Shown: positions 1-64,000 of the stretch, piece after piece | Layout: the number at the start of each line of letters is the position of its first letter | Position numbering within the stretch: the first letter of the stretch is position 1 | Source: a virus | Virus record (IMG/VR): IMGVR_UViG_3300048909_000330 | Coordinates: 598-64,597 of that record | Reading direction: 5' to 3' (one strand) | DNA length: 64,000 nt | Notes under the pieces: model-generated | The model's database searches: none | Seen by the model: the letters and a program-made list of their open reading frames with translations, nothing else | Told to the model about the DNA's origin: nothing | Translations under genes and position numbers: made by a program

Positions 1-474
1 ATTGAAGATGTGGCTGAAGAGGGCAATTTCGCGGTTTGCGCGCACATGCCCCGCGTTCTTCGGCACTGTCTGACCTTTCGATTCAAACCACGCTATGGCC
101 TTCTGATGCCGCCACCGAAGGTATTGTTTGATGTGAACTGGTTCGATTTCGTCGAGCGGCGCCTCAGCGTCGAAAAACTCCTTCAGGAAAGCCAGTTCCT
201 TCAGGTTGTCATCCTGTGTGCGAGGGGCTTTTGTGGGGATAACCTCGCGGACATAAACGTCGCAAGCATCCTTGAACTTCGGTGAAAGCGCCTTCGGAAC
301 CTTCGTCTGCTCAATCTCAGACCACCGACGCACTGCTAGCACAAAATCCTTCCCCAACGATTCTTCGCGCCTCGGCTTTCCGCCATGATCGTAGAAATAG
401 TAGACCGTCTTGCCCCTGCGCCTGGCCTGCATGCCGGGAGGCAGATTTGTATTTTTCGAGCGCTTGCGGCCCAT
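1..474 (-). CDS. int: Tyrosine integrase, N-terminal part (runs off the left edge)
   Basis: Hand-translated; absent from the ORF track because it has no stop: MGRKRSKNTNLPPGMQARRRGKTVYYFYDHGGKPRREESLGKD...HVRANREIALFSHIFN, typical arm-binding plus core-binding domains. Confidence 0.88.
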   Translation of the reverse strand, partial: MGRKRSKNTNLPPGMQARRRGKTVYYFYDHGGKPRREESLGKDFVLAVRRWSEIEQTKVPKALSPKFKDACDVYVREVIPTKAPRTQDDNLKELAFLKEFFDAEAPLDEIEPVHIKQYLRWRHQKAIAWFESKGQTVPKNAGHVRANREIALFSHIFN

Positions 475-478
475 TTCA

Positions 479-718
479 TCACCCCATAGACAATACCTTC
501 GGCTGCCATCTCTTGCGCGGCGCTTCCGCGGCAGATTGCCGGCCTTCGATCACCGCCCTCGCAATGATGGGCCGACCGCGCGCATTCGTCCAGAAAGGGA
601 TTCCGGACGTGCGAAGCCATTCAACCTGCAACTCTTCGCGAGTCTTGCCGCCCCTGCCCACACGAACGCCCGAAAGTTCGGCCACCTCTTCCGGCGATAG
701 GAATGTATCGCTCATCAC
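479..718 (-). CDS. Excisionase-like protein (DUF4224-like)
   Basis: FLSPEEVAELSG...WLRTSGIPFWTNARGRPII...RWQPK; directly upstream of int. Confidence 0.75.
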   Translation of the reverse strand: MMSDTFLSPEEVAELSGVRVGRGGKTREELQVEWLRTSGIPFWTNARGRPIIARAVIEGRQSAAEAPRKRWQPKVLSMG

Positions 719-999
719 GGCCCCACATTAATAGCAAACACCCTCACCGGATCAGGTCCAAAGTGAGGGTGCTGGATTGTTCGTTCGATGTATCCGCGCC
801 AGGGTTTGATGATGCGGCGCTCCCAGTCGTCGGCTTTCGGGTATCCGAGCGTCAGGATGATGCTGCCATAGTGGCGATGCTCGAGACGCTTTCGCCAGTA
901 GTCGATGACCAGCCGGTATTCCTCGACCTTCTCGCCCGACTTGATGGCTTCGAAGTATTCGCGCTTGAGGGGCAGGATTAGGGTTGGGAGGTCGGTCAT
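715..999 (-). CDS. ASCH/PUA-fold protein
   Basis: LILPLKREYFEAIKSGEKVEEYR is the ASCH GxKxxExR signature. Confidence 0.8.
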   Translation of the reverse strand: MTDLPTLILPLKREYFEAIKSGEKVEEYRLVIDYWRKRLEHRHYGSIILTLGYPKADDWERRIIKPWRGYIERTIQHPHFGPDPVRVFAINVGP

Positions 1000-1151
1000 C
1001 GGCGCTCCTTCAAAATCTCTTCAAGCGCACACAGTTGCAGGAACGCAGCAGCGATAACGCCGTATATTCCCTGTTGCGGATGCCCCATGTTCAAAGCGAA
1101 CATGGAAACAAGAAAGGCTATCGAAGCCATCAACGAATACACCGATCGCAT
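996..1151 (-). CDS. Small two-TM membrane protein (51 aa)
   Basis: Hand-translated MRSVYSLMASIAFLVSMFALNMG...EILKERR; fills the gap and overlaps the next start. Confidence 0.5.
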   Translation of the reverse strand: MRSVYSLMASIAFLVSMFALNMGHPQQGIYGVIAAAFLQLCALEEILKERR

Positions 1152-1156
1152 GGTCA

Positions 1157-1387
1157 CTAGTTCTTCTCCCTCAACGCAAACACAGCATTCTCACAATCCT
1201 CAACGGCACGCTGATACACCAGATCGCCGTGTTCCTCGGTCGGGTCGATCAGGCGTTCTGCGTGGACGGCTTCCCATGCGTGTTCCATCGCAGCTTTCCA
1301 GCCAAGTGCGAATGCCTCTTCCGGCGCGGAAGGGCCGTCGCCGCTCCATAACGCTTTTTCCATTGCGTCGTGCATAAATTGGCTCAT
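1157..1387 (-). CDS. Hypothetical phage protein
   Basis: Co-oriented and tightly packed. Confidence 0.6.
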   Translation of the reverse strand: MSQFMHDAMEKALWSGDGPSAPEEAFALGWKAAMEHAWEAVHAERLIDPTEEHGDLVYQRAVEDCENAVFALREKN

Positions 1388-1392
1388 GGTCG

Positions 1393-1569
1393 CTACTTCT
1401 CCTCAGCGGAGCGTGCAAGCTCAGAGAGCAGCCGCTTCTTGAACATCTGGTAAAGATCCTCTACCGACGCAGTTTGTGTCGACTCGTAAAAGTGCATGGG
1501 GATTAGACGTTCTCCGAAACTGTCGAAGAATTTTTCCCAGTCGTATCGCCAATCATCTCGATATGCCAT
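1393..1569 (-). CDS. Hypothetical protein (58 aa)
   Basis: Hand-translated MAYRDDWRYDWEKFFDSFGERLIP...; fills the gap. Confidence 0.5.
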   Translation of the reverse strand: MAYRDDWRYDWEKFFDSFGERLIPMHFYESTQTASVEDLYQMFKKRLLSELARSAEEK

Positions 1570-1571
1570 CG

Positions 1572-1919
1572 CTACTCTCCCCCGCGCTCAGCCATAGCCG
1601 CAGCAGTAAGCACAATTGCTCGCCGCACCGCGGCATCCGAATCATCACCAAGCGCTTGTACTTGGCAGTGCGCTACCCCGCGCTCGTTTTGCGGCGAGAT
1701 TGCTTCCACCAGTTCGCCAGCCCAGTTCGGCTGATCTTCGAAATGAAGGTCGATTTTCAGCTTCACGGCCAGCCTAAGTGCATCACTATCGTCTGCAAGC
1801 GGATCAAATGGCGCCGGCATATGTGGATGAGATTTGGCAAGGAACAGTCTCTCTCCTATGCGATACACCTCAATCCCCGCCGCTCGCGCCGCGGCTTCCA
1901 GCAATTCGCGATCTGTCAT
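1572..1919 (-). CDS. Conserved phage hypothetical protein
   Basis: MTDRELLEAAARAAG...FDPLADDSDALRLAVKL, a recurrent phage early-gene family. Confidence 0.7.
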   Translation of the reverse strand: MTDRELLEAAARAAGIEVYRIGERLFLAKSHPHMPAPFDPLADDSDALRLAVKLKIDLHFEDQPNWAGELVEAISPQNERGVAHCQVQALGDDSDAAVRRAIVLTAAAMAERGGE

Positions 1920-2185
1920 GACTTATCCCCGCGCTCAACTGGAGCGGCCAACTTGCGGATAGCGGCGGCGCATTCGGCCTTGATCCTGGCGTATTCCGTC
2001 CAGTCGTCCGGCGGATTTGTCGGCTCTATCAACTGCGCCGCACGTTCCAGCGCGGCAGCTTCACCGGCCTTCCACGACTCCCATGCAGATAGTTGCAGCA
2101 GCCTTTCTGCGTCGTCGCATGGACGATCGAGTAGCCGCGGCTGCATCTTTTTGGCCCACGCCTCAAACCTTTCTCGCTGATCCAT
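1916..2185 (-). CDS. Hypothetical phage protein
   Basis: Likely start MDQRERFEAWAKK; stop overlaps the next start. Confidence 0.6.
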   Translation of the reverse strand: MDQRERFEAWAKKMQPRLLDRPCDDAERLLQLSAWESWKAGEAAALERAAQLIEPTNPPDDWTEYARIKAECAAAIRKLAAPVERGDKS

Positions 2186-2189
2186 ATTC

Positions 2190-2450
2190 TCAATCTCCCC
2201 CGCGCTGATTAGTGGCGACCACTTGAGCCTGAAATTCATAGAAATCGCCACCGGCATCCATGTGTCTGATGCAACGGTCGTATTCGTCGGCAACCTCCTT
2301 AAGGCGATCGCACTCGATCAGCAACGCTTCGATAGCGTTTGCCGCGTCGGTTTCATTTCCTTGTGCTTGCTTCTGATACCGATTGGCCCAGAGGCTCGCT
2401 TTGTACGCGGCAACTGAGCGCAAGCGCGCGACCAGTTCGGCATAGTTCAT
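2190..2450 (-). CDS. Hypothetical phage protein
   Basis: Likely start MNYAELVARLR overlapping the upstream stop. Confidence 0.6.
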   Translation of the reverse strand: MNYAELVARLRSVAAYKASLWANRYQKQAQGNETDAANAIEALLIECDRLKEVADEYDRCIRHMDAGGDFYEFQAQVVATNQRGGD

Positions 2451-2707
2451 TTGTTTTTCTTCCCGTCCACGAAATCCCATTCCTGCCATTCGTCTTTTGG
2501 CAGTTCGCTTCTCACTTCCCGACCAGCCCATTTTTCGAAAGCCTCTGCGCTCACAATCGGGTAATGGCGGCCACGCGCAACCGATGGACCGTCGTACTGA
2601 ACGGCCCCAAGGAAGTTGATGTGCAGGATGACTCGATCATTGACAAGCCCGCTGGCATTTGCGGGTTTCTTGGCGCGCCATACTTGTCCAACTTCGAATT
2701 TGCTCAC
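2447..2707 (-). CDS. Hypothetical phage protein
   Basis: GTG start (MSKFEVGQVWRAKK) overlapping the upstream stop. Confidence 0.6.
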   Translation of the reverse strand: MSKFEVGQVWRAKKPANASGLVNDRVILHINFLGAVQYDGPSVARGRHYPIVSAEAFEKWAGREVRSELPKDEWQEWDFVDGKKNK

Positions 2708-3321
2708 GATTGTTTCTCTCCATCTGCTGTCTTGGTAAGAGAGGCGATAGCGGCGGCAGCGCTTTCGAATCTGCAGCGCGCGATAAACGCATCGTCGCGA
2801 CTGCTTGGCATAGGCTCGTACTCCCATTCGCCGTCCTTGTTAAGGCATTCGCTTCCTTTCATGACCTTCCACAGGTCGCGGCCTGATCTCTGCGACACGC
2901 GCTGAATCTTGAAGTCGTAACTGTTAATCCGGACGACATACGAATCGACAACAGCGCGCGCCGCATCTACCGAATCCTCACCCGTAGGAGGGTTGGTAAA
3001 AACAGGCGTCGTGGCCAACCTGGTGTGCGGTTCGGGATAGACGGTTGCCGTGCCTTTCCGATGTTCAACCCACCCCGCGCTCACGTAGCCAACTGCCTCA
3101 CCGGCACGCGCTTCGAGAGCGGCAATGCGATCCCGGTATTCGGCGTGAATTTCGCGGCGAGCCTTAACGTGTGCCGCGTTCCGCTCGTTGCGAGCACGCT
3201 CAAGGTCGAGGGAGAGCTCGACTATGCGAGCAGCTTGCTCTTCAAGCAACGTAGCCGCATCATCAACTTCCGTCAGCCCGACAAGGCGCAGGCTTTTTGC
3301 TATTTCGTGGATGTCGCTCAT
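2704..3321 (-). CDS. Hypothetical phage protein with coiled coil
   Basis: Likely start MSDIHEIAKSLR; C-terminal CLNKDGEWEYEPMPSSRDDAFIARCRF. Confidence 0.65.
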   Translation of the reverse strand: MSDIHEIAKSLRLVGLTEVDDAATLLEEQAARIVELSLDLERARNERNAAHVKARREIHAEYRDRIAALEARAGEAVGYVSAGWVEHRKGTATVYPEPHTRLATTPVFTNPPTGEDSVDAARAVVDSYVVRINSYDFKIQRVSQRSGRDLWKVMKGSECLNKDGEWEYEPMPSSRDDAFIARCRFESAAAAIASLTKTADGEKQS

Positions 3322-3521
3322 AGCGTTGGCTCCCACGACTGATCCAGTTTCTTTGCGTCGGTCAGCCCGAGCCACAACAAGAAGCGCTCGCGCCACGTGA
3401 GCCAGTGGATTTGCCCGTCGCTGCAAACCAGCATCGGGCCGTCTACATGCTTCCACTGGATGAACGGTTCGCCGTGGCGATGAACGATTGTGAAACTGCC
3501 GTCGCGGTGAAAGCGGATCAT
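3318..3521 (-). CDS. Hypothetical phage protein
   Basis: 4-nt overlaps at both ends. Confidence 0.6.
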   Translation of the reverse strand: MIRFHRDGSFTIVHRHGEPFIQWKHVDGPMLVCSDGQIHWLTWRERFLLWLGLTDAKKLDQSWEPTL

Positions 3522-4834
3522 GTCGGCTCTCCTGTCGATTCGGTGGGAGGGGTTTTAAGAAGAACAATGGCCTTGTGAATTGCATCCGATTCGTCATGAG
3601 CGACGACGTTGCTACCCGCCAATACTCGCAGGAGTTCCAGTTCATGCGCCGTCATCCCGCCCGCATCCACGCTGACCGAATTGCGTAACTCGTCTATGGT
3701 GTCTTGCAAGCGATGAATACACTCCTGCTGCTTAACGGACTGTTCGTTGCCCGCTTTCAAGCCACGATCAAAGGCAGCTTGTACCGCATCCACGCTTACC
3801 GGCTTTGCGGCGGCGAGTTTGCCGGGCGCAGCGGGCAACGGTTGCCAATGGGATGGCGTCCAGCTTGCGCCGTAGACAGTCCAACTGCCGCCGTTGATGC
3901 CGCCTACTTTGATGCGCCAATCATCCGCATGGTCGAACTGAACCGTGACCAGCACGTTTGTATCGCGCGGCGGCTCTTGATCGGCGACAGCGATCCAGCG
4001 GCTCGCCCCACTATCGGCTTTAGGGGTGGCGATCTGGGCGCGCACAAACGCCACTAAGTTGTTAATTGAGAAAACGCGCAAACCTTGTGACCGATGAATG
4101 TCCCGCCCCGAATCATATTTCAGCGAGTTTTCGATAATATCGTCATCCGTCAACGTCGCCTCTTGCGCTGCGGTGGATGGCGCAGCAGTCGACCAGTCGT
4201 GATGCCACATGAACGCGCAGTACGCGGCAACGTCGCGCGGATCGCCTTTCGCAATGTGATTCATCAGGTCGGCGCGGCACTTGTCCTGCCAGTCGTCGGC
4301 GGTCCACGATGCGCCGTATCCGTACTTGCGCTGAGAAGCCAGCAGCTTGTTTGCAAGCGCGCGAGCGAACCGGCGGACCAGTTTGGCCGTGTCCGGGTGC
4401 AGTTCGTCGCTTACCTTGATCGGCAGTTCGTCGGCTGGCGCAGCGGGTTGCGAGGGTGCCGGAGCGGCCTTAATCATTGCGCGCCAGATTTCCTTCTGTG
4501 TTGCGCCGTTGTCCCATTCATGATGAGCGATACCGATCATTTCTCCGGTAGGTTCGATCGGCACCAATGCGTAGCCTTCCATCAGTGGCGGTCGCTTCGC
4601 CAGTTCCGAATACTGCGCAAAGGTCATCGTCACGGGCTCGTCAGGGTGAGCAACAATGCCCCGCACATCCGCACCCCCATCCGGTTCGCTGAAGCCGGTG
4701 ATAGGAGAGGTGCTTTCGAGGTAGGCGAGGATCGCTTCAGATTCGTCAAGGCTGATGCGCACGCCGGTTTCATTGGCTACCGCGTCCTGCAAAGCTTCGA
4801 TGCATGCCTTCTGGCGGTCTGTATAGGTTGTCAT
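3518..4834 (-). CDS. Mosaic Ead/Eaa-like protein with a DUF551-like module
   Basis: HIAKGDPRDVAAYCAFMWHH module; RWIAVADQEP...SHWQPLPAAP module. Confidence 0.7.
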   Translation of the reverse strand: MTTYTDRQKACIEALQDAVANETGVRISLDESEAILAYLESTSPITGFSEPDGGADVRGIVAHPDEPVTMTFAQYSELAKRPPLMEGYALVPIEPTGEMIGIAHHEWDNGATQKEIWRAMIKAAPAPSQPAAPADELPIKVSDELHPDTAKLVRRFARALANKLLASQRKYGYGASWTADDWQDKCRADLMNHIAKGDPRDVAAYCAFMWHHDWSTAAPSTAAQEATLTDDDIIENSLKYDSGRDIHRSQGLRVFSINNLVAFVRAQIATPKADSGASRWIAVADQEPPRDTNVLVTVQFDHADDWRIKVGGINGGSWTVYGASWTPSHWQPLPAAPGKLAAAKPVSVDAVQAAFDRGLKAGNEQSVKQQECIHRLQDTIDELRNSVSVDAGGMTAHELELLRVLAGSNVVAHDESDAIHKAIVLLKTPPTESTGEPT

Positions 4835-4848
4835 GGTGTCCTCTGGGG

Positions 4849-5595
4849 TTAGGCGGTCAACTCGAATTCGGCTATTGCGGCTTCGAGGATTCGTTCGCGC
4901 GCGATCTTGAAATAGTCCTCGTCAATCTCGATACCGATGAATTTCCGGCCGGTGTTCGCGCATGCAACGCCTGTCGTGCCACTACCCATGCAGTTGTCCA
5001 GCACCGTGTCGCCCTCGTTGGTGTACGTGCGAATCAGGTACTCCATCAGGTCGACGGGCTTCTGCGTCGGATGTAGCGCGGATTTCTGCTTGTCACCCGA
5101 GAAGAACAGCACGCTTCTCGGATAGCGTTGCGTCGAGTCGTACGAGGTCTCGCGCTGCTTACCGTAATTCGTTGAATAACTCGATCGCCTGGTCGTTTTA
5201 CGAGCATGCCCATCGGTCATTTGCGGGTTATAGGTCGGCTGCGTCCGGTAGAAAACCAGCGCGTTTTCATGCGCCTTCAGCGGCGCGCGGTTCGCGTTCA
5301 GATGCCCTGTAGCGTTACCCTTTTCCCAGATCCATTCGTATCGCAGATTGGCTAGGTTCGAGGCACCCAGAACCTTATCGAACGGTGTCTGGGCAGTCAG
5401 CACAACGGCACCGCTGCACACGCGGTCGTACTCAGCCCAGATCCGCTGCAGATCAAGCTGCGAATCCCATTTGTTGCGGGTCGTGCCGTACGGCAGATCG
5501 CACAGCACGAGCTGCACACTCTTGTCGTCTAGTCGCGGCAGCACGTCAAAGCAGTCTCCGAAGTGCAGCGTCGCATCTTTTATGATTACCGGCAC
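4849..5595 (-). CDS. DNA N4-cytosine/N6-adenine methyltransferase (beta class), orphan
   Basis: DLPYG (motif IV), HPTQKP and VLDNCMGSGTTG (motif I) in beta order; no cognate endonuclease. Confidence 0.92.
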   Translation of the reverse strand: MPVIIKDATLHFGDCFDVLPRLDDKSVQLVLCDLPYGTTRNKWDSQLDLQRIWAEYDRVCSGAVVLTAQTPFDKVLGASNLANLRYEWIWEKGNATGHLNANRAPLKAHENALVFYRTQPTYNPQMTDGHARKTTRRSSYSTNYGKQRETSYDSTQRYPRSVLFFSGDKQKSALHPTQKPVDLMEYLIRTYTNEGDTVLDNCMGSGTTGVACANTGRKFIGIEIDEDYFKIARERILEAAIAEFELTA

Positions 5596-5629
5596 GTTGT
5601 CCTCTATTAGCGCTGTAGGTATTGGAGGG

Positions 5630-6769
5630 TTAGGCCGTCATTGCTGCGCGGATGAATTCCGCCGCGGCTTCCGCGTTGATCGCGTTGCCGTAGGCGCGCA
5701 GTCGTCCCACTCGCGAGGGAGCCCCATTAACCAGCGGGAATGTGCCGGGTTCAACTGGCCGCCACTTTCCATCCCGGCACAGGAGCCAGTCAGCAGCTCG
5801 CCAGAAGCCGTTAGTCGGGCCGGCTGGTTCGTTATGCACACTTCGACCGTCTTGCGACTGCTGTCCGTGTTTCCCGCGGCGTTGTATCCCCTCTGCGCCG
5901 GCGTGCCCGCCATAGGAGTGGGCCAGCCCGCGAATTGCGCCACATGATTCAGGCTCACCGCCACCTTGCGGCCGTCCGGCGTCTGCCCTGTCGCGCTCAA
6001 GCCCTCGAACGACTGCGAGCCCTTCGAATTTCCAACTGTCGGCGTCGGCCAGCCGGCCAGCGTCGACGCCATGCCCAGCGTCATCCCGAAGCCGTTGTTT
6101 CCGTGACGAGCTGCGCACTCCGCTCGCCGCGCTTCCCACGTCGAGTCGTTGTCGTTCTGCGGCCCCGCGTTCGGTGTCGGCCACGATGCCAGCCACGCCA
6201 CGCGCCCGAGCAATGCATTCAGCGGCACGTTCGCGCACTCGCTGCCGTCTTTGTGATCGCGCGTCGTTGGCGTAGGCCACGAAGAAAGTGCGGTCTCTGA
6301 TGTGCGGCGCACCGACGCCCGCAGACGGGAAAGGGTTCGCGGCGCCGGCGTAATCCACGGCTTCCAGGTCATCGAAAACAAGGTCGATCCAAGGGTCGAC
6401 ATCCTTGCTTGCAACCTGCTCGCCAAAGATGACTGGAGGGCGGCACTCGCTGATGAGGTGGTGCCACGCCGGCCAGAGGTGCCGCTCGTCAGCAAACCCA
6501 GCTCCTTTGCCTGCCTGGGAGAAAGGTTGGCACGGACAGGAACCGGTCCAAACAGGTCGATCATCAGGCCATCCGGCGAGTCGAAGCGCGTACGACCAGA
6601 CACCGATTCCGGCGAAGAAATGGCACTGTGTGTATCCGCGAAGGTCGTCTGGTCGAACATCCTCAATGCTCCGTTCATCAACGTCGCCGGGTGCAATGTG
6701 TCCGGCGGCTATCAGGTTGCGCAGCCACGCTGCGGCGTATGGTTCGATCTCGTTGTAGTAAGCAGCCAT
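5630..6769 (-). CDS. C5-cytosine DNA methyltransferase, alpha-like chain lacking motif IX
   Basis: HFFAGIG (I), GSCPCQPFS (IV), GEQV (VI), [10 protein letters not shown] (VIII), YGNAI (X); start [10 protein letters not shown]. Confidence 0.88.
5638..6660 (-). CDS. Nested +1-frame beta-like MTase chain with four WPTP repeats and a motif IX-like segment
   Basis: 340-codon frame inside the alpha gene; GGAG 8 nt before its ATG; [13 protein letters not shown] resembles motif IX. Confidence 0.75.
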
Positions 6770-6798
6770 GCGAGCACAATTGGCCGAATAGGCGAGGG

Positions 6799-7098
6799 TT
6801 AGGGTTGCGCGGTTGCTTTCGCGATGGCTGCACGCGCACGATGAAATCCACCCTTTCCGCCGAGCCATGGCGTATCGAGGATTTCTTGCAAAGCACCAAT
6901 CAGATCAGGTTCTGCATTCTTGATCTCACCATCGGCCAGCAATTCATCGATCACGTCTTCGTGATATGTCGCCATGTCCGCGCGGCAAATGTCCGTGAAC
7001 TGGGCTTCTACCGTGTCGTGATGGCCGAGCATGTAACCACTGTTGAATGCCCGGATAAGGTCCCTTTTGCTCATGATCTCTATTCCTGTACCGGCCAA
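6799..7098 (-). CDS. Hypothetical phage protein
   Basis: Co-oriented; ends RARAAIAKAT as many phage early proteins do. Confidence 0.6.
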   Translation of the reverse strand: MAGTGIEIMSKRDLIRAFNSGYMLGHHDTVEAQFTDICRADMATYHEDVIDELLADGEIKNAEPDLIGALQEILDTPWLGGKGGFHRARAAIAKATAQP

Positions 7099-7116
7099 TG
7101 GCCGTAGGGTGGTGGG

Positions 7117-7326
7117 TTATTTGCCTTCGATCTCTTTGAGAAGATCGGCTACCGCGCCTTGATAGTTAGCGTCGGCTGATGCTTCCTTCGCATCGTCGAG
7201 CATCGATTTGAAGAAAGCCGAATAGACCTGGTCTGTCAGGATGTTCGTTTCATCAACATGCGGGTAACCGAACTCTTTGAGATTTCGCACGCCGGCCGCA
7301 AGAAGGCGCTTCCTGTAATCGTTCAC
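7117..7326 (-). CDS. Hypothetical phage protein
   Basis: GGAG RBS upstream; co-oriented. Confidence 0.65.
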   Translation of the reverse strand: MNDYRKRLLAAGVRNLKEFGYPHVDETNILTDQVYSAFFKSMLDDAKEASADANYQGAVADLLKEIEGK

Positions 7327-7368
7327 TTCTCTCTCCTATATCGCAGCAAACCCGCCACGATTCACGAA

Positions 7369-7394
7369 TAAAAAACGGCCCGAACTTCCGGGCC
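7369..7394 (-). terminator. Intrinsic terminator downstream of ssb
   Basis: Minus strand GGCCCG-GAAGTT-CGGGCC followed by GTTTTTTATT. Confidence 0.75.
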
Positions 7395-7489
7395 TAAGAG
7401 CGCCGTACGGGCATCCGTACGGGGTGCTATCCCAACGGCTTATCGGGAGTCGGGGGATTCAATCCGTGCGTAGGGATAGCGGTGAGGCG

Positions 7490-7942
7490 CTAGAACGGCA
7501 CGTCATCGTCCATGTCTTCGAAGCCGCCGCCTGCTGGCGCTTGTTGCGTCTGCTGACGCTGCTGTGGCGCTGGGCGTTGTTGCTGCTGGCGTTGCGGCTG
7601 CTGCTGTTGCGTGGACTGCTGCTGGCCACCGCCCGCAAGTTCGATGGCGATGATCCGCGCAGCGAGTTTCACGCCTTCGCCGCCGCCCTGCTTCTGGAAG
7701 GTCTCGATATGCGCGTCTTCCAGAGAGACTGTGACGGCGGTTCCCTTCGTGAGATACGGCGCCAGCACCTCTGCGCGCTTGCCCCACAAAGCGGCGTCAA
7801 CCCACTGCGTAGGCCGCTTGCCGTCGTCGCCTTTGCGTCCGTACGAGAACGCCAGAGAAACGCTCGCCACCGCTTCATCGTTTGTCGTGCGGCGCACTTC
7901 TACATCGCGGCCAATCCGCGCTTGTCCAAATATCTGAATCAT
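7490..7942 (-). CDS. ssb: Single-stranded DNA-binding protein
   Basis: OB-fold motifs, Gln-rich linker, acidic tail MDDDVPF. Confidence 0.95.
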   Translation of the reverse strand: MIQIFGQARIGRDVEVRRTTNDEAVASVSLAFSYGRKGDDGKRPTQWVDAALWGKRAEVLAPYLTKGTAVTVSLEDAHIETFQKQGGGEGVKLAARIIAIELAGGGQQQSTQQQQPQRQQQQRPAPQQRQQTQQAPAGGGFEDMDDDVPF

Positions 7943-7960
7943 GTTCGCTCTTGTGCAAGG

Positions 7961-8614
7961 TTATGCGGCCATCGCCGCGATCTGCTTGTGGGTGGCGTCG
8001 ACTTCGAATAGGAATTGGCGCAGTGCCGCCTCGTACTCCTTGACCATTGCTTCGTCGCGCTCCCAACGGAAGACGAATAACTGGAGTTTTTCCGGCATAT
8101 CCGGGTCAAACGAAACAAAATCGACAAACTCCGCACCAGTCACCAGCGTGTTATGCAGAACCTGGTTCACATACGTCGGTGGAATCCTGTTCTCGACTAG
8201 GTACTTGAAGTGCGTCTTACTTTTCGGACACTTCCCCTCCCACAGTCCAAGTCTGCCGCCGTCTTCCAGGAGCCCATCGGGACTGCAACCGGCCATCATG
8301 TCTTCGCGATAGACGAAGCCAACCTGCTCCACTGAGATTCCCGTCTTGATCTCATACCGCATGCGCGCAAACGGTTCTCGTTCATGGCCTCGATCAGTGT
8401 CCGCACTCGAAAACTCATCGCCGCATGGCTTGCACAGCAAGCGCTCCAGGGCCAGTTGAACCCTGTAATCGGCGCGCGTTGCAGCCTCCCCCGATCCCGA
8501 TTTAGGCTTGGCCGTAACCGCTGCGGCATTCGACCCGGTCGCTCGGCCTGCACGGTCCGCCAGCCATTCGGGCGTGTTTTGAGGGTGCTCCGAGACAACG
8601 AAAATTCGGCTCAT
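7961..8614 (-). CDS. YqaJ / lambda-exonuclease-family recombination nuclease
   Basis: WLADRAGRATGS, GHEREP, GCSPDG, EGKCP, YVNQV. Confidence 0.92.
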   Translation of the reverse strand: MSRIFVVSEHPQNTPEWLADRAGRATGSNAAAVTAKPKSGSGEAATRADYRVQLALERLLCKPCGDEFSSADTDRGHEREPFARMRYEIKTGISVEQVGFVYREDMMAGCSPDGLLEDGGRLGLWEGKCPKSKTHFKYLVENRIPPTYVNQVLHNTLVTGAEFVDFVSFDPDMPEKLQLFVFRWERDEAMVKEYEAALRQFLFEVDATHKQIAAMAA

Positions 8615-9408
8615 TTCGCGCTCCCTTCAAGTTCGGCCTTCTTCTTGTCGGCCATAGTCTTGAACTGGTTCCAGCTTTTCACGTCGCCGATAGCCTCGAA
8701 TGCAGCGCCGGCCATCGCCCGGATGCGCCGGACATCATCGACGGTCTCGGCTGAGGTAAGCTGAGTCTCCCACTTCATCCATGTTTCGTCGGCGTTTCCT
8801 TTTGAGCCTTTTCCGTTGCCGTCATCATCGTCGGCTTGCTCGGATAGGCCAGTGATTGCCTTCAGCGTGTAGCGCTCAAGATAGGTCTTCGTACTGGCGC
8901 GCGCCTGAATCGCGTTCTTCGCGCCGCCAGCGTCAGGCGGGCCGCCCATCGACACGCTTTCCTCGTGGCCGTTGATGTGGCGCAGATAGCACGTAACCTC
9001 CATCCAGTCCTTTTCATCCTTTGTCAACTTCCATGAAGACGAAAGACCGTGCTTCGAGAGTGCTGGCGTTACTGCATTCACCACATCGTGCAGTTCGGCG
9101 TAGCTCTTATTCTTGAGTGGGCCGTCTGTGACCTTGCGACCCTTGATAATCGTCACGGCTTCGGCCTTAAAGGCCGAGAATGCAGCGTCGAAAGCGCGCT
9201 TCGCCTCCTTAGCCTCCCATTGCGTTTGAAGCGCCATCAGGCGCTCCAACTTGTCAAGGTCTGCCCCGCTCTCCACTGCGATACGCAGAAGGTCGGCGGG
9301 CGTTGCCGATGCCGCGACAGCGCGCGTCTGCTGGACTACGGGCGGCTTAGCGGTCGTCGGATCAGTCATTTCAACATCAGTGACTTCCGCCATGGTTGCG
9401 GTTTGCAT
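8611..9408 (-). CDS. ERF-family single-strand annealing protein
   Basis: YAELHDVVNAVTPALSKHGLS...NAIQARASTKTYLERYTLKAITGL...DDDDG. Confidence 0.9.
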   Translation of the reverse strand: MQTATMAEVTDVEMTDPTTAKPPVVQQTRAVAASATPADLLRIAVESGADLDKLERLMALQTQWEAKEAKRAFDAAFSAFKAEAVTIIKGRKVTDGPLKNKSYAELHDVVNAVTPALSKHGLSSSWKLTKDEKDWMEVTCYLRHINGHEESVSMGGPPDAGGAKNAIQARASTKTYLERYTLKAITGLSEQADDDDGNGKGSKGNADETWMKWETQLTSAETVDDVRRIRAMAGAAFEAIGDVKSWNQFKTMADKKKAELEGSAK

Positions 9409-9419
9409 GTCTGCTCCAG

Positions 9420-10652
9420 TTAGTTAGCGGCGACGTTCTCGGCGGCCAATTGCTCATCGGCTGCGGAGTAGTCGAAGTTCTTCATCCATCCCATTACATC
9501 GCCCACCGTCACGTCGTAGTGAGCGGCAAGCGTCTTTACAATCTCGGCATCGCCGGGGCCATTGCGTTCGAAATCGACCCTGGCTCGGCGGGCACGCTCA
9601 AGTTCCGCCGCGCGCTCAGCGGCTTCAGCATCGCGTCGGGCGTTCTCGATCAACGCCTCGGCATGGTCGGATTCAAGGCGTTGCGCCGCTTCCTTATCTT
9701 CCTGCTTGCGCCGCTCTTCCGCGGCGATAGCCTCTTGCCGCTCACGCTCGACGCGTTCAGCTTCGGCCCGTTGCCGGTTGATTTCGTCTTGCTGGCGTTG
9801 GAGTTCGGCGCGCTGTTCGGCTAACCGGGCTTCTTCCGCCTCGCGTTGCCGGCGCAACTCCGCTTCGTGCGCTTCACGCTCAGCACGTTGGCGACGCTCT
9901 TCGGCTTCCCGTGCTTCGCGGTCCTTGCGCTCCTGTTCGGCTCGGGCTGCTGCGGCCTGACGGTCTCGTTCCGCGGCCTCTGCCCTCTCCCGCTCAAGTT
10001 GCTCACGCTCCGCGGCAAGTCGGGCCTGTTCGGCTTCGTGGGCTTGCTGGGCGGTCAGCATCTCGCGCAACTTGTCGAGCGTCGCCATCTTCGCCATCTC
10101 GGCTTCGCCAGAGAATTCAGCGAATCCCTCAAGCGTGATGGTCAGTTCATCGAGCCCATCAATGGCGGTCGCGATCGTCCGTGATGGTTTGCCAACCAGT
10201 AGCGCTGGAACCGCTTGGATTTCTGCGATTCGCTTGCGGATAGCGGTGATGCGCTCCGATTCAGCCCGCGCCTTTGCGATCTTCTCGTCGTCCTTGCGCT
10301 TTTCCTCGGCCTTGATCGCATCGTCAAAGCGAGATTCAAAAGGTGCGATTTCGGCCTCAATTTCCTTTTGGCGACTGTCCAGCAACTTGCCGATCTCAAG
10401 AATCGGTGCCTTTCGCTCCTTGCGGGCTTTTTCGCTGGCAACGCGAATGTCGCGGAACGTCGCGCGGTGCTTCACGGCTACAGCCATGCCTGCGGTCGTC
10501 GTTACGTCAAACGTCGCGGCATCGGCTAGCGACTTCGCGTTTGCCAGGCGCTTCGCGAAAGGCTCGAATACCAGTTCGACGTACTTCGCCGGCTCGATGG
10601 TGATCAGTTGTTGAGGCTGCTCGACAACCGCCAAGTCTTTACTCTCGCTCAT
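9420..10652 (-). CDS. Long coiled-coil protein of the recombination module
   Basis: Likely start MSESKDLAVVEQ; E/R/A/Q-rich heptads. Confidence 0.75.
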   Translation of the reverse strand: MSESKDLAVVEQPQQLITIEPAKYVELVFEPFAKRLANAKSLADAATFDVTTTAGMAVAVKHRATFRDIRVASEKARKERKAPILEIGKLLDSRQKEIEAEIAPFESRFDDAIKAEEKRKDDEKIAKARAESERITAIRKRIAEIQAVPALLVGKPSRTIATAIDGLDELTITLEGFAEFSGEAEMAKMATLDKLREMLTAQQAHEAEQARLAAEREQLERERAEAAERDRQAAAARAEQERKDREAREAEERRQRAEREAHEAELRRQREAEEARLAEQRAELQRQQDEINRQRAEAERVERERQEAIAAEERRKQEDKEAAQRLESDHAEALIENARRDAEAAERAAELERARRARVDFERNGPGDAEIVKTLAAHYDVTVGDVMGWMKNFDYSAADEQLAAENVAAN

Positions 10653-10668
10653 TGTTCTTTCCTCGCCG

Positions 10669-10872
10669 CTAAGCGGCTCTCTTAACCTCAATGTCGTCGC
10701 CACACTGCGAACACGCTGGATCAAGCCGAACGTGCACGCCTGTAGCGCCGCCGTATTCGTATCGCCCGTGGCCTGTGTCGCGATAAGCAATCGGAACGTG
10801 GCCGCATCTTGCGCACCATCCGTAGCGGACAGGCTTGTCGGCGTCGGGCTCGCCTATGTGGAGCGGCATCAC
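10669..10872 (-). CDS. Small Cys-rich protein (CxxC...CxxC)
   Basis: CARCGH and CSQCG. Confidence 0.5.
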   Translation of the reverse strand: MMPLHIGEPDADKPVRYGWCARCGHVPIAYRDTGHGRYEYGGATGVHVRLDPACSQCGDDIEVKRAA

Positions 10873-11060
10873 GCTACCTTCCGCGTCAGCTCAGGCCGGT
10901 AGTGCCCGTTGTAGTCCTTCGCCAGCAGCCACCGATTGCCAAGCGCGCGGATTGCCTGAAGGCGCTTGTTTTCGTTGATCGCGGCAAGTCGTTCGCTAGG
11001 CGCTAGTGCGGTTTCGACGTGGCGCAGATCAAGATTCTTCGGGATGTTCATTTGAACCAC
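10869..11060 (-). CDS. Hypothetical phage protein
   Basis: RLQAIRALGNRWLLAK; overlapping stops and starts. Confidence 0.6.
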   Translation of the reverse strand: MVQMNIPKNLDLRHVETALAPSERLAAINENKRLQAIRALGNRWLLAKDYNGHYRPELTRKVA

Positions 11061-11245
11061 TCCAATATCGAATGCCCCTCACGCAGCAGAAAGTACCCAG
11101 CAACAATCCCAAACGCGATAGCGACGAGGATTTGATGGCGGGCTGCGGTGCGGGCGTTTTGTGCGGTTTCGGTGGCGAGGCGGGCGAAGCCCTCGTCAGA
11201 CAGGCAGAGGGTCACGCCGTCTTCTTCGTAGTAGGTGGCGGTCAT
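11048..11245 (-). CDS. Small protein with a C-terminal TM helix
   Basis: Start MTATYYEED; ILVAIAFGIVAGYFLL. Confidence 0.6.
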   Translation of the reverse strand: MTATYYEEDGVTLCLSDEGFARLATETAQNARTAARHQILVAIAFGIVAGYFLLREGHSILEWFK

Positions 11246-11637
11246 TTGGCGCGCTCCGCAATCATTTCCATGGCCCATGCTTTCGGCCACTGGACGTAAC
11301 GCTGCTTTTCGTACTCGGCCTCCCATTTGCGGCGAAGTCCGGTGTACGCATCAGAGCTTTCTGCATACGCGCGAACTCGCGAACACTTCAAGTCTTTCGT
11401 GTCCAGGAATTCGCCCCACCCTTCGTACTCTTTCCACTCCTCGGGCGTCATGTCATTGATGTAATCGACTGGTGGCGGTGCAGGCTCCGTGACTGGCTTG
11501 AACCACGGCTGCGGCTCGGCGGGGGCATGTGCCATAAAATAGTCAAGCGTCGTCATGCCGCCTTGCGCGATGTTTCCGTGTTTCGTGCCGGTGTAGTCAC
11601 CTGCCGAACGCGGGAATGCTGGGCCTCCGTGTGACAT
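11242..11637 (-). CDS. Hypothetical phage protein
   Basis: MSHGGPAFP...GMTTLDYFMAHAP...AMEMIAER, a recurrent phage family. Confidence 0.7.
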   Translation of the reverse strand: MSHGGPAFPRSAGDYTGTKHGNIAQGGMTTLDYFMAHAPAEPQPWFKPVTEPAPPPVDYINDMTPEEWKEYEGWGEFLDTKDLKCSRVRAYAESSDAYTGLRRKWEAEYEKQRYVQWPKAWAMEMIAERAK

Positions 11638-11807
11638 CACCAATTCCCCTTCAGCAGTTCGACCGTGGCGCTAAGTTTCCAGTTATAGAAATCGCTGAAC
11701 CCGCGCGGCGGCGTCTTCACTTGCTGCCGTTGCTCCTGCCGCTCCTGCGCCTTGCGTTGAAGGCGTTCGGGTTCGGCTGCATTGCGTTCGTTTGCGAATT
11801 TGCCCAT
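11637..11807 (-). CDS. Small basic protein
   Basis: GAGGA RBS before MGKFANERN. Confidence 0.55.
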   Translation of the reverse strand: MGKFANERNAAEPERLQRKAQERQEQRQQVKTPPRGFSDFYNWKLSATVELLKGNW

Positions 11808-12070
11808 CTTAGTTATCCTCAATAGGTTCAGGGTTACTTCAGCTACGTTGCACAGTACTAACCTCGATCGTGCACATCCGCGTTTTCACCCTGGCGGACG
11901 CAGGCTGGTCCCCGGTTATCCAGCGTTGTTACAGTGGGAATCTGCGTCCGTCAGGGTTCTGGGAATCTCACCCGGACGGTCGATTGCCAGTCGACTGTTT
12001 GGTCTCGCGCCATGGCTCGCTGCATCAGAACGATCTCGCGACTTGGGCGTTGCACGCTGGCGGTTGCTCG

Positions 12071-12670
12071 TTAGCAGGCGCAGGTAAAAAATGAACCGCG
12101 CTTTGCTTCCGGCGTCGTGTTGCCTGTCACGGCGTCGTAGTGAACCCAAAACTCGTCCGGCACCGACTCACCTTCGAGTAAGCCGCCAAAGCACAGGTAT
12201 TCGCCGCCCCACTTGTTGTCATGGGTACTCACCCAGCGTTCAGCGCCTTCCATCAGCACGTCGTAGTGCAGCGAAACTCTGTCGGCGAAGTCGCGAATCC
12301 ATTTTTCGGATGGACTCATTGAATCGACGAATTCAACCTTGATCGTGGTTTCGGGTGGCGCGGCGAAATCCGGGTGCACCCAGACGTGACGGAGAGACGT
12401 AATTTGGCGCGGATAGACCACCAGCCAGAAGCGCTCCCCGGCTACTACACCATCCGTCAGGAATGGGTCAACGATGCCAAGGTGCTTTGAGGCGAATTCG
12501 GACGCTCGACCGTCATCGAGCAGACCAACGTGCGCGCCGGCATCCATGTTGTGCGCGGCAATCACCGGCTCAACCGCCAGGTGAATCGCATCCCGCGCTT
12601 GCGTATCGTCGATGATGGTTCCAAGTGTGGCCAGTGCGTCTGTGTGGACGCTGCGTTTATCTACGCTCAC
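12071..12670 (-). CDS. Conserved phage hypothetical protein
   Basis: RDAIHLAVEPV...GIVDPFL...GERFWLVVYPRQITSLRHVWVHPDF. Confidence 0.75.
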   Translation of the reverse strand: MSVDKRSVHTDALATLGTIIDDTQARDAIHLAVEPVIAAHNMDAGAHVGLLDDGRASEFASKHLGIVDPFLTDGVVAGERFWLVVYPRQITSLRHVWVHPDFAAPPETTIKVEFVDSMSPSEKWIRDFADRVSLHYDVLMEGAERWVSTHDNKWGGEYLCFGGLLEGESVPDEFWVHYDAVTGNTTPEAKRGSFFTCAC

Positions 12671-12768
12671 TTCGCCCCTCCATTCAATGTCTGCCCAGCC
12701 GTAGCCAGACTATCGGCGGCGAACAATATCGCCCCGATGATTGCTAAAACGATTGCTATGGTCATATG

Positions 12769-12873
12769 TCACCTGTAGTTAGATTCGCCCTTACTGGCTG
12801 CAGCACAAAGACCAAGCACAAACCAGCCGGCGAAGAGGATCAAAGCGAGAATGATGATTGCGGTGGTGCTCAT
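12769..12873 (-). CDS. Small membrane peptide (34 aa)
   Basis: Hand-translated MSTTAIIILALILFAGWFVLGLCAAASKGESNYR. Confidence 0.5.
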   Translation of the reverse strand: MSTTAIIILALILFAGWFVLGLCAAASKGESNYR

Positions 12874-12875
12874 GG

Positions 12876-13211
12876 CTATTCCTCGATCTCAATCGGGACC
12901 GCTAGCGCGACAGAAACCATATCTGCGCCCGCCTTCCTGGCGTCTTCTGCGGTGCTCCACATCGTGAAGTCTCCACACTTGCGGACTTGCGGCGAGGCGG
13001 GATACAGATTGATATAGAACGTTCGCGTCTTCGGAATCATGCGAAGATGTTCTGTATCTCGAATGCGGATAGTTCCGTACTGAGGTGTATCAACGATCAG
13101 AGCGTCGTTAAAACCCTCGCCGACGAACTTCACATCTGAGCACCAGGTGCCGTCGATCTTCGCGGCAACCGGCTCGCCGCGCTTCGCGGCTGACAAATCA
13201 AAAGGTTTCAT
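12876..13211 (-). CDS. Hypothetical phage protein
   Basis: Likely start MKPFDLSAAKRGEPV. Confidence 0.7.
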   Translation of the reverse strand: MKPFDLSAAKRGEPVAAKIDGTWCSDVKFVGEGFNDALIVDTPQYGTIRIRDTEHLRMIPKTRTFYINLYPASPQVRKCGDFTMWSTAEDARKAGADMVSVALAVPIEIEE

Positions 13212-13218
13212 ATCTTCC

Positions 13219-13431
13219 TCAGCAATAAGCAACCTGCGACGCCTCGACGCGAGCCTTTTGCTTGGCAACGTCGAAGCAGCACGCGCACGATTTCAGCTTT
13301 ACGTGGAAGCTCGGCCAATAGCCCGTTTCCTCGCGCGTCTCGACGCCCTCCTTCAACGTGTCGCAGGACTCGCAAAGCTCGAGAACCTTTACTTGCGTTG
13401 GACGGCTCCACCAGGATTCGAGTTGGGTCAT
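13219..13431 (-). CDS. Small Cys-rich protein
   Basis: CESC and CACC. Confidence 0.55.
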   Translation of the reverse strand: MTQLESWWSRPTQVKVLELCESCDTLKEGVETREETGYWPSFHVKLKSCACCFDVAKQKARVEASQVAYC

Positions 13432-13814
13432 GGCTTGTCCTTTGCGAGGTCTCGAATCTGATCGCGTAATTCCGCAACCATGCGCGTCAAGTCATAGACC
13501 AGCCGATGCGGCTTGTCTTCCCAGTTGTACGAGTGCTCACCCTCTCCGCACACGCCGAGATGGAAAGCCCGAAGATCCGGATATTTCGCTGCAGGGCTCG
13601 GGAAGTTGTTGGTGTGGGCCATATCAATTTCCCATTGCGAGGCAAGGCTCTGTAAGTCGCGGCTGAGCATCGGAACCCGCAGCACCCAATACCCATCCTC
13701 GCGCTGCAGCCAGTTCCCCACGTCAACAGACGCCCGGTTCGCATCCTCAACCTCAACGAAACGGCCAGACGTCGGGCCGGGTGGACCGTCGAAAAGTATG
13801 TCGATGTAGCTCAT
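13428..13814 (-). CDS. Hypothetical phage protein
   Basis: Likely start MSYIDILFDGPPGPTSGRFVEVED. Confidence 0.7.
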   Translation of the reverse strand: MSYIDILFDGPPGPTSGRFVEVEDANRASVDVGNWLQREDGYWVLRVPMLSRDLQSLASQWEIDMAHTNNFPSPAAKYPDLRAFHLGVCGEGEHSYNWEDKPHRLVYDLTRMVAELRDQIRDLAKDKP

Positions 13815-13953
13815 TGCCACACAACCCCCTTCGTTTGCCAGTCGATAGTCTCCGTCCTGACGTGGATTCGATGCCCATCCGGACAAACATATTCCGTAAG
13901 AACCATCAAGGCGTACTGCAGAGCGATGAAGGTGGACACGTAGCCGATCCTGT

Positions 13954-14331
13954 TCATACAGCCTCCGCATGCTCGGCAAGGAAGGATTCGATGCGGTCGG
14001 CGACTTCGACGGCGGTTGTTTCCTCGCCATGCGTGTATTCGTCGCCGAGAAACAAGTACTTGGCATTGGCCGGTTCGATGTCAAAAAACAATTCCACCGC
14101 ACGCCATCCAAATTCACCTTGGAATTTTGGGTTCGGGAAGATCGTTTGTTTATCCAGCCCCAGACCCTGTTCCTTGAAGACCGGATTCAGGCATGCATGT
14201 CCGACCGCGCATGCCGCAGTACCGCAAGAAAGCAGGTCATCGAACCAGTCTCCGATATGAAACTTGACCGGTCCTTCTTCCGGCAATCCCCGCAGCATCA
14301 CCACCATCTGCTCAAGTCTTTCGCGATGCAT
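13954..14331 (-). CDS. Hypothetical phage protein
   Basis: Likely start MHRERLEQM; CGTAACAVGHA motif. Confidence 0.7.
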   Translation of the reverse strand: MHRERLEQMVVMLRGLPEEGPVKFHIGDWFDDLLSCGTAACAVGHACLNPVFKEQGLGLDKQTIFPNPKFQGEFGWRAVELFFDIEPANAKYLFLGDEYTHGEETTAVEVADRIESFLAEHAEAV

Positions 14332-14332
14332 G

Positions 14333-14500
14333 TCAACTCTCCAGATATCCACGGCGCCACTCGACCCATAGCCAGTACATCTCGTCGAATCGCACAATCA
14401 GTTCGCTATACGGGTTGTCTCGCTCAAAATCGGCGCCATCCCTCTTGGCTTCGCAACCACGCTTATAGGCAGCGCGGTCGTAATCGACTTGCTCAGCCAT
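14333..14500 (-). CDS. Small hypothetical protein
   Basis: MAEQVDYDRAAYKRG with a GGAGAGG RBS. Confidence 0.6.
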   Translation of the reverse strand: MAEQVDYDRAAYKRGCEAKRDGADFERDNPYSELIVRFDEMYWLWVEWRRGYLES

Positions 14501-14548
14501 TTCCTCTCCCTTCGCCGCAGTGCGGCACGAAGTACTCCTAAACTCGCA

Positions 14549-14730
14549 GCACTCGAAAGTGCCGTCTGGAATATGCTGGCTTATGGAATCGGGCCGGAGG
14601 CGGTCGGTCGACTTCGAATGTTTTACACCCGGCTCGCTGGACGGCCAGTTGGTTTCCCAGCGCATCTACTACAGTTCAGGCCTAAGCGATCGATCGCCAC
14701 TCGATCATTCCGATTCCATAAAACAGCATT
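14549..14730 (-). ncRNA. Putative structured RNA in the pL transcript
   Basis: 12-bp perfect plus 6-bp long-range stem (14573-14592 with 14710-14729), internal stems and a GCACU-UUCG-AGUGC hairpin. Confidence 0.45.
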
Positions 14731-15094
14731 CAAACAATCTCAGCGAAGCGCCCTATCGACTGCTGCAGAAAAGCTATACGGCTACCGACTCAGTGCACTG
14801 AACTACGCAACGCACTCAGAAGATCACCCTTCTGCTCGACAAGACGCCCCACTCAAACTGCTTGTGTGGGCACCGCGTCTCACAAGTGCGGTGCCCGTTC
14901 GGCTCTGTCGCCTCGCTAGCTCCTTCGCTAGGTCATCGGGTCTCCACTGTTACAGCCAGTGGTCGCATTCCGTTCTCACGCGGGCAGGCTTCACGGGCGA
15001 TTTGTTCTGCGCGGCCATGCGCATTACTGCGGTACTTCACGATCTCGTCAGGGGATCGCTTAACGTCCCGACCGCGCTAGGCGGTTTCGACCTG

Positions 15095-15418
15095 TTACAC
15101 CACTTCTTTCTGCGCTACCTTTGAGCGGACCCAGGCTAGGCGCTTGGGGTTGAGGTGCGTCGCCGATTCATTCCGCTCAACTTCGTATGACTCAGGGCTG
15201 TTGAATGGGTATGAATCGTCAAGTCCATCAGCGATAAACAAGCCGCACAACGCGATGTATTGCTTCTCGCCATCCCTATAAGGGACGAGCTTCGAGCGCA
15301 TCCACGATGAGAACGACGAGCACAATCCGACGCGGCGCGTGAAAATCTCGTTCTCCGGTGCGCCACCTTCCGCCCACTCCAACCACTCGCGCAAAAACCG
15401 CGTCAGAAGTTCGCTCAC
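15095..15418 (-). CDS. Hypothetical phage protein
   Basis: FLREWLEWAEGGAP...GLC...YPF...NPKRLAWVR. Confidence 0.7.
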   Translation of the reverse strand: MSELLTRFLREWLEWAEGGAPENEIFTRRVGLCSSFSSWMRSKLVPYRDGEKQYIALCGLFIADGLDDSYPFNSPESYEVERNESATHLNPKRLAWVRSKVAQKEVV

Positions 15419-15531
15419 AGATCCACCTCAGTAAGTGGTTGAAGATTCACCCAAGCCGTGTACGAAATCGCCTTGATTCCGTCTGCCGTGCATTGGGCTA
15501 CGTAGTCGGCGTAGGTCATGGGATGCTCCAG

Positions 15532-15732
15532 TTAGGCAGCTTGCAGATTCGCAATGCTCTTGTGCAACGCGTAGCCCTTGCGGAACGCGTCGAACAACTG
15601 ATTCACGTGACCGTCCTGATACACCGCACCCATCGGCCACAAGTGCTTCTCTTCCCGATCCAAGCGGCAACCCTTGAACGTGCGCTCGAAGTTGTCCATC
15701 AGCTCGCTGTGCTCCCGGCTCGTGATCTGCAT
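15532..15732 (-). CDS. First gene of the pL operon, hypothetical
   Basis: GAGGGGG RBS; YQDGHVNQLFDAFRKGY. Confidence 0.7.
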   Translation of the reverse strand: MQITSREHSELMDNFERTFKGCRLDREEKHLWPMGAVYQDGHVNQLFDAFRKGYALHKSIANLQAA

Positions 15733-15790
15733 GGCGTTTCCCCCTCGTTGGTGTGCTGCTGCGGTTTGTGGTGCAGTGCTGATGGGATGA

Positions 15791-15819
15791 ACTATAGCTA
15801 ATCGCTAAACAACGCGCAA
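15791..15819 (-). promoter_or_regulatory. pL promoter with an overlapping operator (15793-15809)
   Basis: TTGCGC-17 nt-TATAGT on the minus strand; operator TATAGCTAATCGCTAAA. Confidence 0.8.
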
Positions 15820-15915
15820 GCTAAATTTCGTGCGTTTCGCTAAATTTTTTATGCGTGCTTTAGCGGCCACTTCGAAAGGCCGACCTATACTGTTGTTTTT
15901 TGGGGGGAATGAGCC

Positions 15916-16146
15916 ATGCACCCAGAGCTAGTAGTCGCCCTCTTTCGTCAATTGCCGCTGGGTGACATGGAGCCAGCTCGGGTGTTGCTAGACCTGATCG
16001 AAGTCCTGACTCGGACGCACGCGACGATGGACAACGACGATTGGGAAGTGATTGCGACGGCCGGCGCGCTGTTGTGGCGCGGGGAGATGGGAGAGGTTGA
16101 AGCGGGGGCTGACTTTGAGATGCTGATGCGCAGGCTGCGGAAATGA
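15916..16146 (+). CDS. Small moron-like protein
   Basis: Divergent from pL; TATACT upstream; followed by a terminator. Confidence 0.6.
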   Translation: MHPELVVALFRQLPLGDMEPARVLLDLIEVLTRTHATMDNDDWEVIATAGALLWRGEMGEVEAGADFEMLMRRLRK

Positions 16147-16173
16147 AAAACCCGGCGCGGGGCCGGGTTCTTT
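16146..16173. terminator. Probable bidirectional terminator
   Basis: AAAAACCCGGC-GCGGG-GCCGGGTTCTTT between convergent genes. Confidence 0.7.
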
Positions 16174-16192
16174 GGTGGTGATGCGAGTTGGT

Positions 16193-16504
16193 TTAGAGGG
16201 TTTCCAGCATCTCGATTGTCTCGGGATGCTTCTCCACCAACTTGATCAGCACGGCAGCCTGGGCGTTTGGCTTGACGCGCCCCTGCTCCCAGTTCTGATA
16301 CGTCCGCTCATTAACGCGAAGACGCCGCGCCATGACGGCCTGAGACATCTTGGCGGTCTCGCGGACGGTCTTGATTTCGTCCGCCGTCACCTCCACCCGA
16401 TCCGGCACTTCGACCGTCACAGTATGGAGCGTGACCTTACCTTCGTGAGCGGCCTTAAGTTCTTCAAGGCCCTCTTTCAGCTCGGCAAACAGATTGCGTT
16501 TCAT
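16193..16504 (-). CDS. higA: HigA-type XRE-HTH antitoxin
   Basis: MKRNLFAELKEGLEE...SQAVMARRLRVNERTYQNWEQGRVKP. Confidence 0.85.
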   Translation of the reverse strand: MKRNLFAELKEGLEELKAAHEGKVTLHTVTVEVPDRVEVTADEIKTVRETAKMSQAVMARRLRVNERTYQNWEQGRVKPNAQAAVLIKLVEKHPETIEMLETL

Positions 16505-16521
16505 GATGATTCCCCTAGTGC

Positions 16522-16863
16522 TTATCGATCGACGAGCTTCATGACCGCACGCAACAATTCGGAGAGGTCATGCCGGTCATCTTTCGACAGATCGCTGGCT
16601 TCATCCTTGTCGTACAGCGCGAACATCCAGAACTGCGGACCCTTGACCCAATAGTAATAAATCACCCTGAGTCCACCACGCTTTCCCTTTCCGCGTCGTT
16701 TGTCGGCGAATCGGACCTTGCGCAGGCCGCCAGTCCCTTTGATCACGTCACCGGCTTCGGGGTTCTCCATGAGATGCACCTGTAGAGCACGATAATCATC
16801 GTCCTGTAGGTACTGTTCGCGAAGTTTTCTGAAGGGGGCGAGTTCGACAAAGGTCGCTTGCAT
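16522..16863 (-). CDS. higB: HigB/RelE-family mRNA interferase toxin
   Basis: FVELAPF...NPEAGDVIKGTGGLRKVRF...GKRGGLRVIYY...LYDKDE; toxin-first order. Confidence 0.88.
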   Translation of the reverse strand: MQATFVELAPFRKLREQYLQDDDYRALQVHLMENPEAGDVIKGTGGLRKVRFADKRRGKGKRGGLRVIYYYWVKGPQFWMFALYDKDEASDLSKDDRHDLSELLRAVMKLVDR

Positions 16864-16870
16864 GAGTTGT

Positions 16871-16899
16871 AGCATACGCTAGGTGCGTACAGTTCGCAA
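16871..16899 (-). promoter_or_regulatory. higBA promoter with a palindromic operator
   Basis: TTGCGA-17-TATGCT, 7 nt before the ATG; TACGC-N5-GCGTA at 16875-16889. Confidence 0.7.
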
Positions 16900-16958
16900 C
16901 CTGTGGTTGTAGTTATTAAATGGGGGCGAAACTCAATACCCATCCACGAACTTGCCCT

Positions 16959-17813
16959 TCAAACCGCCCCGCTCACGCCCATTACTCGCGCGATGATCTC
17001 GACATGCTCTGTGTCATCCGAGGATAGATTCATGTCCGGGTAGCGGACCTTGTCCGGGTTGTCTGATTGCACACGCAGACCGCCGCTTGGCATCTTGAAC
17101 AGCCGTTTTATGAACAGCTCGCCACGATAGGCCAGCGCGTAGACCTTGCCATCAATGATTCGCGTCGCTTTGTAGTCGACCACGAGCGAATCCCCATCGA
17201 TAAGGCGAGGCTCCATGCTTTGCCCCTCATTAACGATCGTCGCGGCGTGCTCGGGATTGATGCCCAGCCGTTGACACCAGGAGCGCCGGAAGGCTTGCTT
17301 CTGCCCCTTTTCGTCTACGTGCCAGACGATTTTCCCATTCCCCGCGGAAAACTTCACATCCAGTCTAGGTATCAAGACGTACTCGTCGCCAAGTTCCTCT
17401 TCTCGATCCCAGGCAACGATTGGCCTGGCGCTTACGGAATGTCTCCCTCCCGTAAGCTTTTCTGTGGGGCGGCCCGGAGAAGTTGCAGGCCCACTGCCAT
17501 TCTTAAGCGACGGCTGGTTTAGCGAATCGGTAATTACGTGCTGATCTTGTGCATTGTTCGGCACACCGCTTTCGGTCAAATTGTGGTCCGCATCCATCCA
17601 CCCCTCGGGTTCCTTCAGCGCATGCTCGATCTTGCGCGCAAGGTCGTCCCCCATCGCCTTCGGCTTGCCTGTCTTGCTATCTGGCTGCTGGTTCTTGATC
17701 TGGCTGAGGTATGCCGCTGCGGTGTCAACTTCCTTCGCCAAAGCGGACGCGGTGCCAAATCGGCTGATCGCGATTAGCAGGTTATCACGGCGGATTTCGT
17801 CGTTTGTCTTCAT
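16959..17813 (-). CDS. cI: CI-like repressor (HTH plus S24 peptidase)
   Basis: N-terminal HTH; SAGNG cleavage site; GQSMEP catalytic Ser; FIKRL Lys. Confidence 0.93.
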   Translation of the reverse strand: MKTNDEIRRDNLLIAISRFGTASALAKEVDTAAAYLSQIKNQQPDSKTGKPKAMGDDLARKIEHALKEPEGWMDADHNLTESGVPNNAQDQHVITDSLNQPSLKNGSGPATSPGRPTEKLTGGRHSVSARPIVAWDREEELGDEYVLIPRLDVKFSAGNGKIVWHVDEKGQKQAFRRSWCQRLGINPEHAATIVNEGQSMEPRLIDGDSLVVDYKATRIIDGKVYALAYRGELFIKRLFKMPSGGLRVQSDNPDKVRYPDMNLSSDDTEHVEIIARVMGVSGAV

Positions 17814-17899
17814 CGGCAGCTATTACATAGCAAAACGCTAAACAAATAAATGCGCGATTCACTATTGCTTTTATTTAGCGAATCGCTATACTGCTGCCT
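17814..17899. promoter_or_regulatory. OR region: pR, pRM and two 17-bp operators
   Basis: pR TTGCTT-16-TATACT; pRM -10 TGTAAT; operators CATAGCAAAACGCTAAA (17826-17842) and TTTAGCGAATCGCTATA (17874-17890). Confidence 0.78.
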
Positions 17900-18232
17900 A
17901 TGGACCTGAAAACTTACCTTGCTGGCGGTCGTGGACGCGCCACTTCTCTCGCGAAAGCGATCGGGGCTCACGCATCCGATGTGAGCGCCTGGGCATCCCG
18001 CACTCGACCTGTTCCTATCCCGTTCGGCCTCCCGATTGAGAAGGCTACCAAGGGCGAAGTCACTCGTCTCGAGATGTTCCCACGGGATGTTATCGCCAAA
18101 GTTTGGCCCGACCTCCTGCGTAAGCGTAACGGAAAAATCGATCGGGCTGCAGCGAGCGACGACACCCAGCCTCCTGCTGGCGGATCTTCCGACAAGAAGC
18201 TGGAAATGCGGGCAAGCGCTGTAGCGGTTTAA
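17900..18232 (+). CDS. cro: Cro-like HTH repressor
   Basis: GRATSLAKAIGAHASDVSAWASRTRPVP; divergent from cI. Confidence 0.85.
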   Translation: MDLKTYLAGGRGRATSLAKAIGAHASDVSAWASRTRPVPIPFGLPIEKATKGEVTRLEMFPRDVIAKVWPDLLRKRNGKIDRAAASDDTQPPAGGSSDKKLEMRASAVAV

Positions 18233-18312
18233 GCGGTTCATAAGTTTTTCGAATTGTTGTTTCTGGGATGAGCGAATCATCCCTTTTTTAGCACTAACGG
18301 GGATAGTCAACC

Positions 18313-18735
18313 TTGATCAATCGTACGCAAGTATCCGCAAATACAAGGCGCTATGCGCCACCGCCCGGGGTTTACATGCAAAGGGAAATGCCTTTCCTGG
18401 CTGAGGTTTCCGACATGCAGAACGCTCCCGATGAACTAGTTAAGAAGTGCCGCCACGGCTTGGATGCAATCCGCTTGTGCATTCAACTGTCCGGTCACAC
18501 GCACGAATTCCTGTGCGAAGAGTTGGCGATCGACAAAGGCCACTTCAGCCGAATCATGCAGGGCAAAGCATGGTTCCCGGACACGAAGCGGATCGAGCTT
18601 ATGAATCTTTGCGGTAACCGCGCGCCGGCCCAGTTCGACGCCCTTATGACTGGCTGCGAGCTTATCGAGCTTTCTAAGGACGCAAAGATTCGTGAACTTG
18701 AGCAGCAATTGGCTGCGCTGAGGACGGCGGCGTAA
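18313..18735 (+). CDS. CII-position HTH regulator (true start may be ATG 18376)
   Basis: LCEELAIDKGHFSRIMQG HTH; position after cro. Confidence 0.65.
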   Translation: MINRTQVSANTRRYAPPPGVYMQREMPFLAEVSDMQNAPDELVKKCRHGLDAIRLCIQLSGHTHEFLCEELAIDKGHFSRIMQGKAWFPDTKRIELMNLCGNRAPAQFDALMTGCELIELSKDAKIRELEQQLAALRTAA

Positions 18736-18932
18736 TGGGCGAGATCGAAGACCGCGGAATCACGTCGAGCATGCAGTACGACAGGTGGATTGCCGAACAG
18801 CATGCAAAGGCGAATCGAAAGAAGTCGCCCGCGCAACGGGTTCTGCATTCCCCCGTGACCTTCGTGGCTTCGGTCATCGTTTGCGCGCTACTAGTGATCG
18901 CCCTCGTCCTTCAGGTTACGGGAGTCATTTGA
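18735..18932 (+). CDS. Small protein with a C-terminal TM helix
   Basis: FVASVIVCALLVIALVLQV. Confidence 0.6.
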   Translation: MGEIEDRGITSSMQYDRWIAEQHAKANRKKSPAQRVLHSPVTFVASVIVCALLVIALVLQVTGVI

Positions 18933-19102
18933 TGAAACGCGATCTGTTCAACCCTCCTCCCGCCAAGTGGCGCGAGCAAGACGAACTGGCAAGGAAGATC
19001 GGGCAGGCCGGTAAGAAGGCGGAGAAACATCAGATTGCGTCGCTTCTGTGCTCATCCCTGGCCGCCATGACCGCTAAGCCTAAGAGCCGGAGGCCGCTGT
19101 GA
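18932..19102 (+). CDS. Small hypothetical protein
   Basis: MKRDLFNPPP; coupled start and stop. Confidence 0.5.
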   Translation: MKRDLFNPPPAKWREQDELARKIGQAGKKAEKHQIASLLCSSLAAMTAKPKSRRPL

Positions 19103-19332
19103 CCGCCCGCGGAGTTCGCCGTGTATCGAGTGCCGAGTTGCGTATCACCCGGGCGCTGGACTCGCTGGTTAAGAGTCTGCCGACCGACGTCTTCCCGATC
19201 GCCGATCCGGACCTTGCCGCGCTCTCTGAGCTGCTTCACCGCATGACGATGTGCCAGGAAGATACGCCGGCTACGCGCATGGCTGGTGAGGCTATCCGCA
19301 GGTTGCGGGCTTATTTGATGAAGGGGAAGTGA
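19099..19332 (+). CDS. Hypothetical protein
   Basis: GGAGG RBS; GTG start. Confidence 0.55.
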   Translation: MTARGVRRVSSAELRITRALDSLVKSLPTDVFPIADPDLAALSELLHRMTMCQEDTPATRMAGEAIRRLRAYLMKGK

Positions 19333-19758
19333 GTGATCTACGGGTTTGTGTACATCTTGGGGCATCACTGCATGCCAGGCGTCTACAAGGTTGGCTATAC
19401 CGAGCGCAGCCCGCGTGCGCGCCTCGAAGAGTTGAGTAAGAGCACGTCCGTACCCGGCGACTTCGATCTGATCTGCTACGCGGAATACGAGAACCCGCGC
19501 AACCGCGAACAGGAAATCCATAGCTTGCTCGAGAAGTTCAGGGTTACGCCTGATCGCGAGTTTTTTAAGTGCGACCTCATCCACATAACCAATCTCGTGA
19601 TGGACGAAGAAGAGGCTTGCTCGGTCTGCGAACATCAAAAGGATGCGTTTTTGTACAGCGATAGCCCGATCTTCCGTGAGCGCGTTCGCATGGCAGAGCA
19701 AATGTCCCGCGATGTCGGTATCGAGACAACGAAGAACTGCGAAAACGCAGGAGCGTAA
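19333..19758 (+). CDS. GIY-YIG / T5orf172-domain protein
   Basis: GFVYIL...YKVGYTERSPRARLEELSKSTSVP...REFF. Confidence 0.85.
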   Translation: MIYGFVYILGHHCMPGVYKVGYTERSPRARLEELSKSTSVPGDFDLICYAEYENPRNREQEIHSLLEKFRVTPDREFFKCDLIHITNLVMDEEEACSVCEHQKDAFLYSDSPIFRERVRMAEQMSRDVGIETTKNCENAGA

Positions 19759-20649
19759 ATGGAATGGTTCCGCTGGTGGCACGGCACCCTGACCGACCCA
19801 AAGTTTCAGTGGGTCGCGCGCAAGTCCGGCCAACCGTTTACTGCAGTGATCGCCCTTTGGGTTGCGTTGCTCGAAAGAGCCAGCAGTGTGACGCAAGGTG
19901 ACGCGTCTGTGACGCGCGGTGACGTCGCGGGATTTGACTGTGACGACCATGATGTTTTGTTCGGCCTGGAAGATGGTTGCTGCGCTCGCATTCTTGATGC
20001 TTTCGCCGCTAAAGGAATGATCGCGGGCGGCGTCATAACGAACTGGGAAAAGCGTCAGCCAAAGCGGGAGGATTCAAGCGCAGAAAGGACTCGCGCTTAT
20101 CGTGAGCGCAAGGCTAAGGAGTCCTCTGTGACGACTGGTGACGCACCTGTGACGCAAAGTGACGATAAGAAGAGAGAAGATAAGAGTAGAGAAAACCTTG
20201 AGCCTAACGGCTCTGTCGCCAGCGGCGCTGAAGCGCCTTCTGCCGACCTGTTGGGAGCAGAGATCGGAAAGGTAACGGCTGAGACCGGGGAGTCCGACAA
20301 CGCTGCACTGCACTGCCCCATTTCACGGATTGTTAACGCATATCACGAACTCATGCCACTGAACCCCCGCGTGAAGATCATCAACGACAAACGCCGCAAG
20401 TCCATCTCTGCGCGCTGGCGGGAGGCCTCGAAACTCGATTTCGCGCCCTTCGGATACTCGACGGTTCAAGGTGGCGTGGAGGCATGGAGGAAGTTTTTTG
20501 CCGTTTGTGCTGAATCAGATTTTCTGACCGGCAAATCCAAAGCCCAGACTGGTAAGCCCCCTTTCCTGGCCGACATTGACTTTCTGATGTCCCCCGAAGG
20601 ATTCGCGAAGTGTTTCGAAAACAAGTATCACCGCGAGGTTAGCCAATGA
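19759..20649 (+). CDS. Replication initiator (lambda O analogue)
   Basis: MEWFRWWHG...DPKF; contains iterons; precedes the helicase. Confidence 0.85.
   Translation: MEWFRWWHGTLTDPKFQWVARKSGQPFTAVIALWVALLERASSVTQGDASVTRGDVAGFDCDDHDVLFGLEDGCCARILDAFAAKGMIAGGVITNWEKRQPKREDSSAERTRAYRERKAKESSVTTGDAPVTQSDDKKREDKSRENLEPNGSVASGAEAPSADLLGAEIGKVTAETGESDNAALHCPISRIVNAYHELMPLNPRVKIINDKRRKSISARWREASKLDFAPFGYSTVQGGVEAWRKFFAVCAESDFLTGKSKAQTGKPPFLADIDFLMSPEGFAKCFENKYHREVSQ
19888..20192. repeat. Replication-origin iterons inside the initiator gene
   Basis: GTGACG at 19888/19898/19909/19919 and 20128/20138/20149/20159, followed by an A/G-rich tract. Confidence 0.75.
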
Positions 20650-22040
20650 ACGCACCTGACCGCATCCCCGGAAACGGCGGCCTGACCGTCCCTCCGCAGG
20701 CCATCGAGGCCGAGCAGTCGGTGCTAGGTGCCCTTCTGCTGGACAACGACTCTGTTGACCGGATCGCCGAGCTTCGCGCCGACCAGTTTTATCGATACGA
20801 CCATCGCGTCATTTTCGATCACATCACGCGATTGATTCTGGCTGGGCGCCGCGCCGATGTCATTACGACCTTCGAAGCGCTTTGCGCTTCCGGCAAGGAT
20901 GAGCAGGTTGGCGGTTTGAAATATCTGAACGCGTTGGCACAAAACACACCTGGTAGCGCGGGGATCAAGCGTTATGCGGAAATCGTGATCGAGCGCGCAC
21001 AGCTACGAGGCATTCTGTGCGCCGTCGATGAGATTGGCGCGATGGTCCATAACCGCGCCGGCAAGACCGCATCGGAAATCATCGCCGAGGCTCAGGAGCG
21101 TTTCGAGCCGCTGGCCGAGACGCGCAGTTTCGAGCCGAAAGAAGTTGGTCCAGTCCTAACGAGCATCGTTGAAGAAATCGACGCCCGCTACCACGGAGCC
21201 GAATTGCCGGTTGTGTCGACGGGGTTCAGGGACTTGGACGACAAATTGGGCGGCGGTATGCGGGGCGCTGAATTGATCATCGTGGCGGGAAGACCGTCAA
21301 TGGGCAAGACTGCACTGTCGATGTGCGTCGCCGGCCATGTGGCGCAAGGGGGTGGATCGGTGCTGGTCTTCTCGCTCGAGATGTCGGCCAAGTCATTGCA
21401 TCAGCGCAACCTGTCGCGCATCGGTGGGATTCCGCTGGGCCACGTTCTGGACGGCAAGAAGATCACCGATGAAGACTGGCCGCGCCTGACGCACGGGGTG
21501 GCAGTCATGTCTGAAATGCGCATGTACGTCGACGATACCTCTGGTCTTTCGATGTCGGAAATCGCGAGCCGCAGCCGTGCGATCAAGCGCCGTGCTGGCC
21601 TGGATCTGATAGTCGTTGATTACCTCGGCCTGATGACTGGCGGCACCGAAGAGCGGCAAGACCTGAAGATTGCCGGTTATTCGGCCGGTCTTAAGGGCTT
21701 GGCGAAGCAACTGGATATTCCGGTAATCGTGCTGGCCCAGCTTAACCGCGGCGTCGAGCAGCGGCCGAACAAGCGCCCGACGATGGCGGACCTGCGCGAC
21801 TCAGGCGCAATCGAGCAGGACGCCGACCTGATTTTGATGCTCTACCGCGATGAAGTCTACAACCTCGATAGCCCGGACAAGGGAACCGCCGAGCTGATCA
21901 TCGGCAAGCAGCGCAACGGTGAAACCGGCATTGTGCGACTCGCGTTCTTTGGTGAGAAGCAGAAATTTGCGGACATGGCGCCCGGTTATATGCCGGCTCC
22001 TCGGCCGGTGCCCGAGAAAACCCGGCGCGGATTTGAATGA
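20646..22040 (+). CDS. dnaB: DnaB-like replicative helicase
   Basis: EAEQSVLGALL, GRPSMGKT Walker A, IVVDYLGL, QLNR, DLRDSGAIEQDAD. Confidence 0.96.
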   Translation: MNAPDRIPGNGGLTVPPQAIEAEQSVLGALLLDNDSVDRIAELRADQFYRYDHRVIFDHITRLILAGRRADVITTFEALCASGKDEQVGGLKYLNALAQNTPGSAGIKRYAEIVIERAQLRGILCAVDEIGAMVHNRAGKTASEIIAEAQERFEPLAETRSFEPKEVGPVLTSIVEEIDARYHGAELPVVSTGFRDLDDKLGGGMRGAELIIVAGRPSMGKTALSMCVAGHVAQGGGSVLVFSLEMSAKSLHQRNLSRIGGIPLGHVLDGKKITDEDWPRLTHGVAVMSEMRMYVDDTSGLSMSEIASRSRAIKRRAGLDLIVVDYLGLMTGGTEERQDLKIAGYSAGLKGLAKQLDIPVIVLAQLNRGVEQRPNKRPTMADLRDSGAIEQDADLILMLYRDEVYNLDSPDKGTAELIIGKQRNGETGIVRLAFFGEKQKFADMAPGYMPAPRPVPEKTRRGFE

Positions 22041-22219
22041 CCCAAGCCGAAGCCCTCTCCCGCTTCACTCTCGCAGTACGAGACGGCAAGAGCGGCAACT
22101 ACGGTAAGGCGGTTGAAATAGTTGAGGCGGTGCGGAAGAAACACGGTGATGTTGCGGCGGCGATAGCGCGCAAGGAGATTTGGGCATGTATCAACAGCGA
22201 ACGGTGGGATCGGAAGTAA
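22037..22219 (+). CDS. Small hypothetical protein
   Basis: Coupled to the dnaB stop. Confidence 0.6.
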   Translation: MTQAEALSRFTLAVRDGKSGNYGKAVEIVEAVRKKHGDVAAAIARKEIWACINSERWDRK

Positions 22220-22221
22220 CG

Positions 22222-23529
22222 ATGGCGCGTAGGAGTGCTTACAGCGAAATGACATACGGCTCTGTGTGTTCGGGCATCGAAGCCGCTTCATGCGCTTGGC
22301 ATCCGCTCGGGTGGCGCGCTGCCTTTCTGAGCGAGATCGAGCCTTTCCCGTCAGCCGTGCTGGCCCACCACTACCCGACCGTCCCGAACATGGGCGACAT
22401 GACCAAATTCAAGGATTGGCCTGATGCAACTATCGATCTTCTCGTTGGAGGAACCCCCTGCCAAAGCTTCAGCGTCGCTGGACTACGAAAGGGACTGGCT
22501 GATCCGCGTGGCAACCTCATGCTCACCTATCTTGCCATTGCTCAGCGCTTCGCTCCCCGCTGGCTGGTATGGGAAAACGTCCCCGGCGTCCTGTCATCTA
22601 ACGGCGGAAAAGATTTTGGAACCCTCCTCGGAGGGCTGGCAGAACTCGGGTATGGGTTCGCCTACCGCGTTCTTGACGCTCAATACATCCGAGTGGAATC
22701 ACATTCTCGAGCCGTCCCTCAACGACGCCGGCGTGTGTTCGTTGTCGGACATCTTGGAGACTGGCGACGTGCCGCAGCGGTACTTTTTGAGCGCGAAAGC
22801 CTGCTCGGGCATCCTGCGCCGCGCCGCGAAGCGGGGAAAGGAATTGCCCCTACCCTTAGCGCGCGCACTAAAGGCGGTGGCGGACTCGGAACGGACTTCG
22901 AGTGCGACGGGGGATTGATTCCCGGCGTGGCCCGTGCCCTGACGACGAGCAATCAGCGCATCGATGCGGAAACGGAAACGCTGTTGGTAGCCCATTCGCT
23001 TCGCGGCGAAGGATTTGACGCGAGCGAAGACGGGACCGGGCGCGGTACTCCCCTCGTGCCGATCGCATTCGATTGTAAGGCGTCCGGCCAGAACGGATTT
23101 GGCGTGGGCGACATCGCATCCACGATGCGCAGCATGAGCCATTCGAATTCGCATCAGAGCGGCGGCGGTCATCTGGCGGTAGCCCAGCCCTACACGCTCG
23201 CGATCCGTGGTCGCGGCGACAGTCACCAACTCGAATACCGCCAGGACGGCACGGCGAACGCGGTGCTCACGCCCAACGGCGGCCGCGGCGGAATCGGCGT
23301 TGGTGCAGTTGCGACCACATATGCGGTGCGTCGCCTCACGCCGATGGAGTGCGAGCGCTTGCAGGGATTTCCTGACCGCTACACAGATATCCCGTTCCGC
23401 AACAAGCACGCTGCCGACGGCAACCGATACAAGGCCTTGGGTAACTCCATGGCCGTCAACGTGATGTCCTGGATTGGCCGACGCATCCAGCTCGTCGAAT
23501 CTTTGTCGGCACATAAGGAGGCCGCATGA
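22222..23529 (+). CDS. C5-cytosine DNA methyltransferase with a long multi-module variable region
   Basis: SVCSGIEAA (I), GGTPCQSFS (IV), ENVPG (VI), QRRRRVFVV (VIII), RRLTPMECERLQGFPD (IX), YKALGNS (X). Confidence 0.93.
   Translation: MARRSAYSEMTYGSVCSGIEAASCAWHPLGWRAAFLSEIEPFPSAVLAHHYPTVPNMGDMTKFKDWPDATIDLLVGGTPCQSFSVAGLRKGLADPRGNLMLTYLAIAQRFAPRWLVWENVPGVLSSNGGKDFGTLLGGLAELGYGFAYRVLDAQYIRVESHSRAVPQRRRRVFVVGHLGDWRRAAAVLFERESLLGHPAPRREAGKGIAPTLSARTKGGGGLGTDFECDGGLIPGVARALTTSNQRIDAETETLLVAHSLRGEGFDASEDGTGRGTPLVPIAFDCKASGQNGFGVGDIASTMRSMSHSNSHQSGGGHLAVAQPYTLAIRGRGDSHQLEYRQDGTANAVLTPNGGRGGIGVGAVATTYAVRRLTPMECERLQGFPDRYTDIPFRNKHAADGNRYKALGNSMAVNVMSWIGRRIQLVESLSAHKEAA
22424..22918 (+). CDS. Nested +1-frame ORF inside the C5 MTase
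   Basis: AAGGA 8 nt before its ATG; MQLSIF start; SLSDILETGDVPQRYFLSAKACSGILRRA. Confidence 0.65.
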   Translation: MQLSIFSLEEPPAKASASLDYERDWLIRVATSCSPILPLLSASLPAGWYGKTSPASCHLTAEKILEPSSEGWQNSGMGSPTAFLTLNTSEWNHILEPSLNDAGVCSLSDILETGDVPQRYFLSAKACSGILRRAAKRGKELPLPLARALKAVADSERTSSATGD

Positions 23530-23996
23530 GCAAAAGCCAAAAGCCGCGCCGCAAATACGACCCTTCGCGCTGGCTTACCCGCATCGCCACCAACGCCGAG
23601 CGCCGCCGTGATGCTAATCCGCTGACGGACGATCAGCAACGTGACTTGGGCCTGGCGTACCGTCTCTCGTTTCAAGCGATGTTGACGCGCCCCGAAGAGT
23701 GCCACTGGCACACGCTTGCGGCCACGGCAAACATTGCCCTGTTGCTCTGCGAACAAAACTTCGGTGCCGAGTACATCGACGACATCAAGGCTGCTCAAGA
23801 CGCACTGATGCGGACGATGCATCGCCAGAAGAAGACCGGTTCATGGGCGATGGATGCCGAGGGTATCGCGGCGATCCGCAAAGCTTTGGATTTGCACGAC
23901 GCTCAGGTCGAAATCGCCGAGCGCGGCGAGATTCGCAAGGCAATGCAGGAAATCTACCGACGTATCAATGCCGGCGACGTACTGGAGGTGGCGTGA
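23526..23996 (+). CDS. Conserved phage hypothetical protein
   Basis: MSKSQKPRRKYDP...; coupled. Confidence 0.75.
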   Translation: MSKSQKPRRKYDPSRWLTRIATNAERRRDANPLTDDQQRDLGLAYRLSFQAMLTRPEECHWHTLAATANIALLLCEQNFGAEYIDDIKAAQDALMRTMHRQKKTGSWAMDAEGIAAIRKALDLHDAQVEIAERGEIRKAMQEIYRRINAGDVLEVA

Positions 23997-24472
23997 TGGA
24001 AGGCGAACTTGTCGGACCTTGCATCGAATGGATGAAAGGAAAAGACGCTTATGGATACGGCAATTTGTCGCTCAACGGGAAAGTAAGAAAGGCCCATCGT
24101 CTAGCGTATTGCGAGCACCGGGGTATTGCTCTGGAAGAAATAGATGGATTCGTGGTGCGCCACCGATGCGATAACCGAGGGTGTGTCAACCCTGAGCATC
24201 TTGTCCTTGGCTCTCAGGCGGACAACGTGCGTGACATGTATGAGAGGCATCGCAACGCAAATCAGAAGGGAGAGGCTCATGGCCGAGCCAAGTTGACGGC
24301 GGACCAAGTTAAACAAATCAAGGCCGAGTATGTGAAAGGCCACTCTCAATTCGGCCAACCGGCTTTAGCAGAAAAGTATGGCGTTACCCGCATGACTATC
24401 AGCGCCATCATAACCGGTCGAAATTGGAGGCATCTTGGATCGGAGCAAATTGAACTGACGGAGGCAGCATGA
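23996..24472 (+). CDS. HNH endonuclease with a C-terminal HTH-like domain
   Basis: AHRLAY...VRHRCDNRGCVNPEHLVLGSQADNVRD. Confidence 0.9.
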   Translation: MEGELVGPCIEWMKGKDAYGYGNLSLNGKVRKAHRLAYCEHRGIALEEIDGFVVRHRCDNRGCVNPEHLVLGSQADNVRDMYERHRNANQKGEAHGRAKLTADQVKQIKAEYVKGHSQFGQPALAEKYGVTRMTISAIITGRNWRHLGSEQIELTEAA

Positions 24473-25071
24473 GAAGCGACTGGTCCGAGGGGCAAGAGGA
24501 ATTGCTTAAGAAAGTCTGGTTCGGCAAGGGGAGCATCAAGGCGAGCCTGGATCTATTCGAAGGGCGTTCGTACATCGCTGTTGTTAGCCACGCACACCAG
24601 ATGAAACTTGGTCGTCGTCCGCATCCGGCGAAAGGTAATGCCGCTTTTGTCTGGGATGAGATTGTTCGCGCCTATACCGGTAAGACGGCGACGACGCATG
24701 AAATCTCGAAGAAGCTTCGTTTGTCGCACACCGCTGTTGTCAATTACCTGAATCTGAGGGATGCCGGTCCCGCTGGCCGATGCCATGTCGCGGATTGGGA
24801 GCGCAAGCCGCAAGGCGGTCCGTTCACTCCGATCTATGCGCTTGGGCCTGGAATTAATGCGGCCAAGCCAAGCAACAAGACGCCCGAGCAAATCAAGGCA
24901 CAGAAGCGCGACTATCACCGTCGCCGGCTGGTGGCTAACGGTGGATTGCCGCGTCACAACCCGTTTGCGGCTGTCGCCGGTCTCGTTGCTATCCCTCAGG
25001 GCCAAACCGGCCGCGTGTTTCAACAACCGATGACCGTCAAGGATGACGAACCCATGGAGCAAGCGGCATGA
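24469..25071 (+). CDS. Putative HTH DNA-binding protein
   Basis: TTHEISKKLRLSHTAVVNYL. Confidence 0.65.
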   Translation: MRSDWSEGQEELLKKVWFGKGSIKASLDLFEGRSYIAVVSHAHQMKLGRRPHPAKGNAAFVWDEIVRAYTGKTATTHEISKKLRLSHTAVVNYLNLRDAGPAGRCHVADWERKPQGGPFTPIYALGPGINAAKPSNKTPEQIKAQKRDYHRRRLVANGGLPRHNPFAAVAGLVAIPQGQTGRVFQQPMTVKDDEPMEQAA

Positions 25072-25382
25072 AGAAAACCATCTACCTGTCCGGTCCAATA
25101 ACCGATATGCCTGAAGGCAACAAGCCGCTGTTCGATTCCGAGGCAGCACGTTTGCGTGGGCTTGGATTCGATGTGATCAATCCGTGGGAGCTAAACCCGG
25201 ATGGTTCAGCTGACTGGCTCGATTGCATGCTGGTTGACCTTCCCGCCGTCAAGCGGAGCGACGCGATCGCGTTCCTGCCTGGTTGGTTGTTCTCGAGCGG
25301 ATGCCAGGTGGAATACATCACTGCTCGCAAATACAAGCTGCTGAACCTTGGTCTTTCTCACGAAATTACGGAGGCTCTGTGA
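25068..25382 (+). CDS. DUF4406 / nucleoside 2-deoxyribosyltransferase-like protein
   Basis: IYLSGPIT...VINPWE...CMLVDL...DAIAFLPGWLFSSGCQVE. Confidence 0.85.
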   Translation: MKKTIYLSGPITDMPEGNKPLFDSEAARLRGLGFDVINPWELNPDGSADWLDCMLVDLPAVKRSDAIAFLPGWLFSSGCQVEYITARKYKLLNLGLSHEITEAL

Positions 25383-25576
25383 CCTACATCTCCACCACCG
25401 CAAGCGAAACACTTGTCAAGATCGGCGCGATTCAGCGTCAGATTGTCGAGGCATCGGCTAAAGGTTTCGGCTCGGGTGAAGTCGTTCGCCTCATTTCCGA
25501 GATGAACAATCTGGCCGAGGATCTGGAAGCAGAGGCGGTCAAGGAATATCTGGATCGGCAGAAGGTGGCGGCATGA
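25379..25576 (+). CDS. Small hypothetical protein
   Basis: GTG start overlapping the previous stop. Confidence 0.55.
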   Translation: MTYISTTASETLVKIGAIQRQIVEASAKGFGSGEVVRLISEMNNLAEDLEAEAVKEYLDRQKVAA

Positions 25577-26028
25577 GCGATACGAAAGACACGAATCCGC
25601 CCATGGATAACCCGAAAGACCGCATCGGCTCTAACAAGATGCTCGCCGGCTGCGTTCCCGACACGCTAATGGTCTATGCGTCAATGGCCTTCACCGAAGG
25701 AATGTTGAAGTACGGGGCCTACAACTGGCGAATCGCGGGCGTCCGCAATTCGATCTATCACGACGCGCTCAAGCGACACATCGCAAAGTGGTGGAACGGT
25801 GAATGGGCGGACCCGAAAACGAAGGTCCCTCACCTCGCTAACGCACTCGCCTGCATCGGAATCATTCTCGACGCCGAACTGTGCGGGAAATTGGTTGACG
25901 ACCGTCCGCCGTCTGTCGATATGGCGGCACTGATCGACTCTCAAGAGGAAGTCGTGAAGCAACTCAAGGCGCTGTTTGCGGACAAGGATCCGCAGCATTT
26001 CACGATCGCAGACACGGAGGCCGCATGA
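25573..26028 (+). CDS. dATP/dGTP diphosphohydrolase-like protein (DUF5664-like)
   Basis: NPKDRIGSNK...FTEGMLKYGAYNWR...ALKRHIAKWWNGE...PHLANA. Confidence 0.85.
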   Translation: MSDTKDTNPPMDNPKDRIGSNKMLAGCVPDTLMVYASMAFTEGMLKYGAYNWRIAGVRNSIYHDALKRHIAKWWNGEWADPKTKVPHLANALACIGIILDAELCGKLVDDRPPSVDMAALIDSQEEVVKQLKALFADKDPQHFTIADTEAA

Positions 26029-26108
26029 TCCCCCTAGGAATATTAGAAGCAATCGTTCTCGCTTTTCTTCTGGTGGGATGTGGGGCGGTGTTGTGGAGGT
26101 TGAGATGA
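26025..26108 (+). CDS. Possible 27-aa membrane peptide
   Basis: Hand-translated MIPLGILEAIVLAFLLVGCGAVLWRLR; overlaps both neighbours by 4 nt. Confidence 0.45.
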   Translation: MIPLGILEAIVLAFLLVGCGAVLWRLR

Positions 26109-26368
26109 GTGATTTGAGAAAGCGATACGTTGCGGCGCTCAAAGAAATGGCATTGGGTATGTTCACCGCCCCTTTTCGCAACGGCTACTTCGACGAGTTG
26201 TGGCAGGCGTTCAGCGAATTCTCACGCCTGTTTCTGATGTTCTGGTTCTGGATGCTCTCGATTGCGACCTATCCCGTCTCGGTTTTCTTCTTCGCGGGGC
26301 TGTCTTTGTATTCGGACATGAAGAACGAAAAGGCTATCCGCAAGGCACATGAGGAGTTCATGCGATGA
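26105..26368 (+). CDS. Membrane protein
   Basis: GGAGG RBS; LFLMFWFWMLSIATYPVSVFFFAGLSLY. Confidence 0.6.
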   Translation: MSDLRKRYVAALKEMALGMFTAPFRNGYFDELWQAFSEFSRLFLMFWFWMLSIATYPVSVFFFAGLSLYSDMKNEKAIRKAHEEFMR

Positions 26369-26784
26369 CCGACCGCCAACGATTCGTTCTCGCACATGCG
26401 ACGGCGCGTCAGATGGCATCGCGCGCATGCATCCAGGCTCCGGACGGCTATGTCGTCGAGATAAAGCCCCGCACGCGCTCACTCGACCAGAACGCCAAGA
26501 TGTGGGCGATGCTCGCTGACCTGTCGAGGCAAGTCGAATGGTACGGCCAGCAGCTCACGTCCGAAGAGTGGAAGGACATACTGACGGCGGCGCTCAAGAA
26601 GCAAAAGGCCGTGCCTGGAATTGACGGCGGCTTCGTTGTCATCGGCGCGCGCACACGAAACATGACCATTCGCGAGATGAGCGATCTGGTCGACTTGATG
26701 TACGCCTTCGGTGCGGAGAAAAACGTCCAGTGGTCGGAACCAGCAATGCAGGGTTACGAGGAAATGACGCGGGGTGCGGCGTGA
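26365..26784 (+). CDS. ninB: NinB-family recombination protein
   Basis: RSLDQNAKMWAML...EEWKDILTA...GIDGGFV...MSDLVDLMYAFGAE. Confidence 0.9.
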   Translation: MTDRQRFVLAHATARQMASRACIQAPDGYVVEIKPRTRSLDQNAKMWAMLADLSRQVEWYGQQLTSEEWKDILTAALKKQKAVPGIDGGFVVIGARTRNMTIREMSDLVDLMYAFGAEKNVQWSEPAMQGYEEMTRGAA

Positions 26785-27221
26785 AGCGCACTCCCCTGAC
26801 GCGCAAGACCCCGCTGAAATCCGGCTCATGGTCCCGCAAAGACTCACCACTCCCCGACACGAAGCTTCGTCGGTCGCGCATGAAGTCTCGAGCAAAGAAG
26901 CCGACCGTCGCCGAGGGTTCGAGGTATCTGGCGGCGTGTCGCGGCGAGGACTGCTATCTGCGAGTGCCATCACAGTGCCGCCGCATCCCGAACGACGAGA
27001 CGGTTGTTCCATGCCACGAAAACAGCCTGGCAGCGGGTAAAGGGACGGGCTTGAAGTCCAGCCATGAGCGAACCGTTCCGGGCTGTTTCTGGTGCCATTC
27101 GTGGCTCGACCAAGGCAAAGGAACGCGCGAAGAAAAGGCAATCGTGTTCAAGTTGGCCTACGCAGAATGGGAGCCGGTGCGCGCGAGAAAGATGGGGATT
27201 CAAATGCTGGAGGCCGCTTGA
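26781..27221 (+). CDS. DUF1364-like Zn-binding nuclease-domain protein
   Basis: CRGEDCYLRVP...TVVPCHEN...GKGTGLKS...VPGCFWCH. Confidence 0.8.
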   Translation: MKRTPLTRKTPLKSGSWSRKDSPLPDTKLRRSRMKSRAKKPTVAEGSRYLAACRGEDCYLRVPSQCRRIPNDETVVPCHENSLAAGKGTGLKSSHERTVPGCFWCHSWLDQGKGTREEKAIVFKLAYAEWEPVRARKMGIQMLEAA

Positions 27222-27511
27222 GATACGCAGCCCGCGCTGACCGGAATCAGCCGGAAATCGTCAAGGCATTGCGCAGGGTCGGCGTGTCGGTCCAACCACT
27301 GCATACGATCGGTCGCGGCATTCCCGATCTGCTGTGCTCGTTCGGTTCCCGCACCTTCTTGATCGAGATCAAAGACCCGACCAAGCCGAAGTCAGACCGG
27401 CAGCTAACGGACGCGCAGAAGAAGTGGCATGCAGGATGGCCCGGGGAAATCTATGTGGTTGAAACCGTCGATGAAGCGTTGGCCGCCGCTGGCTTCAAGG
27501 AGGCCGCATGA
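27218..27511 (+). CDS. VRR-NUC/PD-(D/E)xK resolvase-like nuclease
   Basis: TTG start; DRNQPEIVKALR...GIPDLL...LIEIKDP...LTDAQKKW. Confidence 0.8.
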   Translation: MRYAARADRNQPEIVKALRRVGVSVQPLHTIGRGIPDLLCSFGSRTFLIEIKDPTKPKSDRQLTDAQKKWHAGWPGEIYVVETVDEALAAAGFKEAA

Positions 27512-28158
27512 CAAAAGTAAGCGAATCCGTGATGTGCAAGATCGAGGGCTGTGGCCGGAAAGCGATGTACCGGGAGCAGCAGGTTTGTCAGAAGCACTAC
27601 TTCCGATTTATGAGGAATGGGACGTATGAGCGCGCGGTGAAGAGAATGGACCGGCGACAGGACGCCAGGGGTTATTGGCAAATGTATATGCCAGAACATC
27701 CATTGGCCGATAGCACCGGCCAGGTGTGGGAACACCGGAAGATTGTCTATGAGAGATATGGCGACAACCTGCCGCCTTGCGAGCTTTGCGGCAAGCCTGT
27801 TACGTGGAAGACGGTGCACATCGATCACGAGGATGAAAACCGCTCGAACAACGACCCGAAGAATCTTAGGCCGCTTTGCCGGGGCTGCAACGTTTCCAGG
27901 CCAGTTCGTGCGGACGCGGTCTTGCTGACAATCAACGGTGTCACGAAAAATGTTCTGCATTGGGCCGAAGAATCCGGATGCACCGTGTGTGACACAGTCA
28001 TTCGCAACCGTGTAAAAGCCGGATGGCCGCATGACCGGGCTGTGTTTGATCCTCCGCGGTCGAAATTCATGCCGACAGTGATGAACAAGAAGGCCCGCAG
28101 GCTGGAGAAGCGGATAGCGGTAAAAAACGAAGTCAATCAACTGGGTGAGGCGGCATGA
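27508..28158 (+). CDS. HNH endonuclease
   Basis: CELCG...HIDHEDENRSNNDPKNLRPLCRGCN. Confidence 0.88.
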   Translation: MTKVSESVMCKIEGCGRKAMYREQQVCQKHYFRFMRNGTYERAVKRMDRRQDARGYWQMYMPEHPLADSTGQVWEHRKIVYERYGDNLPPCELCGKPVTWKTVHIDHEDENRSNNDPKNLRPLCRGCNVSRPVRADAVLLTINGVTKNVLHWAEESGCTVCDTVIRNRVKAGWPHDRAVFDPPRSKFMPTVMNKKARRLEKRIAVKNEVNQLGEAA

Positions 28159-28292
28159 AAGAAGGCATCGGATTCGGTTCTGCTCTGGCGATGGTCATGA
28201 GCTACGTGAAATGGAAAAGCATTTGGTGGGCAATCGCGCACGGGTTCTTTTCATGGTTCTACGTCATCTACTACGCAGTCAAATATCAGTGA
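28155..28292 (+). CDS. Small conserved membrane protein (45 aa)
   Basis: Hand-translated MKEGIGFGSALAMVMSYVKWKSIWWAIAHGFFSWFYVIYYAVKYQ. Confidence 0.7.
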   Translation: MKEGIGFGSALAMVMSYVKWKSIWWAIAHGFFSWFYVIYYAVKYQ

Positions 28293-28300
28293 GTAAAGCA

Positions 28301-28516
28301 ATGAAGAAAACCAAAGTCGTCAGCACGAAGAACCTGCCGGTTCGCGTCCCCACTGTTGCGACCATCGCGTGGTGGTTGTTGCTGGACCGCTTGCACGTGT
28401 CGCCCATCGCGTGGGGCGTCTTCTACACGCTTGCCGCGATTATCTGGATCATCACCATCGTTGGCCTGTTCGTTCAGGAAAGCGCCGATCCGTTTGAGCC
28501 GAGGGGCCATCAATGA
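28301..28516 (+). CDS. Two-TM membrane protein
   Basis: MKKTKVVSTKNLP...two hydrophobic helices. Confidence 0.65.
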   Translation: MKKTKVVSTKNLPVRVPTVATIAWWLLLDRLHVSPIAWGVFYTLAAIIWIITIVGLFVQESADPFEPRGHQ

Positions 28517-28800
28517 CCGCCGAATACCAAATCACATCGCTCAAAGACTTCTTCGCGATCCCGCCTGAGTCGATCGACGCATGCCTAGCTGACTTCAAGA
28601 AGTGGATCGAACTGGCGCGCGCGCCCAATACCCTTACGGAAGACTTCAACACGCTCGTTGGCATCGAAAGCGCGGTGACGTTCCGCGACGATAGTTTCGT
28701 GTGGATCGATGATGGCATTGTAGGGATCACGCGCATTGAGCTAAGGGACGGCAAGACGGGCGAGGCCGTGCGCATTTCTATCGAGGACGACGCGGCATGA
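28513..28800 (+). CDS. Hypothetical protein
   Basis: Coupled ORF. Confidence 0.65.
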   Translation: MTAEYQITSLKDFFAIPPESIDACLADFKKWIELARAPNTLTEDFNTLVGIESAVTFRDDSFVWIDDGIVGITRIELRDGKTGEAVRISIEDDAA

Positions 28801-29051
28801 GAGAAGACAAATCTGCAATGAGTATGTTGCTTTCCGAGGGCATAAAGGTTGACCTTGGCCCCGATGACTTTTGTGCATTTTGGCGAGGATATGAGTTCCA
28901 CGTTTGGCGCGATAGGAGTTGGTACATCATCGTGAAGCATCCGGACGGCGGCTATCTGTATGACGGGTTGTGGGCCGAAAGCGGCGACAAGACGGTGGAA
29001 GAAGCCGTTGAAGAGGCGTTCCGAGGCGCACAACTGACGGAGGCAACATGA
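28797..29051 (+). CDS. Hypothetical protein
   Basis: WYIIVKHPDGGYLYDGLW. Confidence 0.65.
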   Translation: MREDKSAMSMLLSEGIKVDLGPDDFCAFWRGYEFHVWRDRSWYIIVKHPDGGYLYDGLWAESGDKTVEEAVEEAFRGAQLTEAT

Positions 29052-29566
29052 CTATCGACCTCGACAAGCTCGAGACTCTTGCTAAGGCAGCGGGCGGCGA
29101 ATCATGGTCAACCGAATGCGGCCCCGCTGGCACGTTCGACGGCATGCATGTGTGGGGACCGGATGGCGATTCCGTATGCCGCGTCTTCGGCAATATCGGT
29201 AATTGGCCCGAGCCTATCGACGAGTCGCAGATTGCGGCGCACATCGAGGCTAATTCGCCGAAGGCCATTCTCGAACTCTGCGCCGAGGTGCGGAGACTGA
29301 GGGAGCGGCTTGAGATAGACGACCGGCATCCCTATGACGGGATCCATTGCCGTGACGTGACCATCAAGACGCAAGACGACATTATCGAGTCGCTGCAGAA
29401 GGATGCGGATCGTTATCGATGGATGCGCCGAGGTATGCCGCTAAACGTCACGGTTCCCGTCAAGGATAAAGAGGTTCACTACTTTCTGGGCCACAAGCCA
29501 GAAGCGAAATTTCCTGAGTGTTTGGATGCTGCTATCGATGCGGTGATCGCAAAGGAAAAACCATGA
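29048..29566 (+). CDS. Ead/Ea22-like protein
   Basis: IDLDKLETLAKAA...IAAHIEANSPKAILELCAEVRRLR. Confidence 0.75.
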   Translation: MTIDLDKLETLAKAAGGESWSTECGPAGTFDGMHVWGPDGDSVCRVFGNIGNWPEPIDESQIAAHIEANSPKAILELCAEVRRLRERLEIDDRHPYDGIHCRDVTIKTQDDIIESLQKDADRYRWMRRGMPLNVTVPVKDKEVHYFLGHKPEAKFPECLDAAIDAVIAKEKP

Positions 29567-29868
29567 GCCCCTTCATCCGTGGCCTGCTGGCCGGGTTCTT
29601 CATCGGTGTCGGGACATGCGGCGCATTCGTACTTCACCGCCTCCAGCGTCGCCCGAAGATGCCGACGATGAGGCGCGCTTGCGGATATCAACCGCTATCC
29701 GGAACACGCATGCCACCGCCACCGATGCCGCGCGTCAAGCCAATGCGTGAGCAGATACCCGAGCAGATTCGCGGGAGTGGGCAGATACGAGAGGCTGACC
29801 TTGTGGATGTGGGCGGAATCGGTGATGGGCCGATTTACATGTATGGCGTGACGGGGGAAGAGAGATGA
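29563..29868 (+). CDS. Protein with an N-terminal TM helix
   Basis: MSPFIRGLLAGFFIGVG. Confidence 0.55.
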   Translation: MSPFIRGLLAGFFIGVGTCGAFVLHRLQRRPKMPTMRRACGYQPLSGTRMPPPPMPRVKPMREQIPEQIRGSGQIREADLVDVGGIGDGPIYMYGVTGEER

Positions 29869-30047
29869 CCACCGCTCAATATCGATGCCTCATCGCGCAC
29901 ATGATGCACTGGAAGTTTGGCATGGAAGAGGCCATGAAAGACGTTGGAATCACCATATCCAAGGAAGACGTGGTTCATCACCTATGGAAGTGCGGATGGG
30001 AATACGACGAGGCTACGGACACTATTCGTTACGACGAGGAAGAGTGA
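29865..30047 (+). CDS. Small hypothetical protein
   Basis: Coupled ORF. Confidence 0.5.
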   Translation: MTTAQYRCLIAHMMHWKFGMEEAMKDVGITISKEDVVHHLWKCGWEYDEATDTIRYDEEE

Positions 30048-30148
30048 CGCCATAGCACAACGTTTCGCGCAGGACAACTAATTTTCGGATACAATATAGG
30101 TCGTTGATTTAGCTTCCACCAACTAGATGTTGTGTTGCGGGGTTAGGA

Positions 30149-30583
30149 ATGGATTTTGAGAACCTTGAAGAGCGTCTTGAGAATTGGTCTCGCGTAGTTC
30201 GCTCGCCTCGATTCCAATCTGGCGAATGCGCCGCATGGGCAAAGTTGTATGTGGCACTGCGCGACGCCGAAAAGATGCGTGATGTGCCGGCTATGACCAA
30301 AGATGAGCGGGACGGTTGGTTAGTCGAAAAGGCGTGGGCAGCACTTCCGAACCATACTTACAAGCTAAGCCTCAAGTATCACTACATCTGGCGCATGGAT
30401 CTGAATCAGGTCAGCACCAAGCTCCGCAAATCGCATGACATCATCACGCGCGGGATCAAGATGGAGTTGGTCATGTCCCAAGCAAAATCCGCGCTCCGCA
30501 AAAGCATCGCAAAACTGACCGCCAAAGAATTGTTGGATATTTTCGCAACAGAGGGTTGTAAACAAGAAACTTGTTCTGTATAG
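30149..30583 (+). CDS. Q-like late antiterminator
   Basis: LEERLENWSR...DGWLVEKAW...LKYHY; followed by a pR'/tR' unit. Confidence 0.75.
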   Translation: MDFENLEERLENWSRVVRSPRFQSGECAAWAKLYVALRDAEKMRDVPAMTKDERDGWLVEKAWAALPNHTYKLSLKYHYIWRMDLNQVSTKLRKSHDIITRGIKMELVMSQAKSALRKSIAKLTAKELLDIFATEGCKQETCSV

Positions 30584-30584
30584 T
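30556..30584 (+). promoter_or_regulatory. Late promoter pR'
   Basis: TTGTAA-17-TATAGT overlapping the end of the Q-like gene. Confidence 0.8.
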
Positions 30585-30667
30585 CGGGTCTCAGATTGAG
30601 ATGACTGTTTGCGGCCACCGCGCCTGCGCTTACTTTCGCTGAATGCGAGGTAGAGCCGTCTCAGTAG

Positions 30668-30708
30668 AAAGCCCGCTCCAGCGAAAGCTAGTGCGGGTTT
30701 TTTGTTTT
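30668..30708 (+). terminator. tR'-like terminator
   Basis: CCCGC..AGC-GAAA-GCT..GCGGG followed by TTTTTT. Confidence 0.8.
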
Positions 30709-30721
30709 CAGCCCCCCCCTT

Positions 30722-30907
30722 ATGCGCTCCACAGCCCTTCCATCGCACCTCTACGGCGATCCGATGGAGATATTGGCCGCTAAGCAAGCGCAAGAAGCGA
30801 GAGAGAAGCGCCAAGGCAAGCGCCCCATCCTGCACGTTAAGGGCTGGAGCAAGGAGCGCGAAGCTGCTGAGGCGTTATTCGACTTGCCCAAGAATGACAG
30901 GAGCTGA
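30722..30907 (+). CDS. Small hypothetical protein
   Basis: LYGDPMEILAAKQAQE; first ORF after tR'. Confidence 0.5.
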   Translation: MRSTALPSHLYGDPMEILAAKQAQEAREKRQGKRPILHVKGWSKEREAAEALFDLPKNDRS

Positions 30908-31103
30908 CCATGAATCCGTACACGGCATGGATGCTTTGGCTATCGACGTGGCATCTAGGGATGTCACAGACCTACATGGAATGGGCGCAACAGATGGAAA
31001 GCGACGCTTCGTGATGGACTCCTTCGGCCCGCGCTGCTGGTGGTGCACAAGGCCAATGGATGGCAGGAAGGTCTGTTGTGATTGGCGGCAGGTAGGTGAT
31101 TGA

Positions 31104-31450
31104 GCATTCTCAATCAAGACGATTCTCCGTTGCGGACATCGCGGCGGTAAATAGACCTGGCCGGGTAGAGTCGTCTTGATTGAGAGCGAATGCGGGATGC
31201 TGACCCGCATGCAAGCGAACCAGAAACTGCAGTCGCGCACTGAACTGGTTGTGTGCCGCAAGCCCGAGATCAGCGCGGGTGCTCTCTGGAATGTCGTGAG
31301 ACATACCGAAGTACCGCCCAAGCGAAGACTTGGGCCTTCATGCAGGCGCATTCAGCGCGGGTAAAGCAAGCCGCAGTTCTCCACGATTGCTGGAGACTAC
31401 CTGATCGGGTGCGGGACTGCTCCGGGAGTGCGCCGCCATGAAGGTGAAAT
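31104..31450 (+). ncRNA. Densely structured non-coding stretch
   Basis: 19-bp stem 31108-31126/31167-31185 plus at least six further hairpins; no convincing ORF. Confidence 0.45.
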
Positions 31451-31546
31451 TAGCGCTGCGCCGGCCGATTGGCCCCTGCGGGTTACGCGAGCGCGCGAAA
31501 GTAGCTTTCCCCTGCTCTCTCCTCGCTCAGGTATTCACTTGAGTTT

Positions 31547-31567
31547 GGCGCTACGGCGCCTTTTTTT
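31547..31567 (+). terminator. Intrinsic terminator
   Basis: GGCGC-TACG-GCGCC followed by T7. Confidence 0.75.
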
Positions 31568-31574
31568 CTTTGCT

Positions 31575-31639
31575 GCGCAGCTAGGGTCATCCCCGAAGAG
31601 CCGACCATCCAACGGCCTGCTGCGCACATTCATTGGATG
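31575..31639 (+). ncRNA. Three-way junction plus pseudoknot leader motif, copy A
   Basis: P1 GCGCAGC/GCTGCGC, UA, P2 GGG/CCC, GAAGA, P3 GCCG/CGGC; loop CATCCAA pairs with TTGGATG. Confidence 0.7.
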
Positions 31640-31655
31640 TTGAGAGGGATCTCAT

Positions 31656-32120
31656 ATGAAAGAAATTCCCATTGGTGAAGGCTTTGTCGCGCTTGTCGAT
31701 GATGCGGACTATGAATTAGTCTCGGCGCATAAATGGTGCATGCACACTATTGGCTATGCCTGTACATACATAGGGACTCCGAAGCAGGAAGGTTTCCTTT
31801 TGCATAGATTCCTGGTGGGTCTTGGCAAAGGAGACAAGAGGTGCGTTGATCACATAAATGGAAACAAACTAGACAATCGAAGGGAAAACCTTCGAATTTG
31901 CTCTCATGCAGAGAACATGAGAAATCGAAAGATCAATAAAAACAATACATCTGGATTCAAGGGAGTTCGGCGCAATCATCGTGGTGAGAAGTGGTGTGCC
32001 CGGATTAAAGTGGATGGGGTGATGGTGGGCCTCGGTTCATATGACACCCGAGAAGCGGCGCATGAGGCATACAAGGCGGCCGCGCTCAAATATCACGGCG
32101 AATTCGCCAGTTTTGGCTGA
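31656..32120 (+). CDS. HNH-AP2 homing endonuclease-like protein
   Basis: VDHINGNKLDNRRENLRICSHAENMRN...SGFKGV...WCARI; visibly AT-richer. Confidence 0.9.
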   Translation: MKEIPIGEGFVALVDDADYELVSAHKWCMHTIGYACTYIGTPKQEGFLLHRFLVGLGKGDKRCVDHINGNKLDNRRENLRICSHAENMRNRKINKNNTSGFKGVRRNHRGEKWCARIKVDGVMVGLGSYDTREAAHEAYKAAALKYHGEFASFG

Positions 32121-32128
32121 GAAAAGAC

Positions 32129-32338
32129 ATGCCGCGCAAGAAAGTGATTCCGGTTGTCGAGGAGCAAAGCGTTTGCAAGACATGCCGCCATGCCTGGTAC
32201 CACCAGGATATCTGGCTGTGCAGGCGTTATCCGCCGACCGCCGTCTATGACTTCGAAGAGCGCGCTGCGTGCAGTTCGTTTCCTGTCGTGCGCGCTGATC
32301 TGACATGCGGTGAGTTTTCGCCGCTGCTGAACAGCTAG
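32129..32338 (+). CDS. Small Cys-rich protein
   Basis: CKTCRH...CRRYPP...CGEF. Confidence 0.7.
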   Translation: MPRKKVIPVVEEQSVCKTCRHAWYHQDIWLCRRYPPTAVYDFEERAACSSFPVVRADLTCGEFSPLLNS

Positions 32339-32465
32339 TAACGCTTTCTTATCAGAATCTTATCGCTGGGTGATAAGGTTTTGAGAAGATTAAAAGTGTC
32401 AATATTTTGTCTTTATTGACCAGAAAGTGGCGCTTTGATATCTCCAATGACCAAATCGGGACCTT

Positions 32466-33647
32466 ATGGACGTTGACGACAATCTGCGTTCATTCGCGAC
32501 GCCGCGGCAACTAGAAGTGCTCGAAGCTGTCGAGAAATACAAGACGCAACGAGCTGCGGCAGAGGCGTTGGGTGTGTCGCATGGCACCGTTGGCGACGTG
32601 ATGTCTGCGCTAAAGAAGCGTGCGGCCAAGATGGGCTACAGCCCGGCGCACAGCATGACCCATGCGGTGCCCGATGGCTTTCTGGCCAAAGGTGTGTCGT
32701 CCTATTTCAATAAGGACGGTGTGCTGAGTGGGCAATGGGTCAAGTCGGCCATCGACCGGGATCGCCAGGAAGCGATCATGCGCGAAGGCTTCGCGGCAAT
32801 GGCGGAAATCCTGCCGCGCGTTAAGCCTGCGCCGGCCCCTGCCAAAGTTGACGCATCGCTGTGCAACGTCTACACGCTGACCGACTGCCACGTCGGAATG
32901 CTTGCAAGCGCGAAAGAAACGCTTAACGCCGATTGGGATCTGAAAATAGCTGAGCGCACGCTTACCGCGGCGTTCTGCCATATGGTCAATGCCGCGCCGC
33001 AAGCGTCCGTTGGCGTGGTGGCGCAACTCGGCGACTGGCTGCATTCGGATGGTTCCGGTGGCCTTTTGCCGATAACGCCCCAACATGGCCACGTCCTGGA
33101 CCAGGATGGTCGATTCTCGAAGATCGTTTCATCGTCCATTCGCATTCTGCGTCGCATCGTAGACTTCGCGCTTGAGCGACACGAAAAGGTTGTCGTGCTG
33201 CTTGCGGAAGGTAATCACGACATGGCGTCGAGCATTTGGCTCCGCGCGATGTTCGCCGCGCTGTACGAGAATGAGCCGCGCGTCCAGGTGATTGATTCGG
33301 CGCTGCCCTACTACGTTTATCAGCATGGCGAGACCATGTTGGCCTTTCACCATGGGCATCTGAAACGTAACGATGACTTGCCGCTTCTGTTCGCAAGCCA
33401 GTTCCCGAAAGTCTGGGGCGCAACGTCCAAACGCTATTGCTCGACAGGCCATCGACACCATGTCGAGGAAAAAGAGCACTCGGGAATGACCGTGATCCAG
33501 CATCCGACGCTCGCCGCTCGAGACGCATATGCAGCTCGCGGCGGATGGCTGTCGGAGCGCAGCGCAACGGCTATCACGTACCACGACAGGTTCGGGCAGG
33601 TCGCGCGCAATACGGTGGTCCCAGAAATGTTTGAGGCGGCAGCATGA
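32466..33647 (+). CDS. HTH plus calcineurin-like metallophosphoesterase
   Basis: TQRAAAEALGVSHGTV HTH; TDCH, GDWLH, GNHD, HHGH, GHRH. Confidence 0.85.
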   Translation: MDVDDNLRSFATPRQLEVLEAVEKYKTQRAAAEALGVSHGTVGDVMSALKKRAAKMGYSPAHSMTHAVPDGFLAKGVSSYFNKDGVLSGQWVKSAIDRDRQEAIMREGFAAMAEILPRVKPAPAPAKVDASLCNVYTLTDCHVGMLASAKETLNADWDLKIAERTLTAAFCHMVNAAPQASVGVVAQLGDWLHSDGSGGLLPITPQHGHVLDQDGRFSKIVSSSIRILRRIVDFALERHEKVVVLLAEGNHDMASSIWLRAMFAALYENEPRVQVIDSALPYYVYQHGETMLAFHHGHLKRNDDLPLLFASQFPKVWGATSKRYCSTGHRHHVEEKEHSGMTVIQHPTLAARDAYAARGGWLSERSATAITYHDRFGQVARNTVVPEMFEAAA

Positions 33648-33850
33648 GCAACGTTATCCGCCCCGCCGTCTCGATTAACGGCGAGTACATCACGCATGGC
33701 GAGGTTGAATCGCTGCGCGCGGCGGTGACGGCTTTCCATAGCGAAATGTCCGACCCGCTAGCCCTTGGCGATGACGAGCATGGTCGGTTCATGGCCAAGC
33801 ACTACCGCCAGCACATGGAGCGCATTCTGCGACTCATGGGCGTCCTGTAA
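33644..33850 (+). CDS. Hypothetical protein
   Basis: Coupled ORF. Confidence 0.65.
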   Translation: MSNVIRPAVSINGEYITHGEVESLRAAVTAFHSEMSDPLALGDDEHGRFMAKHYRQHMERILRLMGVL

Positions 33851-33947
33851 AGACTCCGCAGCTAGACCACGGCTGTTCAGCCGTCCCCAGGTCTAGCCAA
33901 TCCGCGCAATGCGGTGCGCCCGTTCGCGGGCAATAATTCTTGAGTAG

Positions 33948-34307
33948 ATGATGACTTACCCTAACGACCAAGGAAATCCCGCCGGGGCAATTCCCGTCTA
34001 CATCACTTCGGGATCGGGCGGCAGTGGTGGCGGCTTGGCTGGTCCTGCCAAGGCGGGCGTTAGCGTCAAAGGCGCCGCCGGCACGACTTCGACGGCGATC
34101 ATTGCCGCAGGCGCATTCGCTGGATGGGTGACGATTCAAAACACGCACGCCAGTCAAACGCTGTTCGTCTCGTTCACGGCGCCCGCGACTGCGACTGACA
34201 TCGCGATTCTGCCGGGTGCTGGGTTGACGCTGCCGTTCGGGCCGACCAATGCGCTGAATGGTATTGGCTCGGCTGCCGGGACGACATTTGCCGCAGTGGG
34301 GTATTAA
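33948..34307 (+). CDS. Small beta-rich late protein (possible virion decoration)
   Basis: G/A/T-rich composition; VTIQNTHASQTLFV. Confidence 0.65.
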   Translation: MMTYPNDQGNPAGAIPVYITSGSGGSGGGLAGPAKAGVSVKGAAGTTSTAIIAAGAFAGWVTIQNTHASQTLFVSFTAPATATDIAILPGAGLTLPFGPTNALNGIGSAAGTTFAAVGY

Positions 34308-35042
34308 ATGCGCCAACTCGCTTTCCTGCTTGCCCTACTACCGTCGCTCGCGTTCGCACAGTTGTCGGTCCCCTACAACCCGGCTAACGTCCACATCACG
34401 GGCGGCACCGCAGCTTTCACGGGAACCGTGACCACGACCGGAAACGTGAACGTGCAGGGTAACGTCAGTTCGACGTCCAACACGCAGCCGGCGAGCCCCA
34501 CGAACTCCGGCGTAGCACTGAATGCGACCCCGAACATCGCTGATGTGCAGATGTTCGACTCGACGCAATCGACGAACAACCGTACCGCCGAGTGGATCTT
34601 CTGGAGCGGCGCTGCATCCCTGCGTTTCGCAAACGATGCCCATAGCGCGGTTCAAGTTCCATTCTCCGTGACTGGCGGTCAGGCCGCCGGCATTACGGGG
34701 ATCACTTCCAATAGTGGCACGGGAAGCTGGACACATACCGGCAACATGGCTGTATCGGGGCAACTAATTGCTGGCAGCGGTACCTTGAACGTTTATTCGG
34801 CGACCGGTACTGCGGTTGCGACTCCGCATGTGGTGACCGGCACGGTGACGCTAGCTTCGGGGAATGGAACTGCCACCTTTACCGGCAACGCTGTGTTTAG
34901 TAACACTACCTCCTACGTCTGCACGGCGACGAACACATCCACGAATAGCGCCGTACGCGCCACGAACGCGTCTGCGTCGTCCGTCACGTTTAACTCAGGT
35001 GCCTCGACGGACGTGATTGCGTATCAGTGCATCGGCAACTAA
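34308..35042 (+). CDS. Beta-rich late protein with a Sec-type signal peptide
   Basis: MRQLAFLLALLPSLAFA|Q; T/N/S/G-rich; two C-terminal Cys. Confidence 0.7.
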   Translation: MRQLAFLLALLPSLAFAQLSVPYNPANVHITGGTAAFTGTVTTTGNVNVQGNVSSTSNTQPASPTNSGVALNATPNIADVQMFDSTQSTNNRTAEWIFWSGAASLRFANDAHSAVQVPFSVTGGQAAGITGITSNSGTGSWTHTGNMAVSGQLIAGSGTLNVYSATGTAVATPHVVTGTVTLASGNGTATFTGNAVFSNTTSYVCTATNTSTNSAVRATNASASSVTFNSGASTDVIAYQCIGN

Positions 35043-35065
35043 TCAGTAAGGGCCTATGCCCATGA

Positions 35066-35764
35066 GTGGGTATGGCGACAAATATGGCGCAAGAAAAGAA
35101 AGCCGCGCCTGACTGGGAGCGCATTGAGGCAGATTACCGGGCTGGCGTCCTGTCAATACGGGAAATAGCCGGCGCACACGGAATTACCGACACCGCCATC
35201 CGCAAGCGCGCCAAGCGTGACGGATGGGAGCGAGACCTGGCCGAACGCATACAGGCTAAGGCTGACGCGCTGGTTCGCACCGCAGAGGTTCGCACACAGG
35301 TTCGCACGGAAAGCGCAATCCCGGAGCGCGAACTCGTAGAGGCGAATGCGGAGGCAATCGCTCGTGTCCGGATGGCGCACCGGAGCGATATTGCCCGCTC
35401 CCGAAAGCTTGCGATGTCCCTGCTCGAAGAGTTGGAAATTGAGACGGGCGACCTTGAGTTATTCCGCGAGCTTGGGGAAATCCTCCGATCCGACGATGAC
35501 AAGGGTCAGGACAGGCGCAATGACCTGTACAACAAGGTCATCTCCAGCGCTGGCCGTATCGACAGCATGAAGAAGTTGGCCGATACCATGAAGACGCTGG
35601 TCGGGCTTGAGCGCGAAGCTTATGGATTGGTGGAGGCGCAAAAGCTGGAGGTTAACGCGCATGTGTCAACCACGACCAAGAGCGCCCAGGAAATGACGGA
35701 TGACGAACTCGCCGCCTACATTGCAGCAAGCGGCGCAAGAACTATGGATTCGCCGCAGGGCTAG
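35066..35764 (+). CDS. terS: Terminase small subunit
   Basis: PDWERIEADYRAG..SIREIA...AIRKRAKRDGWERDL. Confidence 0.88.
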   Translation: MGMATNMAQEKKAAPDWERIEADYRAGVLSIREIAGAHGITDTAIRKRAKRDGWERDLAERIQAKADALVRTAEVRTQVRTESAIPERELVEANAEAIARVRMAHRSDIARSRKLAMSLLEELEIETGDLELFRELGEILRSDDDKGQDRRNDLYNKVISSAGRIDSMKKLADTMKTLVGLEREAYGLVEAQKLEVNAHVSTTTKSAQEMTDDELAAYIAASGARTMDSPQG

Positions 35765-37244
35765 GGAAGACGTACTGGCCTACGCGCAGGCCATTGAAAT
35801 ACCCGGCAAGCCAGCCGGCGAAGATCCAGATACGGAGTTCTTCGAGCCCATCGAATCGACGATGGCGCAGCACCACCGTCTCATTCTCGAGACGATGGAG
35901 CGGGTCAGCAAGACGCCGCACGGGCGGGCGATGTTCTTCATGCCACCCGGTAGCGCGAAGTCGACTTACGCGTCGGTTGTGTTCCCCTCGCGCTATCTTG
36001 GCGCAGAGAAGAACCGCAAGGTCATTCTGGCCAGCTACGGCGATGACCTCGCCCGCAAGATGGGTCGCCGCACGCGGTCGATCATCAAGCAGAAGCGGTT
36101 CAAGGGAATCTTTGGTTGCGAGTTGACGACCGAATCGTCGGCCGCACAGGAATTCTCGTTGACGAACGGTAGCGAGTACATCGCGACCGGGATTCTGGGG
36201 GGCGTCACTGGTAACCGTGCCAACGGGATCATTATTGATGACCCGGTGAAGGGCCGCGAACAGGCTGACTCGCCGACGATCCGCGACAAGACGTGGGATG
36301 CGTATAACGACGACCTGAAAACTCGTCTCATCCCTGGCGGCTGGGTCGTCATCATCCAGACCCGGTGGCACGAAGACGACCTCGCTGGCCGCATCCTTCC
36401 GGAAGACTGGAAAGGCGAGTCAGGCCCGATCCTTTGCCGCGACGGCAATGTCTGGGAAGTCGTCTGCCTGCAGGCGCGCTGCGAAGTCCAGAACGATCCG
36501 CTTGGCCGCAAGATTGGTGAATACCTCTGGCCCGAGTGGTTCACAGAAAAGCACTGGCTGCAGTTTCAGAACAACGTTCGTACGTGGACCTCGCTGTATC
36601 AGCAGTTGCCGAGGCCGCTCGAGGGGACATTGTTCCAACTGCCGAGCATGCTGGTTGATGGCATGCCGGTGGCAATGCCGAGGGCGTGCGATTACGTGTT
36701 CTGTACGATCGACTCCGCTTTGAAGGCAGGAGATAAGAACGACGGCACGGCAGTTGCATTCTGGGCACGCAATCGGTACGTCGGTCATCCTCTGATCCTT
36801 CTGGATTGGGATATCCGGCAAATCGAAAGCGACCTTCTGGCGGACTGGTTCCCGACCATCATGGAGCGCCTTGTCGAGTTAGCCAGGATAACTGGTGCGC
36901 GTTTGGGAAGTGCCGGGGCGTTCGTCGAGGACAAGGGCTCAGGCGTGACGCTGCTCCAGCGTGCGGCGCGTAGCGGCTGGCCGGCAACGCCAATCGACAG
37001 CAAACTCACATCGCTAAGCAAAGATGCCCGTGGAACTGGTGTCTCCGACTTTGTGTATCACGGCAAGGTCAAGATCAGCGATAACGCGTACGACAAAAAG
37101 GTCCAATACAAGGACCGCCTGCAAAACCACTTCCTCAGTCAATTCTTCGGTTATCGCCTTGGCATTCCCAATCAGGCGGATGACTTATTTGATGTCGGCG
37201 TCTACGGCATAGCAATCGGCCTGGGCGACAGCAAAGGCTTATAG
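35700..37244 (+). CDS. terL: Terminase large subunit
   Basis: MPPGSAKST Walker A, IIIDDP Walker B, IQTRWHEDDL, IDSA...DGTA, EDKGSG. Confidence 0.95.
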   Translation: MTNSPPTLQQAAQELWIRRRAREDVLAYAQAIEIPGKPAGEDPDTEFFEPIESTMAQHHRLILETMERVSKTPHGRAMFFMPPGSAKSTYASVVFPSRYLGAEKNRKVILASYGDDLARKMGRRTRSIIKQKRFKGIFGCELTTESSAAQEFSLTNGSEYIATGILGGVTGNRANGIIIDDPVKGREQADSPTIRDKTWDAYNDDLKTRLIPGGWVVIIQTRWHEDDLAGRILPEDWKGESGPILCRDGNVWEVVCLQARCEVQNDPLGRKIGEYLWPEWFTEKHWLQFQNNVRTWTSLYQQLPRPLEGTLFQLPSMLVDGMPVAMPRACDYVFCTIDSALKAGDKNDGTAVAFWARNRYVGHPLILLDWDIRQIESDLLADWFPTIMERLVELARITGARLGSAGAFVEDKGSGVTLLQRAARSGWPATPIDSKLTSLSKDARGTGVSDFVYHGKVKISDNAYDKKVQYKDRLQNHFLSQFFGYRLGIPNQADDLFDVGVYGIAIGLGDSKGL

Positions 37245-37255
37245 CACTCACCCTT

Positions 37256-38671
37256 ATGGCAGAAATCACAATCCAAGGCTCGAAGCTCTCTTCGAACCTG
37301 ATGACTCTGCTATTGGCGGATGACATCGTGCCGGGACACGCGCCCAGCTACGAGTTGTGCAAAACGATCTTCGCCTGGCATCCGCTTGGATCGAAGATCG
37401 TCGATCAGCCGATCAAGATCGCGATGAGTCAGCGGCGGAAGATCGCCGTTCCGGTGATGGCCGAAGAGCAAATTACCGATGCGTTTGAGCGTAAGTGGAC
37501 CGATCTGAACATCGATCCGAATATCGCCAACGTGTGGCGGCTTGGCAAGATTTACGGATCTGCGGCAATCGTATTTGGCGCGAAAGGCGTTGACACGAAA
37601 TCGCCTATCAAGCCCGAAGACCTCGCAAAACTCGAAGCCGATCTGTATTTCAATGCGCTCGATCCACTGAATACTGCGGGATCGTTGGTCCTCAACCAGG
37701 ACCCGAATGCGCCCGACTTTCAGAAGCCGACGACCGTCACCGCTGCAGGACAGGAGTATCACCCTTCCCGCTCGCTCGTCTTCTTCAACGAAGCTCCGCT
37801 GTACATCGAGTACACCAATTCGGCGTATGGCTACACAGGCCGCTCGGTCTATCAGCGCGCCCTGTACCCGCTGAAGTCATTCGTGCAAACGATGATTGCG
37901 GACGACATGGTGGCCCGCAAGGCAGGCGTCATCGTCGCAAAGATGATTCAGGCGGGGTCGATCGCTGATAAGGCGATGGCAGTTTTCCAAGGTATCAAGC
38001 GGAACGTCGTCAAGGAGGCGCAGACTGACAACGTCATCAATATCACGCCAGAGGAATCGATTGAAACTCTGGATCTGATGAACGTCGATAAGGCGCTTGG
38101 CGCAGCTCGCAAGAATATTCTTGAGAACATCGCCGCAGCAGTTCCGCAGCCGGCCAAGTTGCTGAATTCGGAGTCGTACGCCGAAGGATTTGGCGAGGGC
38201 ACAGAAGACGCGAAGGAAGTGGTTCGCTACATCAACCACGAGCGCCAGACGGTCAAGCCGATCTACGACTTCTTCGACAACATTGTGATGCGCCTCGCGT
38301 GGAGTGAGGAATTCTTCAAGACCATTCAGGCTCAAGTGCCTGAGTACGAAAAGATCGATTACCAGACGTTCTTCTATCAATGCAAGAACGCCTTCTCTGC
38401 CGAGTGGCCGAATCTGCTTGAAGAGCCTGAGTCGGAGTTGGTGAAGGTTGAAAAGGTCAAGTTTGAGGCGATTACTGACGCACTTGAAGTGCTCATGCCC
38501 CAGGTTGATCCGAAGAACAAGGCAACGCTGATTCAGTGGGCTGCAGACAACCTCAACGAGTCAAAGCACCTCTTCACTAATCCGCTTACGCTGGATTACG
38601 AAGACCTGGTGAATTACGAACCTCCCGCACCGCCAGAAGAACCTAGCGAACCGCGCCCGCACAACATCTAA
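37256..38671 (+). CDS. Portal protein (DUF1073-like)
   Basis: Follows terL; YTGRSVYQRA...; size and motifs fit. Confidence 0.88.
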   Translation: MAEITIQGSKLSSNLMTLLLADDIVPGHAPSYELCKTIFAWHPLGSKIVDQPIKIAMSQRRKIAVPVMAEEQITDAFERKWTDLNIDPNIANVWRLGKIYGSAAIVFGAKGVDTKSPIKPEDLAKLEADLYFNALDPLNTAGSLVLNQDPNAPDFQKPTTVTAAGQEYHPSRSLVFFNEAPLYIEYTNSAYGYTGRSVYQRALYPLKSFVQTMIADDMVARKAGVIVAKMIQAGSIADKAMAVFQGIKRNVVKEAQTDNVINITPEESIETLDLMNVDKALGAARKNILENIAAAVPQPAKLLNSESYAEGFGEGTEDAKEVVRYINHERQTVKPIYDFFDNIVMRLAWSEEFFKTIQAQVPEYEKIDYQTFFYQCKNAFSAEWPNLLEEPESELVKVEKVKFEAITDALEVLMPQVDPKNKATLIQWAADNLNESKHLFTNPLTLDYEDLVNYEPPAPPEEPSEPRPHNI

Positions 38672-39507
38672 TGGCCTCGCAATCCTTCTATACCGTGGTG
38701 AGCGAGGCCATTCGCCACTTCGAGCAGAACGGCTTCACGTCTGCCGAAGAACTGGCGATGTGGACCGAGCGCATCCGTAAGGCGGCGGTCGACTCTTTGA
38801 CGCCTGAATCTGTGCTCAACGACACGCTGACGCGGACGCTTGGAGGCATCTATAAGCGTCTCGTCGACGACGGTCAATTGCTCAAAGCGAATCCTGGCAT
38901 CCCGAAGTACACGATTGAGCGCCTGAAGCCGAAGCTTCGCACCGAACTCGATCGCCGCATGATGGTCTCGCGGAGTCTGATCAAGTTGAATCGCGAGCAG
39001 TCAGTGCAGAAGGTGACGCAGCGCTTCGCCGGATGGGCTTCGTCGATTCCTGCCGGCGGCAGTCGCGCGGTCGACGTGAAGGATACGAAAGACCACATCC
39101 GCAAGGCTCTTACATCGCTGTCGTTCGAAGACCGGCGAGTTGCCATCGATCAGTCCCACAAGTTCACCGCGGCGTTAAACGAAATCGTCGCGGTCGACGG
39201 CGGTGCGATAGCGATGCGCTGGAATTCTCAGTGGAAGCGTCCAGGCTATCAGTACCGCAAAGACCATAAGGAGCGCGACCAGAAGGTCTATCTGCTCCGA
39301 TCAAGTTGGGCCAAAGACAAAGGTCTTGTCAAGCCCGGTCCCGATGGCTACTACGACGACATCACCAAGGTCGGTGAGGAAGTCTATTGCTCGTGCTTTG
39401 CGACGTGGATTTACAACCTGCGCGACCTTCCCGAAGACATGATCACCCAGAAGGGCAAGGATGAACTTGCCGCAGTGCGCGCGAAGATCGCAGCGATGAG
39501 AGCCTGA
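38671..39507 (+). CDS. Head morphogenesis (MuF/gp7-like) protein
   Basis: [11 protein letters not shown]...[11 protein letters not shown]...GEEVYCSC. Confidence 0.8.
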
Positions 39508-39508
39508 T

Positions 39509-41479
39509 ATGCCACTAGAAGAAGGATCGAACAAAGAGGCGATCAGCAAGAATATTGCGACCGAAATCGACGCAGGGAAAGATCCGAAGCAGGCAGCCGC
39601 CATCGCATACAGCGTCGCCGGCAAGTCTGATGAAGATCCAAGGAAGCCGCTTATCGATGGTTTCGAGGCGATTTGGAAGTCGTGCGAACGTAACTCTCCT
39701 AAAGCCGACTCCGAAAAGGTCAAGGCGGCTGGCACACTGATCGTCGCTGACGGCAACGTCCTGTTCCTGCGCCGCGGCAACGGTGGCGATCACCCGGGCG
39801 AATGGTCGTTTGCCGGCGGAAAGATCGAAGCCGGCGAAACGCCTGAAGAAGCCGCCCGACGCGAGACTCAGGAAGAAACCGGCTACGAGCCGCACAAGCT
39901 GATCGAGCTTGGCAAGTCGGATGACGGATCGGTCGAGTTCACGACGTTCTACAACGAGTCCAGGCCGTTCGATGTCGCACTGAGCGACGAGAGCACAGAA
40001 TTCCTGTGGTCGCCCCTTGGCTCGTGGCCCGAACCCCTGCACCCTGGTTGTCGCTTCGTTCTCGAGTCGGACGCTTTCAAGGCGATCCGCAAAGCGCACA
40101 TGACGGAGACGGACCTCGCGCGAGCGATGGTCGCGGGCGAATATTCATCGCCGCAGTTCTTCGTGAACATGTGGCTGTTCGACATTCGCATCACCGGTAC
40201 GGGCACATCGTACCGATCGAAGGATGAGGAATACGTCTATCGGCCGCCCGAGGAATATCTCAATGATGAATTCCTGGCGCGCTGCAACGGCTTGCCGGTC
40301 ATCGTCGATCATCCCGAGAACTCGAACCTGAATTCGGAAGAGTTCAAGAAGCGTTCTGTCGGCTCGGTCATGTTGCCCTACATCAAGGGCGACGAAGTTT
40401 GGGCAATCGTTCGCATCTACGACGAGGCAACCGCGACCCTGATGTCGCAAGAGCAACTATCAACCTCGCCTAACGTCGTATTCCGCAATCCGAAGTTGGA
40501 AAACACTGTTGTAACCCTCGACAACGGTGAGAAAGGTCTTATTGAGGGAAACCCAAAACTGCTCGACCACATCGCGATCTGCGAGGTTGGCGTGTGGGAC
40601 AAGGGCGGTCCGCCTGCTGGCGTATCTACCACTAACGTTCAGGAACCTGAGATGACTGAAGAAGAGCGTAAGGCCAAGGCGGACGCCGAGGCGAAGCAAG
40701 AACTCGAAGCGAAAGCCAAGGCCGACGCTGAGGAAAAGGCGAAGGCTGATGCCGAAGAGAAGGCTAAGGCAGACTCCGACAAATGGGACAAGCTGATGTC
40801 GGCTGTCGATTCGCTCGCGAAGCGCATGGACTCGGTTGAGGGCAAGAAGGCTGACGCAATGCCGGCTGAGGAATTGGCCGCTGCGGACAAAGCCAAAGCC
40901 GATGCTGAAGCCAAGGAAAAGGAAGAGGCTGAAGCAAAGGCCAAGGCCGATGCGGAGGAGAAAGAGAAGGAAGAGGCTGCGAAGGCCGATTCCGAGAAAT
41001 CAGCCCTCCTCGATCGCGTTGCTCAACTCGAAAAGATGCTGGTGCAGACTGCGCAACTCGCAGTCAAGCCGCTGACCGATGCTGACCACGCTGCGTTCGC
41101 TGACGCTCAAGCGAAGTCCGACAGCATCTATTCGGCGTTTGGCAAGCAGGCTCCGCGCGCCCTCAACGGCGAAGACGTGCTGGCATATCGCAAGCGCCTC
41201 GCCGCCCCGATGAAGTCGCACAGCACGGCGTGGAAGGACGTGGATCTGAGCAATCTCGAGGCGTCGGTCTTCGACATCGCTGAGTCCGCGATTTACGCCG
41301 ACGCAATGGACGCCGCAGTTCGCCCGGTCGGTTCGCCCGAAGGCGGTCTTCGCGCAGTTACCAAGGATATCGGCACAGGCCACCGCGTCACGACGTTCTA
41401 CGGCAAGCCGAGCGACTGGATGGATGACTTCCGTGCTCCGCGCGCCAAAGGCCGAATCAACGTTCAGAAGAGCCATTAA
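39509..41479 (+). CDS. NUDIX hydrolase, DUF2213-like prohead protease and scaffold fusion
   Basis: Intact Nudix box [22 protein letters not shown]; VYRPPEEYL...LPVIVDHP...LLDHIAIC; KADAE-rich scaffold. Confidence 0.88.
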
Positions 41480-41499
41480 GGTTCCTCGTCGCCAATCCG

Positions 41500-41525
41500 A
41501 AGCCCGCCACTGAGCGGGCTTTTTC
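41500..41525 (+). terminator. Intrinsic terminator
   Basis: AGCCCGC-CACTGA-GCGGGCT followed by a T-run. Confidence 0.75.
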
Positions 41526-41542
41526 AATTCTGGAAGGAAAAA

Positions 41543-42424
41543 ATGGCATTCACTGTTCCCTTCAATCCGTACGCGACGACGAACGCTGCTGGCTCGTTTT
41601 CCGTGCAGAGCGCTGGTTACGTTCAGGGCGTATTCCTGGATGACCCGGCCATCCGCAACGAACTTGCCTCGGGCACCGTTTCGCAAAGCGCCACTTCCCC
41701 GATGTGGGGCGGCATGGCGATTTCGGAAAGCATCGCGCCGGCATCGGGCTATGACCGCACTCTCGGCGGCACGATCCTGCTTGCGAGTTCCGCGGCAAAC
41801 ATCACCGGCTTCACCGTGTTCAACCAGGCATACAGCCTCGTTGGTTCGCCGTCGAGCCCTGTTCCTGTGACCGGCAATCCGGGCGCGTCGGTTGCGTTCT
41901 TCCGCATGGGTTCGGGTGCACGCATTGCAGTTGCGGCTGATCCTTCGCTCGTCTCGCTGGATGGCAGCCTGATCACGACGCAAGTGTCGTGGGACTTCAA
42001 CAACCAGGTGCTGCAGCCGTTCACGTCGACCGGCACGACCTCCATCACGTCGCAAACGGCAACGTTCGCAAATGGCGTGTGGACTGTCGCGGTCGTGACC
42101 GCTGCGGCGTCGTTGGTCGGTGGCGTTGGCGACCTCATCAACATCTCTGGCGCAACGAACACCGGCACTGGTGGCGCACCGCTGGTGAACGGCAACCAGA
42201 TCGTCACGGCATTCACCGACAACCAGCACTTCAGCTATCAGGTTGTTGCTCCCGCAGGCGCCATCGGTACGATCGCTGGCACCCAGGTCCTGAACCAGGG
42301 CACGGGCGCACTGCCGGTGAAGATTCTCGATTTCAATGCCGGCAACAGCATGACCGTTTCGTACAACCCCATCACTGGCGCGACCTGGAATCGTCAAGGC
42401 TACGCGGCTCTCATCCAGATCTAA
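41543..42424 (+). CDS. Head decoration/cement protein
   Basis: Between scaffold and MCP; FSVQSAGYVQG...WGGMAISE. Confidence 0.75.
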   Translation: MAFTVPFNPYATTNAAGSFSVQSAGYVQGVFLDDPAIRNELASGTVSQSATSPMWGGMAISESIAPASGYDRTLGGTILLASSAANITGFTVFNQAYSLVGSPSSPVPVTGNPGASVAFFRMGSGARIAVAADPSLVSLDGSLITTQVSWDFNNQVLQPFTSTGTTSITSQTATFANGVWTVAVVTAAASLVGGVGDLINISGATNTGTGGAPLVNGNQIVTAFTDNQHFSYQVVAPAGAIGTIAGTQVLNQGTGALPVKILDFNAGNSMTVSYNPITGATWNRQGYAALIQI

Positions 42425-42436
42425 AGGAGATAACAC

Positions 42437-43456
42437 GTGGCCAATATCGTACCGGCACAAATCCGGGTTAGCCCGCACTACATGATTCCCGAGCTGATCC
42501 TGCAATATCAGCAGGCATCGGGCGCTTTTGACCTGATCGCGACCGGCGATCCGCTCGTCCGTCTCGGCGAAGATGACCTCGCCGTCTACGGAAAGCGACT
42601 GGACGTTCGCACGGAAGTGACGACCAGCCAGTTCGCGCCGAACCAGCTTCCGAGCTGCACGGTGGTGTACAACGAAATCAGCACGCCGACGTACCTGATT
42701 CAAACGCGCGCTGAATACGACCATCACGACACGGCCGCCCTCGGTCGCGTTGGCGTTGCGACGCCGGAAGCACATCGCCTTGCAATGCGTCAAGGCACGT
42801 TCCAGCAACAACGGAACCTGCTTCTGTTCGGCGCGAATCCGCTGAACGGCGAAGGTCTGTTGAACACGAACGGCGCGACGGCAATCAGCCTGCCGCCTGA
42901 CTCGAACGGCAACACGACCATCGTCACGTACGACAACGGTCAGCTCGCCCTGTTCCTGGCTCAGACGCTCGGCTCAATCAAGGTTCGCACGAACCAGATG
43001 GGCATGGGTGTGAAGTTCGCCGTCACGATGCCGCAGCGCGTTCTTGAGTCGATCAGCTACGACGTGGTTCAGTTGACCCAGTTCCAACGCCAAGGCGCTG
43101 GTTCGAAGTCGGCCCGCGGTCTCGTGGATGACGTGCTCGAGTGGAACGAGGACGACATCACGTGGGGCGCTGACGATACGTTAATCGGCAAGGGCGCTGG
43201 TGGCACGGACATGATCGTCATCTCCATGCCGGAAGTGAAAAAGCCGAAGGGCGGCAAGATCAACACGAACGCATTCGCCGAACTGACGCCGGGCCTTCAG
43301 GCTTGCGCGCTGCAGCTCGTCGACCGTGCGGCTCCGACTGAAATCACCGCTCCGCTGCCGAAGGGTGCGGTTGATGTCGTGTCGGAACTGCGCTCGACGT
43401 CGGGTTGGTCGATCCGTCCGGAAGCGATCACGCTTCTGAGCGTCCAGTACCAGTAA
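42437..43456 (+). CDS. Major capsid protein (DUF2184-like)
   Basis: 339 aa; position; VSPHYMIPELILQYQQASGAF. Confidence 0.85.
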   Translation: MANIVPAQIRVSPHYMIPELILQYQQASGAFDLIATGDPLVRLGEDDLAVYGKRLDVRTEVTTSQFAPNQLPSCTVVYNEISTPTYLIQTRAEYDHHDTAALGRVGVATPEAHRLAMRQGTFQQQRNLLLFGANPLNGEGLLNTNGATAISLPPDSNGNTTIVTYDNGQLALFLAQTLGSIKVRTNQMGMGVKFAVTMPQRVLESISYDVVQLTQFQRQGAGSKSARGLVDDVLEWNEDDITWGADDTLIGKGAGGTDMIVISMPEVKKPKGGKINTNAFAELTPGLQACALQLVDRAAPTEITAPLPKGAVDVVSELRSTSGWSIRPEAITLLSVQYQ

Positions 43457-43465
43457 TCGCTTAGC

Positions 43466-43532
43466 CATGCGGATAGGTTGCGCAACTGACAAGCACGTCC
43501 CCTGTCGTGTTTCCGCATGCTTCTACACAGGG
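43466..43532 (+). ncRNA. Three-way junction plus pseudoknot leader motif, copy C
   Basis: P1 CATGCGGA/TCCGCATG, UA, P2 GGTT/AACT, GACAA, P3 GCACG/CGTGT; loop CCCTGT pairs with ACAGGG. Confidence 0.65.
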
Positions 43533-43554
43533 ATTCTTCTAACAGGGAACTGTC

Positions 43555-44064
43555 ATGCCTTTGTATATCGCGAATTGCTCCAAGTTTAACTACGAATTGC
43601 ACTACTGGGTCGAGAACTCCAAGAAACCGGTGGTGACCAAGATCCGACCCGGCGGCCAGGAAAGCGTCTATCCGCAGGGGAATCGTCTCGATCACGAGCG
43701 CATCGTTGAGCAGCACAAGATTTACGGGCTGACGCCAGTCTCCGAGATTGACCGAAGCAAGCAATTCGTCGGACAGTGCTACCAGTTCGATACACCGATC
43801 CCGCACGATCGTCTTTTCACGACGATGGAGCGCAACGACGACGTTCTGTATGAACAGGCGCTCGAGCGACGCAAAGAAGCCGCAGTGGCAACGGACGATA
43901 TTGTCCGCAGGGCTGCGCAGGATGCCGGGATGAAGGTCGACAACATCGAGACCGAAATTCAGGAAATCGAGCAGAAAGGCGTTGAGCCGACTGTGCACGA
44001 AGTCATTACTGTTGGCGAACAGCGGAAGCCCGATGGTCGCCGCGGTCGCCGAAGCCGCAGCTAA
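43555..44064 (+). CDS. Virion-associated hypothetical protein
   Basis: MPLYIANCSKF...; follows the MCP. Confidence 0.75.
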   Translation: MPLYIANCSKFNYELHYWVENSKKPVVTKIRPGGQESVYPQGNRLDHERIVEQHKIYGLTPVSEIDRSKQFVGQCYQFDTPIPHDRLFTTMERNDDVLYEQALERRKEAAVATDDIVRRAAQDAGMKVDNIETEIQEIEQKGVEPTVHEVITVGEQRKPDGRRGRRSRS

Positions 44065-44066
44065 CC

Positions 44067-44570
44067 ATGCCCCTGTCCTGCCCTCCCTTCCTGCCCGGTA
44101 TGGGTGCGCTCGCTCCATGGCAAACGCAGAAGTGCCCGAACGCGACTGATCTGTACACGTTTTTGACGACGGTCGCGGGCGTGCCGACTGCCGATCTGCC
44201 GGCGGATAGTCCCTATGTGACGTGGGCATTGAGCTATGCCGAAGAGTTGACGTTGCTGGTATTGCGCGCGGTCGGGCAAGACTTCTACTGCTTCGCGGTC
44301 TACTGCCTCGCGACGTCATTCCTGCTGAACTGGTGCCCCGACCAACCGGGGCAAACGTTCTTCACGGAGGCGCGCGCGGACATGAAGCTAACCAGTTTCA
44401 CGCCCGGACTGGTCAATTCGGCTTCGGATCAAGGCACGTCGGATGGGCTGCTCTCGCCGGAGTTCTTGAGCGGTCTGACCATGCAAAACCTCCAGGCCCT
44501 CAAGGATCCTTTTGGGCGCCAATGGCTTGCAGCCAGCCAGGAGAACGGGCCGATCTGGGGCATCAGTTGA
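44067..44570 (+). CDS. Head-tail adaptor (DUF4054-like)
   Basis: Position; GLVNSASDQGTS...DPFGRQWL. Confidence 0.75.
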   Translation: MPLSCPPFLPGMGALAPWQTQKCPNATDLYTFLTTVAGVPTADLPADSPYVTWALSYAEELTLLVLRAVGQDFYCFAVYCLATSFLLNWCPDQPGQTFFTEARADMKLTSFTPGLVNSASDQGTSDGLLSPEFLSGLTMQNLQALKDPFGRQWLAASQENGPIWGIS

Positions 44571-44578
44571 GGTAGATC

Positions 44579-45169
44579 ATGGCGGCAAAAGAGTTCGATA
44601 CGCCGATGGCGGACGGTGGCGGAAGTTTCAGCCCCGTATCGAGCGGCACGACGAATGCGCCGCCGAATCGCCTGACGCTCAATCTCGGCGTTATCGATCT
44701 GCCCTATGCAGAGCCGCCGAAAAAAGAGAAGAAGGCCAGGAAGGGAAAAGGCAAGCGCAACAAGCCGGCGAAGCCCGAAAGCAGTTCGGCCACGAAGACC
44801 ACTGGCGATGTCGCTGCAATCCTCGAAGAGAAGTATCACATCTGGCAGACGTTCGCCGATGCGAAGTTGCCCGACATTGCCAAAGAGCTTGAAAACTCGA
44901 TTGCCGGCGAACTTGAAACGATGCTGATGGGCGGCCGGTCATCGGGCAACCCGTTCTCGGGCGCTGAATCCGGCATCACGGCGATGATGAAAAACTTCAT
45001 CTTTTCGCAAGAAGTCGAGCGCGTGGGGATAGGCGGCGTTCCAACGCAAGCCGCGCTCGATGGCGTCAATCATCGTTTGAAGAATCCTTACGCGAAAGGC
45101 AACCCCCGTCGCCCAAGCTTCATCGACACAAGCCTGATGTTAACGACCCTCAAAGCCTGGTTTGACTGA
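44579..45169 (+). CDS. Neck/tail-completion protein
   Basis: Position; VPTQAALDG...RPSFIDT. Confidence 0.75.
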   Translation: MAAKEFDTPMADGGGSFSPVSSGTTNAPPNRLTLNLGVIDLPYAEPPKKEKKARKGKGKRNKPAKPESSSATKTTGDVAAILEEKYHIWQTFADAKLPDIAKELENSIAGELETMLMGGRSSGNPFSGAESGITAMMKNFIFSQEVERVGIGGVPTQAALDGVNHRLKNPYAKGNPRRPSFIDTSLMLTTLKAWFD

Positions 45170-46113
45170 TGCCATCCATTACCGAATCGCTTGGGTCACA
45201 GAGCCAGTTGGCGAGTACTCTGGCGGCTGGCGTCGACCAACTGTCGCAAAGCCAGAGCGTCGTCTTCACAAAATATACGCAACAGATATTGCCCCCGGAC
45301 GCGATGGTGTTCTGGGTGAACACGGGAATCACAACAACGGTCAAGGGCTCGCTTCACTACTCGACCGATCAGCAGCAGAACGAAGACGAAACGATCGACG
45401 TCAATCGCGTCATCTTCTCGGCGCTCAGCCCGATCGACGACTTCAATGAGGTCGCTCCGGACGAACTATGGATCGGCACGTTTAACGGCATCCAGTTTTC
45501 GTTCAACGCTCGAGGATCGTTTTACGAGCAGGCTAACCTGTATCACTACCTGGGCAATGCGGTTTATCCGGCGCTCGCCTCGCAGCTTGTCAACAGCGCC
45601 GCGGATTTGCCGACCGGCCCGATTGTCTCAAACAGCCTGCCGATCTGGCTAAGTCAGAACAGCATGGCTCCGGTGTACTCGTCGTATCTCGTGCCGGCGA
45701 ACGTTGTGCCGCCGTACATCACGGCACACATCGAGCCTGATCTGACCGAGGTTCCGTCCTTCCCGGTTTATGGATGGCCGGGAACGACTGAGCCCGGTAC
45801 GGACCCCGCACCGCTTCACGACTTGCCCAGTTCGCAACTGGCACTTGATCGTGTGCGACTCACGCTGTACGGCTTCACGAATCAGCAAGCCATTCAGTAC
45901 CTCGTCTCGCTGATCGAATATTCGGTCGACACCGACGCATTCGGATTCCGCAACTCGCCCGCAATCAAGGATCAAAAGCGAACGCAGTCCGAACTGAATG
46001 TCATCGCCATGAAAAAGACGATCGAAATCGAAGCCTGGTATTTCCAGGCAACCGTAGACGCCATCGCGCGCCGCCAGATTCTCTCAGCAGGATTTTCTTC
46101 CATCACCGTCTAG
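45169..46113 (+). CDS. Head-closure/tail-terminator protein
   Basis: Position; clean ORF. Confidence 0.7.
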   Translation: MPSITESLGSQSQLASTLAAGVDQLSQSQSVVFTKYTQQILPPDAMVFWVNTGITTTVKGSLHYSTDQQQNEDETIDVNRVIFSALSPIDDFNEVAPDELWIGTFNGIQFSFNARGSFYEQANLYHYLGNAVYPALASQLVNSAADLPTGPIVSNSLPIWLSQNSMAPVYSSYLVPANVVPPYITAHIEPDLTEVPSFPVYGWPGTTEPGTDPAPLHDLPSSQLALDRVRLTLYGFTNQQAIQYLVSLIEYSVDTDAFGFRNSPAIKDQKRTQSELNVIAMKKTIEIEAWYFQATVDAIARRQILSAGFSSITV

Positions 46114-46138
46114 CGGGCATTCCCGACCAGACACATTT

Positions 46139-46160
46139 GCCCGCCTTGAGCGGGCTTTTT
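46139..46160 (+). terminator. Intrinsic terminator
   Basis: GCCCGC-CTTGA-GCGGGC-TTTTT, nearly identical to the one at 41500. Confidence 0.75.
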
Positions 46161-46176
46161 CTTTTGGAGTTCTCGA

Positions 46177-46545
46177 ATGCCCCAAGGCCCGACGCAAGCG
46201 AATGTCGCTCGCAATCCCTCGAATGTTTCTGTGCCGATGACCACAGACGCGGCCGGCAATCTGCTCACTGGCAACGGATCGAGCAGCCATCTGAACGTCA
46301 CGGCCGCGACGGTTATCAAAACCGGCCCCGGCCGCGTCTGCAAGTTGGTCTTCAACAATGCCTCGACGACTGCGCCCGCTGTCTATGACTTCGCCGCGGC
46401 GACCGGTTTCGCTGCCGCAAATCTAGTCTGGCAAGGCGCGACTGCGACCGCAGCTCAGACCGTCGTGCCACTCGATTTCCCCTGCTCCGTTGGCATCGTT
46501 GTTGTTCCCGGCACTGGCGGCATCGTTTCCGTCTCGTTCGATTAA
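46177..46545 (+). CDS. Small beta-rich virion protein
   Basis: LNVTAATVIKTGPGRVCKLV...DFPCSVGIVVVPGTG. Confidence 0.7.
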   Translation: MPQGPTQANVARNPSNVSVPMTTDAAGNLLTGNGSSSHLNVTAATVIKTGPGRVCKLVFNNASTTAPAVYDFAAATGFAAANLVWQGATATAAQTVVPLDFPCSVGIVVVPGTGGIVSVSFD

Positions 46546-46567
46546 GCATCCCCGCCACCCTTCCCGG

Positions 46568-46590
46568 CCCCGCCTTCGCGCGGGGCTTTG
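46568..46590 (+). terminator. Probable terminator
   Basis: GCCCCGC-CTTCGC-GCGGGGC-TTT. Confidence 0.6.
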
Positions 46591-46606
46591 CTTTTCTGGA
46601 GCCTAA

Positions 46607-47929
46607 ATGGCACAAACAATCACACCGACGATCGTAAACGTCAATACGACGGTTACGCGCGCGCCGACGCCGTCACAGCTCCAGCAAAGTGGCGCAATCG
46701 TGTCGGCGGGCGGCACGACTCTCACGCCGGGTACGTATCAGTATTGCGGCACGCTCAGCGTGGTTAAATCGATTCTGGATGCGCCGGCTGCACTGACCTC
46801 GCTTGCGTGGTCGAGTGGCACCGTGACCGCCACGACCTCTGCGGCGATTCCGGTATCTACCGGACAGACGTTCACGACCACGATAACGGGCGCCGTGCCT
46901 GCTGGATACAACGGCACGTTCACGGCTACCGCAACTGGCGCGAATACGTTCACGTACGCATTAACGCCCAACCCCGGCACGGAGACGACTCCCGGCACAT
47001 ACACGCCGCCGTACGTTGCGTTCATCAATAACGCCGCGACGACGTTCTTCGCGCAGGGACAGACGGTAGGCGTTTATGTGCTCGAGCTTGGCGCGGAGAC
47101 GACCGCCGCTACTGCCATCACTGCGCTTCAAACGTGGATCACGGAGAACAGTTCGCCGCAGCAGTTTTACGCGTATCTGTTGCCAGCTTCGTGGGATGCT
47201 GCGTCGTCTGCGGCGCTGGCCACAATGACGGCAAACTTCGAGAGTCCGAGTGGTCAGACGTATTTCTTCATCACCACGACGACCGCTAATCTGCCGAATT
47301 ACGCGACGAACAAAGCTGTCTATGCCCAGGTGCCGAGTCCGACCAAAGCGTCGACCGAACACCAACTTGCCGCGGACTTCTATCAGTGGCTGGTGAACAA
47401 TCCCGGTCCCGCCAATCCGCTCGCGCCGATGTCGTATCGGTTTGTGTTTGGCGTGACGCCGTGGAATCAGGCGAACAACCAGGTCAGCATCAATACGATC
47501 CTGAGTGACTTCGGCAACATCATCTACACCGCGGCAGAAGGCGGCGTTTCGACGGCCGGCATCTGGAAAGGCACGATGATGGATGGCGAGCAGGCGTCGT
47601 GGTGGTATGGCGTCGACTGGTTCCGCATTCAGGTCAAGCAGGCTCTCGCAAACGCGATCATCAACGGTTCAAACAGCAATCCTCCCCTGCTCTACAACCA
47701 GCAGGGCATCAACACGCTTCAGGCCATCGCGCAGAACGTCGGCAATTCGGCGGTCGCGTTTGGCTGCGCGTTGAGTTGCGTGGTCAGTGCCGTGCCGTTT
47801 GCCACCTACACGCAACAGAATCCGAACGACTACAACGCCGGTATCTATAACGGTCTGTCGGCGACCCTGGTTGGTCAGAATGCATTTTTGACTATTACCT
47901 TCAATCTCGACGCAGTGCAGTTCGCATAA
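46607..47929 (+). CDS. Tail sheath protein
   Basis: 440 aa; WWYGVDWFRI...ANAIINGSN...LLYNQQGINTLQ. Confidence 0.82.
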   Translation: MAQTITPTIVNVNTTVTRAPTPSQLQQSGAIVSAGGTTLTPGTYQYCGTLSVVKSILDAPAALTSLAWSSGTVTATTSAAIPVSTGQTFTTTITGAVPAGYNGTFTATATGANTFTYALTPNPGTETTPGTYTPPYVAFINNAATTFFAQGQTVGVYVLELGAETTAATAITALQTWITENSSPQQFYAYLLPASWDAASSAALATMTANFESPSGQTYFFITTTTANLPNYATNKAVYAQVPSPTKASTEHQLAADFYQWLVNNPGPANPLAPMSYRFVFGVTPWNQANNQVSINTILSDFGNIIYTAAEGGVSTAGIWKGTMMDGEQASWWYGVDWFRIQVKQALANAIINGSNSNPPLLYNQQGINTLQAIAQNVGNSAVAFGCALSCVVSAVPFATYTQQNPNDYNAGIYNGLSATLVGQNAFLTITFNLDAVQFA

Positions 47930-47946
47930 GGACCGGGAGAACATAA

Positions 47947-48390
47947 ATGCCAAATCCGTTCCTCAATGCAGGGCCGTTGAACCGTGTCCGCTGCCATGTC
48001 GTTATTCCTTCGATTCCGACGCTGAACATCACACCGCAATTCATGGGAAAGCAGTTCGCCCGCATTGAATTCGAGGGTGACTGGAACCAGCAGATCGAAA
48101 CCGCAACAGGTGTCGTGAACTCGCCGGAGCCGTACGTGATGGCGACGATCACCGTGGGGCTGTTGCGCTCGCAAGGACTTTCTGCGGCGTGGCTTGCGCA
48201 GGCCCAGAACACGACTGTGCTTGGCGATGTGACGATCTATTCGGATACGTCTGCGTTCCCGGCCCTCTCCATCAACGACACAGGGATCCGCAGCATCGAC
48301 CCTGGTGCCTTTGACGGAACTGACCCGGTTGTGCGCTTGACGCTCCGCGGATCATTTAACATCAACGCGTCGCTCTGGTCCCCCACGTAA
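47947..48390 (+). CDS. Tail tube protein
   Basis: 147 aa directly after the sheath. Confidence 0.78.
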   Translation: MPNPFLNAGPLNRVRCHVVIPSIPTLNITPQFMGKQFARIEFEGDWNQQIETATGVVNSPEPYVMATITVGLLRSQGLSAAWLAQAQNTTVLGDVTIYSDTSAFPALSINDTGIRSIDPGAFDGTDPVVRLTLRGSFNINASLWSPT

Positions 48391-48399
48391 TACGGCTTT

Positions 48400-48463
48400 G
48401 CCGCAGATAGAGTCGCCCTCGAAAACCGGCCCCTTACCGGCTTCTGCGGCACCTCCATTAAGG
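48400..48463 (+). ncRNA. Three-way junction plus pseudoknot leader motif, copy B
   Basis: P1 GCCGCAGA/TCTGCGGC, UA, P2 GAG/CTC, GAAAA, P3 CCGG/CCGG; loop CCTTA pairs with TAAGG. Confidence 0.7.
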
Positions 48464-48481
48464 ACTGATTGAAGGAATCAG

Positions 48482-49120
48482 ATGAAAATCGATGATAAGC
48501 GTCATCTCGCCTTACCCATTGTGACGGAGACGATCGCAAAGGAAGTGGGCGGCAAGGGTGTGACGGAAGAAGTAGTGAAGCTTTGGGCTTTCCACACTCC
48601 GGTCAGCCGCGAGATTTTCGAACAGAACTACCGCGTAATCTCCGCGACCAAATCGGCGCTTGCCAGTAAAGGCGCGCATTACCTGATGCAGTCTGCACCG
48701 CGCATTGCTGCGTTGACTCTGCGCGATGAGGGTCGAAAAGACGCGATTGCGCGAGGAATGGTCGACAAGGAAGGTCACGTTAATAACGACGAGACGCTTT
48801 CCCTGCTAGAAGAACTGAAGCGGCTGACCATGATCCTCTGTCCCGGCCAGCACGGCTGGGACATGCTCCCCGTAGACATGGCGATTTCGGCAGGCAAGAT
48901 CGATGAAGAAGATTGGGGGGAGGCGCTGTCGGGCATCTGTTTTTTTACATGCAACTATGCGATGGCCCGGAAAGCCGATCGCGCGACGACAGCGGACGCA
49001 TACGCTGGTCTGCTCGGTGCCTCGATTACGTCATCGACACCTACGGAGTTCGGCGCCTCTTTGCCGAACTTGACGCCGGTCGCACATACGAAACCGGCAC
49101 CGTCCTCGATTCCATCCTGA
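48482..49120 (+). CDS. Tail assembly chaperone
   Basis: Between tube and tape measure. Confidence 0.75.
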   Translation: MKIDDKRHLALPIVTETIAKEVGGKGVTEEVVKLWAFHTPVSREIFEQNYRVISATKSALASKGAHYLMQSAPRIAALTLRDEGRKDAIARGMVDKEGHVNNDETLSLLEELKRLTMILCPGQHGWDMLPVDMAISAGKIDEEDWGEALSGICFFTCNYAMARKADRATTADAYAGLLGASITSSTPTEFGASLPNLTPVAHTKPAPSSIPS

Positions 49121-49236
49121 ACTGGATGACTGGCGAAGGGTTCGCCGAAACATTCGATCAGTACGACTCGCCCTATCGTTCGGCGCAGGAGTACAAGAAT
49201 CGATACCTGATAGAAGCTTTGAAAAATGGCCGCTAA
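48940..49236 (+). CDS. Possible -1 frameshift extension of the chaperone, or a small separate ORF
   Basis: T TTT TTT at 48940-48946; the -1 frame is open to 49236 and ends LDSILNWMTGEGF...YKNRY. Confidence 0.45.
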   Translation, partial: FFYMQLCDGPESRSRDDSGRIRWSARCLDYVIDTYGVRRLFAELDAGRTYETGTVLDSILNWMTGEGFAETFDQYDSPYRSAQEYKNRYLIEALKNGR

Positions 49237-50839
49237 GTCAATCATTCAGGTCGACATCGATCCAGATGGGAAGTTTGCGGCATTTCACAAGGAATTTTCG
49301 GAGTATCAGAAAAAGCTTCAGGAAATGCCGGAAGACTGGGCAAAGGTCATCGACGTTATCGATGATGCCGGTGAAGGTATGGAGGAATTCTCCGAGTCTT
49401 CGAAGCATTCGAAAGACTTCCTGATGATCGCGGCCATACAGGCCGATGCCATCTCGAAGGCCATCAATCGCTCTACCGGGAGCCAGGACAAGTTTAACGT
49501 CAAGGCCAAAGACGGCGCAATTCAGATGGGTCGGATGGCGAAGTTCTCAAAGGAGATGCACAAAGACGTCTCCAAGATGAGCGGCATCTACCTGAAACTC
49601 GGGGCACTTGGTGCAACAGCCTTAGCCATTCCGACTGCCATCTTTGCCGCTACTAATCAGGTGGCCGGCCAAAATCTCCAAGCTAGAGGATTGGGTCTTA
49701 GAATCGGCCAGACACAGGCATTCAACGCAAACTTCGAACGGTTCGGCCTTGGTGCATCAGATCTCGGCAATGTTGCGAATGCGCAAGGGGACATTTCCCG
49801 GTGGCGCGCATTTATTGCGGCCGGCCTCACTCCGCAGCAGATCCAGAATGAAGACGCCGAGCAACTAACGTATGACTTCGCTCGAGCGGCAAGCGGCAAG
49901 TATCGCGAATGGCAAAAGGCTGGTATGCCGGCCGCTTCGATGGCGCAGGCTTACGGATTCACCGACGTTCTGTCGCTCCAGCAACTTCGAACCGGTGCAA
50001 GTTATACCGACGAGCAGTTCGCCGCGGCGCAAGCGAAGACGTTGACAGACGCAAAGGCCAACGAGATTAATCAAGGTGTCGCAGACCAGGCATCTGAAGT
50101 CAAAGCGGCGCTGCAGTCCGATTGGGCGAAGGTGCTCAACACGTTCAATGAGCAACTGGCTTCGGCATCCCCCGAATTGAAGATTATGGGCGACGCTGCT
50201 GCTGCTGCGGCGGTCAACCTGCTCAAGGTAGCTGGGCCCGAAGCGAAGAGCCTTGTTGACGCCATCCAGAATCCTGGGGTCGTCCAGCCGAACGAAGGCC
50301 GCGTGACATCGGGGCTGCGCTCTATGGGTAACTGGCTCCGCCTGCATGTCCCGGGATTATCTCCGGGAAGCACGTCGACGCTTGGCGATGTTGCGACTTC
50401 ATACAATCTCCCGTCTGGAATGCTGGATGCACAGTATCAGGTCGAGTCTTCTAATGGAAAGAAACTGAAGTCGAAGAAAGGCGCGCTCGGTCCGTTCCAG
50501 TTTCTACCCGGAACTTGGGGGGAATGGGGTGGTGGCGGAGATATCAATAGCCTCAGCGATTCGTCTGTTGCTGCGGCTCGGTACGACGCTTTTCTGCATG
50601 AGCGATATCACGGCGACACGCGAAAAGCTCTCGCCGCCTACAACTGGGGCATGGGGAACGTCGATAAGGACATAGCTGCTCACGGCGAAAAGTGGGAGCA
50701 GTACGCCCCGCAGGAAACGCGCGACTACATCAGCAAAATAATGACGCTCATGGCAAAGAAGGGCCAAAGCGTCAACATCAACATCACCAACTCGACGACG
50801 GCGAATGTAGCAACGTCGATGAACGCTGCACCTCATTGA
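49226..50839 (+). CDS. Tape measure protein with a C-terminal lytic transglycosylase (SLT) domain
   Basis: VESSNG...GALGPFQFLPGTW...ALAAYNWGMGNV...PQETRDYI. Confidence 0.88.
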   Translation: MAAKSIIQVDIDPDGKFAAFHKEFSEYQKKLQEMPEDWAKVIDVIDDAGEGMEEFSESSKHSKDFLMIAAIQADAISKAINRSTGSQDKFNVKAKDGAIQMGRMAKFSKEMHKDVSKMSGIYLKLGALGATALAIPTAIFAATNQVAGQNLQARGLGLRIGQTQAFNANFERFGLGASDLGNVANAQGDISRWRAFIAAGLTPQQIQNEDAEQLTYDFARAASGKYREWQKAGMPAASMAQAYGFTDVLSLQQLRTGASYTDEQFAAAQAKTLTDAKANEINQGVADQASEVKAALQSDWAKVLNTFNEQLASASPELKIMGDAAAAAAVNLLKVAGPEAKSLVDAIQNPGVVQPNEGRVTSGLRSMGNWLRLHVPGLSPGSTSTLGDVATSYNLPSGMLDAQYQVESSNGKKLKSKKGALGPFQFLPGTWGEWGGGGDINSLSDSSVAAARYDAFLHERYHGDTRKALAAYNWGMGNVDKDIAAHGEKWEQYAPQETRDYISKIMTLMAKKGQSVNINITNSTTANVATSMNAAPH

Positions 50840-50840
50840 T

Positions 50841-51587
50841 ATGGCCGACATCTCCGATGCATTTCGAACGACCTATGACTTGGCGTTCCAGGTGTCGCCG
50901 ATCATCCTGGTCGGCGGGATTGCGTCGAATACGTTGGGCGGGATGCTGCCTATCATCGGCCTCACTGGGCAATTGCTTGGTGCTGCTCAAGGGGCTCTTT
51001 CGAGCGGCAGTCTAAGCACCGATGACTTTTTCGCGAGATTCCTACCCGTTCCAGGATCGACGCTAATCAGCCAGCAGGTTGCTGTATATCCGTTCGCCAA
51101 TCAGCAGACCGCAGCGAATGCGACCATCCAGCAGCCGCTGTCGATTTCGCTGCGAATGATTGCGCCAGTCAAGGACACCGCAGGCTATCTCTCGAAGTTG
51201 GCGATTTTTTCGTCGCTGCAATCGTCTCTCGCGGCCCATAACGCAGCGGGTGGCACGTACACGATCGCCACGCCGGCCGGCATTTATCCGAACTGCCTGC
51301 TGACGCAGGTTACGGACGTGACGGGTGGTGCTGGGAGACAAGTTCAAATCGAATACCAGTGGGACTTTTTCCAGCCACTAGTGACGCAACAGAGTGCTAC
51401 GAGCGCGTTTAACGCACTGATGTCCAAGTTATCGTCTGGCGCGCAACTATCAGGAGCCACGCCCGCTGCCGATTCTTCCTTCTGGTCGAGCGCGCAAACA
51501 GCAGTTGGTGCGGCAGCACAAAGCGCCACGCAGGGCATCAATCAACTAACAGGCGCGGTCAACCAATTCCTTAGTTCGCCGCTATGA
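50841..51587 (+). CDS. Baseplate/tube-initiator protein
   Basis: Position; YPFANQQTAANATIQQP. Confidence 0.72.
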   Translation: MADISDAFRTTYDLAFQVSPIILVGGIASNTLGGMLPIIGLTGQLLGAAQGALSSGSLSTDDFFARFLPVPGSTLISQQVAVYPFANQQTAANATIQQPLSISLRMIAPVKDTAGYLSKLAIFSSLQSSLAAHNAAGGTYTIATPAGIYPNCLLTQVTDVTGGAGRQVQIEYQWDFFQPLVTQQSATSAFNALMSKLSSGAQLSGATPAADSSFWSSAQTAVGAAAQSATQGINQLTGAVNQFLSSPL

Positions 51588-51862
51588 CCACGCTAATCCC
51601 CTTCACTCCGTCGAACGCGTCGAATCCACCATTTTCGACGCCGGTAACCCTCGATGGAGGGAGCTACGTCGCGAATGTGATGTGGAGTTTCTATGGTCAA
51701 CGGTATTACATGTCGATCGTAGATGTGAGCGGAACGGTTATTTGGACGGGCGCGATGGTGGGGTCGTCATTGAACCATGACGTCCTGCTGGCGCCCGGCA
51801 TATTCAGTCAAAGCACAATCCTTTACCGCGAAGATACTGGCAACATTGAAGTGAACCCCTAA
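51584..51862 (+). CDS. Baseplate small protein
   Basis: Position; coupled. Confidence 0.7.
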   Translation: MTTLIPFTPSNASNPPFSTPVTLDGGSYVANVMWSFYGQRYYMSIVDVSGTVIWTGAMVGSSLNHDVLLAPGIFSQSTILYREDTGNIEVNP

Positions 51863-52824
51863 TGCGATTTTATTCCTTGACCCTGACGCCGGCTGGAGGC
51901 ACAAAGCCAATCCGGACATGGACGAGTCATCCGAATAACATCATCGATCCGGGTGCGCTTCAGATCGAATACGATGCTTTGATCGGTCCATATGGAACGC
52001 CGACCGGCGCATCGACGATCAAACTGCGAGGCATAGCGCTGCAGGATCTGACTCAACCGCAGCAGTTCGCCGGCATGACGCTCGAGCTGAAAGCGGGTAT
52101 GCGCGCCGGCCTTCCGCTTGTCAACCCAGCTCAAGCCGGAACGATTCTGAAGGGGATGGTGTTTCAGGCGTTCGGCAACTGGGAAGGCGTCGATCAAAGC
52201 CTCGATTTCGTCGTATTGCCGGGAACGTTCACGCTTGACAACCCTGGTAACTTCGTCCTCAACTGGCGGGCCGGCACACAGTTGTCCGACGCCCTGCTCC
52301 AAACACTTGATGTCGCGTATCCCGACGCGCCGATCGAGATGAACATTAGCAGCGACCTCGTACAGAATCACGACGAGATCGGCGTCTATGACACGCTTGA
52401 CCAGTTAGCACAAGTGGTCGGGGATATCACCGAAGGCATCTTTGATAGCCGGGTGACGATAGGAATTCAAGCTGGAAAGATCGTCGTATTCGACAGGTCA
52501 TTTTCCCCCGCTCCGATCCAGCTTGTCTTCACAGATTTCATCGGCCAGCCAACTTGGATCGGCGTCAATACCATCCAGATCAAGATGGTGGCGAGAGCCG
52601 ATCTGCAAATGGGCAGCATTGTCCGCATGCCGCAAGGGTTGCAGAACTTGCCCGGCTTCGTGACAACAACGCAGTCCGCGTACCCGTCAACGGTCAAGTA
52701 TCAAACCACTTTCCAGAACAATTTTATTGTCCAGGAGCTGCGACAGGTCGGAAATTTCCGCGCACCTGACGCATCGCAATGGGCGACGATATCTAACTGC
52801 GTCCTGAATCCAAATGGCCGATAA
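51862..52824 (+). CDS. Baseplate hub protein
   Basis: Position; FIGQPTWIG. Confidence 0.75.
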   Translation: MRFYSLTLTPAGGTKPIRTWTSHPNNIIDPGALQIEYDALIGPYGTPTGASTIKLRGIALQDLTQPQQFAGMTLELKAGMRAGLPLVNPAQAGTILKGMVFQAFGNWEGVDQSLDFVVLPGTFTLDNPGNFVLNWRAGTQLSDALLQTLDVAYPDAPIEMNISSDLVQNHDEIGVYDTLDQLAQVVGDITEGIFDSRVTIGIQAGKIVVFDRSFSPAPIQLVFTDFIGQPTWIGVNTIQIKMVARADLQMGSIVRMPQGLQNLPGFVTTTQSAYPSTVKYQTTFQNNFIVQELRQVGNFRAPDASQWATISNCVLNPNGR

Positions 52825-53527
52825 CTACGACAAGTTATGGGTTCAGAAGAGCGCGAACCAACTTGCGATTAACCGTGCTCAGCAGGCGATTCAAAAACTG
52901 GGGCGCGCGCTACCGTGCCGAGTCGTCTCTGTCAGCGGAGCGGTTGTAACGGTCGCGTTTGAAGTCAGCGATTCCGTTCAGGCGCTACCGAACATCACGA
53001 TCCCCAAGGCGGAAAGCCCGTGGATACGGATGCCGACCCAGGTGGGCGATAAGGGCGTCACGATGCCCGCTGACACGTATCTCGGCGGAGTGTCCGGCCT
53101 GGGTGGCGGGACGGCAACGCTGACGCAGCGCGCCAACCTGACGGCACTTGTTTTCGTGCCGGTTAGCAACTCCGGATCGGGTCCGATCGACCAGAATGCC
53201 GCCCAGATTCAAGGCCCCAACGGTGTTATCAGCAGAACGACGCAAGGTACAACGTCATCGGTCGTAACGAACCAGTCCGGGACGACGGTGACGTTCGGCT
53301 CCAATACTGCCTTAGTCGAAGATACGCAGATATTGCTCAACTTCGGTGGAGTGACTTCGCTGTTGCTTAATGCTGATGGCGTGACCATCACAGCGGGAGG
53401 CAAGACGTTCTCGTTCGGGTCTGCCGGTGCAACGATGGGTAATGGCGTTGTGTTTGAGGATCACGTTCACCCGTACATTCCGGGTAGCAATCCCGAGACG
53501 GACACGGGCGGTCCAGTTGCACCTTAA
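52814..53527 (+). CDS. Baseplate spike (gp45/gpV-like)
   Basis: RALPCRVVSVSG...PTQVGDKG...HVHP metal-binding tip. Confidence 0.82.
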   Translation: MADNYDKLWVQKSANQLAINRAQQAIQKLGRALPCRVVSVSGAVVTVAFEVSDSVQALPNITIPKAESPWIRMPTQVGDKGVTMPADTYLGGVSGLGGGTATLTQRANLTALVFVPVSNSGSGPIDQNAAQIQGPNGVISRTTQGTTSSVVTNQSGTTVTFGSNTALVEDTQILLNFGGVTSLLLNADGVTITAGGKTFSFGSAGATMGNGVVFEDHVHPYIPGSNPETDTGGPVAP

Positions 53528-53859
53528 TGCTGGGAGTAGGTTCCCTTTAGCTGGCCGTACCGATCCTGCCACATGCTGAATTTGAAGCCGTAATCAGTCA
53601 CCCCGTTGCTCCAGTGGACGGTGATGAAGCAATCGATGCGGTATTGACCCGGCATGTATTCGTAGGCAGGCGTCCCGCCAATCGTCTCGATCAGTGTAAT
53701 GCGGGCAGCGTTTTCGCCCAGATCCAGGAGATACGGGATATTGCTCATCTCCATGTCATGGGCTAATGGCGTTTTGCAATTCTGCGGGATTCCGGACAGG
53801 TCGACGGCGTAAGCATTGGTTGTCGCGAGAGCGAAAAGTGCGCAGACGATGCGGATCAT
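53524..53859 (-). CDS. Moron: secreted or periplasmic protein
   Basis: MIRIVCALFALATTNAYA|V signal peptide; two Cys; antisense to the late operon. Confidence 0.7.
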   Translation of the reverse strand: MIRIVCALFALATTNAYAVDLSGIPQNCKTPLAHDMEMSNIPYLLDLGENAARITLIETIGGTPAYEYMPGQYRIDCFITVHWSNGVTDYGFKFSMWQDRYGQLKGTYSQH

Positions 53860-54509
53860 TTTTGTTTCCTTTTGATGCTGGTCACCCCGAAATCGTCGGG
53901 TTCGAATCGCGGACAGACATCGCAATACTTCTCGACGCCTTCCGCCTGAATCTGGTCCGGTATGGATGCCGGATGGTCTTTCTGCGCCCTGAACCACTTC
54001 AGCATGTGGCGGCACGGAAATACATACGTTCCGCCATCCGCCTTGGCCTCGTAATGCCTGAAATATGGCGCGACGTGATCGAAGTTGCGGTACGGAGCCA
54101 GTGGATCGAATGGGTTGTCGATGAGACGAAAGCAGTGCGCCCGATAGTCTCGAGTTGCGCATGAATCAGCGAAGCATTGCAGTACGGCTTCCAGATGAAA
54201 CGCCTGCTGCATCTCTCCAATGACCATGCGGCCTTGTGCGTAGAAGTGGGTGCCCTTCCAGCCGCGAACGTAGTGGATCAAGTCCATCGCCTGCATAGCG
54301 CCCTCGAAGTTTGCAATGAAGGCAGCGACATAAACCTTCATCGATTCCAGATCGCGCTCGACAAATAGCGGCGCATTGCTCGCCACCTCAAACGCCCACG
54401 GAAACACGTCCGATCGGCTTTTTACGAACAGCACGATAACTAGATATTCGCGAGAAAGTTTCGCGAGGGATTCGTGCGTGAAAAAGCTCGGCGGGTAGGT
54501 TTCAGGCAT
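53856..54509 (-). CDS. Moron: cytoplasmic protein with possible metal-binding Cys/His
   Basis: CFADSC, AHCF, FPCRH, YCDVCP; coupled to the 53859 gene. Confidence 0.72.
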   Translation of the reverse strand: MPETYPPSFFTHESLAKLSREYLVIVLFVKSRSDVFPWAFEVASNAPLFVERDLESMKVYVAAFIANFEGAMQAMDLIHYVRGWKGTHFYAQGRMVIGEMQQAFHLEAVLQCFADSCATRDYRAHCFRLIDNPFDPLAPYRNFDHVAPYFRHYEAKADGGTYVFPCRHMLKWFRAQKDHPASIPDQIQAEGVEKYCDVCPRFEPDDFGVTSIKRKQK

Positions 54510-54529
54510 ATCTACTCAGTAGGCAAGAA

Positions 54530-54877
54530 ATGCGGACATGGGGTCGCACATTCAACGAAGACGGCACGTATCAATGGATACAGATCACGCCCGACGCCAA
54601 CGGCTTTGACGAAAACATTTGGCTAACCACGCTGGTTCAGGCGTTGAAATTGAATCTCGGGGAATCGCCATTCTACGCAAATCTTGGCATTCCACAGTAT
54701 CAGACGATCGTTACGCAAACTTTCCCAGACTTCTATGTGACGCAGATACAGCAGTACTTCGCCCAGTACTTTGCGTCATTGACGATCACGCGAGTCCCAG
54801 CTTCATTCCCGCCCGTCTACAACGTCAGCGTCACCTGTTTTAGTGGCGCGATCATCAATCAAACTATCGCAACATGA
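54530..54877 (+). CDS. Baseplate wedge (gp25-like) protein
   Basis: MRTWGR...LKLNLGESPFYANLGIP. Confidence 0.78.
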   Translation: MRTWGRTFNEDGTYQWIQITPDANGFDENIWLTTLVQALKLNLGESPFYANLGIPQYQTIVTQTFPDFYVTQIQQYFAQYFASLTITRVPASFPPVYNVSVTCFSGAIINQTIAT

Positions 54878-56292
54878 CCATCGCGCCTACCAATATCCCG
54901 CTGGTCATGACGGCGGCTGGTCCGGTTACAACGCCTCCGTCGACGCTGTACACGAACCTGATTAACTACGTCGCTGCGCAGTCGCCGGGGTACACAGTAT
55001 TGCCTGCCGGCCTTATCGACGACATCAGCGGGACCGACGTTGGCGCCTTGGTTGCGATTGATCAGGCTCGAGTAGACGCTGTAAATAGTGTAACCCCGTA
55101 CGGCGCAAATGCCTTTCTGCTGGCGCAACTCGGGGCACAATTCGGCGTCGCTCAGGGCGTGGGTGCAAATGGCAGCGTCTTCGTGCAGTTCTCCGGACCG
55201 CCGGGATATGTTTTCCAGCCCGGCTTTTTGGTCTCGGATGGCACCAACCAGTATTCCCTGCAGGATGGCGGGGTCATTCAGACTGGCGGGACGAGCCCTC
55301 AATTATTCGCGGTAGCAACGAACAGCGGCACGTTTGCGATTCCGGCCAACACGGTCACGCAGATTGTGACGTCGGTTCCTAGCGCCTACGCGGTGACTGT
55401 CACCAATCCCGAGGCGGGCACTCCGGCCACCACGACCGAGAGCGTGCAGGACTATCGCGCACGGGTTCTGCAAGCCGGCCTTGTCTCATCGACGGGAACC
55501 CCTGCTTATGTAAAGACGCTGCTCCAGGAAATCACTGGTGTTCAGGCGAGGCTCACCTCTGTGAACCAGTTGCCGGGCGGATGGCAGATTGTCTGCGGCG
55601 GAGGCGATGCGTTTTCCGTTGCGACGGCCATCTTGCAAGGCGTTCCCGACATCGCAGTGCTACAGGGATCCCAACTCGCGATCACAGCCATGACGGCGGC
55701 TAACCCCGTTGTCATCACGACCAACCTGGATCATGGGTATGTGGCGGGACAAACGGTTACTGTGACAGGCGCAACTCCAGCCGCATACAACACGACGTAT
55801 ACGATTGCGTCCGTCACGGCAGACACCATCACGACGTCGACAAACGGCTCGGCATTCGGCGCATATGTGAGCGGGGCGCAACTTTCGCCCAATCCTCGGA
55901 ACGTGTCGGTATCGCTGTTTCAGAACCCTGATACCTACTCGATCACATTCGTCAACCCACCTCAACAGATTGTCACGGTCGATGTCACCTGGAATACAAC
56001 GCTACCGAGTTTCACTGGCGGTACGTCTGTCGCGCAACTGGCTGCACCAGCTATCCAGTCGTACGTGAATTCGATTTTTGTTGGTCAACCGATCAACGAA
56101 CTCGAGATGACTGCGGTTTTCCAGAACGCCGTGGCCTCGGTAATTGCCCCGCAAAACATCACGACGCTGCAATGGGCTGTAACCATTAACGGCGTTCCGG
56201 CATCGCCGACAGCGGGCACAAGCATCATTCCCTCGGATCCGGAAAGCTACTTTAGCTGTTCGGCGGCGGGCGTGACAATCAATCAGGGGTAA
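54874..56292 (+). CDS. Baseplate J-like protein
   Basis: ESVQDYRARV...GGGDAFSVATAI. Confidence 0.85.
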   Translation: MTIAPTNIPLVMTAAGPVTTPPSTLYTNLINYVAAQSPGYTVLPAGLIDDISGTDVGALVAIDQARVDAVNSVTPYGANAFLLAQLGAQFGVAQGVGANGSVFVQFSGPPGYVFQPGFLVSDGTNQYSLQDGGVIQTGGTSPQLFAVATNSGTFAIPANTVTQIVTSVPSAYAVTVTNPEAGTPATTTESVQDYRARVLQAGLVSSTGTPAYVKTLLQEITGVQARLTSVNQLPGGWQIVCGGGDAFSVATAILQGVPDIAVLQGSQLAITAMTAANPVVITTNLDHGYVAGQTVTVTGATPAAYNTTYTIASVTADTITTSTNGSAFGAYVSGAQLSPNPRNVSVSLFQNPDTYSITFVNPPQQIVTVDVTWNTTLPSFTGGTSVAQLAAPAIQSYVNSIFVGQPINELEMTAVFQNAVASVIAPQNITTLQWAVTINGVPASPTAGTSIIPSDPESYFSCSAAGVTINQG

Positions 56293-56295
56293 GGA

Positions 56296-57195
56296 ATGCA
56301 GATCGAATCGTTTTCGACTCTGCCGCTGCGCGATACCGTTCCGAGCTATCTGTATCAGGAGTATGCCGACGATCTCAATTTGCAGGCGTTCGTCTCTGGA
56401 TATAACTCACTGACGCAGGGGTATCTGAACTGGTTTTCAAATACTCCGTTGGGACTGTACACGTCGCCGAATATCAACGGACCACTGCTTGACTGGATCG
56501 GACAAGGGGTCTACGGGATTCCGCGCCCTGTCCTCTCAACGCAGACCAGTTTTAACCAGGCTGGTTACAACTCGGCCCCATACAACGACTACCCATTCCC
56601 GTACGACTCACTATCTCACTCATCATCGGGGACCGCCTCTCTGGCATCAGACGACATCTACAAACGTCTTATGACATGGAACCTGTACCGCGGAGATGGG
56701 CAGATGTTCACGATGGGCTGGTTGAAGAACCGGGTCAACCGGTTTGTCAACGGCGCTGGAGGACTGGACTACACGGTTCAGGAAAATCCTCCTTCGATCA
56801 CGGTATCGGGCAACACCTTCACGATCACCCTTTTCGACGACTCCATATCCACTGCACTACAGGAACTTCTAACGGCTCGCATCGCATCGTTTCCGTTTCA
56901 GTACAACGTTGCGTTCACCACCATCAGTTTTCTTAACGATGGCGGTGTGTTGTGGATGACGGCACCGCTTAATTACCCCACCAGTCCCATCGGGCTTTCT
57001 GCCGGGGCCATCTGGTACAACGGCGGCACTGTTGCGGTCATCCCAGGCGGCTCCGGCATGGGGGCGCCGGTCTTCTTCGGCGCCATCACTGCAGCCGGGC
57101 TCTTGGCCCTAGGCGGTGGCGGCCTTCCCACTACAGACCCGAACAATCCAAATCAGCTTTGGAACAACGGCGGTGTAATCTGTATCTCGGCGTAA
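56296..57195 (+). CDS. Baseplate wedge (gpI-like) protein
   Basis: GPLLDWIGQGVYG...DDIYKRLMTW. Confidence 0.8.
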   Translation: MQIESFSTLPLRDTVPSYLYQEYADDLNLQAFVSGYNSLTQGYLNWFSNTPLGLYTSPNINGPLLDWIGQGVYGIPRPVLSTQTSFNQAGYNSAPYNDYPFPYDSLSHSSSGTASLASDDIYKRLMTWNLYRGDGQMFTMGWLKNRVNRFVNGAGGLDYTVQENPPSITVSGNTFTITLFDDSISTALQELLTARIASFPFQYNVAFTTISFLNDGGVLWMTAPLNYPTSPIGLSAGAIWYNGGTVAVIPGGSGMGAPVFFGAITAAGLLALGGGGLPTTDPNNPNQLWNNGGVICISA

Positions 57196-57198
57196 AAC

Positions 57199-57993
57199 AT
57201 GACAACTTTTATTTTCGCCAACAACATCAATACGGCGCTGGCGGGAAATGTCTCGACCTCAGACGCCACGATTACGCTGGCCAGTACAGCGAATCTTCCG
57301 CCATCAATACCAGCCGGTTCGGTTCTCGTCGTTACCCTTAATGATGCAGCTACCCGGCAGAACTATGAGGTCTGCTATGCCTCAGCGATTACGGTCTCAG
57401 GATCAAACGCGACACTAACGGTGGCCCGCGGGCAAGAGGGGACTGCAGCACTTGCATGGTTGACTGGCGACTTTGCGTTCAGCCCTCCAACTGCAGGCCA
57501 ACAGCGCTCATTTGGGCAGACGGCGGGCAATAACTCGTGGTCTGGGACCAACACGTTCACCGGAGAGACGCTCGTTCCCAACGCCAACAACAGTGGCGAT
57601 GCACTCAATCTTGGCCAAGCGGAAGGTTTGTTTGCGCTGATCAATGGCTCAACCTCAGAAATATTTAACGCTTCTCCTGGGGTATCTGGCAACGAAGTGG
57701 TGAACTTCAGTCAGTTCCCGTTCACTTCCACTCCAACTGGCTCGGTCACGCTTCCCAATGGGTTCACTCAGAAATGGGGGCACACAACTATTACCGGATC
57801 GGGGACCGTTGCATTTAACAGTCCATTTGCAAATTCGCCGTCATCGGTGTCCATTTCGGTCAACAGCTCCAGCCCGCTTTTCGCGACATGGGGAAACCTT
57901 AATAACGCAGCGTTCAGTGCATTTGTGTGGGAGCCAAGTGGCGTCGCCCACGGTACACCAGTCGATGTCTACTGGATGGCGGTAGGGAGCTAA
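57199..57993 (+). CDS. Tail fibre protein
   Basis: VARGQEGTAA N-terminal; LPNGFTQKWG (gp53-like) C-terminal. Confidence 0.8.
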   Translation: MTTFIFANNINTALAGNVSTSDATITLASTANLPPSIPAGSVLVVTLNDAATRQNYEVCYASAITVSGSNATLTVARGQEGTAALAWLTGDFAFSPPTAGQQRSFGQTAGNNSWSGTNTFTGETLVPNANNSGDALNLGQAEGLFALINGSTSEIFNASPGVSGNEVVNFSQFPFTSTPTGSVTLPNGFTQKWGHTTITGSGTVAFNSPFANSPSSVSISVNSSSPLFATWGNLNNAAFSAFVWEPSGVAHGTPVDVYWMAVGS

Positions 57994-57995
57994 AC

Positions 57996-58208
57996 ATGCA
58001 TGAAGTATTCGGACTTCCACAATCCCTGACAGGCGCGGAGACGGTGACTATACGGCAAATGCAAGGCGGCCGAGAAGCTTTGTGCACCATGCCGCTTTCG
58101 CAACTTCCCCCGCTGTTTCTGGCGTCCCTGGCGGCCAATCTTCCGACCACTCTCCCCGCAACTCCCGGCGTTGTTTGGAACGACAACGGCGTAATCTCAA
58201 TTTCCTGA
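57996..58208 (+). CDS. Small tail-associated protein
   Basis: LPTTLPATPGVVWNDNGVISIS, shared with the C-terminus of the 56296 protein. Confidence 0.65.
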   Translation: MHEVFGLPQSLTGAETVTIRQMQGGREALCTMPLSQLPPLFLASLAANLPTTLPATPGVVWNDNGVISIS

Positions 58209-58216
58209 AATACGCT

Positions 58217-60298
58217 ATGAAGAAAATTTTAATCGTGGCGCTCTTCGCGCCGCTGGCGGCGCTCGCCCAGACGCTTCCTTCGCCGACCTTTAATTCGATC
58301 ACGCTGCAAAATCCGCTTTCTGTCTCGAGTGGCGGCAGTGGCGCAACATCGTCTACTGGTACGGGCTCCCTTGTTCTTTCGAACTCGCCAACTCTCGTCA
58401 CGCCAGCCCTCGGTACGCCTTCAGCCGTCACGCTGACAAACGGAGCTGGCCTTCCCATTTCGACGGGCGTGTCCGGTCTCGGCGCGGGCGTCGCTGCTGG
58501 TTTGGCAAATGCTGCGACTGGCACGGGAGGCGTAGTCCTTTCGTCTGCTCCTACCATCACAAGCCCTACTGTCACCGGCGCATTTACGGCAATCGGTCTC
58601 GTTACGACCGCGGATCTTGCCGCGCAGACGGCAAACACCGTTCTTGCAAATGCCACCTCATCGACGGCAAGCCCGACCGCAGTTTCGGTTCCGAGTTGTA
58701 GCAGTGCGGGTAGCGCACTCAACTGGACCAGCGGTTCGGGATTTGGTTGCGTCTCTTTTGGCTCAACCCCGACCGCATCTACAAACGCCGCTCTTCAGGC
58801 CACATCCACGGCATCCAGCAGTGTCGTTTGGCGCCTCGGTTTCAGCGCTTTAGGCGATGTTCCACCACTGCTCTATAGCGCCTCCGCTTCCTCTTGTTCG
58901 CTTAATTCGGGAAATGGCGATAACGGATCGCAGGTAAAAAGCGCTGATGGCAAGTGCTGGATCGCGTCATTCCCCGCCGGCCCGGTTAATGTAAAGGAGT
59001 TCGGCGCAAAGGGCGATGGCACGACGAATGACACGGCTGCAATGCAGTCAGCTCATAACACGGGGCATGTCGTTTATTACCCGCAATCGACTGGCGCATA
59101 CATCTTCACGACCCTCACAATGACTGCGGGCGGCATCATTGGAGATGGCGAGTCGTATTCCATGTTGTCGACGGCAGATACCACCACTGCGAATGACATT
59201 ACGTTCAACGCTGTGAATTTGCAGCCTGGGTTTAACGCTCCCGTATTTCGGGGCTTTTCGCTTTTATCTACGGCTGGCTCCTCAAAAACGGCTGGTGCCG
59301 GTATCGCGATCACTGCGCCGACCGATGAGAACCAAGGTGGCCGCTTTGAGAACGTGCAGATAAATGGATTTCCGATCGACCTGCATTTCATCCGTGCCGC
59401 TTACTGGACGATAACGAACTGCAACTTCATCAACTACTATGTTGCTGGAGTCCAGGTAGAGAACCAGAACAACCCAGACAGTGGCGATAGCACGATTATG
59501 GGGTCGGTTTTTGTGACCTCAGTGGGATCTACTCCGGCCGGTATTCTGTACAACTCGTCGGGCGGCCTAAAGATCATTGGCAACAAGATTCTGGCTGGTG
59601 GCACCGGCATCGATCTAGAACTTAATGCTCCGGCCAGTACCAGTATTTTCGTCATCTCGGGCAATTCTATCGAGAACCAGACCGGCTTCAATATTCACTT
59701 GGCCCGTCAAAGTGGATCAGCCACCTTCTCCAAGATCGAAATCACCGGCAACGAGTTTAATGTTGGGCCGTTCGGGATCGCGTCGGATTCCTCGGGAGCC
59801 ATTTCCGTTATGTCCATTACGGGGAATTCTTTCACAGGCGGAACCACCACTGTCGCTGATATAGCTTTGACGAACTTCAGCGACGCAACCATCTCGTCGA
59901 ACAATTTCGTCAACAACGGAAGTGCATCGGCATTTGCCATCAACCTCAGCTCCGTCACGAATGGCAAGGTTGGGAAAAATTCATACTCCGGGTTCGCGAC
60001 ATCCAATGATGTTGGTATAACGGGCGGTACCGTCTACGTGGACCGAGACCGCCAATTGATGACCATGACAGTCACCACAAGTACGGCGTATGGCCCACTG
60101 TTTTCTGGCGGAACGGTGGTGACGTTCCCGCATTCCTACAATTCTACTCCGGAGGTCAGTTGCTTTCCGATCGGAGGCGGCGGGGGCGTCTCGGCATTCG
60201 CTGAGTCAGTCACAACAACGGGCTTCACTGCAGGAGCGGTTGGAGCAACCAGCAGTGGAGCCGTTGGGGTAACCTGTTTTTCGGACGGTATTCTGTAA
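58217..60298 (+). CDS. Tailspike/depolymerase-like beta-helix protein with a signal peptide
   Basis: MKKILIVALFAPLAALA|Q; VNVKEFGAKGDGTTNDTAA pectate-lyase-3-like motif; N/G/S/T-rich rungs. Confidence 0.82.
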   Translation: MKKILIVALFAPLAALAQTLPSPTFNSITLQNPLSVSSGGSGATSSTGTGSLVLSNSPTLVTPALGTPSAVTLTNGAGLPISTGVSGLGAGVAAGLANAATGTGGVVLSSAPTITSPTVTGAFTAIGLVTTADLAAQTANTVLANATSSTASPTAVSVPSCSSAGSALNWTSGSGFGCVSFGSTPTASTNAALQATSTASSSVVWRLGFSALGDVPPLLYSASASSCSLNSGNGDNGSQVKSADGKCWIASFPAGPVNVKEFGAKGDGTTNDTAAMQSAHNTGHVVYYPQSTGAYIFTTLTMTAGGIIGDGESYSMLSTADTTTANDITFNAVNLQPGFNAPVFRGFSLLSTAGSSKTAGAGIAITAPTDENQGGRFENVQINGFPIDLHFIRAAYWTITNCNFINYYVAGVQVENQNNPDSGDSTIMGSVFVTSVGSTPAGILYNSSGGLKIIGNKILAGGTGIDLELNAPASTSIFVISGNSIENQTGFNIHLARQSGSATFSKIEITGNEFNVGPFGIASDSSGAISVMSITGNSFTGGTTTVADIALTNFSDATISSNNFVNNGSASAFAINLSSVTNGKVGKNSYSGFATSNDVGITGGTVYVDRDRQLMTMTVTTSTAYGPLFSGGTVVTFPHSYNSTPEVSCFPIGGGGGVSAFAESVTTTGFTAGAVGATSSGAVGVTCFSDGIL

Positions 60299-60299
60299 G

Positions 60300-61091
60300 T
60301 TAAGCCGCAGGCGCTGCGACGCGATCTGCTACGACGGTGTAGAGGTTGTTATCAACACCGTCGTATTTCTTTGAATGATACGTCACGCGGGCATTCTCAA
60401 AGCCCAGTACACCGAGTGCCTGAATCGTCCACGCTGGAGGAATATCCCACCACGTGTCCTTCGGCTCGAGAGTCTTGTAGTCGGCGAGCAGGCCGAGTCT
60501 CGCTGGGCCATGCTCGGCCTCTTTCATCTTTTCCTCGTCTTGAGGATCGACGCGCAGGCATTCGGTGACGACCACGCGCTCTTTCACGAGGCGCAACGCC
60601 TGTTGCAGAGCAAGGAACGGATCGCGCAGGTGCAGCAGGATCGCGCCGAATACCGCCATGTCGACCGGGCCGATTGCCTCAGGGATTTCGTAGACGCTGC
60701 CGTACACGACTTTTGCTTTCGACTTGAACGCATCGTGGCCGGTCCAGTACGCGTTATTGAGCTTACGGATGATGCTCTTGCGCTCATGCGAGATATGCGC
60801 GTAGTGCTCCCACTTGGCATAGGGGATCATGTCCCAATCGCCCGAGCTGTCCAGGTCGTACGATACGACGTCCGCACCCTGGCTTTCCATATAGAAACTG
60901 AGCGCGCCGCTCGCGCAACCGACGTCGAGCACGCGCTTGCCTTTGAAATCGACATTGCCCAGATACTCGCCGACGCGGCCGCGTAGGTCCCAGTTGCCGG
61001 GCCGCGTGCCTATCCCCGGCAAATCCATCGTGTGATAGAAGTAGCACTCGCTCAAATCCCGGCTGTGCTTCCGTTCTGCATAAACCGACAT
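60300..61091 (-). CDS. Moron: class I SAM-dependent methyltransferase
   Basis: VLDVGCASG motif I; FGAILLHLRDP; GGAG RBS. Confidence 0.88.
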   Translation of the reverse strand: MSVYAERKHSRDLSECYFYHTMDLPGIGTRPGNWDLRGRVGEYLGNVDFKGKRVLDVGCASGALSFYMESQGADVVSYDLDSSGDWDMIPYAKWEHYAHISHERKSIIRKLNNAYWTGHDAFKSKAKVVYGSVYEIPEAIGPVDMAVFGAILLHLRDPFLALQQALRLVKERVVVTECLRVDPQDEEKMKEAEHGPARLGLLADYKTLEPKDTWWDIPPAWTIQALGVLGFENARVTYHSKKYDGVDNNLYTVVADRVAAPAA

Positions 61092-61134
61092 GCAACTCTC
61101 CTTTTTGTTTTTTTGGGGCGTGGCGATGATACAC

Positions 61135-62292
61135 CTAGTCGCCAATCAGTGACTTAACGATGGGTGTCAAGACGGCCGCTTCTCGCTGTGCTCTTTGCTG
61201 CAGCACGTAGTCATCTGGATATATGCCATATGAGTAATGCGAGCATAAATTGGGGATTTCTAGAAGCGCATTGTATTGCTGAACGATGGCGACGTCATAT
61301 TGCCGCGCAACGCCATCCATGACCGATACATAGTTCGCCAGGTTCGGGTGCTGGTCATCGCAGACCGGACCAGGCTCCTCAAGCACCGGAATCTTTCCCG
61401 CTGCGCGCACGTCCTGAATAAACGCCACCAGTGCATCCGCGTACGGCCCAAGAGACTGATTCCGGTCATCCTCTACGCCATGCCCATCCAGAACGATCTG
61501 CGCCTTTGACGTGGCCATGCGCTGTGCGAATGGCGGGCCGCCGCCATCCACGCCGGCAATCATGTTCACGACCGTCGACGCGGTTCCACCCTCGGCCAGG
61601 TTATCGACCGTGATCGCGCTATCGCTGAGCTGGTCGCGCAGGATCGCCTGCGCGTCTGCCGGCTCATTTTGTGGGTTGAATCCGGAGGACGGCGGCGGCG
61701 AAACTGCGGATAGCTCATCGTCGCCGTGAATCTCGATCACGACCGGCGTAGGCGCTGCAGGAGCGGTCGGTGCCGACGCCTGAGCAGGCGCACTAGCTGG
61801 CACATCAGGAGCCGATGCTGCGGGCGTTGATGCTGGCGCAGGAGTCGTTGCAACGGGAACCGACTGGCCGCCCTTCACCGCAACAGACGATGCCGGAACG
61901 ACAGCAGATGTGGGATTGGCGGGACTGTTTGCGCCTCCACAGGCAGAAAGAAAGAGCGCGGCAGCAACTACTCCGGATCGCCATCCAAATCGATAACCGC
62001 TCCAAGCTCTCGGGCGCGGTCGTGCAGTTGCTCGATATCGGTTACCGGGCCTTCCATTAGCGCGAGATTGAGCATCCCGACCATGAGGACGTGATACCCC
62101 ATCTGCCTCTTGTCCTTTTCGGACAGATACTTGTGGAACTGACCGCTCGACGACACCCGGAAAATCTCTGCGAGCTGGGAATTGGTAAATGACCGCTGAT
62201 CCCGGAGGGTGCGCAGATTTTGCGCCGAAGGCGGGTCGTAATGCATGGGCATGTCCAGTGGGGCGCGGGAACGCGCCGTAGATAACGGTCAT
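61135..62292 (-). CDS. Moron: SGNH/GDSL-fold lipoprotein-like protein with a degenerate active site; start uncertain
   Basis: VVAAALFLSAC lipobox-like segment, Pro/Ala linker, IHGDD, NLAEGGT, YGIYPDD. Confidence 0.65.
   Translation of the reverse strand: MTVIYGAFPRPTGHAHALRPAFGAKSAHPPGSAVIYQFPARRDFPGVVERSVPQVSVRKGQEADGVSRPHGRDAQSRANGRPGNRYRATARPRPRAWSGYRFGWRSGVVAAALFLSACGGANSPANPTSAVVPASSVAVKGGQSVPVATTPAPASTPAASAPDVPASAPAQASAPTAPAAPTPVVIEIHGDDELSAVSPPPSSGFNPQNEPADAQAILRDQLSDSAITVDNLAEGGTASTVVNMIAGVDGGGPPFAQRMATSKAQIVLDGHGVEDDRNQSLGPYADALVAFIQDVRAAGKIPVLEEPGPVCDDQHPNLANYVSVMDGVARQYDVAIVQQYNALLEIPNLCSHYSYGIYPDDYVLQQRAQREAAVLTPIVKSLIGD
61968..62252 (-). CDS. XRE-like HTH protein nested in the 5' part of the SGNH ORF
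   Basis: YDPPSAQNLRTLR...SQLAEIFRVSSSGQFHKYL. Confidence 0.7.
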   Translation of the reverse strand: MPMHYDPPSAQNLRTLRDQRSFTNSQLAEIFRVSSSGQFHKYLSEKDKRQMGYHVLMVGMLNLALMEGPVTDIEQLHDRARELGAVIDLDGDPE

Positions 62293-62450
62293 CTTGAGTT
62301 CCTTTCGGATGTCGGGCGCCGCGGATTGCTTAGCCCTGTCAGACCTTATTAAATCACCCGTAGGGTGAGGAAGTCAACAACTATTTCACGCCACCCATAG
62401 AGGTGGCTTTCTTCGTTTACGGGCCAACTTTTGTGACGACACACGACGAC

Positions 62451-62654
62451 ATGCAAGCCGAAATTTCCGAGAACGCCACGCGCATCGAAGTGCATGAGGC
62501 GGTTTGTGCCGAGAGATACCAAGGGATTCTTGATCGCTTTATTCGTGGCGACAGGCGCATGCAGCGCATCGAATACATCCTGTATTTCCTGATGCTCATG
62601 GCTCTCGTCGGTCGGGATGGCGCGCTCAAGCTCGTCGAGATGTTCGTGAGATAA
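62451..62654 (+). CDS. Holin/XhlA-like one-TM protein
   Basis: IEVHEAVCAERY...ILYFLMLMALVG; precedes the endolysin. Confidence 0.6.
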   Translation: MQAEISENATRIEVHEAVCAERYQGILDRFIRGDRRMQRIEYILYFLMLMALVGRDGALKLVEMFVR

Positions 62655-62726
62655 CTTAGCAAATCTGCTAAGTATCAAATCTTATACAAACTCCCCTGTT
62701 TGTTTGAAGTTCTATACGGAGTCGCC

Positions 62727-63182
62727 ATGTCCCCCGATGATTTCATTGCGGCGATTGGTCCCGCTGCGCGTGCGCTCGTCCCTACGACTCGCATCCCGGC
62801 CAGTTTCACTACAGCTCAGGCCGCGCTCGAATCGGGTTGGATGAAGTCGCAACTGGCGCAGAAATATCACAACCTGTTCGGCGTAAAGGCATCGAAGGGT
62901 TGGACCGGAAAGACGGTTGATCTACCGACGACCGAATACGTCGACGGCAAGCCGGTTACCGTCAACGCGACGTGGCGCGCGTACGACTCATGGCAAGACA
63001 GCCTGCTCGACCACGCACAGTTCCTGTTTACCAATCCCCGATACAGCGGCGCATTTGCGTACACAAGCGGGACGACGTTCGCGATGGCGGTCCAGGCCTG
63101 CGGCTATGCGACCGACCCTCAATACAGTCAGAAGATCATCTCGATCATCAAGACGCACAACCTGTCTGCGTTGGACGCCTGA
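62727..63182 (+). CDS. Endolysin, GH73 glucosaminidase/FlgJ-like
   Basis: AQAALESGW, NLFGVKA, TTEY, GYATDPQYSQK. Confidence 0.92.
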   Translation: MSPDDFIAAIGPAARALVPTTRIPASFTTAQAALESGWMKSQLAQKYHNLFGVKASKGWTGKTVDLPTTEYVDGKPVTVNATWRAYDSWQDSLLDHAQFLFTNPRYSGAFAYTSGTTFAMAVQACGYATDPQYSQKIISIIKTHNLSALDA

Positions 63183-63216
63183 CTTATACCCCACGATTTG
63201 ATTCACAGGGCCAAAC

Positions 63217-63630
63217 ATGATTCCACCGAATGTCCCTAACGTGGGGCAATTCTCGTTCAACCTTAAGCAAGGGGCCGATGCGTCTATCGCGATGACATGG
63301 CTGGGTGACGATGGACAGCCGATCAACCTAACGGGCTTCTCGATGAAGATGGCGATCAAGCCCTTCATCAACAGCACCGTATCGAGGCTCACCTTATCCA
63401 GCGACGATACCACTGGGAGCTATATCGCTTTGGGTGGCTCCGATGGAACGATCACCATCAATTTCGCGCATGCCGATACCGCTACCCTGCAGGCAAATGG
63501 TCTGATGGCCCAAGGCGGCGGCCGGGTTGTCCAATTGGGCGTCTACGACCTTCAGTACACAGACCCTGACGGAAATATCGGGTATCTGCTCGAAGGATCA
63601 ATCACCCTTAATTTGCGGGTCACCGAATGA
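63217..63630 (+). CDS. Virion-associated beta-sandwich protein (tail adaptor-like)
   Basis: KQGAD...INLTGFSMKMAIK...GVYDLQY...LLEGSITL. Confidence 0.7.
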   Translation: MIPPNVPNVGQFSFNLKQGADASIAMTWLGDDGQPINLTGFSMKMAIKPFINSTVSRLTLSSDDTTGSYIALGGSDGTITINFAHADTATLQANGLMAQGGGRVVQLGVYDLQYTDPDGNIGYLLEGSITLNLRVTE

Positions 63631-64000
63631 GCGCATTGAACATAGGCGGCGTGACGACCGTTCAGGTTGGAATTTTGCCTCCAGCCGCTCAGGCGCAAAT
63701 CACAGCCATCAAGACAACGGTCAACTCTGTGGCCCAGTCGGCTCTGCTGCAATGGGCCTATGGCAATACGTTCCAACTTGTTTCGTCGACGCGCGATAGC
63801 AATGGCGCAATCGTGACGGCGGACATCGTCTGGCCTGACGGCTCGACGGGCACATTCACGACCGATGTCGCAAGTACGGATTTCCCCGGCGCAATCGACG
63901 CCTGGCATGCAACGTACGTCAATAACGGCGTCACGAAAACGATCACGCAACCAGCGGTGACGCGAGACGCAAATGGAGCCGTCACGGCTCAGCCGGCCAT
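63627..64000 (+). CDS. Tail-fibre-like protein, N-terminal part (runs off the right edge)
   Basis: Hand-translated MSALNIGGVTTVQVG...TRDSNGAIVTADIVWPDG. Confidence 0.65.
   Translation, partial: MSALNIGGVTTVQVGILPPAAQAQITAIKTTVNSVAQSALLQWAYGNTFQLVSSTRDSNGAIVTADIVWPDGSTGTFTTDVASTDFPGAIDAWHATYVNNGVTKTITQPAVTRDANGAVTAQPA

Follow-up and report, generated by a model that had tools for sequence, protein, structure and literature searches.

The minus-strand locus at positions 5630–6769 of the window (the whole 64,000-nucleotide stretch of viral DNA analysed here) very probably encodes a two-chain orphan C5 DNA cytosine methyltransferase whose subunits are written in nested reading frames, within the early operon of a prophage. 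Selection acts on both frames, and each is genuinely coding. The outer frame encodes a catalytic chain, here called alpha, and the +1 frame lying inside it encodes a second chain, beta, which is most likely the DNA-recognition half of the enzyme; the labels target-recognition domain (TRD) and motif IX that we attach to parts of beta are based on their sequence pattern, their location and the modelled interface. The active enzyme is probably the heterodimer.

Arrangement of the two reading frames

Among the open reading frames of the window, frame A is a minus-strand ORF of 412 aa occupying 5630–6868, and a second minus-strand ORF in the +1 frame (A+1, or frame B) occupies 5638–6696. We place the start of alpha at ATG 6769, which is conserved in the family and gives an N-terminus, MAAYYNEI, that is kept across the 46 homologues in the alignment; the gene before alpha ends at 6799. 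The two coding sequences are as follows.

5630..6769, minus strand: alpha chain coding sequence in frame A, 379 aa plus stop, from the family-conserved start ATG 6769
5638..6660, minus strand: beta chain ORF in frame A+1, long form, 340 aa plus stop, from ATG 6660

The first-pass annotation described frame A+1 as staying open for 340 codons between 6660 and 5638, inside the alpha gene, and this is confirmed: there are no stops in either frame A or frame B within the alpha coding sequence of the window, with 14 present in the +2 frame and between 3 and 7 in the antisense frames. Codon positions 1, 2 and 3 of frame B correspond to positions 2, 3 and 1 of frame A, and a substitution at a given base can thus be assigned a codon position in each frame.

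Conservation and selection in both frames

Relatives of beta are numerous. A word-indexed search returns about 8000 full-length homologues at 47–81% identity, a beta profile recovers 22,187 cluster representatives at E<=0.001 (8,466 of them at E<=1e-30), and tblastn with beta matches 223 phage records, including phages of Escherichia, Klebsiella, Rhodobacter, Salmonella, Burkholderia, Xanthomonas and Pseudomonas. We retrieved 80 genome loci containing beta from the Beta-, Gamma- and Alphaproteobacteria, Planctomycetes, Actinomycetota and Kiritimatiellae, with beta identity extending down to 32%. In nearly all of the 80, both chains align over their full lengths and both frames are open, and beta is always in frame A+1; the exceptions look like decayed copies, such as those in Arsenophonus and Sodalis symbionts.

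A check that both frames stay open in homologues had been proposed, and they do: over 67 loci there are 0 internal stops in frame A and 32 in frame B, compared to 659 in the +2 frame; most of the 32 are either the stop that terminates beta or lie early in its N-terminal part. Among the loci at 53–56% GC, those of Xenorhabdus, Rouxiella and Yersinia pekkanenii lack any frame-B stop in the counted interval, and the total of 32 includes two from Y. aleksiciae and two from phage K1ind2. Expected numbers of stops were derived by synonymous-codon shuffling of the constrained frame, with its protein preserved. In the linker of alpha (the segment between its two conserved parts; see below) no stops are observed in 63 loci, compared with 83 expected from shuffles preserving the beta protein; over alpha 95–165 the corresponding frame-B numbers are 0 observed and 35–37 expected, and in the overlap at alpha 320–355 they are 0 and 4.7. 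The loci used for the stop-codon and codon-bias counts are phylogenetically related, and the joint probabilities of these tests are therefore overstated.

The distribution of substitutions among codon positions, counted in sequence pairs at 75–97% nucleotide identity, shows which frame is constrained in each region. The shares of substitutions are:

Alpha 1–36 (control, no overlap): 68% at frame-A third positions, 16% at frame-B third positions; frame A only
Alpha 38–91 (beta 2–55): 66% at frame-A third positions, 19% at frame-B third positions; frame A only
Alpha 95–165 (beta 59–129): 52% at frame-A third positions, 30% at frame-B third positions; both frames
Linker, alpha 168–318 (beta 132–282): 20% at frame-A third positions, 60% at frame-B third positions; frame B only
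Alpha 320–354 (beta 284–318): 43% at frame-A third positions, 38% at frame-B third positions; both frames
Alpha tail, 357–376: 58% at frame-A third positions, 23% at frame-B third positions; frame A only

Per-column diversity gives the same picture region by region.

The alpha chain

The 379-aa ORF had been described as carrying motifs I, IV, VI, VIII and X of the C5 methyltransferases and lacking motif IX, and all of this is found as described. The motifs are FFAGIG (motif I, residues 51–56), PCQPFS (IV, 79–84), FGEQV (VI, 115–119, with the ENV-like GEQV at 116–119), HIRDR (VIII, 156–160) and GNAI (X, 361–364); their residues are invariant or nearly so in the 46 homologues, and reading the 379 residues for motifs reveals no recognisable motif IX. 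Alpha matches phrog_363 over its full length (E 2e-90) and Pfam PF00145 with 51.1 bits (cut-off 22), the latter covering residues 75–173 only, and it scores 35 bits with TIGR00675, which is under the cut-off of 100.65. In profile comparisons residues 73–172 align to M.HhaI 74–177 (E 1e-13), and residues 37–66 align weakly to M.HhaI 3–32. The AF2 model of alpha superimposes on M.HhaI with a Z of 12.9 and an rmsd of 3.2 Å, with 163 of 327 residues aligned and the alignment reaching residue 321, and on M.HaeIII with a Z of 11.8; Foldseek matches of the model to the C5 methyltransferase large-domain fold have E values of 2e-6 to 1e-5. Three parts of the chain can be distinguished.

6260..6769, minus strand: alpha 1–170, predicted large domain of Rossmann type, carrying motifs (II/III-like), I, IV, VI and VIII; pLDDT mostly 85–96
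5825..6259, minus strand: alpha ~171–315, linker, unconstrained as protein but stop-free; pLDDT below 50 at 193–310
5633..5824, minus strand: alpha 316–379, conserved C-terminal module with ...RAYGNAI and the motif X helix; pLDDT of the terminal helix 94

The linker is the variable region that was previously said to read like noise, an apt description of residues ~170–315, which are rich in Arg, Gly, Ala and Asp, have an amino-acid identity of about 0.3 and show no selection in frame A. The C-terminal module has many invariant or near-invariant columns in the 46 homologues, including D333, R337, Y360, G361 and N362. Because only 163 of the 327 M.HhaI residues are matched, in an alignment that spans to residue 321, the small domain is absent from the alpha model; the low pLDDT at 193–310, the selection map and the match to roughly half of M.HhaI all indicate that the part of the enzyme expected between motifs VIII and X, consisting of the TRD and motif IX, is not there. 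On these observations and its structural model, alpha is the large catalytic domain only of a C5 methyltransferase.

The N-terminal part of alpha has a further peculiarity. The spacing between the motif I helix and motif IV is only about 6 residues, and the structural alignments pair alpha residue 1–4 with residue ~26–34 of their targets. These alignments are bound to sequence order, and they suggest a motif order in alpha of II/III-I-IV.

The start of the beta chain

Two candidate initiation regions for beta are relevant.

6669..6672, minus strand: GGAG, the ribosome binding site proposed in the first-pass annotation, 8 nt upstream of ATG 6660
6493..6507, minus strand: AAGGAG (6507–6502), a 6-nt spacer and TTG (6495–6493), the candidate conserved beta start, giving a 285-aa beta

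The proposal that beta has its own GGAG ribosome binding site holds insofar as the GGAG is indeed 8 nt before ATG 6660, but an ATG is present at that position in only about 27 of 63 homologous loci, and beta 2–55 evolves as pure frame-A sequence with no selection of its own; within it, 5 frame-B stops are observed (in five loci) compared with 15 expected. By contrast, nearly all loci have a start codon at alpha codons 92–94 behind a Shine-Dalgarno-like run, and in those loci where frame B is closed upstream it is the sole start available. The codons that frame A uses here are strongly biased: where an Asp codon gives rise to the ATG, GAT is used in 28 of 29 and in 11 of 12 loci (background about 40%), the Phe92 codon is TTT in 27 of 30 (background 18%), and Gly89 is encoded by GGA in 23 of the 30 loci having Gly there. 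Biased codon choice in frame A thus creates this conserved candidate start. Since beta 2–55 is unselected and the conserved start is at TTG 6495, ATG 6660 may not be a real start, or not the only one. Judging from these sequence patterns, beta probably starts at TTG 6495 rather than at ATG 6660 and the short form is the conserved protein, although this phage may produce the long form from ATG 6660 as well.

The modules of the beta chain

Beta contains three recognisable segments, numbered here from ATG 6660.

6286..6465, minus strand: beta 66–125, conserved helix and beta-hairpin (LQSSLxSRL...GSTLxxLTWK...LRASVRRTS), overlapping alpha motifs VI–VIII; pLDDT 70–83 in the model of beta alone
5911..6285, minus strand: beta 126–250, four WPTP units and variable spacers, the presumed target-recognition region; substitutions concentrated at frame-B third positions
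5686..5835, minus strand: beta 276–325, conserved C-terminal module starting RLTASGE; identity 0.80, with P305, P315 and W318 invariant

The helix-hairpin is constrained at all three codon positions. The WPTP units are at W128, W160, W204 and W246, and the number of such units differs among homologues; this region, beta 126–250, would be the part that recognises DNA. Beta had been reported to end in a string resembling motif IX, and such a conserved 13-residue string is present at 303–315 (5716–5754), but it is not terminal and is followed by 25 more residues. The same bases in this overlap write two highly conserved peptides, a 15-residue stretch of alpha (identity 0.84) and the 13-residue string of beta (identity 0.80).

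Beta has no match among the Pfam or NCBIfam models, but it does match phrog_1008 and phrog_31772, both labelled 'DNA methyltransferase' (E 1e-39 to 1e-40). A PDB profile search for a relative of solved structure gave two chance matches only, and the ESM Atlas returned only unnamed viral clusters and a poor model. The AF2 model of beta alone has a pLDDT of 53, with only the helix-hairpin (70–120) and the C-terminal module (281–325) reasonably confident; a poor fold of the lone chain is as expected, because it would need its partner. A wide fold search with VIA-align gave a best Z of 4.2, for the helix-hairpin only, and is uninformative. PHROG searches with pieces of beta match beta-type families only, and yielded neither an in-frame fusion, as a single-chain relative would have, nor a separately encoded version.

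The predicted alpha-beta complex and the motif IX question

Modelling of the two chains together had been suggested as a check, and the complex passes its controls: for alpha 1–379 with beta 66–330 the ipSAE is 0.91 (median of three runs), compared with 0.00 for the best of three controls, ipSAE being the model's own confidence as obtained from our own alignments. The mark that this complex reaches is also reached by 58 of 80 solved complexes and by 2 of 110 mismatched pairs, counts that are only a rough guide here since our own alignments were used, and co-variation between the alpha and beta alignments is partly forced because the same DNA encodes both. The partner pLDDT is 61–62, and the runs share 60–82% of contacts.

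In the predicted interface the helix-hairpin of beta (69–116) lies against alpha 120–168, WPTP units 3 and 4 (beta 198–212 and 240–246) touch alpha, and beta 276–325 contacts alpha 315–379. Within the last of these, beta 303–315 is placed against motif X (alpha 360–366), alpha 339–346 and motif VIII (154–156), so that the string singled out earlier is predicted to sit beside motifs X and VIII, with contacts compatible with those of motif IX. The predicted interface joins conserved parts of both chains.

Whether this string is motif IX was examined against E. coli Dcm. The beta pattern L-N-P-x-H-x-x-W-L-M-G-L-P-x-x-W resembles motif IX of that enzyme, LTPRECARLMGF, and to this extent the resemblance noted earlier stands, but homology between the two is unsupported by profile, HMM or pairwise comparison. 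Aligning the beta profile with Dcm by hhalign gives a probability of 0.09; an HMM of beta 278–322 scored against Dcm and 5000 shuffles gives p=0.046, with the alignment falling in the wrong region of Dcm; and Smith-Waterman alignments of short beta segments with Dcm are non-significant throughout. The best 120 matches of a database search with Dcm are orthologues at 74–100% identity only, and are too uniform for a broader canonical profile. It is because of the gaps in alpha, the variable repeat array and the predicted interface that beta is read as TRD plus motif IX.

Comparison with known methyltransferases

There are two natural precedents for C5 methyltransferases in two chains. The closer is M.EcoHK31I (E. 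coli HK31, YGGCCR; Lee, Kam and Shaw 1995), which is characterised in the published passages dealing with it as a two-polypeptide enzyme whose beta reading frame differs from that of the alpha gene and lies entirely within it, with both chains needed for activity and with internal alternative starts used in the beta frame (PMC2836561, PMC3404938). According to the same passages its alpha has motifs I–VIII, motif X and a predicted TRD, and its small beta has motif IX only (PMC2836561, PMC3404938). The phage locus shares with this published description the nesting of the second chain wholly in the first gene, which is here kept in homologues, and an alpha with the catalytic motifs through VIII plus X. 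The analogy with M.EcoHK31I drawn in the first-pass annotation therefore applies to the nested two-chain layout, but it does not extend to the variable region: as published, M.EcoHK31I has its TRD in alpha, whereas here the variable TRD-like region is entirely in beta and the region of alpha between motifs VIII and X is unconstrained off-frame sequence. Beta was also correctly described as much longer, at about 285–340 aa compared with the small beta of the published system. Furthermore, M.EcoHK31I is described as part of a restriction-modification system, whereas the gene here is an orphan in a phage recombination operon. M.EcoHK31I is absent among the 30 Swiss-Prot structure matches listed for alpha, and the likeness rests on the published description.

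The second precedent is M.AquI (CYCGRG), a natural two-subunit enzyme with motifs IX–X on its second chain (PMC3404938). Like the phage enzyme, this C5 methyltransferase occurs naturally as two chains, with the break in or close to the variable region; in the phage locus, however, one gene is nested in the other in a second frame, and motif X (GNAI) remains on the catalytic alpha. C5 methyltransferases tolerate being divided at the junction of the large and small domains; artificial fragments complement best when separated there, and fragment complementation is known for M.HhaI, M.SssI, M.BspRI and M.BsuRI (PMC3404938). The natural split in the phage locus is at this same large/small domain boundary. 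M.HhaI and M.HaeIII are single chains, each written in a single frame, and their small domain, made up of the TRD and motif IX, separates motif VIII from motif X. Alpha matches only the large domain of these enzymes; in contrast to both, it appears to have a motif II/III segment before motif I.

Literature searches returned nothing specific on this two-frame arrangement in phages, and no paper describing this phage family was found. The layout has been shown experimentally once, in M.EcoHK31I, yet is conserved in thousands of phage genes.

A model for the nested methyltransferase and its alternatives

We propose that alpha (6769–5630) would be read straight through and would supply the whole catalytic large domain, with motif I for AdoMet binding, the PCQ that holds the catalytic Cys, the ENV-like GEQV, the RxR and the helix of motif X. 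The linker, about 145 residues long, would be the out-of-frame reading of the beta gene, joining the two structured parts of alpha, and must stay stop-free because the motif X helix has to be on the same chain. Translation of beta would begin at an internal site of the shared mRNA, most likely at TTG 6495 with the AAGGAG before it. Its helix-hairpin would dock on the motif VI–VIII face of alpha, the variable WPTP array would act as the presumed target-recognition domain, and the C-terminal 13-residue module would pack on motif X, as motif IX does in single-chain enzymes. The assembled enzyme may then methylate phage and host DNA, with a putative role that is probably protection from restriction.

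Several other explanations have to be weighed against this model. That beta is under selection but has a function of its own, for example as a DNA-binding or anti-defence protein, with alpha working alone or with a host factor, would fit its lack of detectable homology to any methyltransferase domain, and the database name 'methyltransferase' may merely reflect position; we nonetheless regard it as improbable. Alpha has no structured or conserved DNA-recognition domain and so could not read a target alone, the complex model (0.91 versus 0.00) places conserved beta modules on conserved alpha surfaces, and none of the 80 genome loci or the examined phage records has beta apart from alpha. At the other extreme, frame B could be open from base composition and a conserved frame A alone, with no beta protein at all, an idea to which we attach almost no credence. 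The genomes are GC-rich (53–72% GC), which lengthens chance ORFs, and beta 2–55 does resemble a by-product of frame A, but the +2 frame of the same DNA has 659 stops, shuffling predicts about 36 frame-B stops where none are seen, frame B is mostly open in the loci at 53–56% GC too, and in the linker 60% of substitutions fall at frame-B third positions and beta is more conserved than alpha. A chance-open frame B is refuted by the codon-position data and was rejected.

The remaining alternatives accept both coding frames and differ in how they are joined. One is a single polypeptide made by two programmed frameshifts, with ribosomes reading frame A through motif VIII, shifting +1 to frame B for the TRD and motif IX, and returning to frame A for motif X. 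The resulting motif order would be canonical (I–VIII, variable region, IX-like, X), and the GLP of beta is only about 12 codons before the GN of alpha in the DNA. Such a fusion would require neither frame to be open outside its own segment, nor both to be constrained together, whereas frame A is open through the linker (0 stops versus 83 expected), frame B is already open some 70 codons before any plausible shift site (0 versus 35–37 expected), and both are constrained together in the two flanking overlaps; moreover, frame B has a conserved internal Shine-Dalgarno run and start, made by biased frame-A codons. We consider this very unlikely. Slightly less probable again is that alpha is not one chain, its catalytic and motif X parts being separate, or the motif X part being joined to beta in the manner of M.AquI, with the linker untranslated. 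The linker does evolve free of protein constraint in frame A, disorder is predicted for it, and RefSeq annotates a homologue as two partial genes, but those 'partial' genes sit in one uninterrupted frame of 400 codons, and the lack of linker stops in 63 loci, where 83 are expected, is unexplained unless ribosomes read frame A through.

Annotation and implications

Gene callers had been expected to miss beta, but the situation is not so simple: the gene calls of the provirus record itself include beta and omit alpha, one phage record annotates both, and RefSeq splits an intact alpha homologue into two 'pseudogene' pieces. Because pipelines call one frame, or two pseudogene fragments, thousands of phage methyltransferases would be mislabelled, with the recognition subunit sitting in databases as 'hypothetical protein'.

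It is possible, and we offer it tentatively, that the locus represents a very large family (more than 20,000 clusters at 50% identity) of pairs nested at the level of domains, with the catalytic large domain in one frame and the entire recognition domain in the +1 frame, in which the ~0.85–1 kb of dual coding would rank with the longest same-strand overlaps conserved in phages or bacteria, specificity would be set by the modular WPTP array, the motif order would be permuted (II/III before I), and M.EcoHK31I may itself be a member. If this is true, the WPTP array would vary freely, since the other frame over it is linker only. If M.EcoHK31I does belong to the family, its 'TRD in alpha' would be a misreading of an off-frame linker. 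The locus is also a clear example of dual coding over a long stretch, with a domain boundary letting two proteins share DNA, and a frame that needs only to be an open linker freeing the other to evolve a variable recognition domain. The family probably contributes to the evasion of restriction by temperate phages, and would provide a natural two-part C5 methyltransferase scaffold of the sort sought by engineers for targeted methylation.

Genome context

The window belongs to a provirus record of 69.6 kb. No restriction enzyme was seen among the neighbouring ORFs scanned. The setting of the gene is that of an early operon, with ERF, YqaJ and SSB genes upstream and an N6/N4 methyltransferase gene directly downstream.

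Annotation of the two chains in public records

The public gene calls for this same record include the 340-aa beta chain (window 5638-6660, minus strand) and do not contain the alpha chain encoded around it (window 5630-6769, minus strand), in either its 379-aa or its 412-aa form; the gene caller therefore retained the presumed recognition chain and lost the catalytic one. The alpha of an E. coli EC20 prophage (NZ_CP084900.1; L090:2330-3532) is intact, as a single unbroken 400-codon ORF, and is represented in RefSeq by a pair of pseudogene fragments labelled as 'incomplete' DNA cytosine methyltransferase, and its intact 334-aa beta is without any RefSeq annotation. Both overlapping ORFs are annotated in the 2010 record of Escherichia phage K1ind2 (GU196280; L003:1020-1949 and 1108-1905), under the names 'putative C-specific methylase' and 'putative Mte8-like protein'; a literature search found no paper explaining the name Mte8.

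Variation and decay among homologues

In the A3 alignment of beta homologues the chain is between about 210 and about 450 aa long, its WPTP-type units range in number from about one up to six or more, and the length of the alpha linker tracks the variable length of beta. Examples of this variation are:

L016:615-1952
L028:1405-2643
L053:1501-2151

Both frames are broken or shifted in L052, L084 (Arsenophonus endosymbiont), L076 (Sodalis), L006 and L082. These interrupted copies look like prophage genes in decay, and they provide a natural counterpoint to the intact two-frame loci.

Motif order in alpha

The large domain of alpha may be permuted, with motifs II/III placed ahead of motif I. The segment concerned is:

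window 6634-6769, minus strand: alpha residues 1-45, a motif II/III-like segment ahead of motif I

Its motif II/III-like appearance lies in [15 protein letters not shown] ... [11 protein letters not shown], and motif IV follows the motif I helix after a gap of only about six residues. Profile alignment matches M.HhaI residues 3-32 to alpha residues 37-66 and M.HhaI 74-177 to alpha 73-172, and structural alignments begin with alpha residues 1-4 paired with approximately residues 26-34 of M.HhaI and other methyltransferases.

Downstream genes

Two genes lie downstream of alpha:

window 4849-5595, minus strand: a second orphan methyltransferase, matching Pfam N6_N4_Mtase at E 6e-31
window 3518-4834, minus strand: 438-aa ORF downstream of both methyltransferases, containing a DUF551 domain matched at E 5e-8

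Outside DUF551 the 438-aa ORF has no Pfam family match. The N6_N4_Mtase gene starts 35 nt beyond the alpha stop codon, and the two thus form a tandem pair of DNA methyltransferases in the operon.

Follow-up and report, generated by a model that had tools for sequence, protein, structure and literature searches.

On its minus strand, the window (the whole 64,000-nt stretch analysed, part of a 69.6-kb virus contig) carries a gene with two overlapping open frames, and the nested frame contains four WPTP-headed units, here called cassettes, that relatives carry in other numbers, kinds and orders. The explanation that we favour, and to which as a whole we give slightly better than even weight, is an orphan phage C5-cytosine methyltransferase (MTase) made as two chains from one stretch of DNA, in which exchangeable recognition cassettes would each specify one target.

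The two-frame gene

The outer frame, alpha, holds the C5-MTase motifs I, IV, VI and VIII within its first 165 residues, and its match to Pfam family PF00145 beats the curated cut-off. By these catalytic motifs, of the forms FxGxG, PCQ, ENV-like and RxR in that order, alpha qualifies as a putative C5-cytosine DNA methyltransferase, and its motifs I-VIII align with those of the SPbeta MTase in hhalign. A Gly/Arg/Ala-rich linker follows, which spans 89-234 residues among relatives, and then a C-terminal segment with motif X. The inner frame, beta, is nested within alpha. The parts of the two chains outside the cassettes are as follows.

5630-6769, minus strand: alpha chain gene (PF00145, E 2e-13, residues 107-206; phrog_363 over its full length)
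6602-6619, minus strand: alpha motif I
6518-6541, minus strand: alpha motif IV, with PCQ
6413-6427, minus strand: alpha motif VI
6290-6304, minus strand: alpha motif VIII, HIRDR
about 5813-6274, minus strand: Gly/Arg/Ala-rich linker of alpha
5633-5812, minus strand: C-terminal segment of alpha, including motif X (YGNAI, 5678-5692)
5638-6660, minus strand: beta chain gene, nested and one base out of step with alpha, from its probable start
6286-6531, minus strand: constant N-terminal domain of beta, dual-coded with alpha motifs IV-VIII
6346-6369, minus strand: degenerate head TWKPWITP in the beta N-domain (WITP at 6346-6357)
5698-5823, minus strand: constant C-terminal core of beta, dual-coded with the alpha C-terminal segment
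5707-5757, minus strand: motif-IX-like segment of beta, so assigned by its pattern and its predicted packing on motifs X and VIII, with no profile or PDB match

The beta frame is open over 5638-6696 on the minus strand, and its likely start is the ATG at 6658-6660, which has GGAG 8 nt upstream. This ATG is kept in 49 of 75 relatives, and a Shine-Dalgarno-like word stands upstream of it in 41 of those 49. The ATG at 6562-6564 (MIDLF) was rejected as the beta start because it is not conserved. A subgroup from Burkholderia phages (L002, L019, L020, L024, L029, L030, L034, L048 and L051) lacks the beta-start ATG; there the beta frame is open further upstream, with TTG or GTG as the only candidates, and the start may differ. 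Beta matches phrog_1008 and phrog_31772, PHROG families annotated as DNA methyltransferase, and has no match in Pfam or NCBIfam. Against the PDB, a search with the single sequence returned only noise and one with a profile returned nothing.

Located in the early region of the phage, the gene has an N6/N4 methylase, an SSB, a YqaJ recombinase and a DUF551 protein as neighbours; no nuclease partner gene was found among them. The N6/N4 methylase (PF01555, E 6e-31) is encoded directly downstream, at 4849-5595 on the minus strand, and the phage has three methylase genes when the two-frame gene is included. The third, a second C5 methylase at about 22000-23400 on the plus strand, likewise has tandem units, of the TL type (IAPTLSARTKGGGG among them), and a nested frame whose translation begins QLSIF.

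To determine which frame is under selection in each part of the gene, we compared 80 related viral loci and three phage records, and for the cassette array 75 distinct beta proteins. In 82 of the 83 loci neither frame is interrupted, and the register between the two is always the same. Upstream of PCQ, substitutions fall at alpha codon position 3, and thus only alpha is selected there. Between PCQ and motif VIII constraint extends to every codon position, a sign of dual coding, and the last 45 codons before the end of beta are likewise constrained at all three. The array behaves differently from either: within cassette types, 67% of substitutions fall at beta position 3 and 12% at alpha position 3. 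Among codons that carry one difference, the beta reading gives 6976 synonymous and 1050 non-synonymous cases, the alpha reading 358 synonymous and 7229 non-synonymous ones. From this substitution pattern, the cassette array is protein-coding in beta alone, and the amino-acid sequence of alpha across it appears immaterial.

The alpha frame is nevertheless free of stops in all 75 arrays and in all 45 cassette types, and the third frame is closed in every one of the 75. When synonymous codons were redrawn with the family's own usage, about 208 alpha stops and 4.5 open arrays were expected against the zero stops observed. This supports selection for keeping the array open in alpha, and it agrees with the original prediction that both frames stay open. 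Since alpha is kept stop-free, ribosomes presumably must read it through the array to reach motif X. The closest relative (L004:339-1364, 78% beta identity), on a 4.9-kb contig, has a stop in the alpha C-terminal segment (RDEK*RPV) with beta intact, and thus shows a broken alpha or else a mistake of assembly.

Cassettes in the window and among relatives

Four WPTP units had been proposed in the beta frame at 5860-6300; all four are present, over a somewhat different extent, 5824-6285. Their WPTP heads lie on the minus strand at 6268-6279, 6172-6183, 6040-6051 and 5914-5925, and give the window the line-up A-F-C-E; one of them stands in the context AGWPTPMAG.

6190-6285, minus strand: cassette 1, type A, 32 aa; 35 copies in relatives, 33 of them in first position
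6058-6189, minus strand: cassette 2, type F, 44 aa; tail with GNNGFG; missing in L013
5932-6057, minus strand: cassette 3, type C, 42 aa; head WPTPTVGN; positions 2-5 in relatives; missing in L011
5824-5931, minus strand: cassette 4, type E, 36 aa; positions 2-6 in relatives

With the head excluded, the four bodies share 10-25% identity with one another. The alpha frame reads VA[DY]/LA[DH] over these units, as had been noted before, with FVAYAN, IVADTE, RLADAD and GLAHSY at the junctions. In the six frames of the 64 kb WPTP occurs six times, four of them within the 120-residue cassette stretch, and because the units are conserved in hundreds of relatives they are not a product of chance. The other two occurrences, at 2152-2163 (plus strand) and 13610-13621 (minus strand), have stops nearby and no cassette context, look chance-like and were rejected as cassettes.

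Units from the relatives were cut at their WPTP heads and clustered into types by their bodies. The 75 distinct genes contain 260 units of about 45 types, arranged in 53 architectures of 2-6 units each. Units span 23-72 residues, mostly 32-50, and all types share the framework of head and tail. A search of 1.84 billion proteins provided an independent sample of 98 full-length representatives, with 2-7 units per protein, and larger arrays reach 8 units (P0051) and about 11 (P0003). The modules are therefore interchangeable among relatives, as had been proposed, and their number varies from homologue to homologue.

Cassette order is free. Among the 75 genes type B is found at positions 1-4, type C at 2-5 and type E at 2-6; the same type meets many different neighbours, and preferred neighbour pairs were not seen. 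No type occurs twice within one protein in any of the 53 architectures, compared with a mean of 10.5 and a minimum of 2 in 5000 shuffles. DNA-level conservation at the junctions exceeding protein needs was looked for and not found. Clustering at 50% identity places the relatives of beta in 12,362 representative clusters, roughly 9,000 of which have E <= 1e-10; such relatives are found in phages of Burkholderia, Pseudomonas, Xanthomonas, Escherichia, Klebsiella, Salmonella and Rhodobacter. We see an even chance that the family draws on a shared pool of at least 45 dual-coding-ready cassettes, whereby 5mC protection would be combinatorial, multi-target and rapidly retunable, each enzyme having 2 to about 11 heads.

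Two kinds of irregularity were observed in beta homologues. In the type J cassette of L024:1489-2598, 21 residues are repeated exactly (ARKVGLSCGQSVTTLDHQVQL twice); this duplication is partial and lies inside the cassette, and is not one of a whole cassette. In the long homologues P0005, P0012, P0018 and P0047, an HNH-like zinc-finger nuclease with Cys pairs and an HHVNQD-type motif is inserted, either within the N-domain or behind motif IX. P0005 repeats part of its motif-IX tail beyond the inserted stretch, and this suggests a mobile element.

Related loci differ by whole cassettes. Aligned with L011, the window shows a single clean gap of 126 nt that corresponds to cassette 3 (type C), and with L013 a clean gap of 132 nt that corresponds to cassette 2 (type F); the joints of both indels sit in the shared GWPTP-coding head. 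Indels of whole modules in multiples of 3 nt are what the original prediction had called for. Contigs of relatives in soil and root metagenomes provide further joints at module borders: 5824/6038 with 108 other letters between, 5824/6041 with 213 other letters between, and 5823/6190, which skips 366 nt comprising F, C and E. Cassette turnover is much faster than core divergence: the same architecture is retained in 5 of 35 pairs at 94-97% core identity, and L008 and L018, with cores 98.5% identical, have one type in common.

Among the sequencing runs, only that of the probable source sample contains the stretch itself, and all others contributed small shares from relatives. A root-metagenome RNA-seq library (run X24) contains an 810-nt contig of a relative that matches window positions 5750-6562, in which 213 other letters replace cassettes 3 and 4. 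As a sign of transcription this contig is only a hint, and DNA carry-over could account for it.

Position of the array and candidate functions

The place of the array within the enzyme can be read from P0051 (608 aa), a single-frame relative whose other frames have 3-4 stops in the array. This protein runs from motifs I-VIII through a short constant piece and eight WPTP units to motifs IX and X; the motif-IX-like segment is LAPEFSRWLMGYP, and the alpha-type C-terminal segment behind it contains GNAIVPQV. Because the eight units lie between motifs VIII and IX, the array occupies the canonical target-recognition slot; each module may be a target-recognition domain (TRD), as proposed earlier, or an element of one.

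As in P0051, the order of motifs on the DNA of the two-frame gene is that of a canonical single chain, which would also suit a single polypeptide made by two programmed frameshifts, from alpha into beta for the array and motif IX and back into alpha for motif X. We regard this as very improbable. The beta N-domain is constrained where it overlaps alpha motifs IV-VIII, which a single chain would not need, and so is the alpha C-terminal segment where it overlaps the beta core. A stop-free alpha across the array is needed only if ribosomes read through it. Moreover, P0043 (722 aa) fuses a complete alpha, by a short linker, to a complete beta, and M.EcoHK31I is a precedent for two chains (PMC2836561).

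Structure prediction of alpha and beta together is consistent with two associating chains. The predicted complex has an ipSAE of 0.90, against 0.00 for the best control; of 80 solved complexes 58 attained this benchmark mark, as did 2 of 110 mismatched pairs, counts that are only rough because our own alignments were used here. The complex runs agree in at least 70% of contacts with a partner pLDDT of at least 57, and resemblance to solved single-chain C5-MTases may account for the pass. Confident contacts with alpha involve the beta N-domain, both the head and the tail of cassette 1, and the C-terminal core, with the tightest ones predicted between this core and alpha motifs X and VIII. Cassettes 2-4 make no confident contact with alpha in the predicted complex, which is evidence neither way. 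AlphaFold2 gives beta alone a mean pLDDT of 54, with no readable fold; for P0051 it predicts the catalytic domain confidently and the array at a pLDDT of 24-47. Selection in both frames, the natural fusions P0043 and P0051 and the model of the complex give indirect support to two chains that would both be made, assemble and be needed for activity.

In the enzyme that we propose, alpha would supply catalytic motifs I-VIII and motif X, and beta the constant N-domain, the variable WPTP array and motif IX. The WPTP units would act as exchangeable cassettes in the target-recognition slot, each made of a WPTP head, a type-specific body of 20-40 residues and a short L-x-x-x-A-x-L tail, with the head putatively corresponding to the Thr-Leu motif that is conserved in the recognition domains of C5-MTases. 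Cassettes would be added, removed and swapped by recombination at this head, which all of them share. Because cassettes consist of whole codons and every type is stop-free in alpha, any exchange would leave alpha intact, and alpha would read the array merely as a disordered linker. Each cassette would contribute its own DNA target, such that the enzyme would methylate several sequences and shield the phage DNA from several host restriction enzymes.

A recognition role is favoured by the slot, the matching size, the purifying selection on the bodies and the free order, and also by the absence of repeated types, the rapid turnover in a phage orphan MTase and the Thr-Leu-like head. Multispecificity is the most likely function, one that in our estimate is just on the probable side; that the targets would number one per cassette is drawn from analogy with the Bacillus phage enzymes and with relaxed-specificity phage enzymes of another family.

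Alternatively, the cassettes may jointly form a composite DNA-reading head or clamp that supports relaxed, short-motif or processive methylation, where the number of cassettes would tune affinity or breadth and add no discrete targets. The framework of head and tail common to all types is compatible with this, as is the partial protection of many unrelated sites by phage m5C MTases of another family (PMC3925955; PMC5537653). In addition, parts of one Dcm recognition domain resemble two different cassettes: the head of cassette 1 is like the TL region TLSARYYKDGAE of the E. coli Dcm TRD (L089:1900-3318), and the GNNGFG tail of cassette 2 is like ARGNGFGYG of the same recognition domain. These elements lie at 6058-6285 of the window in an order opposite to that in Dcm, a hint that fragments of a canonical recognition domain gave rise to the cassettes. 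Since the likenesses are split over two cassettes, a cassette may be less than a whole TRD, or recognition may span the junction. In one variant of the composite head, the tail of one cassette and the head of the next would read DNA together and new junctions would create new targets; this predicts preferred neighbour pairs, and none are seen. We consider the composite head unlikely overall, though a serious contender, as it leaves unexplained why about 45 distinct body types are under strong purifying selection, why no type is repeated and why order and neighbours are free.

Cassettes that do not read DNA at all are improbable in our view. They would be protein-binding or decoy modules, for example against host defence proteins, or a spacer, with recognition elsewhere in beta. 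The low confidence with which the array is predicted and the lack of a Pfam family for beta leave room for such roles. However, the interval between motifs VIII and IX of P0051 consists of the array and a short constant piece and offers no other candidate TRD, the head is similar to the region around the TL motif in canonical recognition domains, and strong purifying selection is not expected of a spacer.

Should each cassette indeed add a target, such enzymes would be a means of countering restriction that is widespread and has gone unrecognised. Anyone predicting host range or engineering phages would then need to allow for them, and their cassettes would be a natural library of small, portable 5mC-targeting modules. 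Annotation pipelines usually call one frame, and so the recognition half is often missing from protein databases; beta has no Pfam model. Whatever its function, the gene is an unusually clear case of an evolvable overlapping gene, in which beta shuffles modules at a high rate and alpha is constrained only to avoid stops, which every module in the pool manages through its choice among synonymous codons. If the pool is real, modular protein evolution would be taking place inside an overlapping gene.

Comparison with known systems

In the multispecific MTases of Bacillus phages, units of roughly 40-50 residues stand in tandem in the variable region bounded by motifs VIII and IX, and the set of units differs from phage to phage. 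Such tandem recognition domains give these enzymes several targets (PMC8936443). Like M.SPRI, M.Phi3TI, M.SPBetaI, M.Rho11sI and M.H2I, the gene described here would be an orphan phage C5 methylase with tandem units between motifs VIII and IX, and its WPTP head would be the counterpart of their Thr-Leu/Val motif, although only a short P-T-[LVP]-T is alike. In the SPbeta multispecific MTase, SPTLTT and AFTVNT stand 44 residues apart. Comparison of the beta profile with this enzyme (hhalign) gave a probability of 0.3% and hence no detectable relatedness of the units. Whole-unit indels, swaps and reordering occur naturally and in abundance here, as comparison of sequences reveals. With at least 45 types the repertoire far exceeds that of the Bacillus phage enzymes, and arrays of 2 to about 11 units span a wider range; WPTP takes the place of TL in the head, and the cassettes lie on a separate beta chain encoded in a nested frame.

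The two-chain arrangement has its closest parallel in M.EcoHK31I of E. coli (YGGCCR), where alpha carries motifs I-VIII and X, a small beta carries motif IX, the chains must associate, and the recognition domain is described on alpha (PMC2836561). As there, beta is nested in another frame of alpha and bears the motif-IX-like segment. Unlike in M.EcoHK31I, it is beta here that bears the variable array, together with a constant N-domain, and in the alpha reading the array is only a linker. Recognition on alpha does not fit the present gene, whose variable array is selected in the beta frame only.

Relaxed specificity has been described for other phage MTases. The m5C MTases JCM7686_0772 and JCM7686_2655 of Paracoccus aminophilus prophages partially protect many sites (PMC3925955, table S6), among them AGCT, GGCC, CCWGG, GCGC and CCGG (PMC3925955), and the MTases of Aeromonas phages phiARM81mr and phiARM81ld have been called relaxed in specificity (PMC5537653). 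These enzymes are single-frame and single-chain, without WPTP. We rejected them as members of the WPTP family: a tblastn search with P0043 missed them, and ARM81mr_p29, with five tandem P-x-x-T-V headed units before motif IX, belongs to another module family, so that they serve as an analogy only.

Dcm and M.HhaI have similar catalytic motifs (PF00145) with one fixed recognition domain on one chain and no cassette array. The cassettes show no profile similarity to solved structures. The searchable literature yielded no WPTP-family member with a measured specificity, and nothing on "Mte8", the name of the beta ORF in some records. The closest published systems are thus M.EcoHK31I (PMC2836561) and the multispecific enzymes of Bacillus phages (PMC8936443); here the two-frame gene and the cassettes coincide.

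What the first reader, a model, noticed from the sequence alone, without database searches (positions are those of the whole stretch)
22424..22918. Second nested +1-frame protein, starting with a beta-clamp-like motif
Seen: a 164-aa ORF with an AAGGA RBS inside the second C5 MTase. As in the first MTase, it starts just before motif IV and in the +1 frame. It begins MQLSIF and contains LSDILE...RYFLS, the segment that normally follows motif VIII in single-chain C5 MTases. The host frame here keeps motif IX, so this is a different split. Established: QL[SD]LF is the DnaN clamp-binding consensus. Inference: the hidden subunit completes the enzyme and may tether it to the replisome, methylating nascent phage DNA; the gene follows dnaB closely.
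Basis: partly seen in the sequence, partly recalled or inferred. Interest (0 to 1): 0.75.

Follow-up and report, generated by a model that had tools for sequence, protein, structure and literature searches.

The report
Hidden gene inside phage methyltransferase
A second, 164-residue protein is encoded one base out of step inside this prophage's DNA cytosine methyltransferase gene; selection keeps it in every relative examined, it is predicted to clamp onto the enzyme, and its conserved QLSIF start could be a replisome-docking peptide, which was not tested here.

Summary
It lies inside a complete C5 methyltransferase (22222-23529, motifs I-X).

It is very probably a real second gene.
- Synonymous sites of the host frame are constrained only across the overlap (0.50 bits against 1.2-1.35 outside).
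- Nested-frame dN/dS is 0.54 (controls 1.06 and 0.98).
- All 80 loci picked by host-frame similarity carry it, and 78 keep it open. So do 48 of 49 named bacterial genomes.
- It is also in the +1 frame of the methylases of phages P7, Omega and Pan4.
- It has insertions of its own that read as junk in the host frame.

A complex model supports binding to the host-frame enzyme: ipSAE 0.85 against a best control of 0.00. Residues 1-20 stay free.

A Q-L-[ST]-x-F start is kept in 60-76% of homologues, and Omega has QLDLF. Clamp binding was not tested.

The host frame already has every motif, so "completes the enzyme" is not literally right. The closest precedent is M.EcoHK31I, whose beta chain is nested in the alpha gene. 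This nested protein lacks motif IX and matches no Pfam or NCBIfam family.

The scan has met this nested family before on other DNA.

The parts
22222..23529 (+). Host-frame C5 cytosine DNA methyltransferase, 435 aa, with all ten motifs: I 22261-22290, IV 22453-22473, VI 22573-22587, VIII 22720-22740, IX 23326-23376, X from 23440.
   Evidence: PF00145 E 1e-45 and TIGR00675 E 3e-46; motif positions.
22424..22918 (+). Nested +1-frame gene ('ALT'), 164 aa, 17.5 kDa. The N-terminal half is acidic and the C-terminal helices are basic (pI 10.2).
   Evidence: ORF. Conservation, synonymous-site constraint and dN/dS. 1711 and 3448 homologous clusters.
22411..22415 (+). AAGGA Shine-Dalgarno-like site, 8 nt before the nested ATG. 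The same bases encode K-D of the host motif KFKDW.
   Evidence: Read from the sequence. AAGGA/AAGGAG followed by ATG or TTG is kept in nearly all of 80 loci. It is partly forced by the host-frame codons.
22427..22441 (+). QLSIF, codons 2-6 of the nested protein: a clamp-binding-like pentapeptide.
   Evidence: 156 of 261 homologues fit Q[LMIVF][STDNE][LIMFV][FLW] and 199 of 261 fit a looser form; Phe is kept in 83%, although the host codons would equally allow S, Y or C. Omega has QLDLF. Residues 1-17 have pLDDT under 50 and are not in the modelled interface.
22634..22699 (+). Nested-protein residues about 71-92 (GWQNSGMGSP...TLNTSEW): the hairpin that the model lays against the enzyme's strand 147-152.
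   Evidence: Lowest-error contacts are nested 74-78 and 88-92 with enzyme 147-156.
22739..22870 (+). Most constrained part of the nested protein: SLSDILE...RYFLS and the basic helix GILRRAAKRGK...LP..L..AL (residues 106-149).
   Evidence: Nearly invariant columns in alignment A1. pLDDT 94-97. Host-frame third-position entropy falls to 0.17-0.22 bits here.
22762..22800 (+). Host-frame segment WRRAAAVLFERES (residues 181-193), the signature of this enzyme subfamily and part of the modelled docking surface for the nested protein.
   Evidence: Nearly invariant in alignment A2. Interface residues 181-186 and 188-197.
20646..22219 (+). Upstream context: a DnaB-type helicase gene (20646-22040) and a coupled 60-aa ORF (22037-22219) that ends 2 nt before the methyltransferase ATG.
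   Evidence: ORF list and sequence. The DnaB reading rests on the Walker and helicase motifs visible in the translation; it was not scanned.

Best explanation
The DNA from 22424 to 22918 is read in two frames. Frame 0 gives the catalytic core (motifs IV-VIII) of a complete C5 cytosine methyltransferase. Frame +1 is translated from its own AAGGA-N8-ATG inside the same mRNA and gives a 164-residue protein.

This nested protein is an accessory chain of the enzyme. Its middle part (residues about 20-122) wraps the edge of the catalytic domain: a hairpin adds to the edge strand 147-152. It also packs on the subfamily-specific WRRAAAVLFE segment and on motif IX. Two parts stay free for other contacts, probably DNA and perhaps a host protein: the very conserved basic helix (GILRRAAKRGK) and the floppy N-terminal QLSIF tail.

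Shown here: the frame is a selected coding frame and a constant companion of this enzyme subfamily. Modelled only: the binding. Inferred: independent initiation, DNA contact and any effect on activity or targeting.
For: 1. Synonymous-site constraint. At conserved host codons the third-position entropy is 0.50 bits in the overlap, against 1.23 and 1.35 bits in the flanks of the same gene. At four-fold sites it is 0.51 against 1.53 and 1.64 (Mann-Whitney p 8e-17). The trough spans host residues 61-225, which is the nested ORF.

2. Substitution rates, OLGenie-style. Nested-frame dNN/dNS is 0.54 (bootstrap 0.40-0.69), against 1.06 and 0.98 for mock +1 frames in the flanks. Changes that are synonymous in the host frame but non-synonymous in the nested frame give d 0.33, against 2.0-2.6 in the flanks.

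3. Base composition. The GC3 signature moves to the nested frame in the overlap.

4. Prevalence. In a sample picked by host-frame similarity, 80 of 80 loci have the homologue in +1 and 78 of 80 keep it open. It is in +1 in 49 of 49 named genomes, from Burkholderiaceae to Acidobacteria, and open in 48. It is also in +1 in Pan4, Omega, P7, CobraSix and an Oscillospirales phage.

5. A history of its own. L089 has a conserved PIRVHR..W.W insertion, and L088 and about 15% of representatives have an N-terminal module of the target-recognition type. Both read as low-complexity junk in the host frame.

6. Fused forms. In several lineages the nested protein is fused in frame to the variable region and motifs IX-X (L004/P0052, P0136, P0165, P0172, P0181, P0191, P0202). 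There it is physically part of the enzyme's second chain.

7. Complex model of enzyme plus nested protein. ipSAE is 0.85 (runs 0.82, 0.85, 0.88) and the best of 3 controls is 0.00. This mark was reached by 58 of 80 solved complexes and 2 of 110 mismatched pairs; those counts hold only roughly here because my own alignments were used. The runs agree in at least 58% of contacts, and the partner's pLDDT is at least 64. No like complex is solved by sequence.

8. Fold alone. On its own the protein is only partly ordered (pLDDT 65), as expected for a chain that folds on a partner.
Against: There is no direct evidence of translation: no ribosome profiling or peptides. The host frame has all ten motifs, so the enzyme may work alone. 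The binding is a model's confidence, not a measurement, and the alignments were my own. Ribosomes translating the host frame would interfere with internal initiation, so the amount made may be low. The SD-like AAGGA is partly forced by the host residues K-D/E. Fold searches give no known fold.
Confidence: 0.6

Rival explanations
1. The nested protein is an adaptor: its body holds the methyltransferase and its N-terminal QLSIF docks in the hydrophobic pocket of the host beta sliding clamp. New phage DNA would then be methylated at the fork, the bacterial counterpart of DNMT1-PCNA. This adds to the best explanation rather than excluding it.
For: QLSIF fits the bacterial pentapeptide QL(S/D)LF (consensus as given in PMC9690074). 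The motif is kept in 60-76% of 261 homologues, in two registers relative to the host frame, so the peptide rather than the codons is conserved. Phe is kept in 83%, where the host codons allow F, S, Y or C. Mycobacteriophage Omega has an exact QLDLF. It sits in a disordered tail that the complex model leaves free. The gene lies in the replication module, just after dnaB.
Against: Clamp binding was not tested. P7's nested ORF starts after motif IV and lacks the motif. In many lineages the motif is internal, behind an extra module or a MATSR extension. There is no clamp gene in this provirus, and only 1 weak DnaN-like hit in 50 records that carry the nested gene. I found no report of a bacterial or phage C5 methyltransferase that uses a clamp.
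Confidence: 0.25
2. The nested protein is real but acts apart from the enzyme. It could be a small DNA-binding regulator, or a host-takeover factor that occupies the clamp pocket, and the methyltransferase gene would only be the place where it was overprinted.
For: The host enzyme is complete without it. The basic C-terminal helices have pI 10.2. The N-terminal motif is clamp-like.
Against: It occurs only inside this enzyme subfamily, in every member sampled. It is fused to the enzyme's own C-terminal half in several lineages. It acquires modules of the enzyme's target-recognition type. The complex model supports binding to the enzyme, ipSAE 0.85 against 0.00 for the best control.
Confidence: 0.1
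3. The +1 frame is not started on its own but is reached by ribosomal frameshifting from the host frame, giving a truncated or alternative enzyme isoform.
For: Database proteins P0121 and P0182 run from the host frame into the nested frame. A shift after motif VIII would place SLSDILE...RYFLS where canonical enzymes have a similar-looking segment; that likeness is from memory and was not verified.
Against: The nested N-terminal 100 residues are under selection too. The start codon (ATG or TTG) and spacing are kept. No conserved slippery site was seen at a fixed place. The two chimeras switch frame at different points, as sequencing or mutational frameshifts would.
Confidence: 0.04
4. The frame is not translated. 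It stays open and looks conserved because of host-frame conservation, base composition or an RNA or DNA-level constraint.
For: About 2% of synonymous reshuffles of this one gene leave the frame open. Parts of the nested sequence are forced by invariant host motifs, for example EEPPAK under GGTPCQ.
Against: The flanks of the same gene serve as controls. They show no synonymous constraint and a mock-frame dN/dS of 1. The frame is open in 78-79 of 80 loci at 42-90% identity. In-frame insertions are conserved as protein in the nested frame only.
Confidence: 0.03

Closest known systems
M.EcoHK31I (E. coli HK31, YGGCCR): C5 methyltransferase made of alpha and beta chains
   Same: A second polypeptide is encoded entirely inside the methyltransferase gene in another reading frame and associates with the product of the host frame. 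There, removing the nested starts by changes silent in alpha abolished methylation (PMC2836561; PMC3404938).
   Different: In M.EcoHK31I alpha lacks motif IX and beta supplies it. Here the host frame has motifs I-X, and the nested protein has no motif IX and matches no Pfam or NCBIfam family. This family is very large and spans phages of many phyla.
M.AquI: two-chain C5 methyltransferase (alpha with motifs I-VIII, beta with the distal variable region and IX-X)
   Same: [quoted passage not shown]
   Different: In the window the enzyme is a single chain and the nested product stands alone. In the split relatives the two ORFs overlap by about 490-725 nt.
Clients of the bacterial beta sliding clamp that carry the QL(S/D)LF motif (Pol II, Pol IV, Hda and others), and by analogy DNMT1-PCNA
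   Same: A QLSIF, QLSMF, QLTLF or QLDLF pentapeptide in a disordered terminal tail (consensus from PMC9690074).
   Different: Binding was not tested. The motif is missing in P7. No bacterial or phage C5 methyltransferase is reported to use the clamp. The DNMT1-PCNA comparison rests on my own knowledge.
Overprinted (overlapping) genes of viruses
   Same: A same-strand +1 overlap, with reduced synonymous change in the older frame and purifying selection on the newer one (the concept as in PMC8227390, listed).
   Different: It is unusually old and widespread for a phage overlap of about 490 nt, and its product appears to bind the protein encoded by the same nucleotides.

Membership tests
Functional overlapping (overprinted) gene | The alternative frame is kept open in divergent relatives more often than chance allows. 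| tested here: met
   Open in 79 of 80, 48 of 49 and 78 of 80 loci. The chance for one gene is 0.024.
Functional overlapping (overprinted) gene | Synonymous sites of the host frame are constrained only within the overlap. | tested here: met
   0.50 bits against 1.23 and 1.35 bits, p 8e-17. The trough matches the ORF limits.
Functional overlapping (overprinted) gene | Purifying selection on the nested frame (dN/dS below 1, with controls). | tested here: met
   dNN/dNS 0.54 (0.40-0.69), against 1.06 and 0.98 in the flanks.
Functional overlapping (overprinted) gene | The product is detected (peptides or ribosome footprints at the start). | not testable with these tools
   No proteomic or ribosome-profiling data could be reached.
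M.EcoHK31I-type nested beta chain | The second chain is encoded wholly within the methyltransferase ORF in another frame. | tested here: met
   22424-22918 lies inside 22222-23529, in the +1 frame.
M.EcoHK31I-type nested beta chain | The nested chain carries motif IX, which the host chain lacks. | tested here: not met
   The host frame has VRRLTPMECERLQGFPD at 23326-23376. The nested protein has no PF00145 match at E up to 1.
M.EcoHK31I-type nested beta chain | The two chains associate and both are needed for methylation. | tested here: inconclusive
   Association is supported only by a model: ipSAE 0.85, best control 0.00, runs agree in at least 58% of contacts, partner pLDDT at least 64. The requirement for activity cannot be tested here.
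C5 cytosine methyltransferase (host frame) | Motifs I, IV (PCQ), VI (ENV), VIII (QRR), IX and X (GN) in one chain. | tested here: met
   PF00145 and TIGR00675 matches; motif coordinates.
Beta-clamp-binding protein (QL[SD]LF clients) | A pentapeptide that fits the consensus. | tested here: met
   QLSIF at residues 2-6. 156 of 261 homologues fit a strict pattern.
Beta-clamp-binding protein (QL[SD]LF clients) | The motif lies in an exposed, disordered terminal region. | tested here: met
   pLDDT under 50 for residues 1-17. The tail is not in the modelled enzyme interface.
Beta-clamp-binding protein (QL[SD]LF clients) | The motif is conserved throughout the family. | tested here: inconclusive
   Kept in 60-76% of homologues and in Omega. 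Absent from P7's nested ORF, and internal in lineages with N-terminal extensions.
Beta-clamp-binding protein (QL[SD]LF clients) | Physical binding in the clamp's hydrophobic pocket. | not tested
   No Pfam hit for the nested protein. The PF00145 alignment stops at the frame switch in the chimeras P0121 and P0182. A profile of A1 finds no solved C5 methyltransferase. That part of PF00145 is poorly conserved, so absence of a hit is weak evidence.

The most novel reading that the evidence does not exclude
The nested protein is a clamp adaptor. It holds the C5 methyltransferase with its body and docks on the host beta sliding clamp with its N-terminal QLSIF peptide, coupling cytosine methylation of phage DNA to the replication fork. 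That would be a prokaryotic counterpart of DNMT1-PCNA, made from the same nucleotides as the enzyme it tethers.
Probability: 0.22. Interest if true: 0.88.

Novelty: new variant of a known kind. Interest (0 to 1): 0.72.

Why it matters
One of the commonest phage and prophage DNA methyltransferase subfamilies, including dmt of the P1-type model phage P7 and the methylase of mycobacteriophage Omega, carries a second gene that standard annotation cannot report. Gene callers keep one frame and drop the other. In one 18-kb contig only the nested ORF was called and the enzyme was lost.

If the nested chain tunes activity, specificity or timing, then expressing these enzymes from the annotated ORF alone, or recoding them, could give misleading results. 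That matters for epigenome tools, for anti-restriction studies and for phage engineering.

It is also a clean, deep case of overprinting in which the new protein seems to bind the old one. And it offers a testable route to replication-coupled methylation in bacteria.

Tried and rejected
- **Family scans of the nested protein.** Pfam and NCBIfam gave no family. Only PHROG 16143, labelled 'DNA methyltransferase', matched, at E 3e-7.
- **Solved structures.** Sequence and profile searches of the PDB gave no relative. Foldseek of the stand-alone model against the PDB gave nothing at E up to 0.001; the model's mean pLDDT of 65 is too low for that search to mean much.
- **ESM Atlas.** Only unnamed viral clusters came back.
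- **The two nested ORFs of this window.** BLASTP between them found no similarity.
- **Frame-switch chimeras.** Pfam on P0121 and P0182, to see whether the PF00145 alignment runs into LSDILE...RYFLS: it does not.
- **Clamp genes.** None in the provirus. One weak hit in 50 viral records that carry the nested gene. This says nothing for or against use of the host clamp.
- **Literature.** I found no paper on this nested family or on clamp-bound bacterial or phage C5 methyltransferases. The original M.EcoHK31I paper is not held.
- **Readings rejected.** Chance ORF, a composition artefact, a purely RNA-level constraint, and frameshifting as the main route; the reasons are given under the rival explanations.
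Full report
**What is there**

The window is most of a 69.6-kb IMG/VR provirus. Its nearest relatives lie in genomes of Pandoraea, Cupriavidus, Caballeronia, Burkholderia and Paraburkholderia.

The replication module runs from 19759 to about 23996: a 296-aa replication protein, a DnaB-type helicase (20646-22040) and a coupled 60-aa ORF (22037-22219). Two bases later comes a C5 cytosine methyltransferase (ATG 22222, stop 23529, 435 aa; PF00145 E 1e-45, TIGR00675 E 3e-46). This host frame has motif I (22261), IV TPCQSFS (22453), VI ENV (22573), VIII QRRRR (22720), IX VRRLTPMECERLQGFPD (23326) and X GNS (23440).

AAGGA lies at 22411-22415, 8 nt before the ATG. The protein begins MQLSIF and contains SLSDILE...RYFLS.

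**Is it more than an open frame?**

Four independent lines say yes.

- *Composition.* In the overlap the host frame's GC3 falls from about 0.72 to 0.545. The nested frame's third position carries the GC3 signal instead, at 0.73.
- *Synonymous sites.* I used 71 distinct relatives. At host codons whose amino acid is conserved, the third-position entropy is 0.50 bits inside the overlap. In the N- and C-terminal parts of the same gene it is 1.23 and 1.35 bits. At four-fold sites the values are 0.51 against 1.53 and 1.64 (Mann-Whitney p 8e-17). In 15-codon bins the trough begins at host residues 61-75 and ends at 211-225, which matches the nested ORF (host residues 68-232). The minimum, 0.17-0.22 bits, lies under the nested helix GILRRAAKRGK.
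- *Substitution classes.* An OLGenie-style count gives nested-frame dNN/dNS of 0.54 (bootstrap 0.40-0.69). Mock +1 frames in the flanks give 1.06 and 0.98. Changes that are silent in the host frame but not in the nested frame are six to eight times rarer in the overlap: d 0.33 against 2.0-2.6.
- *Openness.* Given the host protein and the window's codon usage, one gene leaves this frame open 2.4% of the time. Yet it is open for 154-174 codons in 79 of 80 IMG/VR loci found with the nested protein. It is open in 48 of 49 named bacterial genomes.

The least biased test used 80 loci chosen by host-frame similarity alone, at 61-96% identity in the overlapped piece. All 80 have the homologue in +1, and 78 keep at least 130 codons open.

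**Breadth**

The word-index search finds 1711 clusters. The exhaustive search finds 3448 representatives at E up to 1e-3, of which 1306 are at E up to 1e-10. Nearly all are unnamed proteins of 150-220 aa.

A tblastn against phage records hits 124 records. In all five that I opened, the match lies in the +1 frame of the annotated methyltransferase:
- Pseudanabaena phage Pan4
- mycobacteriophage Omega gp127
- P7 dam/dmt
- Enterobacter phage CobraSix
- an Oscillospirales phage

. P7 carries a 165-codon nested ORF and Omega a 159-codon one.

Gene callers take one frame or the other. On one 18-kb contig only the 164-aa ORF was called, in a 1.35-kb gap where the enzyme must lie.

**The nested protein evolves as a protein**

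Alignment A1 has indels in loops, a variable tail and an almost invariant C-terminal block, L.SDILE....P.RY.LS.KAC.GILRRA.KRGK.LP..L..AL.

Two kinds of insertion are meaningful only in the nested frame. The first is a conserved PIRVHR..W.W..W.LKT element, as in L089, P0160, P0151 and P0258. The second is an N-terminal module of the enzyme's own target-recognition type (MPVYAFKAGQS...APTLQA...VVA), found in L088, P0123, P0132, P0127, P0261 and others, roughly 15% of the listed representatives. In the host frame the same DNA reads as G/R/D-rich or otherwise non-conserved loops.

**Link to the enzyme**

In several unrelated representatives the nested protein is fused in frame to the variable region and motifs IX-X. 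The host frame then ends after motif VIII. Examples are L004/P0052, P0136, P0165, P0172, P0181, P0191 and P0202. That is an M.AquI-like split with a very long overlap, and in those lineages the nested sequence is part of the enzyme's second chain.

For the window's own pair I ran one complex prediction, with alignments A2 (enzyme) and A1 (nested protein). The result was ipSAE 0.85 (runs 0.82, 0.85, 0.88), with a best of three controls at 0.00. In the tool's calibration this mark was reached by 58 of 80 solved complexes and 2 of 110 mismatched pairs. Those counts hold only roughly here because my own alignments were used. The runs agree in at least 58% of contacts, and the partner's pLDDT is at least 64.

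The model supports binding; it does not show it. No similar complex is solved as far as sequence searches can tell.

The interface has these parts:
- On the enzyme: residues 121-158 (after ENV, a helix, and the edge strand AYRVLDA), 163-170, 181-204 (the subfamily signature WRRAAAVLFERES), 367-380 (motif IX) and 417-429.
- On the nested protein: residues 21-122.
- The lowest-error contacts pair nested residues 74-78 and 88-92 with enzyme strand 147-156.
- Nested residues 1-20 and the basic helix 129-139 are not in the interface.

Alone, the nested protein folds only in part: mean pLDDT 65, confident helices at 124-161, and a disordered stretch at 1-17. This fits a chain that orders on a partner.

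**The clamp-like start**

Across 261 homologues with an N-terminal region, 156 fit Q[LMIVF][STDNE][LIMFV][FLW] and 199 fit a looser form. The forms seen include QLSIF, QLSMF, QLTLF, QLTFF, QLTFL and QMSMF.

Two registers occur relative to the host frame (MQLSIF-SL-EE and QLTF-WS-EE). So the peptide is what is kept, not the codons.

Phe at position 6 is kept in 83% of homologues. The host's Val/Leu codon would equally allow F, S, Y or C, and the GC-rich choices would give S or C. Gln likewise needs the rarer GCA codon in the host frame.

Omega's nested protein begins MTFDQLDLF, an exact match to the published QL(S/D)LF consensus (PMC9690074).

Against a core role for the motif:
- P7's nested ORF starts after motif IV and has no such motif.
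- Many lineages place the motif behind an extension.
- The provirus has no clamp gene of its own.
- Only 1 of 50 records that carry the nested gene has even a weak DnaN-like hit.
- I found no paper on clamp use by bacterial or phage C5 methyltransferases.

Clamp binding itself was not tested.

**What it is like, and what it is not**

The closest characterised case is M.EcoHK31I. [quoted passage not shown] Alpha carries motifs I-VIII, X and the target-recognition domain, and beta carries motif IX. Both are needed, and silent removal of the nested starts abolished methylation (PMC2836561; PMC3404938).

The window shares the nested layout and, on the model's evidence, the association. It fails the defining split: the host frame has motif IX, and the nested chain has none.

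I could not confirm it. Pfam does not match the nested protein. The PF00145 alignment stops at the frame switch in the natural chimeras. A profile of A1 finds no solved methyltransferase.

**Verdict**

The nested frame is a real, selected gene; I put this above 0.9. It most likely makes an accessory chain that binds the enzyme encoded by the same DNA; I put the whole statement at about 0.6. The clamp tether is a live but untested addition, at about 0.2-0.25.

Earlier agents of this scan reached the same reading of this nested family on other genomes (e1-3278247, e1-3293032, e1-3439361, e1-4429084). I re-derived the selection and prevalence tests here independently.

Noticed in passing
window 5630-6868 (-), nested ORF 5638-6696 (-): The window's first C5 methyltransferase also holds a long +1-frame ORF, 352 aa with WPTP repeats. 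That ORF has at least 7964 database homologues, and NCBI names some of them 'methyltransferase' (Burkholderia, Caballeronia, Cupriavidus). It has no BLASTP similarity to the 164-aa nested protein.
   Followed up: partly
L004 4001-4864 (P0052); also P0136, P0165, P0172, P0181, P0191, P0202: In these relatives the nested protein is fused in frame to the variable region and motifs IX-X, and the host frame stops after motif VIII. This is a two-chain layout whose ORFs overlap by about 490-725 nt.
   Followed up: partly
L088 2980-3627 and L089 3001-3765: Insertions are conserved as protein only in the nested frame: an N-terminal module of the target-recognition type, and a PIRVHR..W.W element. In the host frame they read as junk-like loops before motif IV or after motif VI.
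   Followed up: partly
L003 2369-2863 (phage P7 dam/dmt) and L002 1821-2297 (mycobacteriophage Omega gp127): Two well-studied phage types carry the nested ORF unannotated. In P7 it has 165 codons and lacks the QLxxF start. In Omega it has 159 codons and starts MTFDQLDLF.
   Followed up: partly
contig of P0001, locus coordinates 3829-5178: The gene caller reported only the 164-aa nested ORF in a 1.35-kb stretch where the 435-aa methyltransferase should lie. Metagenome catalogues therefore hold thousands of nested-frame 'hypothetical proteins' in place of the enzyme.
   Followed up: no
L221 (G036:C1:4374-4514, -), same viral contig as L072: A 425-aa open frame with a weak match to DnaN domain 3, below the family cut-off (E 2.5e-4, 16 bits), lies about 1.8 kb from the methyltransferase of that phage. 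It was the only such hit among 50 records.
   Followed up: no
window 22037-22219 (+): A 60-aa ORF with no family hit is coupled on both sides. Its ATG overlaps the dnaB stop (ATGA at 22037-22040), and its TAA lies 2 nt before the methyltransferase ATG.
   Followed up: no
window 22840-23330 (+): The host frame's variable region is built of repeated hairpin-like modules (..F....G....[IV]A.T[LM]....G...V[AV]). The same module type turns up at the N-terminus of some nested proteins in other lineages, which suggests modules move between the two frames.
   Followed up: partly

Follow-up and report, generated by a model that had tools for sequence, protein, structure and literature searches.

Three copies of the catalogued RNA motif int-alpA (RF02996) in the structural operon of a Burkholderiaceae prophage, and a possible role in translational control

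Background

Three intergenic sites in a prophage of the Burkholderiaceae carry structured RNA elements, referred to here as copies A, B and C, which are members of the catalogued RNA family RF02996 (int-alpA) of Rfam and do not represent a new family. This identification is the main result of the present study, and it extends the family by three members from a setting new to it, namely the structural operon of Burkholderiaceae prophages. The DNA under study (hereafter the window) is a stretch of 64,000 nt from an IMG/VR provirus of 69.6 kb, the relatives of which are prophages of Caballeronia and Paraburkholderia, among them those of Caballeronia glathei DSM 50014 and Paraburkholderia dilworthii WSM3556. 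From the comparison of sequences we further propose, at a probability of about one half, that int-alpA is a portable cis-acting leader that would gate translation through competition between an internal decoy and the Shine-Dalgarno sequence (SD).

Identification of the motif

A first reading of the window, made from the sequence alone, had described a three-way junction with a pseudoknot between a loop and the tail in three copies, and every element listed in that reading is present in the sequence. In a scan of the whole window against Rfam, copies A and B matched RF02996 with 38.0 and 51.0 bits, respectively (gathering threshold 35.8). Copy C was missing from whole-window scans because the speed filters dropped it, and scored 43.6 bits against the same threshold of 35.8 when positions 43440-43570 were scanned alone; its orthologues in two related genomes reach 46.1 and 48.5 bits. 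The Rfam consensus, P1(8)-UA-P2-GAAAA-P3-CU-P1' with a tail ending AgGG opposite a CCuU loop, is the motif of the sequence-only reading, pseudoknot included. Likewise, the window copies share with RF02996 an 8-bp P1, the UA, P2, a J2/3 of the GAAAA type, a P3 with a CCU-rich loop, YU and a loop-pairing tail of the AGG type. The Rfam model ends at the pseudoknot partner in the tail (S4), and both a downstream hairpin (P4) and a second target of the P3 loop (L3) on the SD fall outside it.

With E-values up to 10 allowed, RF02996 was the only Rfam family to match at the three sites, and no ribozyme, riboswitch or tRNA family did. The motif had already been catalogued, and the correspondence to Proteo-phage-1 that the sequence-only reading had left open gives way to int-alpA in the Rfam scan. 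The family is one of the candidate structured RNAs of the survey by Weinberg et al. 2017, the main text of which is silent on int-alpA (PMC5737381). Our literature search on int-alpA and RF02996 found no functional study. The name presumably reflects a context of int and/or alpA gene neighbours in prophages and islands. Unlike this namesake context, the window copies lie inside a structural late operon, without alpA and far from the integrase, and thus lack the int/alpA neighbourhood, while other int-alpA members do follow P4-type integrases; genomic context is not part of the Rfam model.

A structural descriptor (P1 of 7 bp with at most one mismatch, UA, P2, GANNA, P3, 1-3 nt, P1') was scanned over both strands of the 64-kb window and matched at exactly three sites, A, B and C, all on the + strand, whereas 40 Markov-shuffled windows yielded a single match, i.e. 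0.025 expected per window. When a covariance model was run on the window with filters off, the three copies, which had belonged to its training set, scored 63.3, 55.0 and 42.3 bits, and the next best site scored 8.2. The features are as follows.

31547..31570, + strand: hairpin GGCGC-UACG-GCGCC plus U7, resembling an intrinsic terminator and lying 3 nt before copy A
31574..31639, + strand: int-alpA copy A (Rfam RF02996 and own descriptor; P1, P2 and P3 reproduced by RNAfold)
31574-81/31619-26, + strand: copy A P1, with UA at 31582-83 and P2 at 31584-86/31592-94 (GGG/CCC)
31595-99, + strand: copy A J2/3 GAAGA, with P3 at 31600-03/31613-16 (GCCG/CGGC) and CU at 31617-18
31604-12, + strand: copy A loop L3, ACCAUCCAA
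31627-32, + strand: copy A linker, followed by S4 (pseudoknot partner) at 31633-39
31641..31658, + strand: copy A P4 region, hairpin UGAGA/UCUCA at 31641-45/31650-54
43466..43532, + strand: int-alpA copy C (RF02996); P1 begins 9 nt past the stop codon of the major capsid gene
43466-73/43512-19, + strand: copy C P1, then UA and P2 at 43476-79/43484-87 (GGUU/AACU)
43488-92, + strand: copy C J2/3 GACAA, with P3 at 43493-97/43506-10 (GCACG/CGUGU) and J3/1 U
43498-505, + strand: copy C L3, with linker at 43520-26 and S4 ACAGGG at 43527-32
43542..43557, + strand: copy C region with the second L3 target ACAGGG at 43542-47, overlapping the SD
43542-45/43550-53, + strand: copy C P4, ACAG/CUGU
48400..48463, + strand: int-alpA copy B (RF02996); P1 begins 9 nt past the stop of a 147-aa gene
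48400-07/48443-50, + strand: copy B P1, then UA and P2 at 48410-12/48418-20 (GAG/CUC)
48421-25, + strand: copy B J2/3 GAAAA, with P3 at 48426-29/48437-40 (CCGG/CCGG) and CU
48430-36, + strand: copy B L3, with linker at 48451-58 and S4 UAAGG at 48459-63
48465..48484, + strand: copy B P4 region, CUGAUU/AAUCAG at 48465-70/48476-81

The pseudoknot comprises 7 bp in copy A (CAUCCAA at 31606-12 with UUGGAUG at 31633-39), 6 bp in copy C (CCCUGU with ACAGGG at 43527-32) and 5 bp in copy B (CCUUA with UAAGG at 48459-63). It ends 16, 18 and 22 nt before the ATG in A, B and C, respectively, adjoining the ribosome-binding site (RBS), as had been reported.

Structure and covariation of the family

A lack of further homologues had been named beforehand as an outcome that would refute the motif; in fact, more than 150 distinct ones were collected. 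The family set used below consists of 156 distinct copies from related phage loci, sampled genomes of the class and IMG/VR stretches. RF02996 matches were present in 13 of the 151 sampled genomes of the class, one exact P2 core occurred in 117 IMG/VR stretches, and some elements carry several int-alpA copies.

Already the three window copies differ in every helix and retain the pairing, and the covariation claimed on this ground is borne out by the family. Among 96 distinct sequences, in alignments that had been fitted to the model, 95.0% of stem cells are paired as against 66.4% in shuffles. Double changes occur at 15 of 17 pairs in the same 96 sequences, with a covariation score of 0.641 vs 0.147 and none of 500 shuffles scoring as high. 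G-U pairs are common in P1 and P3. The junction varies much less: J1/2 is UA in 155 of the 156 copies; J2/3, with a nearly universal GA start, reads GAAAA in 69 and has other GA-N3 forms in most others; and J3/1 is CU in 82 and UU in 55, which amounts to about nine conserved unpaired nucleotides in all.

S4 is located 6-10 nt past P1 across the family and 6-8 nt past it in the window copies, and the linker after P1' is pyrimidine-rich and poor in G (6%). Since the model-fitted alignment loses the register of loop and tail, the pseudoknot was assessed by an alignment-free permutation: at least five contiguous pairs between L3 and S4 are found in 85% of sequences, vs 32% when L3 is swapped between sequences.

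Position relative to genes

By heuristic start-codon calls, a start codon with an SD follows 147 of the 156 copies, and in 116 of these 147 it lies 29-37 nt after P1. On the other side, the gap from the upstream stop codon to P1 measures 6-11 nt in 87 of 135 copies (mode 8 nt) and hardly ever falls below 6 nt; this distance is much looser, with a long tail, and for 20 of 99 diverse copies no upstream ORF comes within 70 nt. Given the tight spacing to the start codon and the loose distance to the upstream stop, the fixed partner of the element is therefore the downstream gene.

Neither neighbour is of a constant kind. The upstream genes are P4-type integrases in 13 of 65 cases and otherwise mutually unrelated. 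The downstream genes are likewise unrelated to each other and mostly without Pfam match; among those that can be named, HNH or homing endonucleases come up most often, and Tad3, Dam, Rha and a portal protein once each. Such diversity suits an expression device of general use better than a sensor tied to one pathway. The reusable cis-regulatory module acting on translation, as proposed by the sequence-only reading, is the interpretation favoured by the comparative data.

The P4 hairpin and a second target of L3

Directly after S4 there is usually the small hairpin P4; as a rule its loop holds the SD, and the start codon stands at the base of its stem. Its mean minimum free energy is -3.76 kcal/mol, compared with -1.19 kcal/mol for shuffles, and in 68 of 118 cases the SD is both exposed in the loop and enclosed by the stem. 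The layout is cleanest in copy B, CUGAUU-GAAGG-AAUCAG-AUG, where the P4 loop is the SD itself (GAAGG, 48471-75); in copy A the loop GGGA is part of the SD.

L3 usually looks like an anti-SD: it is complementary to S4 and to the real SD region, and both covary with it. Because the SD region repeats S4, the P3 loop is able to pair with either. With one representative for each of 87 L3 classes, L3 finds at least five contiguous pairs in the stretch from S4 to the start codon in 72% of classes, vs 8% and 9% in control windows of equal length from the coding region and the upstream flank, respectively. The mean number of pairs at this second site is 5.11 vs 4.24 +/- 0.09 after permutation in the 87 classes, and the effect is kept in the 24 classes whose L3 is not anti-SD-like (4.67 vs 3.84 +/- 0.17). 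The second site ends 5-8 nt before the start codon, i.e. at the position of the SD. In many lineages L3, S4 and the SD flank change together, as in the S4/SD-flank combinations UGAUGA/UGAUGAG, ACGAGU/ACGAG, CGGUG/CGGUG, GUCGCU/GUCGCC and ACAGGG/ACAGGG. The complementarity of L3 to the SD is partly generic, because most L3 loops are CCU-rich, and permuted loops still reach at least five pairs with the SD region in 36%. Local duplication could be a partial cause of the similarity between S4 and SD.

The mean duplex energies are -7.3 kcal/mol for L3:S4 and -6.1 kcal/mol for L3:SD. In copy C both duplexes are equal (-10.2 kcal/mol each), in copy B they are close (-4.7 and -4.3 kcal/mol), and in copy A the second site is a match of only 4 bp (GGAU) vs 7 bp with S4 (-8.6 kcal/mol for L3:S4, -4.2 kcal/mol for L3:SD). 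A lineage of nine members with the L3 UCACUCA keeps a 7-bp pseudoknot and has almost no complementarity to its SD, GGAGG. Taken together with the 4-bp second site of copy A, this lineage indicates that the pseudoknot has value apart from masking.

Genomic setting of the three copies

The integrase of the provirus is found at its far left end (record positions 31-504), at least 31 kb from the int-alpA copies, and no Phage_AlpA match was obtained in the provirus. Copy C lies between the major capsid gene (phrog_6671/264) and a gene for a 169-aa protein (phrog_6737) starting with ATG at 43555. Copy B follows the 147-aa gene, which comes after the tail sheath (phrog_205) and is the tail tube gene by position, and precedes a 212-aa protein (ATG at 48482) in the tail-chaperone position, before a tape-measure-like gene with an SLT domain. 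The gene downstream of copy A, with its ATG at 31656, encodes an HNH-AP2 endonuclease (PHROG HNH; Pfam HNH_3 + AP2).

A model (R1) built from a 25-sequence alignment with a hand-given structure detected 64 copies in 91 related loci, all on the gene strand; with few exceptions they occupy the capsid or tube junction of a relative with about 65% or more capsid identity. About 30 related Burkholderiaceae prophages keep copy C behind the capsid gene, and about 27 relatives keep copy B at its junction after the tail-tube gene. In more distant relatives without the motif, the capsid-gene spacer contains simple GC hairpins, stems resembling terminators or another RNA with a three-way junction, which implies that this junction generally holds a structured element.

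The history of copy A is different. No orthologue was found in five complete related proviruses, each of which has only one or two int-alpA copies, at the C and B junctions; three of the five lack the HNH gene, and the other two have homologues of it elsewhere, without the motif. Moreover, one relative matches the window over the 70 nt directly upstream of 31510-33940 but lacks that segment. Copy A together with the HNH gene therefore represents a lineage-specific insertion.

The idea that the motif tunes the stoichiometry of late gene products, as first suggested, suits copies C and B after the capsid and tube genes but is not general, because most relatives follow integrase genes or precede accessory or HNH genes.

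Several roles of the spacer were considered and set aside. The tails after P1 in copies A (CAUUCAUU), B (ACCUCCAU) and C (CUUCUACA) are poor U-tracts for an intrinsic terminator, and B and C both lie mid-operon. The S4 and SD of the window copies resemble CsrA sites with GGA in a loop, but the S4 of many relatives has no GGA, and such sites are not general. Just upstream of P1, a promoter search gave no signal beyond the stop codon.

A model for the action of int-alpA

On the basis of the fold, the pseudoknot, P4, the dual complementarity of L3 and the spacing to the start codon, we infer that S4 and the SD compete for L3 and that this competition affects ribosome binding. As part of the late polycistronic mRNA, the elements would act in cis on how translation of the next gene downstream is initiated, with S4 as an internal decoy for the anti-SD loop L3. 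As long as L3 rests on S4, the pseudoknot would form, the SD would be free in the P4 loop and the gene would be translated. This would be the normal state, because S4 is transcribed first, is closer and pairs with L3 about 1.2 kcal/mol more strongly on average. If L3 moved to the P4 loop, a loop-loop kiss would mask the SD and translation would go down. The conserved junction presumably sets or senses the balance, be it as a fixed set point or in response to a putative host factor, ion or temperature. Behind the high-copy capsid and tail-tube genes, copies C and B may uncouple the next, lower-copy genes and set their output, and copy A probably arrived as a cassette with the HNH-AP2 endonuclease gene.

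Comparison with known systems

Precedents for the RBS-masking and pseudoknot logic of this mechanism are known from phage T4 and from plasmids. In T4, homing-endonuclease genes and late genes bear RNA structures that mask the RBS on read-through transcripts, for example I-TevI, I-TevII, I-TevIII, segB and mobE, and soc, e, 25 and 26 (PMC2988022). Both systems feature cis-acting RNA structures in polycistronic phage transcripts, SD masking being a prediction in the case of int-alpA, and both show a recurring association with HNH or homing endonucleases (here copy A). However, in T4 the masking structure is a simple hairpin, and a late promoter within it brings relief, whereas no internal promoter is evident in int-alpA, whose anti-SD is a hairpin loop within a conserved three-way junction and has an internal decoy. 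The two are not homologous.

In plasmids of the IncI1 and IncB/O groups, a pseudoknot between a loop and the flank of the RBS (Rfam PK-repZ and PK-repBA) is required for translation of repZ/repA (PMC8053102, citing Asano & Mizobuchi 1998 and Praszkier & Pittard 2002). As in int-alpA, a hairpin loop pairs just 5' of the RBS and an upstream reading frame ends nearby. By contrast, the plasmid pseudoknot is controlled by an antisense RNA and by translation of a leader peptide and has no three-way junction, while int-alpA is not known to have an antisense RNA and its loop can pair with the SD as well; the two are not homologous.

The closest topology is that of the flaviviral class 1a xrRNAs, in which a P1-P2-P3 junction is likewise combined with an L3-S4 pseudoknot and followed by P4 (PMC8571300). 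The pseudoknot measures 2-7 bp in xrRNAs (PMC8571300) and 4-8 bp in int-alpA. Unlike xrRNAs, in which the 5' pseudoknot PK1 and a conserved J2/3 cytosine complete a ring about the 5' end, int-alpA has no counterpart of PK1, no conserved cytosine in J2/3 (which is GA-N3) and other junction sequences, and its hosts, in contrast to the xrRNA setting, lack Xrn1; judged by secondary structure, the resemblance would be topological only.

Alternative explanations

The xrRNA-like topology (PMC8571300) leads to the question of whether int-alpA is foremost an RNA-stability or roadblock element. The pseudoknot-locked junction would then be a compact, mechanically resistant fold that shields the upstream message (capsid, tube, integrase) from 3'-exonucleases or keeps RNase E, scanning in from the 5' end, off the downstream message, or, in a variant, that blocks Rho or sliding ribosomes in the untranslated spacer, and its proximity to the SD would be secondary. 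Indeed, the P1 that begins 6-11 nt past the upstream stop in 87 of 135 copies stands just outside the footprint of a terminating ribosome, the distant relatives without motif maintain other structures in the capsid-gene spacer, and the UCACUCA lineage retains its pseudoknot without SD complementarity. This explanation nevertheless leaves the covariation of L3 with the SD and the tight 29-37 nt spacing to the start unexplained; a counterpart of the xrRNA PK1 was not found, the 5' flank covarying with neither J2/3 nor J3/1, and immediately before copy A there is no gene in need of protection. A 5'-3' exonuclease of the Xrn1 or RNase J kind is also, as far as known, absent from most Proteobacteria, and on balance we regard a stability function as unlikely. 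A combination of both functions is a long shot: int-alpA would be a bacterial or phage counterpart of the viral xrRNA-type fold that also gates the RBS, an "expression socket" for cargo genes. The locked junction would in that case be a directional roadblock to RNase E scanning, exonucleases, Rho and sliding ribosomes that insulates the plugged-in gene from its upstream neighbour, and the loop would simultaneously gate the RBS.

A riboswitch-like or protein-operated sensor, in which the junction forms a pocket for a small molecule, ion or host protein and binding stabilises the pseudoknot and so switches the RBS, would amount to the translational model with its trigger specified. Near-invariant junction nucleotides amid variable helices are typical of a tertiary pocket or recognition surface, an arrangement of anti-SD, SD and anti-anti-SD is the usual expression platform of translational riboswitches, and two nearly isoenergetic states suit a switch. 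Only about nine unpaired nucleotides are conserved, however, and a metabolite tied to a pathway is unlikely because the downstream genes have no common function. The carriers, myovirus-like prophages and islands with P4-type integrases, are too diverse for a shared element-encoded protein; an AlpA homologue is absent from the provirus, and no ligand candidate emerged. We thus see a dedicated sensor as rather improbable. Still less can be said for a trans-acting sRNA that is released from the message and acts elsewhere through its anti-SD-like loop: the Rfam type of RF02996 is 'Gene; sRNA', and L3 is single-stranded and resembles an anti-SD, but the element lies on the coding strand, with a fixed place after one stop codon and before the start codon that follows, L3 covaries with partners in cis, and the three copies have neither a promoter signal in the 5' flank nor a terminator-grade U-tract after P1, all of which makes this very improbable.

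A self-cleaving ribozyme or a tRNA-like processing signal cutting the polycistronic message between genes might be expected to appear as a branched, pseudoknotted fold in the intergenic spacers of long operons, and P1-UA-P2 loosely recalls an acceptor stem, U8/A9 and D arm. Yet no such Rfam family matches, and the conserved core falls short of the size that known self-cleaving classes require; with about nine conserved junction nucleotides only and no Rfam ribozyme match, the self-cleavage entertained at the outset finds no support, and we consider any processing signal of this kind highly improbable. A tRNA-like structure with a CCA tail was rejected, as P1 is followed by no NCCA-like conservation and by a pyrimidine-rich linker with 6% G. 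Finally, the element could stimulate recoding at the upstream stop codon, or be a recombination site for integrases folded in single-stranded DNA. Many copies directly follow integrase genes, and the modal spacer of 8 nt from stop to P1 resembles the geometry of recoding stimulators, but the upstream genes are mutually unrelated and the integrase of this phage is 31 kb away. Readthrough and frameshifting were rejected on the grounds that no in-frame extension is conserved past the stop and that an invariant UAG stands in all three frames. The G-U pairs, the strict orientation along the gene strand and the coupling to the SD favour an element acting at the RNA level, and recoding or a DNA site appears improbable in the extreme.

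Conclusions

RNAs of the int-alpA family are widespread and occur in front of unrelated genes, and the comparative data give the translational leader proposed here a concrete and testable design, consisting of an anti-SD loop, an internal decoy and an SD presented in a loop. If the proposal is true, int-alpA would give phages and islands a general module for the control of translation, which would bear on how accessory, homing-endonuclease and anti-defence genes are expressed inside foreign operons, and it would provide a compact part usable in synthetic biology.

Additional elements of the window

Within the tail operon, the tail sheath gene is closely preceded by a 122-aa ORF (46177-46545) that is flanked on both sides by strong hairpins:

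46139-46155, terminator-like hairpin
46566-46587, terminator-like hairpin

The ORF has no PHROG match, and the hairpin-ORF-hairpin arrangement (46139-46587) is a moron-like layout. Further downstream, the 212-aa gene 3' of int-alpA copy B is overlapped in another frame by a 107-aa ORF (48913-49236; whole region 48482-49236), which is located just 5' of a tape-measure-like gene. Frameshifted tail-chaperone genes are usually arranged in this way, and the two are a candidate pair of this kind. The head module encodes an unusual fusion:

39509-41479, late protein of 656 aa, weak PHROG matches to phrog_6216, 1198 and 530

Its N-terminal region is NUDIX-like, and the weak matches are head-maturation-protease and portal-like. 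Upstream of copy A, a 70-nt non-coding stretch (31440-31509; GAAGGUGAAAUUAGCG...CGCGAAAGUAGCUUUC) is 83% conserved in a related provirus (L242, 7925-7856), where its counterpart stands directly 5' of a gene; in the window, the next features on its 3' side are a terminator-like hairpin, copy A and the HNH cassette. This segment may be a late leader or regulatory site.

RNA elements at late-operon junctions

In distant relatives (capsid identity ~58-60%), the slot of int-alpA copy C, i.e. the spacer between the capsid gene and the next gene, is held by a different conserved RNA of ~63 nt:

L078:6413-6510, three-way-junction RNA unlike int-alpA; same spacer in related loci L048, L055, L057, L063, L065, L069, L077, L081 and L082

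It consists of a covarying P1 of ~8 bp, P2 (AGCACG/CGUGCU), a junction J UCAAACUGUAG and P3 (GGACG[ACUGUAAG]CGUCC). Since no Rfam match was obtained at E-values up to 10, it is possibly an uncatalogued motif.

Some related prophages carry additional int-alpA copies at other late-operon junctions:

L016:11936-12003, int-alpA copy
L026:15922-15985, int-alpA copy
L009:7837-7900, int-alpA copy

One type of extra copy combines the loop UUUGACCG with a matching S4 (CGGUCA) and the Shine-Dalgarno flank GUCAAG. The copy number and position of int-alpA therefore differ across this phage group.
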